A stretch of DNA of 20,000 nucleotides from an uncultured virus (IMG/VR IMGVR_UViG_2061766007_004224) (IMGVR_UViG_2061766007_004224), one strand, 5' to 3'; shown: positions 1 to 20,000, numbered from the stretch's first letter. Made by a program: numbers and translations. The notes: generated from the sequence alone by a model not told the origin.

Positions 1-1
1 G

Positions 2-1882
2 GGCAAAATTCGAGGCGAAGAAGCTGCAATTCTCCTGAGCCTCGGGCTGGACCCGAACAGCGAAATCTCGCAGGCTGATCTGGACAAAATGATCGGACTT
101 ATAAACGGTGTCGGAACCATGAACGCCCGCCTGAATATCACACTGGCAGATGGCAGCCTGTCTCCTGAAGAACTGGAAAACGCAGCCAGCGCCCTTGACA
201 CGATGTACCAGCGACTTGCCGATATGAGCGGAGGTGCATTTACCGCTGAAGATCTGAAAAGCGGAGCTGCTACCGCCGAGCAGGTGCAACAGTATTTGCA
301 GACGAGAGCAGACAAGGACATCTACAGCCTGCAAGCTGAAGTTGAGCAGGCGAGGTCAAAGGTCGATGCTGGCGTTCAGGCGAGAGAGCGGTATAAGGCG
401 AATGCTGAGGCAGCAGCCGCAGAAGAGGCTGGATATAATCAGCAAATTACACAGTTGAAGCTGCTTGAAGGCGAACGCCAGACGCTTAACGCTCAGAGAG
501 ATGTTATGGAAGGAAGGCTCGCCAGGAAAGAGATAAGCGCCGATGATTATATTGCGTGGGAAGAAGGAACCTACAGACCCGGAATCTGGGGGATGCAGGA
601 TAGGTACAAAGAAATCACAGGGAATGCCCACGCTCCGACTTATGGTTTTCTGGAAACGGCAGCAGAAAACGGCTTTGACACATCCACGCTTGAAATGTAT
701 TCCCAAATGGCGCGGGAAGAAAAAGAAAGGTATCTCGGTGACTACAACACGCAAAACGCATCCCTTCAAAAGCTCTATGCAGGGGAAAAAGACCTCATGG
801 AGCGCCAAACCTTCAACGGAACAAGCGTTTCCGGGTATTCTCTCGAAGAACTGGCTGAACAGTACCACATGATTGACGAAGCAGGGCAGGAGGCTTTTGC
901 GAGCGCCATAGCTGGCCTTGTCGAGCTGAATGACGCTGCCACATACTTGTCCGACAACGATAAGGTTGACATCGGCAGCATTCTCGGCACGGCAGAAATG
1001 AGCGTCACAGCTGATGCTAACCTGCAAGTGCTTGGCGATATGAACAAAGTGTTCAGCGATCTAAGCGAGCAGTATCAAGGTCTCCAGCAAACGATGGCTT
1101 CTACAAACGACGAAAACTACATCGCAAATCTTCAGGCGCAGATGGACAGTCTGGATGATGCAAACCTGAAGGCGGTCAACGCGGCGCTCGAAGCCCTCGG
1201 CCTCGACAAGATCGACAGCATCGGCGACCTCAGCGCAAAACTCCAAGAGATCGCAGCCATTGACCCGTCCGGCCTTGACTTCACCGCTGCGGCAGCGTCA
1301 CTCGAAGCACTCGGCGGCGATGCAACCTCAGCAAAGGAAAAGGTCGCGGCAGCCAAGGCGCAGATCGAAGCCATTGCAAAGACGTGGAATATAACCATCA
1401 AATACAACGTGGTCGGCAGCATCCCGGACGCTCCAAAGACAAACGCCATGGGCGGCATCTACGACGGCGCTTTCCTGAGCTGGGTAGCTGAGGATGGCCC
1501 GGAGGCCATTATCCCGCTCGGAAACGATAAGCGCGGGCGTGGCCTCGACCTCTGGATGCAGGCTGGACGGATGCTCGGCGTGAACGAGTTCGCGGACGGC
1601 GGCATCATGGCTCCGTATGCCGGAGCCATTGCCGATCTGCCGGACTTCGTTCTGGAGGATGAAGACGCGCCTGCCCCGATTGCCGTACCGACTGGAAGCA
1701 GCGGCGGCAAAGGCCAGCAGACCATCGAAGTGTCCATCGACAGCAGCCCGACATTCGAGATCAAGGGCGGCAGCCCTGACGACATCATGGCGGCGCTGAA
1801 AACCCACATGAAAGAGCTTGCTGAACTGCTGGGAACCGAGTTCGCCGAGCAGATCAGCGACATCGTACTTAACATAGCATAA
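2..1882 (+). CDS. Tail tape-measure protein, C-terminal part (5' end lies upstream of the window)
   Basis: Frame is open from base 2. The protein is long, Ala/Gln/Glu-rich and helical, with the typical TMP C-terminal motifs NAMGGIY...VAEDGPEAIIPL and FADGGI. It sits directly before the baseplate genes. Confidence 0.85.
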   Translation, partial: GKIRGEEAAILLSLGLDPNSEISQADLDKMIGLINGVGTMNARLNITLADGSLSPEELENAASALDTMYQRLADMSGGAFTAEDLKSGAATAEQVQQYLQTRADKDIYSLQAEVEQARSKVDAGVQARERYKANAEAAAAEEAGYNQQITQLKLLEGERQTLNAQRDVMEGRLARKEISADDYIAWEEGTYRPGIWGMQDRYKEITGNAHAPTYGFLETAAENGFDTSTLEMYSQMAREEKERYLGDYNTQNASLQKLYAGEKDLMERQTFNGTSVSGYSLEELAEQYHMIDEAGQEAFASAIAGLVELNDAATYLSDNDKVDIGSILGTAEMSVTADANLQVLGDMNKVFSDLSEQYQGLQQTMASTNDENYIANLQAQMDSLDDANLKAVNAALEALGLDKIDSIGDLSAKLQEIAAIDPSGLDFTAAAASLEALGGDATSAKEKVAAAKAQIEAIAKTWNITIKYNVVGSIPDAPKTNAMGGIYDGAFLSWVAEDGPEAIIPLGNDKRGRGLDLWMQAGRMLGVNEFADGGIMAPYAGAIADLPDFVLEDEDAPAPIAVPTGSSGGKGQQTIEVSIDSSPTFEIKGGSPDDIMAALKTHMKELAELLGTEFAEQISDIVLNIA

Positions 1883-1894
1883 GGAGGGAGCGGC

Positions 1895-2614
1895 ATGGAT
1901 ATTTACCTCACAGCGAACGGCGAACGGTTGAGAATCCCGCTGCTCCCGGACCGCCTCAGCGTGAAGATGGGAACCGTGTCCATCGGCTTCCAAGTCATCA
2001 AAAAAGGCGAATACAAGATACCCCGTGGGACCTCTCTCACGGGGTATTCTTGGAATGGTGTTTTCCCCGGCAAAGCGATGGCAGAAGCATCGTTCGTGCA
2101 TGACTGGCAGGCACCGACCCGAATCATTTCCACCTTCAGCAGATGGATGGAACAGAACCTAACCGTCCATATCATGGTCACGGAAACCACGATCAACGAT
2201 GATGTGTTCATCGAAAACTTCGTCTTCGATCACTTCGGCGTGGACAATGTTTCCTACACCCTGACCCTGACCAAGTATAGGCCGCTGTACGTCACTACAG
2301 CCCCGCCTCAGCCTGAGGTTATCATTCCTACACAGGAGGAGGAAAAAGTGGAAACCAAGACCGATACGAAGACGAAAAGCACACAATCGACCAACAAGAA
2401 CGACCAAAGCACCAAAAAAGACCAGAAGACCAATACGGATAACAACACAAAGACAAAGAAGCTGTCGGCGACGATTCCGACAAATAAACTTGCTTTGCCC
2501 GCTGCAAAGACCGCAACAAAGAAGCCTGCCGTAGTCGTCGATACAGGCAATACCTCAGGGCTTGCTCGCGGCAACGCCCTGAAGCGCGACATGGTAATGG
2601 TCGCTCTCAAATAA
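1895..2614 (+). CDS. XkdP-like tail/baseplate protein (no LysM domain visible; Lys/Thr-rich C-terminus)
   Basis: AGGAGG RBS. N-terminus RIPLLPDRL...SWNGVFPG...YTLTLTKYRP resembles the post-TMP XkdP/YqbP-type protein, and synteny agrees. Confidence 0.65.
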   Translation: MDIYLTANGERLRIPLLPDRLSVKMGTVSIGFQVIKKGEYKIPRGTSLTGYSWNGVFPGKAMAEASFVHDWQAPTRIISTFSRWMEQNLTVHIMVTETTINDDVFIENFVFDHFGVDNVSYTLTLTKYRPLYVTTAPPQPEVIIPTQEEEKVETKTDTKTKSTQSTNKNDQSTKKDQKTNTDNNTKTKKLSATIPTNKLALPAAKTATKKPAVVVDTGNTSGLARGNALKRDMVMVALK

Positions 2615-2629
2615 CCGAGGAGGAGCAGT

Positions 2630-3634
2630 ATGGGACAAGTTGACCTCTCGAAAATCAAATACAACGTGGTCGCTGTCCTATCTGGCGGCGGTCAGGTGAA
2701 TCTGGAGAATGTCGCTGAGAATATTGCGTGGGAAGAGAATGAGAAGGAGCTGGCCGTCCGGCTGAACATCACCATTCGGGATGTGAAAAATGGCGGCGGC
2801 AGAATAGCCCAGCAGCTCGCTCTCTGTACCGCGCTCGTTCTGTATTACGACACTGGCTCCGGCCCGCAGGAAGCGTTTCGCGGAACGATCTGGGAATGGG
2901 GCCACTCGCAGGTGAATGATGACGAGATCATCATAACCGCCTACGATATGCTGTTCTATCTCCAGAAGTCTGAAGACTACAAGTATTACGAAGCCGGGAA
3001 AAGCACAAAAGCGATCATCGGCGACATACTCGGCTCGTGGAGCGTTCCGATGGGTGATTACTCAGGTCCGTCCGTCACCCATGAAAAGGTGGTCTACAAA
3101 TCGCAGGCAGTCAGTTCGATGCTGACAGCCGCGCTCGATGAGGCCGTAAAGAAGACGGGCAAGAAAGGTATAATCCGCGCCAAACAGGGGAAGTGCGAGA
3201 TCGTAAAGCAGGGGACGAACTCTGAAATCTGGACCTTCGCTGCCACAACGAATCTGCTGATGGCGAGCGATAAGTACAGCATGACCGACCTCGTGACCCG
3301 CGTCAAAATCTTCGGTAAAGAGGACAAGGACGGCACGAAACGCCCGCCTGTCGTGGCGGTCGAGAATGGAGCCACCAACTACGGCACGCTCCAGAAAGTG
3401 CTGATGGTTGGCAGCTCCACGGTGGATGAGGCAAAGGCCGAGGCCGCGAGCATCCTGTCAGACAAGGGCAAGCCCAAACGGACGCTGACCCTCAGGTCGC
3501 CTGATATGCCATGCATCCGCAAGGGCGACCGCATCCGGGCGATACTGGACAATATCGACGGTTATTTTTTTGTCCTGAGCGTTTCCCATAACGCGACCAC
3601 GATGCAGATGCAGATGGAGGTGGAACCTGCATGA
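2630..3634 (+). CDS. XkdQ/YqbQ-like baseplate hub protein
   Basis: GAGGAGG RBS; 334 aa; motifs ITAYDMLFYL, TRVKIFG, YGTLQKV, YFFVLSVSH; position in the PBSX-type cluster. Confidence 0.75.
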   Translation: MGQVDLSKIKYNVVAVLSGGGQVNLENVAENIAWEENEKELAVRLNITIRDVKNGGGRIAQQLALCTALVLYYDTGSGPQEAFRGTIWEWGHSQVNDDEIIITAYDMLFYLQKSEDYKYYEAGKSTKAIIGDILGSWSVPMGDYSGPSVTHEKVVYKSQAVSSMLTAALDEAVKKTGKKGIIRAKQGKCEIVKQGTNSEIWTFAATTNLLMASDKYSMTDLVTRVKIFGKEDKDGTKRPPVVAVENGATNYGTLQKVLMVGSSTVDEAKAEAASILSDKGKPKRTLTLRSPDMPCIRKGDRIRAILDNIDGYFFVLSVSHNATTMQMQMEVEPA

Positions 3635-4023
3635 GCCAAGGCGACAATACGCCCGGCATGAGCAAATTTGCCGGAGTGATCGACAGCATGATTCAGAAGC
3701 GGAAGGACACTTCGCTGCTTCTGGACTACGGCGTGATTCAGGATGACCTGAGCCTGATAACAAACACTTTTCCAATTCCCATCCCAAAGAAGGATTATAT
3801 GTGCTGCCGTCACTTGAAAGCCATCCCGGAGAAAGATCGGTGGACGACGGAGTATGCCGGGACGCACACGCACCCCGGAGGCGATGGAGGCAGCGCAGGC
3901 TCACACGCCCACAAATTCCAGCCTCATTGGGTGCTGAAGAAGGGAGATCGCGTTCTGGTGGCGTGGGTGCAGAACGACCCCGTGGTCATCGACGTGATCG
4001 TCCATGCAAACGAAGTATTCTGA
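3631..4023 (+). CDS. XkdR/DUF2577-like baseplate spike protein
   Basis: ATGA overlap with the hub gene; HTH...HAH histidine pairs; LKKGDRVLV...VVIDV C-terminus typical of this family. Confidence 0.7.
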   Translation: MSQGDNTPGMSKFAGVIDSMIQKRKDTSLLLDYGVIQDDLSLITNTFPIPIPKKDYMCCRHLKAIPEKDRWTTEYAGTHTHPGGDGGSAGSHAHKFQPHWVLKKGDRVLVAWVQNDPVVIDVIVHANEVF

Positions 4024-4038
4024 TGGGAGGTGTGATAG

Positions 4039-4485
4039 ATGGCAGAACAGCTTTTCCCTGTCTTCGAGATACCGTCCATCGTCCAGAATGAAGAGAGCGA
4101 GAAGGAACAATACTTCTACCCTGGCCCGCTGTTTGATTTCAACTCAGGAGACTTCGTACTGGACGGTGCGCATCAGTTCACGATGGTAGACGGCCTCGAC
4201 GAGTACATAATCTGGTGTCTGAAAACACTCAAAACGCAGGTAGGTTCATGCGCGAGCTACCCGGAGTACGGCATCGACATTGACGGCGCTCTGTCAGAGC
4301 CGAACCATGAGGCCATCTGCTCCGCTTTCGAGCGCACGATCACTGAGGGCCTGATGAGAAACCCACGTACAGAACGGGTGTACAGTTTCGAGTTCGTATG
4401 GACTGCTGATTCTCTCGCAATCCTGTTTATCATCAAGCCTAAGAATCTTGACGCTTTCGACATCACAATGACCGTCGTGACATAA
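4039..4485 (+). CDS. XkdS/DUF2634-like (gp25-like) baseplate wedge / sheath initiator
   Basis: GGAGGTG RBS; FDFNSGDFV, WCLKTLKT, YPEYG and ITEGLMRNPRTERV motifs; directly upstream of baseplate J. Confidence 0.75.
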   Translation: MAEQLFPVFEIPSIVQNEESEKEQYFYPGPLFDFNSGDFVLDGAHQFTMVDGLDEYIIWCLKTLKTQVGSCASYPEYGIDIDGALSEPNHEAICSAFERTITEGLMRNPRTERVYSFEFVWTADSLAILFIIKPKNLDAFDITMTVVT

Positions 4486-4499
4486 GGAGGTGAACACAA

Positions 4500-5657
4500 A
4501 TGATTGATATTCAGCCGTACACGCCCCCGGCGATTCTGGACGATACGGACGTGGACACCATACACGCCCGGATGCTTGCGGACCTGCCTGAGAATATCGA
4601 CCAGACGGAGGGCGGCTTCGCGTGGGACATGACCCGGCCCTCAGCCATTGAAAAGTCCTACGCGATGGAGGCCCTGAACTACGTCGTTCAGATCATGTTC
4701 CCCGAATGGGCGACGGGCTATTTCCTCGACCTCCATGCCAGACGATGCGGCATCTCCCGGAAAGAGGCCGTGGCAGCCACGGGCTACGTCAGGGTGATCG
4801 GTACGACCAACGTGCTGATCGCCCGTAATTTCGTTTTCTGTACGCCAGCGACCCCGATCTCATCCTCTATCGAGTTCCTTGTGACCGAGGCCACCACGCT
4901 GGAGTACGATTCGGAGAACGAAGATTACCGCGCCACCATCCCCGTGGTCTGCGCCGAGAAAGGCATCGTCGGAAATGTGCCGAGCGACAGCGTAATCCTT
5001 ATGTCAGTTCCGCTGACGGGCATCACGTCGGTCACAAACCCGGCAGCCATGGGCGCGGGCGCTGAGGAAGAGACGGATGATGAGCTGCGCGAGCGCATCA
5101 TGGAGATCGACCGAACCCGCGAAACTTCGTTCATCGGCAACGATAACGACTATGTACGCTGGGCCAAGCAGATTGAGGGGGTCGGCAGTGCGGCTACCAT
5201 CCGAGAATGGATGGGCGCTGGGACGGGTACGGTGAAGGTTCTGATCATGGACACAGAGGGAGCGCCTGCGAGCCAGACCCTGATTAACAAGGTTTACAAC
5301 CACATAGCAGGGTCCGACGATGACCCGTCTACCCGGCTTATGCCCATTGGCGCAATCCTGACCGTGGCGACTGCAACGCCGCTGGGCCTCGATATTGCGG
5401 CAGAGGTAGAGCTGGCCGATGGATATGCCATCAGCACCATCGAGGCATCCTTCAGGACCGCGCTGCTCGCTGTCTTCGACAAGGCCAAGGAAGAAAAGGT
5501 CCTTCGGTACACCGACGTGTGCAACGCACTCCACGATACAGCCGGGGTGCTGGATTACTTCAACCTCACCGTCAATTCGGGGACACAGAACGTAACCATC
5601 GCCATTGACAATTTCCCGACTGTCTCCACGATGTCCCTGACGGAAGCGGGTGATTAA
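4500..5657 (+). CDS. Baseplate J/gp47 family protein (XkdT-like)
   Basis: AAGGAGGTG RBS; EGGFAWD, ATGYFLDLHA...GISRKEA, GAEEETDDELRERI, DYVRWAK and GTGTVKVLI motifs. Confidence 0.9.
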   Translation: MIDIQPYTPPAILDDTDVDTIHARMLADLPENIDQTEGGFAWDMTRPSAIEKSYAMEALNYVVQIMFPEWATGYFLDLHARRCGISRKEAVAATGYVRVIGTTNVLIARNFVFCTPATPISSSIEFLVTEATTLEYDSENEDYRATIPVVCAEKGIVGNVPSDSVILMSVPLTGITSVTNPAAMGAGAEEETDDELRERIMEIDRTRETSFIGNDNDYVRWAKQIEGVGSAATIREWMGAGTGTVKVLIMDTEGAPASQTLINKVYNHIAGSDDDPSTRLMPIGAILTVATATPLGLDIAAEVELADGYAISTIEASFRTALLAVFDKAKEEKVLRYTDVCNALHDTAGVLDYFNLTVNSGTQNVTIAIDNFPTVSTMSLTEAGD

Positions 5658-5660
5658 CCC

Positions 5661-6474
5661 ATGAACGATCAGACCTTCAAGGAGTACATCGTTCAAAGCA
5701 CGGCTGCAAAGCGCATGATCGGCACCGTGTCCCCGATCTACGAAGACGCATACGCTGGCTGCTGGCTGTTCGAGGACATAGGACGCGAGTGGGACCGCCT
5801 CTGGGAGATCATCGACCAGTTGCCGGATGAGCTGTTTCCGCAGACGGCGACATGGCTGCTGGGGCTATGGGAGCGTCGCTACGGTATCACGCCGAATGAG
5901 GGCGACACAATCGAAGTTCGCCGCCAGCGCATCGAGGAGATCGAGGCGTACCCGAAGCCGTTTACTCCGTGGACGCTGGACAGGTGGTGTCAGATCACCA
6001 TGGGCCGGAATGCTGTCGTGGAAGATCATGTATCGGCATACACCTTCGGCGTTACGCTCGTCAGCCATCCCGATTCTCTGCCGTTGGACATCAAGAAAGT
6101 CCGGGAATACATCAACGGACATAAGCATAGCCACATGAGCTATGAGCTGACGTTTCAGGCTCAGTCCCGCATCCTGCTCACCATCGAAACGGCTTACTGG
6201 CGCTTCCACTACGAGATGTCCGGCACCAAACCATACAGGAACATCGTGGGCGGTCTGTCTGGCGGCGAGATCACCGTCACCCCTGCCCCCCACGGCTACG
6301 TCTTTGAATACCCCTTCGCTGGCACGGATGAGGCGGGCGTGCTTCCTCAAATCAATATCACCAGCGGAGGCGACCAGAGAGGCATACTGGCCGCTACTGG
6401 CGGCAACGGCTANNNNNNNNNNNNNNNNNNNNNNNNNNNNNNNNGTTGTCAACGCTGGCGGGGGTATTTTATAG
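5661..6474 (+). CDS. XkdU/YmfQ (DUF2313)-like baseplate protein; 3' end interrupted by an assembly gap
   Basis: LFPQTATWLLGLWERRYGI...RRQRI and HKHSHMSY motifs. The N-run is at 6413-6444. The most plausible end is VVNAGGGIL-TAG (6472-6474), just before the next gene's RBS, rather than 6623. Confidence 0.7.
6413..6444. other. Assembly gap (32 N)
   Basis: Run of N in the sequence. Confidence 0.99.
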
Positions 6475-6498
6475 CAATCGAAGAAAGGGGAATCCGTC

Positions 6499-6810
6499 AT
6501 GCTCACCAATACCGCGCTGACTTCTCTGAAAAATCACCTGAAGAACAGCATCAAGTTCGCAAAGTACAAGGTCGGCAACACCTACTACCAAGCGGACATC
6601 CGAAGCGCCTACATCATGGATGATGGCAGGGTGGCGATCACTTTCCTGATCGACCACACCGTACCCGGCAATATCACCGTGACCGAGGTGCAGCTCTACG
6701 ATCACAACGGCAGCCTCTGGGCGAGCAAAGCTGAAAGTATCACCCGCGCCAACGTGCAGGAGGGTATTCTCTACCGCTTCGCCTTCACGATCACGGAAGA
6801 AGAAACCTGA
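6499..6810 (+). CDS. Small tail protein, probable tail-fibre/collar attachment domain
   Basis: AAAGGGG RBS; 103 aa, beta-rich, with ITVTEVQLYDHNGSLWASK; lies between the baseplate and fibre genes. Confidence 0.6.
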   Translation: MLTNTALTSLKNHLKNSIKFAKYKVGNTYYQADIRSAYIMDDGRVAITFLIDHTVPGNITVTEVQLYDHNGSLWASKAESITRANVQEGILYRFAFTITEEET

Positions 6811-6843
6811 TTCCGAATAGGCTGAGAAAGGAGGAACCCATAT

Positions 6844-7476
6844 ATGCCTTATCCCCAGACCGATTGGAAAGACCATGTAACGGAGTATGAAAACCGCTAC
6901 ACGGAATCCACGAACCCGGACGGCTCGATCACCCACACCAAAGTCGAGGGCGAGGTCATCCAGCAGGGTACGCCCATGAGCGCAACCAACTTCAACCACC
7001 AGGAAGATGGCATTGGCGAAGCCGCTGCGCTGGCTGACGCGCTCTTTACTCAGGTCCTGCTCCTGCTGGGCCACGGTAAGTATTCTCTGGAAGAGCTGGA
7101 CGCTGCGAAGCTGGACGTGAACGGCAAAGCTGCCGACGCTGCGAAGGCCGATAAGCTCGGTACGCCCCGGACGATTGCCATTTCTGGCGGTGCGACCGCT
7201 GCTGGCGTGTCCTTCGACGGCAGCGGGAACATCACGATCATCGTGACCGAGCTCGACCCCTCGAAACTGTCTGCTGCCGTAGCTGTCGCAAAGGGCGGCA
7301 CTGGCGCTACGGATGCTGCCGGAGCGCGGACGAACCTCGACGTGCCGTCCAACACAGACACTATCTCGGCGATGATTCTTGGGGATGCGCAGCGCTCCGT
7401 CGATCAGGCGGTGCAGCGTGACCTCGATGAACGGCTGATCACCGCCGAAGCGCAGATCGCCGCGATGGGAACCTAA
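6844..7476 (+). CDS. Short tail-fibre protein
   Basis: AAAGGAGG RBS; fibre motifs GTPMSATNFNHQEDGI, KLGTPRTIAISG...SFDGSGNITI and VAKGGTGATDAAGARTNL; C-terminal coiled coil. Confidence 0.75.
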   Translation: MPYPQTDWKDHVTEYENRYTESTNPDGSITHTKVEGEVIQQGTPMSATNFNHQEDGIGEAAALADALFTQVLLLLGHGKYSLEELDAAKLDVNGKAADAAKADKLGTPRTIAISGGATAAGVSFDGSGNITIIVTELDPSKLSAAVAVAKGGTGATDAAGARTNLDVPSNTDTISAMILGDAQRSVDQAVQRDLDERLITAEAQIAAMGT

Positions 7477-7496
7477 GAGAAGGGAGGAAGAACGCG

Positions 7497-7715
7497 ATGC
7501 CTGAGAACATCGAGGATTCCGTCGTGCTGACGGAAGAACCCGAACCCGGTCCCACGCCGGAACAGGAAGAAGAGTGGGAGCGTGAACGGAAAGCTCGCTG
7601 GGAAGCGAAGATTCAGCCGTACCGCGACTTCAAGGCTCAGGTCAATGAGCATGATGACCTGATGGCCGACGCTCTCTACGAACTGACCTTGCTCGAACTT
7701 GGAATGGAGGAGTAA
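7497..7715 (+). CDS. Small acidic coiled-coil tail-associated protein (hypothetical)
   Basis: GGGAGG RBS; 72 aa; tightly packed between the fibre and the XkdX-like genes. Confidence 0.7.
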   Translation: MPENIEDSVVLTEEPEPGPTPEQEEEWERERKARWEAKIQPYRDFKAQVNEHDDLMADALYELTLLELGMEE

Positions 7716-7718
7716 ACC

Positions 7719-7883
7719 ATGGCTTACAACCTGATGAAGCGCATCATCGAGCGCGACAAAAAGGCCGGGACGCTGGACAAGGCGGCGATCATGGACAAGC
7801 TCGACGCTTTCCTTGCTGCCGACCGTCTGACCACGGCACAGTATCAGGAGCTGGTGGCTCTCATGGATGCTGATGCCGAATGA
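7719..7883 (+). CDS. 54-aa XkdX-like small protein, copy 1 (absent from the ORF track)
   Basis: GGAGGAG RBS, ATG 7719, TGA 7881-7883. Translation MAYNLMKRIIERDKKAGTLDKAAIMDKLDAFLAADRLTTAQYQELVALMDADAE; 29/54 identical to the next gene. Confidence 0.8.
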   Translation: MAYNLMKRIIERDKKAGTLDKAAIMDKLDAFLAADRLTTAQYQELVALMDADAE

Positions 7884-7963
7884 ACAACCTGTTGACCAAA
7901 TTTGCCATCTGGTGGACAGATCGGCAATTTGAGAAATCTCTCAGAGAAATGGAGGACTTCGCT

Positions 7964-8128
7964 ATGACCTACAAGCTGATGAAGCGCATCATCGAGAATG
8001 GCCTGAAGAAAGGCAATCTCGACGTGGAATCGACCATGCAGAAGCTCGACGTGTTCCTCATGGCTGACCGTATCACCATTGAGGAATATCAGGAGCTGGT
8101 CGAACTGATCGAAGGGGGTAACACCTGA
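7964..8128 (+). CDS. 54-aa XkdX-like small protein, copy 2 (alternative start at 7880)
   Basis: GGAGG at 7951-7955 precedes ATG 7964 and gives exactly the same length as the paralogue; ITIEEYQEL motif. Confidence 0.75.
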   Translation: MTYKLMKRIIENGLKKGNLDVESTMQKLDVFLMADRITIEEYQELVELIEGGNT

Positions 8129-9333
8129 TGAACGTCAAAGAGAGCATTGAGCGCTTTGCGAAAGATCAGGGCTGGGTGGTCAAGTACGCCGCCGATGGTA
8201 CGCCCAACTTCTTCTATCCCATCTACAAGTGCAAGAGCAGCGACCTCGATGCTTCGCTGCCGAATCACACCCACCCGGCGTTTATCGTCAATGGGCAAGA
8301 AATCCCCAGACGTTTGATTGCCGTATACAAGGGCGGCAACTTCAACAATGCCTGCCACAGCATTCCCAACGTCGCCCCGCTGGTCAACCTCGGCGCTGAC
8401 CAGTTGCTGAACAAGATCAAAGCCTGCGGCGCTGGCTTCGGCCCCAAGACCGTTGCTGACAGCGGCCTGCTTCTCCTGCTGGCTAAAAAGCTCGGATGCA
8501 GCACCATCAAGGGCAACAACGACCGTGGCGTGGACTACCGCGACGGCACGAAATGGACTGCCGGAGTGAGTATCACCGCTGGCAATACCCGCGTATTCCA
8601 GGGTGTGGAGTATACCGCGCTGGTTTCCCATACGTCCGCGCTGGAGAACAAGCCTGATGTTGCCCCCCTGTACTGGGAGCGTGGCAGGCGCATTGGCGGT
8701 GTGCCCGTGGCCTCTCAGATCAGCGACAGCGAGCCGAACGGCCTGAATACCCTGACTGGTTCCGGCCCCAAGAGCTGGCGCTTCGGCGGCAAGGCCAACG
8801 GCATTGATGATCTGACTGGCAACTGCTACGATCAGGATTACGGCTATCGCATCGTCGGCGGTGAAATCCAGATTCTGGAGAACAACAATGCTGCAGACCC
8901 GGATGCCGATCTGGGTGCGGACAGCGCCGCGTGGAAGGCCATCCTGCCCAGCAGCGTCGATGGGTCCTATACGCTGGTCGCCCCCGGTACTGCCGGAACG
9001 CTGAAGTGGAACTGGCTGAACAGCAAGATCACGCTGGACACCGCCACCGACACTACGCTGGGCCAGAAGAGCACCGTTTTCAAGGACCTCGCTGTCAACA
9101 GCGTCAACGTCCCCTATGTGCCGTATATCATGTACGAGCTGGGTCTGTTCCCCATCTCCGGCGATCAGACGCAGGGAACGGTGTACATCGAATTCACGAC
9201 TGCGGAGCGGTTCCCTCGTCGCGGCGGCTACTGCAACTACGCGTCTTCCTCAGGTTTGGGCATCGTGAGCGCCTCCCTCGCGCGGTCGTACGCGAGCTCG
9301 TACTATGGCGTGCGCTCCGGCTTTGTTGAATAA
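8128..9333 (+). CDS. DGR target protein: C-type-lectin/FGE-sulfatase-like fold, Mtd-like putative receptor-binding protein
   Basis: THPAFIVNG, LTGSGPKSW, NGIDDLTGN and the C-terminal RGG...YGVRSG motif; the C-terminus is the VR matching the TR at 9834-9951. Confidence 0.9.
   Translation: MNVKESIERFAKDQGWVVKYAADGTPNFFYPIYKCKSSDLDASLPNHTHPAFIVNGQEIPRRLIAVYKGGNFNNACHSIPNVAPLVNLGADQLLNKIKACGAGFGPKTVADSGLLLLLAKKLGCSTIKGNNDRGVDYRDGTKWTAGVSITAGNTRVFQGVEYTALVSHTSALENKPDVAPLYWERGRRIGGVPVASQISDSEPNGLNTLTGSGPKSWRFGGKANGIDDLTGNCYDQDYGYRIVGGEIQILENNNAADPDADLGADSAAWKAILPSSVDGSYTLVAPGTAGTLKWNWLNSKITLDTATDTTLGQKSTVFKDLAVNSVNVPYVPYIMYELGLFPISGDQTQGTVYIEFTTAERFPRRGGYCNYASSSGLGIVSASLARSYASSYYGVRSGFVE
9205..9322 (+). 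repeat. DGR variable repeat (VR)
   Basis: 118-nt ungapped match to 9834-9951 (offset 629); 20 mismatches, 19 of them opposite TR adenines. Confidence 0.97.
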
Positions 9334-9360
9334 CTGGTCTCTGGTCTCTGGTTCCTGAAA

Positions 9361-9378
9361 GGGGCGCGAAAGCGCCCC
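9361..9378 (+). promoter_or_regulatory. GC-rich hairpin/cruciform downstream of the VR (DGR target-recognition element)
   Basis: GGGGCGC-GAAA-GCGCCCC, 27 nt after the target stop codon; can be extended by GAAA/TTTC (9357-9360 with 9381-9384). Confidence 0.85.
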
Positions 9379-9404
9379 CGTTTCCTCATTCCTGCAAGGA
9401 GTAT

Positions 9405-9779
9405 ATGGCTATGAGCGACAAAGAACTCATCCTGAAGGAAAAGGTCTGCGACATGCTGGACTATATGCGCGACCGCCTGAAGAATTTTCCCAAGGAAGAG
9501 CGAAGCGGAATCACGCCGCGCATCCGGGCGGCGGGCTATGAACTGCTGGAGATTGCGTCGGACATCGGCAACGGCTACTATACGCAGACGAATCTGAAAG
9601 CCTTTGACCGAAGGAAGAACGCCATGTCCGCATTTCTGGATTATTCCCTGCGCTGCGGCTATATCACTCCGCACCAGCACAAAACATGGGGCGGGATGCT
9701 GACAGAGATCGGGAAGATCAACGGTGGATTGATGAAGGCTCTGGAGGCGAAGCAGGCTGCGCAGCCGCGCAGACGCTGA
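9405..9779 (+). CDS. avd: DGR accessory variability determinant (Avd, four-helix bundle)
   Basis: AAGGAG RBS; 124-aa basic helical protein with FPKEER and EIGKINGGLMK motifs; lies between VR and TR. Confidence 0.88.
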   Translation: MAMSDKELILKEKVCDMLDYMRDRLKNFPKEERSGITPRIRAAGYELLEIASDIGNGYYTQTNLKAFDRRKNAMSAFLDYSLRCGYITPHQHKTWGGMLTEIGKINGGLMKALEAKQAAQPRRR

Positions 9780-9801
9780 CCCTCCGGGCCTTTTCTCAAT
9801 A

Positions 9802-10115
9802 GGGAATAAACTGCATAGCGCAGCGCCTTTTTTGAGCGGTTCCCTCGTCGCGGCGGCAACTACAACAACACGTCCAACACAGGTTTGGGCAACGTGAACG
9901 CCAACAACACGCGGTCGAACACGAACACGAACTATGGCGTGCGCTCCGGCTCTGCTTCCAGCATCCGCGCATCTGCGCGGTGGAAAGACCAGTATGCGAG
10001 GGCGGCCACGGCTTCCCTCGAAGTGCCACGGAAGCAAAGGAGTTTATTTCCACTGGCGGTGAGGACAGCCCGCCATGAACATGATTGCCGTGTAGATAGG
10101 AATATCACGCACGGC
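9802..10115 (+). ncRNA. Putative structured DGR template RNA (TR plus flanking paired elements)
   Basis: 9802-9812 is complementary to 10041-10051 and 9826-9830 to 10036-10040; local hairpins at 9956-9985, 9997-10020, 10054-10075 and 10087-10115. Confidence 0.6.
9834..9951 (+). repeat. DGR template repeat (TR)
   Basis: Non-coding AAC-rich copy of the VR (11 AAC codons in the VR frame, 31 adenines), between avd and the RT gene. Confidence 0.97.
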
Positions 10116-10137
10116 GAGGCGGTGCGGGAGGTGCATC

Positions 10138-11268
10138 GTGCAAAAGGCAACGAATGTCATGCAACGCATCGTGGCCTATGAAAATTTTCTCCGTGCCGAC
10201 AAGGATAGCAGCAAGAGCAAACGGTTTCGCCCGGAGGTCATGGCTTTCAATAACCACCTCTGCGAGAACCTGCTTTCCCTCGAAGCCGATTTCCTCTCAG
10301 GCGAATACGAAAGCGGCCTCTACACGGAGCGTTATGTCCGCGTTCCCGTGACACGGCTCATTGAAGTGTCGCAATTCAGAGACCGCGTGGCACAGCAGGC
10401 CATTTACGGAGAACTGTGCCAGATTCTCGATAAGCATTACATCTATCACAGCTACGCCTGCCGCAAGGGCAAAGGCGCGATAGATGCCTCGCTCAATCTG
10501 CAAAACTGGCTCAGGCTGATTCGCAGGAAGCCAGACGCTGAGAAATGGGTATGTGGCAAGATCGACGTGGCGAAGTTCTTTTACCGCATCGACCACAAGG
10601 TCGTCATGGACCTGTACGCCAAGTACATTGACGACCCGCTCACGCTTCAGGTGATCGGCAGTATCATCAACTGCAAGCATACGCCTTTCGGCCTGCCGGA
10701 AGGGAAAGGCTGCACCGAAGTACCCAAGGAAGAGCGGCTGTTCGATGTGGGTGTCCCCATCGGCAGCCTGATGTCGCAGACCACGGCGAACATGGTTATG
10801 AACGAAGTGGACCAGTTCGCCAAGCACAACCTCCACATCCATTTTTACACCCGGTACATGGATGACATCATCATCCTTGCGCCGGACAAAGAAACGCTGC
10901 ATCGCTGGATGGCCGAGATCGAGCGGTTCATGCTGGAGCGCCTGAAGCTGAAATGCAACCGCAAAACCCAGGTCATCCCGCTGTCCCACGGCATCCCGTT
11001 TGTCGGAAAGCGCATATGGGCCAACAAGATTCTTCTTCGTAAGTCCACCGTCAAGCACATGAAACGGGCGCTCCGCAAGATCGCCGAGGAATACAGGAAT
11101 TACGAGATCACCCTCGACCGTGCCATGCAGACGGTTATCAGCTACATCGGCCTGCTGTCCCATTGCAACGGCGAGGGCCTGAAGGAATGGATTTCCCAGA
11201 ATATTTCGTTCACGCACGGAGATTCCTATGGAGAATGGAATGGTGAATATGAGCAGATCGCCGCATAG
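10138..11268 (+). CDS. DGR reverse transcriptase
   Basis: GGAGGTG RBS with GTG start; RT motifs FRDRVAQQAI, SYACRKGKG, KIDVAKFF, GVPIGSLMSQ and YTRYMDDIII; 376 aa with no maturase or endonuclease extension. Confidence 0.95.
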   Translation: MQKATNVMQRIVAYENFLRADKDSSKSKRFRPEVMAFNNHLCENLLSLEADFLSGEYESGLYTERYVRVPVTRLIEVSQFRDRVAQQAIYGELCQILDKHYIYHSYACRKGKGAIDASLNLQNWLRLIRRKPDAEKWVCGKIDVAKFFYRIDHKVVMDLYAKYIDDPLTLQVIGSIINCKHTPFGLPEGKGCTEVPKEERLFDVGVPIGSLMSQTTANMVMNEVDQFAKHNLHIHFYTRYMDDIIILAPDKETLHRWMAEIERFMLERLKLKCNRKTQVIPLSHGIPFVGKRIWANKILLRKSTVKHMKRALRKIAEEYRNYEITLDRAMQTVISYIGLLSHCNGEGLKEWISQNISFTHGDSYGEWNGEYEQIAA

Positions 11269-11509
11269 AGACACCAATGCACCGCGAGATCACCCCAGAA
11301 GGTTTTACTCCATCATCGAGCGCGAGGACGGCCTCGTGGATGTGTATCTCGCGCCGGAAGTGACCGCTTATGACACCGATGTGGGCATCCGTGAGTACGA
11401 CATATCTGTCATCGCCGTCTGCGGCGTGGTGCCGTGGCCGGGTCTGGAAGAGGACGTTCGGAAGCGTTTCGATGCGTGGTGCGAAAGCGGAGAGGAGATT
11501 TACCTATGA
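11228..11509 (+). CDS. Hypothetical acidic protein (start may be 11240 or 11249)
   Basis: Overlaps the RT 3' end, and its TGA overlaps the next ATG (ATGA); codon usage resembles its neighbours. Confidence 0.65.
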   Translation: MENGMVNMSRSPHRDTNAPRDHPRRFYSIIEREDGLVDVYLAPEVTAYDTDVGIREYDISVIAVCGVVPWPGLEEDVRKRFDAWCESGEEIYL

Positions 11510-11637
11510 AGGAGTTTGCCATCGTCCTTGCCGTGGTGCTCGTCATGTTCGTGCTTCTCAGCGTCCTTCTCATGGTCGCCCTGTACTGGACACACTACCC
11601 ATACGGAAGGAGCAAGAAATGGCGAAGGAAAAAATAG
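11506..11637 (+). CDS. 43-aa single-pass membrane protein, possible lysis accessory
   Basis: GAGGAG RBS and ATGA coupling; MKEFAIVLAVVLVMFVLLSVLLMVALYWTHYPYGRSKKWRRKK is a hydrophobic helix plus a basic tail. Confidence 0.6.
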   Translation: MKEFAIVLAVVLVMFVLLSVLLMVALYWTHYPYGRSKKWRRKK

Positions 11638-13193
11638 CCGACATCAGCACCTATCAGGATGATGTGGACTGGCAGAAAGCGGCGCAGGAGCTTTCGTTCT
11701 GCATCCTCCGCGCCAGCATCGGCCAGAAAGCGGATTCCAAATACCTGCGGAACGTGGACGGCTGTATTCAGCACAACGTCCCGTTCGGAGCCTATCACTA
11801 CGTCAAGGCCGGGACCGCCGAGGACGCGAAAGCGGAAGCGCGGTTCTTCGTCCAGACGACGGCGGCAGCGGCGACCAAGCCGCTGTTTTATATTGCGGAC
11901 ATCGAGTACAAGGCCCAGGACAGCGCCACCACGGAGCCTGTCTGCGTCGCGTTCCTCGAAGAACTCCGCGCCCTCGGCTGCTCGAAGATCGGCCTTTACA
12001 TCAACACCCGGTACAAGTGGGCGGGAGCCGCCATCCCCATGTGCGACATCATGTGGATTCCCCATTGGGGCAAGAACGACGGCAGCATCCCCGCCCCTCA
12101 GTACGAACCGAAGAACCCCTGCGACCTTTGGCAGTATACCTCCAAGGGTACGCTCGCCGGGGTAAAGGGAGACGTTGACCTGAGCGCCTGCTACGGTGGC
12201 AGGGACGTTTCCTTCTTCACGGAAGGATGGAACCCGGAAAGGGGTGTCAGCACCATGTTTACCAATCTTCAGTTCGCCGCGTATTGCCTCGCGGTTTTCG
12301 CGGCGAAGTGGGTCTACTGGTACGGGACCTGCGGGTACGAATGTACCATCTCCCTGTACAACCGCAAGAAGGAACAGTATTCCAAGTATTACACTGATGC
12401 CCGTGCCAGCGGTTATAAGGCCGACATCGCCAACGGCTGCATGTGCGCGGATTGTGTCGGCCTCATCAAGTCCTTTTTCTGGAAGGGCGGCGACCTGAAC
12501 GGCAAGAACGTGTATCAGGCCAACAACTGCCCCGACCGCAGCGCGGACGGCATGTTCTCGCTCTGCGTGGAAAAAGGTGCGATCTCTACCATCCCCGACA
12601 TCCCCGGCCTGCTGGTGCATAAGAGCGGGCATATCGGGGTGTACGTCGGCGGCGGGTACACCGTCGAGATGAAGGGCTTTGCCTATGACTGCGTGAAGCA
12701 GAAGGTCACGGATGGGCCGTGGACTGAATGGGGCAAGCTGCCCGACACCATGCTGGCCTATCTCACCGAAGGCGAGGTCGAACAGCCTGTCGCCTTCAAG
12801 CTCGGTGATCGGGTCCTCAGCAAAGGCAGCGCTGGCGAAGACGTGTCCGAATTGCAGGCGCATCTCGTGACCCTGGGCTACAATATCGGCGCGTCCGGCC
12901 CTGCCAAGGATGGCGTGGACGGCGACTTCGGCTCCAAGACGCAGGCTGCGGTCAAGGCGCTCCAGAAGTCCGCTGGCCTCGACCAGACGGGCGTGTTCGA
13001 TGCCAATACTCATAAGGCGCTGCTCGACGCGCTCGTGCCGTCCACGGTCGATGACCAGAACGACGATACCCCGGAGGGCGGCGGCGCTCCCGCCTACGTC
13101 CTCATTCTCGAAGGCGATGAGAAAACGCTTCGCCTTGTCCAAAGCGCCTATGGTGGGACGCTGGCAGCGGTAGACAGCGTAACCGTGGGATAA
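11619..13193 (+). CDS. Modular endolysin: GH25 muramidase + NlpC/P60-like peptidase + PG_binding_1 domain
   Basis: AAGGAG RBS before ATG 11619. GH25 motifs DISTYQ, GAYHY, DIE, LWQYTSKG and GDVDL; DCVGLIK and GHIGVYVG; GEDVSELQAHL..LGY and DGDFGSKTQAAVKALQ. Confidence 0.9.
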   Translation: MAKEKIADISTYQDDVDWQKAAQELSFCILRASIGQKADSKYLRNVDGCIQHNVPFGAYHYVKAGTAEDAKAEARFFVQTTAAAATKPLFYIADIEYKAQDSATTEPVCVAFLEELRALGCSKIGLYINTRYKWAGAAIPMCDIMWIPHWGKNDGSIPAPQYEPKNPCDLWQYTSKGTLAGVKGDVDLSACYGGRDVSFFTEGWNPERGVSTMFTNLQFAAYCLAVFAAKWVYWYGTCGYECTISLYNRKKEQYSKYYTDARASGYKADIANGCMCADCVGLIKSFFWKGGDLNGKNVYQANNCPDRSADGMFSLCVEKGAISTIPDIPGLLVHKSGHIGVYVGGGYTVEMKGFAYDCVKQKVTDGPWTEWGKLPDTMLAYLTEGEVEQPVAFKLGDRVLSKGSAGEDVSELQAHLVTLGYNIGASGPAKDGVDGDFGSKTQAAVKALQKSAGLDQTGVFDANTHKALLDALVPSTVDDQNDDTPEGGGAPAYVLILEGDEKTLRLVQSAYGGTLAAVDSVTVG

Positions 13194-13259
13194 CTCCAAG
13201 CGCACGGGCATTTTGCCCGTGAAATTGCCATCACGGGCAGAATGAAAGGACGTGATACC

Positions 13260-13577
13260 ATGCCTGAAGAACTCCAGAAAATGCTCCAGACCATCGCCAC
13301 CGAGCAGGTCAGAATGGGCGAGCAGATCAAGACCCTCTTCAATCAGCAGGAAGAAACCAAGCGGCTGGCTGAAAGTGTCCACGAACTCGCCACGTCGGTT
13401 AAGCTCCTCGCCTCCGCTCAGAAGTCCACCGAGAAGAAGGTGGACGATCTGACGGGGGATGTGGAGGAGATCAAGACCAAACCTGCTAAGCGTTGGGATG
13501 GAGCCGTCACCGTGATAATCACGGCCCTCGTCACGGCTGTGATTACCTTCGCCCTCACTAAGATTGGGCTGAAATAA
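13260..13577 (+). CDS. Coiled-coil protein with C-terminal transmembrane helix (XhlA/holin-associated type)
   Basis: AAAGGA RBS at 13245-13250 favours ATG 13260; heptad region followed by the KPAKRWD + VIITALVTAVITFAL TM segment; follows the endolysin. Confidence 0.7.
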   Translation: MPEELQKMLQTIATEQVRMGEQIKTLFNQQEETKRLAESVHELATSVKLLASAQKSTEKKVDDLTGDVEEIKTKPAKRWDGAVTVIITALVTAVITFALTKIGLK

Positions 13578-13597
13578 GCCCGGAAAGGAAGGACCCT

Positions 13598-14029
13598 ATG
13601 AAGAAACTCGTTTGCATCTGCGCTCTCATGCTGGCAATGGTGTGTATGCTCCTGCCTGTGTACGCCTTTGCGGAGGATGTACACCCGCCCGAAGCCGACA
13701 CCGAAACCACCGCCGTGACCGTGGCCGAGGCTGACCCCCAGCCCACCCCCGGCGAACCGCTGACGTGGGCGTACCTCGCTACCATCGCCGGAGCGACCGC
13801 CGCCACGCTGCTGATCGTACAATTCCTGAAAGTCCCGCTGGACAAGGTGTGGAAGATTCCCACGCGGGCCTTTGTCTACTTCATCGCGCTGATCATCCTG
13901 CTGGTGGCGACCGCGTTCACGACCGGGCTGACCCCGAATACAACTCTGCTCACCGTGGTCAATGCCTTCATCGTGGCGCTCACCGCATACGGCGGCTATG
14001 AAGTCACCTTCCGCAAGCTCGAACATTAA
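13598..14029 (+). CDS. Holin-like multi-pass membrane protein with an N-terminal signal-peptide-like leader
   Basis: AAGGAAGG RBS; MKK-hydrophobic-AFA leader, acidic/Pro linker, then about 3 TM segments (TWAYLATIAGA...QFLK...KIPTR...NAFIVALTAYGGYE). Confidence 0.65.
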   Translation: MKKLVCICALMLAMVCMLLPVYAFAEDVHPPEADTETTAVTVAEADPQPTPGEPLTWAYLATIAGATAATLLIVQFLKVPLDKVWKIPTRAFVYFIALIILLVATAFTTGLTPNTTLLTVVNAFIVALTAYGGYEVTFRKLEH

Positions 14030-14033
14030 CATG

Positions 14034-14071
14034 GGGCCGTCATCCTTCGGGGTGGCGGCCCTTTTCTTTTT
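14034..14071 (+). terminator. Rho-independent terminator ending the late/lysis operon
   Basis: GGGCCGTCATCC-TTCG-GGGTGGCGGCCC stem (cUUCGg loop) followed by TTTTCTTTTT. Confidence 0.9.
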
Positions 14072-14081
14072 GTGGTATACT
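14071..14081 (+). promoter_or_regulatory. Extended -10 promoter for the moron gene
   Basis: TGTG-G-TATACT (TRTG extended -10), 35 nt before ATG 14117; AAAGGAGG RBS at 14102-14109. Confidence 0.6.
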
Positions 14082-14116
14082 GTCCGCAGGTCAATAAAAT
14101 CAAAGGAGGCGCGGAT

Positions 14117-15052
14117 ATGGCGAAATGTGTCCGATGCGGAAGCAAGGGTCTCGGCGTTCATGTGAACGGGAGGGGCTTGTGTTTCAACTGTCTGGAGAGA
14201 GAAATGCGGAAGAAGCAGGAAGAAACAGAGAGAAAGCTCGATGACGAAAAGCGCAGGAACCAGAAGCTCTCTGAGGATAACGATAGACTGAAATCTGCCA
14301 TGGAAGAAATGATAGCTGCAATTCATCAACAGGTCAAGGCCGCTGAAGAACAACCGATCATCGAGGCATATTGCGACGAGTGCTTCACATCTGTTCCAAG
14401 AGAGCATGCGGAAGCGAGAAAGCCTTGCCCGAAGTGTGGTAATACCTTCTATGCTGTTCTGAACCGTGAACGTCCTATGCCAAACGGAAACTTCGCCTAT
14501 TTCATGCAGAGGCAGGAAAACATGACAGCCAACTCAGATGCACATATAGAAATGCAGTCCATCCGCAAGAAAACCATGACAAGAGAGGATTATCAGGCGT
14601 TTATAGAAGCAGGAGAAAGAAGCATCGCCACGCTGGAGAAAGCCCTCGAAGAAGAATTGGAAATGCTGCGCCGTGCGCATTGCTCACATGTCGAGCTTCC
14701 TCCATATATCCCGGCTCCGTATGAACTGCCAGATATGTATATGCGTTACGGGCATTGGGACGATGCGCAGCGGATATACGACTTCTGCTCGAAAATGGAA
14801 GTGCTGAAACAGTCCAGCTTTGACTTCCCCAGACTGAAAGCGGAATGCGAAGAAAACAGGCTGTGTGCTGCACGGCTTACAGAGATCGTTTCATCAGGCA
14901 TCCACTCACAGAGGCAGATCAAAAAAATGGTCAAAAACAAGTTCAGCCCTCGTGTCATAAACTTCATCCTCGGAAAGTACGCTGGATTGACCCGCGAGAA
15001 GTCCGGCTCCGATTTCATAGTAACCATCTCTCCGAAAGAGGAAATGTTCTGA
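14117..15052 (+). CDS. Moron-like hypothetical protein with two CxxC..CxxC zinc-binding motifs and a coiled coil
   Basis: Strong RBS; CVRC...CFNC, coiled coil, CDEC...CPKC, helical C-terminus; lower GC than the structural genes (27/60 at 14521-14580). Confidence 0.75.
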   Translation: MAKCVRCGSKGLGVHVNGRGLCFNCLEREMRKKQEETERKLDDEKRRNQKLSEDNDRLKSAMEEMIAAIHQQVKAAEEQPIIEAYCDECFTSVPREHAEARKPCPKCGNTFYAVLNRERPMPNGNFAYFMQRQENMTANSDAHIEMQSIRKKTMTREDYQAFIEAGERSIATLEKALEEELEMLRRAHCSHVELPPYIPAPYELPDMYMRYGHWDDAQRIYDFCSKMEVLKQSSFDFPRLKAECEENRLCAARLTEIVSSGIHSQRQIKKMVKNKFSPRVINFILGKYAGLTREKSGSDFIVTISPKEEMF

Positions 15053-15181
15053 CCCTCTCAGCGCCACGCTAAGGCCGTTCGATTTTTACCCTATAAATCC
15101 CACACCAGAAGCAGGCAGACCCATTAACGGGCGTTTAATCGCGTTTAACGCCCATTCAAAACCAGATCACGAAGATCAGAG

Positions 15182-15216
15182 ACAGCCTTCGGTTCATCCG
15201 AGGGCTGTTTACTTTT
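15182..15216 (+). terminator. Rho-independent terminator after the moron
   Basis: ACAGCCTTCGG-TTCAT-CCGAGGGCTGT followed by TTACTTTT. Confidence 0.8.
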
Positions 15217-15220
15217 GCGT

Positions 15221-15398
15221 GCATTTGTTCGCGGATGTAAACGGATGTTTTGCGTCCCTTTTCTCTCCCCCTCACCCCCTCTTATAACCCTATACGTTGT
15301 GTTGTTTATTATATTCTACATCTCACATAATACGAATAACGAATATCGAATAACGGGAACATCTGCAAGCATCTGTTTGCATCTGTTTGCGAATGTTC
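15221..15398. repeat. Non-coding 10-bp and 7-bp direct repeat arrays
   Basis: GCATTTGTTC/GCGGATGTAA/ACGGATGTTT (15221-15250); CGAATA x3 at 7-bp period (15333-15352); CATCTG x3 at 10-bp period, including GCATCTGTTT x2 (15360-15398). Confidence 0.7.
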
Positions 15399-15449
15399 GT
15401 AGGAGCAGTATTAACGTAGTAAAAATTTTCGTATTTTTGTGTTTGCCTA

Positions 15450-15478
15450 TTGCAATTTATCTTATAATGTGGTAAGAT
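15450..15478 (+). promoter_or_regulatory. Sigma-A-type promoter of the early operon
   Basis: TTGCAA (15450-15455), 17-bp spacer containing TG, TAAGAT (15473-15478); AT-rich upstream tract. Confidence 0.75.
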
Positions 15479-15533
15479 ATAGATGATGAAACCAACACCA
15501 ACCACCCAGAGGGCAGAATGAGGAGGAGCGACA

Positions 15534-15755
15534 ATGAAAGCCAGTATGATGATGAAGTCCACGAACACGGAATTTCAGGCCATCTTAGCCCGCAGGCGCG
15601 GAACCCCGAAGGGCGTTATGCTCTCCCGCATCCTGAAGTCTGGCAAGCCCGGCAAGCCCACCTTCTATCAGTTCTTCGGTTGCGAGCACTCCGCTCAGGA
15701 CGTTATCAACCGCATGGAAAGCAACAATCCCGGCGATAAGTGGGTTGAGGCGTAA
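15534..15755 (+). CDS. Hypothetical small basic early protein
   Basis: GAGGAGG RBS; first ORF after the promoter. Confidence 0.7.
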   Translation: MKASMMMKSTNTEFQAILARRRGTPKGVMLSRILKSGKPGKPTFYQFFGCEHSAQDVINRMESNNPGDKWVEA

Positions 15756-15786
15756 GACGGCAGAAATAGATCAGGAGGACAGAGCC

Positions 15787-16989
15787 ATGAAAGAAACCTA
15801 CACCATCCCCGAAGTGAGGCGCGAGGACGTTCAGAAACTGATCGCCCGCCACCAGCGCAAGGCTGAAAAGTACGGCGCTCCACTGACCGTCGAGTACGGC
15901 GAACCCTACGCAAAGAGCATCCCGGTCTACGAAACGGACGGCTACGTCCAGACGAAGGTTGACGAAGTGCTCTACGAAGTCTTCGACATGACCATCGAGA
16001 GCGAGATCATCCGCAAGGACGGCTACACGGTGGTTGCGAAGATCGAACATCTGGAGGGCGGCAACGTGGTCAGCACCTTCGGCTGTGACTGCCTGCCTGA
16101 ATGGGCGACGATGCCGCCGCATTGCGATCATTGCAACGGCAACCACGGCCAGCGCGTGACCTTCATCGTCCGGCATGAGGACGGAACGGAGAAGCAAGTG
16201 GGTCGCACCTGCCTGAAAGACTATTGCGGCATCAATCCGCAGGCCATCGGCTGGGCGAACGAGCTGAACGAGATTCTGCTCGACGAGGACATCGACCGTT
16301 ACGATTGGGACGAGCACCCCATCCGTCCGGCGCTCTACACCAGCGACGTGCTGGCGCTGGCCGTAATGCTCCAGCGGACCAAGGGCTACACCGCGTCCTC
16401 TGAGCGCATGAGCAACAAGGAGATGCTGACCCATCTGGTCGCCGAGCGCGAGGAAGCCCCTCAGCAGGATTGCGACCGGGCAAAGGAAATCGAGGATGCC
16501 ATCAAAGCGATGACCAGGGACGAAGCCTTCGATGCCTGCCTGAACAACGTCAAGAGCCTGCTGGATTGCGGGTACTGCAAGGAAGGCCACTTCGGGTATA
16601 TCGCCTACGCTCCACTGGCTTTCGAGCGGTATCAGAAAAAGCTGGCTGCAAAAGCGGACCGCGAAGCCGCCAAGAGCGCAGAACGCGCCGCCTCTCAGTA
16701 CGTCGGTGAGATCGGGCAGCGGCTGACAGTCGATGCGGCTGAGATCACCCTGCTGACCTCGTGGGAAGGGGATTGGGGCTGGACCTATCTCTACAAGATC
16801 GTGGACACGCAGGGCAACGTCCTGATCTGGTACGCCTCTAAGGTATTCGGGCATTGGGTCGAGGATGAGCATGGGGTTGAAAACTACGAAGAATACAAGG
16901 GACAGTTGAAGATCAAGGCGACCGTGAAAGACCACTCCGAGCGCGACGGTGTGCGGCAGACCATCATCACCCGCTGCTCGGCGGCATGA
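15787..16989 (+). CDS. Hypothetical protein with a CDHC...GRTC metal motif and a possible C-terminal OB-fold
   Basis: AGGAGG RBS before ATG 15787; 400 aa; SQYVGEIGQRL...IKATVKDH...QTIITR beta-rich C-terminus. Confidence 0.75.
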   Translation: MKETYTIPEVRREDVQKLIARHQRKAEKYGAPLTVEYGEPYAKSIPVYETDGYVQTKVDEVLYEVFDMTIESEIIRKDGYTVVAKIEHLEGGNVVSTFGCDCLPEWATMPPHCDHCNGNHGQRVTFIVRHEDGTEKQVGRTCLKDYCGINPQAIGWANELNEILLDEDIDRYDWDEHPIRPALYTSDVLALAVMLQRTKGYTASSERMSNKEMLTHLVAEREEAPQQDCDRAKEIEDAIKAMTRDEAFDACLNNVKSLLDCGYCKEGHFGYIAYAPLAFERYQKKLAAKADREAAKSAERAASQYVGEIGQRLTVDAAEITLLTSWEGDWGWTYLYKIVDTQGNVLIWYASKVFGHWVEDEHGVENYEEYKGQLKIKATVKDHSERDGVRQTIITRCSAA

Positions 16990-17003
16990 AAGGAGGAAGA
17001 CCC

Positions 17004-17168
17004 GTGAGGAGAAAGCGGAAGTATATCTGGGCGTATCTGGACGGCGAAAAACTGGTCGAAGTGATTCAGGCGGCCCTCGACAACAACATGATGGTCGATG
17101 ATCTGAAGAAGGTTTTGGTTCAGGAGAACCCCGGTCACATTGTCACATTCAAGATCGAAGAATATTGA
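17004..17168 (+). CDS. Hypothetical protein (54 aa)
   Basis: AAAGGAGG RBS before GTG 17004. Confidence 0.65.
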   Translation: MRRKRKYIWAYLDGEKLVEVIQAALDNNMMVDDLKKVLVQENPGHIVTFKIEEY

Positions 17169-17181
17169 GGAGGGAATAGAA

Positions 17182-17418
17182 ATGAGAAATTACCCAGTTC
17201 TTGTCACCGAATTGCTTCAAGCCACCGTCAACGTCAAGGCCAACAGTGCGGTGGAAGCCGTTGCCAAGGTGAAAGAATCGTGGGCTGGCGGCGGCATCAT
17301 GCTGGACGAAGAACACTTCACTGGCGTTGAGATCAGCGCCTGCGAAGGTAGCCTGAAATCCATCCTGCACCGCGACAAGTACGGAAACGAGTACTTGGAA
17401 GGGAGGGCTGCGAAATGA
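17182..17418 (+). CDS. DpnD/PcfM-like small protein
   Basis: GAGGAGG RBS; YPVLVTELLQATVNVKANSAVEAVAKVKESW...IMLDEEHFTGVEI matches the family pattern as recalled. Confidence 0.7.
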   Translation: MRNYPVLVTELLQATVNVKANSAVEAVAKVKESWAGGGIMLDEEHFTGVEISACEGSLKSILHRDKYGNEYLEGRAAK

Positions 17419-17960
17419 TGCAGGGCATCTACTCGGAGTACAGTGAGTATGACCAGAAGTACAAGGCCCGGAAAGAGCAACTGGAGAGGCTGATCTACAA
17501 GCATAAGCGGACGCTGGAACGCCTCGAACACAGTCATCAAGGCTGGTTTGATCGGGTACTCGTCCCGCTGGCTGTCGCCATTTCATCCGAATTGGGCGGT
17601 CTGCCATATGAGTTCTACGGTCCCTTCGGTCTGAGCTGTGAAACGTCCGTCTATTTCTTCCCGACCGATGGTCACGACATCTGCAAGGATGAAACGTACA
17701 GCCTGACGGTCTTTCCCGAATGGAGCGAGGGCGGCTACGGCTACAGGGACGGATTCTATCTGGCCTACGATACGGGCCGCAGGATGAATCGGTATAAGCC
17801 GGGAAGCATCGGCGATCTGAACCGCTTCAACACGGTAAAGGAAGAACTGCCGGACAGTCTGGAAGAGATCATTGCCCTGCTGAAACATAGCCACTACGAG
17901 GGCGAAGGCTGGGACATGGCTATTAAAGTATCTCAGGAAATGGAGGAGGAAAGAAAATGA
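17415..17960 (+). CDS. Hypothetical protein
   Basis: GGGAGG RBS and ATGA overlap; 181 aa. Confidence 0.75.
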   Translation: MMQGIYSEYSEYDQKYKARKEQLERLIYKHKRTLERLEHSHQGWFDRVLVPLAVAISSELGGLPYEFYGPFGLSCETSVYFFPTDGHDICKDETYSLTVFPEWSEGGYGYRDGFYLAYDTGRRMNRYKPGSIGDLNRFNTVKEELPDSLEEIIALLKHSHYEGEGWDMAIKVSQEMEEERK

Positions 17961-18385
17961 TCTTCGGCAAGAAAGAGAAAGCCATGAGTGAGTTCGAGTT
18001 TGCAGCGGCGGTTCTTCAGGAAAAGCACGACCGCCTCAGCAATCCGAACACGGAGCTGGCCGCAAAGCTCCGCAGCACAATCGGTCTTCTGAAGTACCGC
18101 GAGAAGATGGAACAGCAGACGGTCAGGCCGCTCTGCCCGGCAGACTTCGAGGGCAATACGAATGTTGACCCAAGAGGCGCACTGGCGAGCTGGCAGACGA
18201 ATTTCTGGCATCATTACGGCTGGAAGCCCGTCACGCAGGATTGCGTGGACTATTACCACACCGAGGATTATACGGGCATCGTGTTCTGGACGGGAAAACC
18301 GAGCGATGAGCAGATCGAGGAAGTCCTCGCTGACCGCGAGAAGAACGGCCACATCTGGAAATCGTGGAGGGAGCAAAGAGAATGA
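17957..18385 (+). CDS. Hypothetical protein
   Basis: GGAGGAGG RBS and ATGA overlap; 142 aa. Confidence 0.75.
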   Translation: MIFGKKEKAMSEFEFAAAVLQEKHDRLSNPNTELAAKLRSTIGLLKYREKMEQQTVRPLCPADFEGNTNVDPRGALASWQTNFWHHYGWKPVTQDCVDYYHTEDYTGIVFWTGKPSDEQIEEVLADREKNGHIWKSWREQRE

Positions 18386-18591
18386 AAATCAAGTACGTCC
18401 ACATCAGCAATCCGTCCGTCGAGAAGGTCTATGATACGACGAGGGGGCTTCGCGGATGCGAGGGCTTGCTCTCGAATCTGGGCTCATTTCCATCTCAGGA
18501 GGAGTGGGACCGCTCAGAATTGTTCAACTTCGAGCGGGACAGGCAGCGCGGTCTGATACTTCAGTATGAGATCGTAGAGGAGGGAGAATAA
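18382..18591 (+). CDS. Hypothetical protein
   Basis: GGAGG RBS and ATGA overlap at 18382. Confidence 0.7.
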   Translation: MKIKYVHISNPSVEKVYDTTRGLRGCEGLLSNLGSFPSQEEWDRSELFNFERDRQRGLILQYEIVEEGE

Positions 18592-18783
18592 GTGAACAAA
18601 GAAGAGTTCATGGAATGGGTCAGAAAGACCTTCGACGTTCCCGGACCCGCCCAGCGCCTCATGGAGAATATTCTCGATTACGTCGAGAAGCTGCCGGAGG
18701 AAGAACACTACTCAGCATTGACCGATCTGCTGTCTGGAGCCATCGGCTTGACCGATAGCGAGATCAGGAAAATCAGCCTGTGA
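18592..18783 (+). CDS. Hypothetical protein
   Basis: GAGGAGG RBS; GTG start abuts the previous stop. Confidence 0.7.
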   Translation: MNKEEFMEWVRKTFDVPGPAQRLMENILDYVEKLPEEEHYSALTDLLSGAIGLTDSEIRKISL

Positions 18784-18797
18784 GGAGGAAAGGAGGT

Positions 18798-19103
18798 ATG
18801 AACACTGTGAAATGTCAGAACTGCAACGCTGTCTTTGCGGAGACGGAGATGTCGATTCCCGGTCATTGCCCGTTCTGCCTGTCTCCGAAGGTGAAGGAAG
18901 TGGTGACGGTCATTCCTCTGGATGACAGTCAGCTCGAAACGCTCTGGTGCATCTTCGGCGATATTCCCATGGACCCCGTGACCGAAGAGATCGAGGACAG
19001 CTTCATCGGCTTTCCTGCCGGGACGCATCGGGAGGAAATCTGGCACTGGTTCGACGAGCGGTACAGCCGAGGCGTACACGCTCTGATGGAGGAGGTGGGA
19101 TGA
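18798..19103 (+). CDS. Zinc-ribbon hypothetical protein
   Basis: AGGAGG RBS; CQNC...CPFC; FPAGTHREEIWHWFDERY motif. Confidence 0.7.
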   Translation: MNTVKCQNCNAVFAETEMSIPGHCPFCLSPKVKEVVTVIPLDDSQLETLWCIFGDIPMDPVTEEIEDSFIGFPAGTHREEIWHWFDERYSRGVHALMEEVG

Positions 19104-19376
19104 ATGGCTGAAAGCATTCAGGAAGCTATCGAAATCACGAAAACGGCTTATGAAATGTGGGAGTATGATCGTGACTGCGGCGAAGACTGGAGTGACGTGC
19201 ATGACAGCAAAGGCATGGCGATAGATGCGCTCAACAAGCAGCAGCCTCAACCGCCCATATACATGAAAGGGAGATATTTCAGATCACCGAAATGTAGCCG
19301 TTGCAATGAATGGTTCCCGACTGGTAAAAAGCCGAATTTTTGCTCAAACTGCGGACAGGCGGTGAAATGGGAATGA
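19104..19376 (+). CDS. Hypothetical protein with C-terminal zinc ribbon
   Basis: GGAGGAGG RBS; AIDALNKQ...CSRC...FCSNCGQAVKW. Confidence 0.75.
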   Translation: MAESIQEAIEITKTAYEMWEYDRDCGEDWSDVHDSKGMAIDALNKQQPQPPIYMKGRYFRSPKCSRCNEWFPTGKKPNFCSNCGQAVKWE

Positions 19377-19627
19377 CCAGATACCACATATCGACGAGCA
19401 TTGCAGGAATCCTCAACCTCTCGGATTATCGGCTCAAAAAGATGCTGCCATATGTCAAACGAGACGGCCAGCCTTTTCAGACCGTAGGGCAGCTCAGGAA
19501 GGCGCTCAGAGGCGAGTTGGAGAGCGGCCATCTCTATATCCCTGCCGAAGGATGCACGAATTTCGACCCGCTCAAAGGCTGCCTTGGCTGCCCATCGAAA
19601 GAACAGGAGGTGGCCCAAGATGAGTAA
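19373..19627 (+). CDS. Hypothetical protein
   Basis: ATGA overlap; C-terminal CTNFDPLKGCLGC motif. Confidence 0.65.
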   Translation: MTRYHISTSIAGILNLSDYRLKKMLPYVKRDGQPFQTVGQLRKALRGELESGHLYIPAEGCTNFDPLKGCLGCPSKEQEVAQDE

Positions 19628-20000
19628 TTTCTGCGTCTCTTGCGGGCAGGAGATTCCTGAAGGAGGCTGGGTCTGTTCTATCTGCCAGATGGAAGCATCC
19701 GAAAAAACGGATGAAGGGAGGTCGCTCTGCAATCTGATACGGCGCGAGGACGCTATACGGTCCATCCAAAAGGTCGTCGTTTCTCCACGAGGCGGCTATA
19801 TGACAAAGGCAAAGATTGTCGCGGCAATTCAGAACGACACTATCACGCCGCCCGTCGAAGCCGTCCCACTCCACGCCCTCTGTAAGTATCTGGCTGACTA
19901 TGCCGCACCGCCCATCAGATCGCCGCTTGCCACGTTTGGCAGCCTCGAAGAGGCTTGGCGGTTTTTCTTCACAAAGACGGACTGGCAGGACTGTCGCTGA
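19620..20000 (+). CDS. Hypothetical protein with N-terminal zinc ribbon
   Basis: AGGAGG RBS; CVSCG...CSIC; TGA at 19998-20000. Confidence 0.7.
   Translation: MSNFCVSCGQEIPEGGWVCSICQMEASEKTDEGRSLCNLIRREDAIRSIQKVVVSPRGGYMTKAKIVAAIQNDTITPPVEAVPLHALCKYLADYAAPPIRSPLATFGSLEEAWRFFFTKTDWQDCR

Follow-up and report, generated by a model that had tools for sequence, protein, structure and literature searches.

The 20,000-nt window analysed here (the whole stretch of DNA from the uncultured virus IMGVR_UViG_2061766007_004224) very probably harbors a complete BPP-1-type DGR of a contractile-tailed Clostridia phage from the rumen, in which CTG heptamers and a hairpin may mark the VR and whose target is likely a virion-borne adhesin or receptor-binding protein. 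All canonical parts are present and intact, with the order target-avd-TR-RT and a hairpin downstream of the VR, and the ORFs of target, Avd and reverse transcriptase (RT) are each full length in comparison with their own profiles. A preliminary description had claimed a complete DGR of BPP-1 architecture, and the arrangement is indeed the annotated BPP-1 order mtd-avd-TR-brt; the avd gene (9405-9779), the RT gene with its YMDD motif (10138-11268) and the hairpin (9361-9378) are intact as stated there. The VR is located within an ORF near its 3' end, and the TR is non-coding and adjoins the RT gene. A blastn search with the TR as query retrieved no second VR within the 20-kb window.

The VR (9205-9322; plus strand, like all parts of the cassette) comprises codons 360-398 of the 401-codon ORF 8128-9333, beginning in frame with the first of these. 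The TR (9834-9951), defined by the VR/TR alignment, lies downstream of the avd stop (9779) and ahead of the RT start (10138). Both repeats align without gaps over 118 nt and exhibit 20 mismatches, i.e. ten A>T, six A>G and three A>C exchanges (TR>VR) plus a single C>T. Accordingly, 19 of the 31 TR adenines differ in the VR, and the binomial probability of placing at least 19 of 20 mismatches on adenines, given 31 adenines in 118 nt, is 1.4e-10. The adenine-containing TR codons in the frame of the target are 11 AAC, four ACG and one each of ACA, TAC, TAT and GAG, and a stop codon is unreachable by A-substitution in any of them. The computed repertoire of the 19 potentially variable codons amounts to 5.7e17 protein variants and 4.6e18 DNA variants. 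The alignment with 19 of 20 mismatches at TR adenines had been described before and was reproduced exactly, our recount agrees with the previous 11 AAC and five ACN codons and the lack of a stop risk in AAC, ACN and TAY, and the former estimate of roughly 10^17-10^18 variants is in accordance with the computed values. That the likeness of VR and TR reflects chance or a duplication artefact instead of a DGR has a negligible probability, considering the adenine bias, the Avd and DGR-type RT genes that adjoin the pair and the equivalent arrangement in 49 of 84 related loci, where a VR/TR pair with at least 75% adenine bias is found at the same place.

The RT (10138-11268, 376 aa; RVT_1 1.6e-19, phrog_1423 7e-107) begins with a GTG codon 5 nt after GGAGGTG. 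Its motif 4 reads IGSLMSQ in the translation and the catalytic motif is YMDD; the pattern (I/V/L)GxxxSQ in motif 4 is a hallmark of DGR RTs according to the available part of PMC3521204. The best relative in the PDB is the Brt protein of BPP-1 (8ub7_A, E 3.9e-39), followed by group II-like RTs at about 1e-15. Candidate assignments to other RT classes were rejected, namely to group II intron RTs/maturases (TIGR04416, 103.9 bits vs. a cut-off of 300), retron RTs (St85 model NF038233, 36.3 vs. 235 bits) and the defence RTs Drt3a (59.7 vs. 200 bits) and Drt2 (40.4 vs. 390 bits). The best PADLOC match is a generic RT model with 123.7 bits. A grouping with group II intron or retron RTs had been named beforehand as an observation that would speak against a DGR; judged by its sequence, the RT belongs with the DGR RTs and not with these two classes, being nearest to BPP-1 Brt with group II and retron scores below the cut-offs. 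Wherever a record is annotated, the 40 phage matches listed in a tblastn search with the RT all coincide with RT genes, and in every fetched phage record among them the RT resides within a DGR-type cassette. The closest RTs of cultured phages among these matches are those of Faecalibacterium phage FP_Lagaffe, which tops the list with 45.8% identity, Clostridium phage Saumur (42.9%) and Bacillus phage BalMu-1 (38.8%).

The accessory variability determinant Avd (9405-9779, 124 aa) matches PF22296 bAvd with 51.3 bits (cut-off 40) over profile positions 1-106 of 107 and phrog_3206 "Avd protein of DGR" with 1.8e-19, and it scores 56.6 bits for NCBIfam NF033474, which lies under the equivalog cut-off of 80. 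The alternative ATG start at 9411 has a better spacing from the AAGGAG motif at 9396-9401. The TR-RT spacer (9952-10137, 186 nt) is presumed from its position to be the portion of the DGR RNA that serves priming and the binding of RT-Avd, analogous to the Sp region of BPP-1 as treated in the available text of PMC12875486. No Rfam family matched this spacer, and no intron RNA family was detected in the interval 9100-10300.

The target gene (8128-9333; phrog_2889 1e-63) encodes a variable protein of 401 aa with a TaqVP-like fold. Its AlphaFold model (pLDDT 95.3, pTM 0.92) predicts one C-type-lectin fold of the FGE type, in which the VR makes up the C-terminal binding face, and a Foldseek comparison with the PDB matched TaqVP (5vf4) over the full length with an E-value of 2.4e-33, TM-scores of 0.79 (query) and 0.83 (target) and 28% identity. 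A trimeric receptor-binding protein of the Mtd type was rejected, as all 401 aa align to the single-domain TaqVP and Mtd (1yu0) is found at rank 31 with a TM-score of 0.11 and an E-value of 0.18. Residues ~143-183 form a CBM5/12-like insert, whose CBM_5_12 score of 19.7 bits is below the cut-off of 26.2, and chitin-binding domains are also present among the Foldseek matches. Past the top two, the structural neighbours in BFVD are mostly annotated as tail collar fibre or tail fibre proteins. In a comparison of 118 homologues, the AAC-encoded positions are the most variable ones with 9-15 residue types and 2.2-3.4 bits, and they are flanked by invariant scaffold residues.

VR and TR are identical over the first 24 nt (VR positions 9205-9228) and the last 21 nt (9302-9322). 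The latter, GC-rich segment follows the last mismatch at offset 96, and the homology ends after 9322; by analogy, this constant segment is the putative equivalent of the (GC)14/IMH start, which forms the 3' boundary of mutagenesis (available parts of PMC3240598 and PMC5758913). Straight after the target stop codon, four phased CTG-containing heptamers (9334-9360; CTG at 9334, 9341, 9348 and 9355) with an exact period of 7 nt fill the interval up to a GC-rich hairpin or cruciform (9361-9378) with a 7-bp stem and a 4-nt GAAA loop. The hairpin falls into the GRNA class and corresponds to the rule given in the accessible part of PMC3240598, namely a GC stem of 7-10 bp and a GRNA loop; its distance of 38 nt to the end of the VR/TR homology is just over the range of 4-34 bp reported in the same text. 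Its stems co-vary among relatives, with 194 of 230 pairs formed vs. 47-59% if the partner is slid. The CTG array is kept in the same position across 40 distinct relatives from several phyla and is in register with the hairpin loop. The 40 distinct 45-nt post-VR intervals contain 151 CTGs vs. 30.9 +/- 5.2 in shuffles, and 94 of 111 CTG spacings measure 7-8 nt, whereas no CTG array was found after the TR in the relatives compared. We found no description of a CTG array next to a DGR target in the literature. The array may represent a VR-side element that discriminates VR from TR, for which it is a candidate.

The available text of PMC5703328 contains the proposal of Naorem et al. for BPP-1 that pairing with RNA downstream of the TR is involved. 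Our computation revealed no excess pairing of the CTG array with the TR-downstream RNA (-20.2 kcal/mol for the window's own RNA vs. -20.3 for others), whereas BPP-1 reached -32.0 kcal/mol with its own vs. -23.7 with other RNAs in the same calculation. This lack of pairing to the spacer is compatible with a different function, namely that array and hairpin are unrelated to retrohoming and constitute a regulatory or terminator element of the target/avd junction, providing either regulator sites for avd-TR-RT or a structure at the mRNA 3' end. Both are indeed intergenic and located 17 nt upstream of the avd ribosome-binding site, and a terminator role for such inverted repeats was weighed by Wu et al. 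(PMC5758913, part available). We regard this explanation as possible but rather unlikely: the hairpin lacks a T-run and was not classed as terminator-like, the equivalent hairpin and the IMH of BPP-1 work at the DNA target (PMC3240598, available part), and the second of the two CTGs in the BPP-1 IMH is lost in the IMH* of the TR. Moreover, the array is in register with the hairpin and accompanies the VR even in combination with RT and Avd of a different lineage (L003-L005; 45% and 26% identity, respectively).

The following course of events can be proposed, with the cDNA route inferred from the biochemistry of BPP-1. The avd-TR-RT unit would be transcribed, and a complex of RT and Avd would copy the TR RNA into cDNA, thereby misincorporating nucleotides opposite template adenines. 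The cDNA would then replace the VR at the 3' end of the gene 8128-9333, with the GC-rich constant segment 9302-9322 as the 3' limit and a 5' limit that would be set by homology (9205-9228). We hypothesize that the VR, and not the TR, would be marked as recipient by the downstream CTG heptamers (9334-9360) together with the GAAA-loop hairpin (9361-9378). The expected outcome would be a TaqVP-like C-type-lectin protein whose ligand-binding face varies at 19 codons, including 11 AAC codons.

The DGR was apparently active in the recent past. In comparison with the nearest viral relative (L001), whose TR is 94% identical to that of the window, five of five TR differences at non-adenine positions have their counterpart in both VRs, and 11 of 12 such differences to a second relative (L097) recur in the cognate VRs. 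This mirroring of non-adenine TR differences documents a flow of information from TR to VR since the divergence from these relatives. The only VR-VR difference that is left unexplained in both comparisons is position 9246, which is also the sole non-adenine mismatch of the window (T in the VR, C in the TR; synonymous TCC>TCT); this T is private to the window, as L001, L097 and the contigs of runs X3 and X5 all have C. Among the 13 VR differences listed for X3 up to position 9275, 11 fall on TR-adenine positions, and one, at 9242, falls on a TR cytosine. Assembled contigs of an independent rumen sample (X5) showed 26 differences in a 447-nt piece with the VR, four in a 394-nt upstream piece and three in a 661-nt piece with the whole TR.

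A cassette that is intact in sequence could nevertheless be a recently silenced relic with a frozen VR, and the non-adenine mismatch at 9246 as well as decayed cassettes in two close relatives are in line with such a scenario. The TR of L003 is cut after 57 nt, and L004 is left with 26 nt of the TR and a short ORF for the RT; therefore, the lineage does lose the system. For the window we nevertheless consider silencing very improbable, since none of the three ORFs is shortened relative to its profile, a single one of 87 non-adenine positions has drifted, and this synonymously, TR changes are mirrored in the VRs of diverged relatives, and the near-identical phage of the other sample differs mainly in the contig piece that holds the VR.

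The genomic surroundings are those of a contractile-tailed phage. Genes for a sheath initiator (PF10934, 80.5 bits), Baseplate_J (181.6 bits) and a Mu Gp48-like protein (69.5 bits) are part of the window, which starts downstream of the place where the sheath gene would lie. A tail sheath gene is present in the L001 record (74.7 bits, cut-off 31.4; 100% complete according to CheckV), and this sheath together with the J/W/gp25-type baseplate of the window corresponds to a myovirus. Upstream of the target, on the plus strand, a gene for a tail-fibre-like protein of 210 aa (6844-7476) represents a candidate anchor for the target; its residues 96-191 match PHROG tail-fibre families (e.g. phrog_11393, 4e-11), its conservation is restricted to the N-terminal ~70 aa, and a homologue adjoins the target in 43 of 92 loci (tblastn). 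It is followed on the same strand by two tandem paralogous small ORFs (7719-8128; 54 aa at 7719-7883 and 82 aa at 7880-8128), which are both assigned to phrog_2310 of unknown function and share a direct repeat (7731-7855/7976-8100). The second ORF overlaps the target start codon by 1 nt, and homologues of the two are found beside the target in 22 and 21 of 92 loci. The downstream lysis module comprises a plus-strand endolysin gene with profile matches to GH25 and PG_binding_1 (11370-13193) and a gene for an XhlA-like protein (13242-13577; phrog_937). The phage originates from ruminant gut metagenomes, and the target has its closest genomic relatives (44-65% identity) in MAGs of Clostridia, Christensenellales, Oscillospiraceae and Eubacteriales, several of which come from the rumen. 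The earlier placement of the DGR in a contractile-tailed Firmicutes phage, between the fibre and lysis modules, is hence well reflected in the gene content: the baseplate genes of the window and the sheath of its nearest viral relative, the taxonomy of the target relatives, and the fibre-like and baseplate genes on one side of the cassette and endolysin and XhlA-like genes on the other.

The cassette has the gene order of BPP-1 and lies, as there, after a tail-fibre gene and before the endolysin. The RTs are homologous (32.8% identity, 1e-38), an Avd is encoded in each, and a VR of about 120-134 nt is C-terminal and paired with a TR rich in AAC codons. Both elements possess a constant GC-rich 3' segment, and a GC hairpin whose loop is GAAA follows the VR. 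The target differs as a single TaqVP-like domain that lacks the trimerising domains of Mtd (beta-prism as well as beta-sandwich), the VR/TR homology does not reach the stop codon region, and avd and TR are separated by 55 nt, whereas they abut in BPP-1. The hairpin of BPP-1 directly follows the stop codon, in contrast to its position behind four CTG units in the window. Like the IMH/IMH* of BPP-1, the array is placed between the GC-rich end of the repeat and the hairpin, in a stretch found at the VR and changed at the TR; CTG motifs occur in the BPP-1 element as well, and IMH* has lost one of them. However, the IMH contains only two CTGs that are 10 nt apart, while the array of the window has four units, is confined to the VR and is not a near-copy of a TR sequence.

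An identical layout is found in Lagaffe, Saumur and BalMu-1, where baseplate J/I-like genes are followed by small ORFs, a SUMF1-like target, Avd, TR, RT, further small ORFs, endolysin and holin. The VRs and TRs of this group differ only at adenines, CTG units 7-8 nt apart follow the VR, and Lagaffe gp26 is homologous to the target of the window (29% identity, E 1e-34). The latter has an extra insert of about 40 residues, and the Lagaffe hairpin has a 7-nt loop instead of a GRNA tetraloop. At the DNA level, the window exhibited no similarity to any of 50,697 phage records. The DGR of a Thermus aquaticus prophage encodes TaqVP, which like the protein of the window combines an insert-bearing FGE-type CLec fold with a VR of about 40 residues at the C-terminus. 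According to the available part of PMC6328139, TaqVP has nine variable codons (3e9 variants); the window has 19 potentially variable ones (5.7e17). Phage DGRs of the layout seen in Lagaffe, Saumur and BalMu-1 are already well known, and the element is an ordinary DGR.

The target gene at the distal end of the tail module most likely encodes a virion-borne adhesin or receptor-binding protein. The DGR could also be genuine and its target not a receptor-binding tail protein, serving instead the adherence of virions to mucus or particles, or acting as a surface or secreted protein expressed by the lysogen. Several traits agree with such a role, i.e. the one globular TaqVP-like domain without a fibre-like or trimerising N-terminal part, the monomeric state of TaqVP (available text of PMC6328139), and the chitin- or carbohydrate-binding-like insert with its weak CBM_5_12 match and the chitin-binding domains among the Foldseek matches. 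We nonetheless consider it unlikely in view of the conserved place of the gene directly after baseplate and fibre-like genes and before lysis, its translational coupling to the upstream small ORF, the cultured myophages with the same layout, the tail collar fibre and tail fibre proteins that prevail among the BFVD neighbours beyond the top two, and the annotation of the equivalent BPP-1 gene as receptor-binding protein. If the target served an end other than receptor binding, its diversification would not switch the host range. For a virion-borne adhesin or receptor-binding protein, whose virion location and host-range function are suggested by the position of the gene, the DGR may drive host-range switching of this rumen phage.

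The variable repeat (VR, 9205-9322) at the 3' end of the target gene and the template repeat (TR, 9834-9951) align over 118 nt without gaps, and realignment returned the same 20 mismatches as the preliminary description, 19 of them at the 31 TR adenines (10 A>T, 6 A>G, 3 A>C). The probability that at least 19 of 20 mismatches fall on adenines by chance is 1.4e-10. The sole non-adenine mismatch is a synonymous C>T change at 9246, which is private to the window, with C present in L001 and L097, two related loci carrying homologues of the target gene, and in contigs from two other samples. The VR is in frame and comprises codons 360-398 of the 401-codon ORF 8128-9333, and the TR is non-coding and situated between avd and the RT gene. 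The codon tally agrees with the 11 AAC and five ACN codons noted before: the adenine-containing TR codons are 11 AAC, four ACG, one ACA, one TAC, one TAT and one GAG, and a stop is unreachable by mutation from every one of them. Computation of the theoretical repertoire gave 5.7e17 proteins and 4.6e18 DNA sequences, which bears out the earlier estimate of 10^17-10^18 variants.

The avd gene, the RT with its YMDD motif and the VR hairpin, all described beforehand as intact, were each recovered by profile, motif or stem-loop analysis. The ORF 9405-9779 encodes Avd according to PF22296 (51.3 bits, cut-off 40) and the PHROG family "Avd protein of DGR"; its score lies under the strict NCBIfam equivalog cut-off. 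The RT (ORF 10138-11268) contains YMDD and IGSLMSQ, the latter an instance of the (I/V/L)GxxxSQ signature that is reported for 90% of DGR RTs in the consulted part of the DiGReF paper (PMC3521204). A grouping with group II intron or retron RTs had been named as the observation that would speak against a DGR, but the top solved relative is chain 8ub7_A (3.9e-39), the Brt protein of BPP-1, the Bordetella phage with the prototype DGR (mtd-avd-TR-brt). Group II-like and "retron-type" RTs rank next among the solved structures, at ~1e-15, and with the curated models of group II maturases, retron St85 and the Drt families the window RT stays below each cut-off. Among cultured phages its closest equivalent is found in Faecalibacterium phage Lagaffe (45.8%), followed by Clostridium phage Saumur and Bacillus phage BalMu-1. 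The gene order is common to the window, these three phages and BPP-1, so that the proposed BPP-1-type architecture holds; every structural feature tested for was found, and the element is a bona fide DGR. It works like that of BPP-1, but its target is not of the Mtd type.

The target was modelled by AlphaFold from 50 homologues with high confidence (pLDDT 95.3), and the model matches TaqVP, the DGR variable protein of Thermus aquaticus, from end to end (E 2.4e-33, TM 0.79-0.83, 28% identity); Mtd of BPP-1 gave no whole-protein match (TM 0.11). Together these comparisons predict a protein made up of one FGE-type C-type-lectin domain that carries inserts, including one similar to a chitin-binding module, and not a trimeric fibre. 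The target groups with TaqVP and the SUMF1-like targets of Lagaffe-type myophages. Among 118 full-length homologues, variability is highest (9-15 residue types) where the TR has AAC codons, and these positions are flanked by invariant scaffold residues. From the position of the gene, diversification of this monomer-type lectin domain may reasonably be presumed to switch host range.

Upstream of the target lie genes for a tape-measure C-terminus, a YqbQ-like protein, a sheath initiator, baseplate J, a Mu gp48-like protein, a 210-aa fibre-like protein and three small ORFs, and downstream follow a GH25/PG-binding endolysin and an XhlA-like protein. In 43 of 92 loci the target occurs together with the conserved N-terminal domain of the fibre-like protein (6844-7476). 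Conservation of this protein in relatives is confined to the N-terminal ~70 residues; many of them have a ~95-aa version consisting of this domain and a short helical tail, and others carry unrelated C-terminal extensions, a layout suggestive of a module that attaches to the baseplate and has exchangeable distal parts. Two tandem paralogous small ORFs of 54 and 82 aa (7719-7883, 7880-8128), both assigned to phrog_2310 (function unknown), are located immediately upstream of the target and are spanned by a direct repeat (7731-7855 / 7976-8100); the second shares one base with the start codon of the target, and 21-22 of the 92 loci have homologues beside the target. A 93-aa ORF (11228-11509) overlaps the end of the RT gene and the start of the endolysin ORF (11370-13193, 607 aa). 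The GH25 domain begins only at residue ~84-91, so the true endolysin start may be located further downstream than 11370. Beyond the lysis module, a small DpnD/PcfM-like protein (17140-17418; PF14207, 41 bits) is encoded amid unannotated ORFs, and the ORF 15745-16989 matches phrog_2319 (function unknown; 1.7e-57).

The metagenome runs that contain the window sequence derive from ruminant guts and from several studies; the small share of matching words in runs X14-X20 carries no information on habitat. The nearest viral relative is L001 (target 81% identical), located on a 68-kb record that is rated 100% complete and encodes a tail sheath; PF03354, the one terminase family searched, had no TerL match in it. 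The nearest genomic relatives of the target are encoded in MAGs of the class Clostridia (44-65% identity), several of them from the rumen, and the family extends to Proteobacteria at ~30% identity; these relatives were found with an alignment query, and a single-protein query of genome contigs gave none. A blastn search of 8128-11268 against 50,697 phage records had zero matches, and among metagenome contigs the closest relative reached 84%, with no identical sequence. Three loci (L012, L019, L059) stem from bins labelled Alphaproteobacteria, Succinivibrionaceae and Nanoarchaeia; their targets are 47-54% identical to the Clostridia type (31% in L059), and they may be phage contigs assigned to the wrong bins.

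In 49 of 84 related loci a VR/TR pair occupies the corresponding position and has an adenine bias of at least 75%. The TRs of the window and L001 differ at seven positions; five of these are non-adenine in both, and all five are mirrored in both VRs. In the comparison with L097, 11 of 12 non-adenine TR differences are mirrored in the VRs, the exception being the first base of the repeat. The remaining VR-VR differences in both comparisons all fall on TR adenines, 9246 excepted, and adenine-specific VR variation across related genomes is thereby documented. The mirrored TR changes and the adenine-only remainder indicate that copying probably continued after the lineages of the window, L001 and L097 had split. 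Assembled contigs were used for the comparison between samples. Those of X5, an independent sample with a near-identical phage, exhibit 26 differences in the 447-nt piece holding the VR, four in the 394-nt piece upstream and three in the 661-nt piece with the entire TR, and in X3 contigs 11 of the 13 VR differences are located at TR adenines, among the differences listed (up to 9275). The runs X6 and X10 were not counted, with contig cover absent or low over 9178-9282. Their contigs (9176-9930) join the VR flank to TR coordinates with an offset of 629 and skips of 645-656 that contain 16-27 foreign letters; these joints are most simply explained as foreign VR alleles closer to the TR than to the window VR, or as assembly joins across shared repeat ends, and were left out of the evidence.

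Two related loci contain decayed DGRs. In L003 (3179-3235 / 3974-4030) the TR is cut after 57 nt, and in L004 (1109-1134 / 1853-1878) no more is left than 26 nt of the TR and a short RT ORF of 147 aa; VR, CTG array and hairpin are retained in both. The two loci show that decay of the cassette does occur. The targets of L003-L005 are 63-69% identical to that of the window, but their RTs only 45-46% and Avd 26% or undetected; the RT and Avd of L001 are 77% and 82% identical. The combination of close targets with distant RT and Avd suggests that exchange has taken place between the target module and that of RT and Avd. L017 and L018 are located ~63 kb apart on one 86-kb MAG contig (70880-84076 and 7573-20769) and are the same DGR locus, with identical VR/TR coordinates and mismatch counts; the doubling may stem from a circular phage genome assembled as a concatemer, or from duplication of a prophage.

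Between the stop codon of the target gene and the hairpin, the window contains an array (9334-9360) of four CTG triplets, at 9334, 9341, 9348 and 9355, with an exact 7-nt period and a layout that is conserved in its relatives. Our analysis of the array comprised 44 loci whose VR/TR pair is full-length, drawn from a set of 50 including the window; the short partial pairs of L003, L015, L023, L030 and L066 and the duplicate L018 were removed. The 40 distinct 45-nt intervals after their VRs harbor 151 CTG, compared with 30.9 +/- 5.2 in 2000 shuffles (maximum 48), and 94 of 111 spacings measure 7 or 8 nt; the corresponding 45 nt downstream of the TR contain 27 CTG and not a single spacing of 7-8 nt. 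Relative to the hairpin loop, the CTG starts cluster at -13/-14, -21/-22, -28/-29 and -35/-36. The array was found in Lagaffe, Saumur, BalMu-1 and VP58.5 and is missing from Pseudomonas phage Haboob and the archaeal virus ANMV-1. The hairpin itself (9361-9378), with its 7-bp GC stem and GAAA loop, conforms to the rule of a 7-10-bp stem and a GRNA loop in the consulted part of Guo et al. (PMC3240598). In 46 of 49 distinct loci, three or more pairs close a loop of the G[AG]NA type, the next five pairs are formed in 194 of 230 cases versus 47-59% with the partner slid, and GC/CG swaps occur at several stem positions. Its reading as a terminator was rejected, given that it has no T-run and is not classed as terminator-like by the scan. 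Rfam returned for 9100-10300 merely a sub-threshold chance match to the PA5194 thermometer (19.6 bits, gathering score 60).

For BPP-1, pairing with an RNA primer has been proposed in the consulted part of Naorem et al. (PMC5703328), and we examined whether the array pairs with RNA downstream of the TR. Pairing with the 220-nt TR-downstream spacers had a mean z of -0.11, with z < -2 in two of 42 loci, and a comparison of own and foreign 80-nt spacers favored the own spacer in 21 of 43 cases (Wilcoxon p = 0.42), with CAG spacings of 7-8 nt in only two of 57. Neither test revealed an excess, so this pairing is rejected for the family of the window and does not explain the array here. BPP-1 differs in this respect, its own pairing between the VR-side directionality element IMH and the TR-downstream region being stronger than foreign pairings. 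Its IMH also contains two CTGs 10 nt apart, the second of which is lost in IMH*, the TR-side element, whereas the window has four at 7 nt.

Our tentative reading, possible rather than probable, is that in the phage DGR clade with TaqVP/SUMF1-like targets a composite single-strand element of CTG units and hairpin, absent from the TR, identifies the VR as recipient. The element would consist of three to five CTG units with a phase of ~7.3 nt in fixed register with the GRNA-loop hairpin, its scope would be a phage DGR clade in Bacillota, Proteobacteria and beyond, and the 21-bp IMH of BPP-1 would represent a degenerate two-unit form. A 7-nt period is off one face of the B-DNA duplex, which suggests that the array is read on single-stranded nucleic acid; recognition would take place on single-stranded DNA, e.g., the lagging-strand template, by RT-Avd or a host replication factor. 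Primase of Escherichia coli starts at CTG, and G4-type priming signals pair CTG with hairpins. Firmicute primases favor other triplets, which counts against a purely host-primase reading of the array. Recognition of a single strand agrees with the current view, as stated in the consulted part of PMC12875486, that entry of the cDNA into the sense strand takes place while this strand is the lagging-strand template. A phased CTG array is not described in the consulted parts of PMC3240598, PMC5758913, PMC12875486, PMC5703328, PMC3521204 and PMC6328139; Figure 5 of PMC3240598 and Supplementary Data 3 of PMC5758913, with many VR 3' flanks, could show it.

The window DGR is a sound but ordinary example from a rumen Clostridia myophage, valuable as a clean reference case with all parts intact, a repertoire of ~6e17 proteins and a TR-to-VR flow documented by comparison. 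DGRs have been catalogued in tens of thousands of genomes, and the CTG array is the part that goes beyond the ordinary; conserved and combined with its hairpin, it is a more useful product than the DGR itself. In some DGRs IMH and IMH* are identical, so that recognition must reach downstream, according to the consulted part of Wu et al. (PMC5758913), and the composite element, if true, would answer their question of how the two are told apart in such cases. The way in which the mutagenised cDNA locates and enters the VR and the reason for the sparing of the TR are called unresolved in the consulted part of the 2026 reconstitution paper (PMC12875486), and a short, phased and easily mutated CTG motif offers a direct experimental handle on both; the array may also be useful for the design of portable DGR targets.
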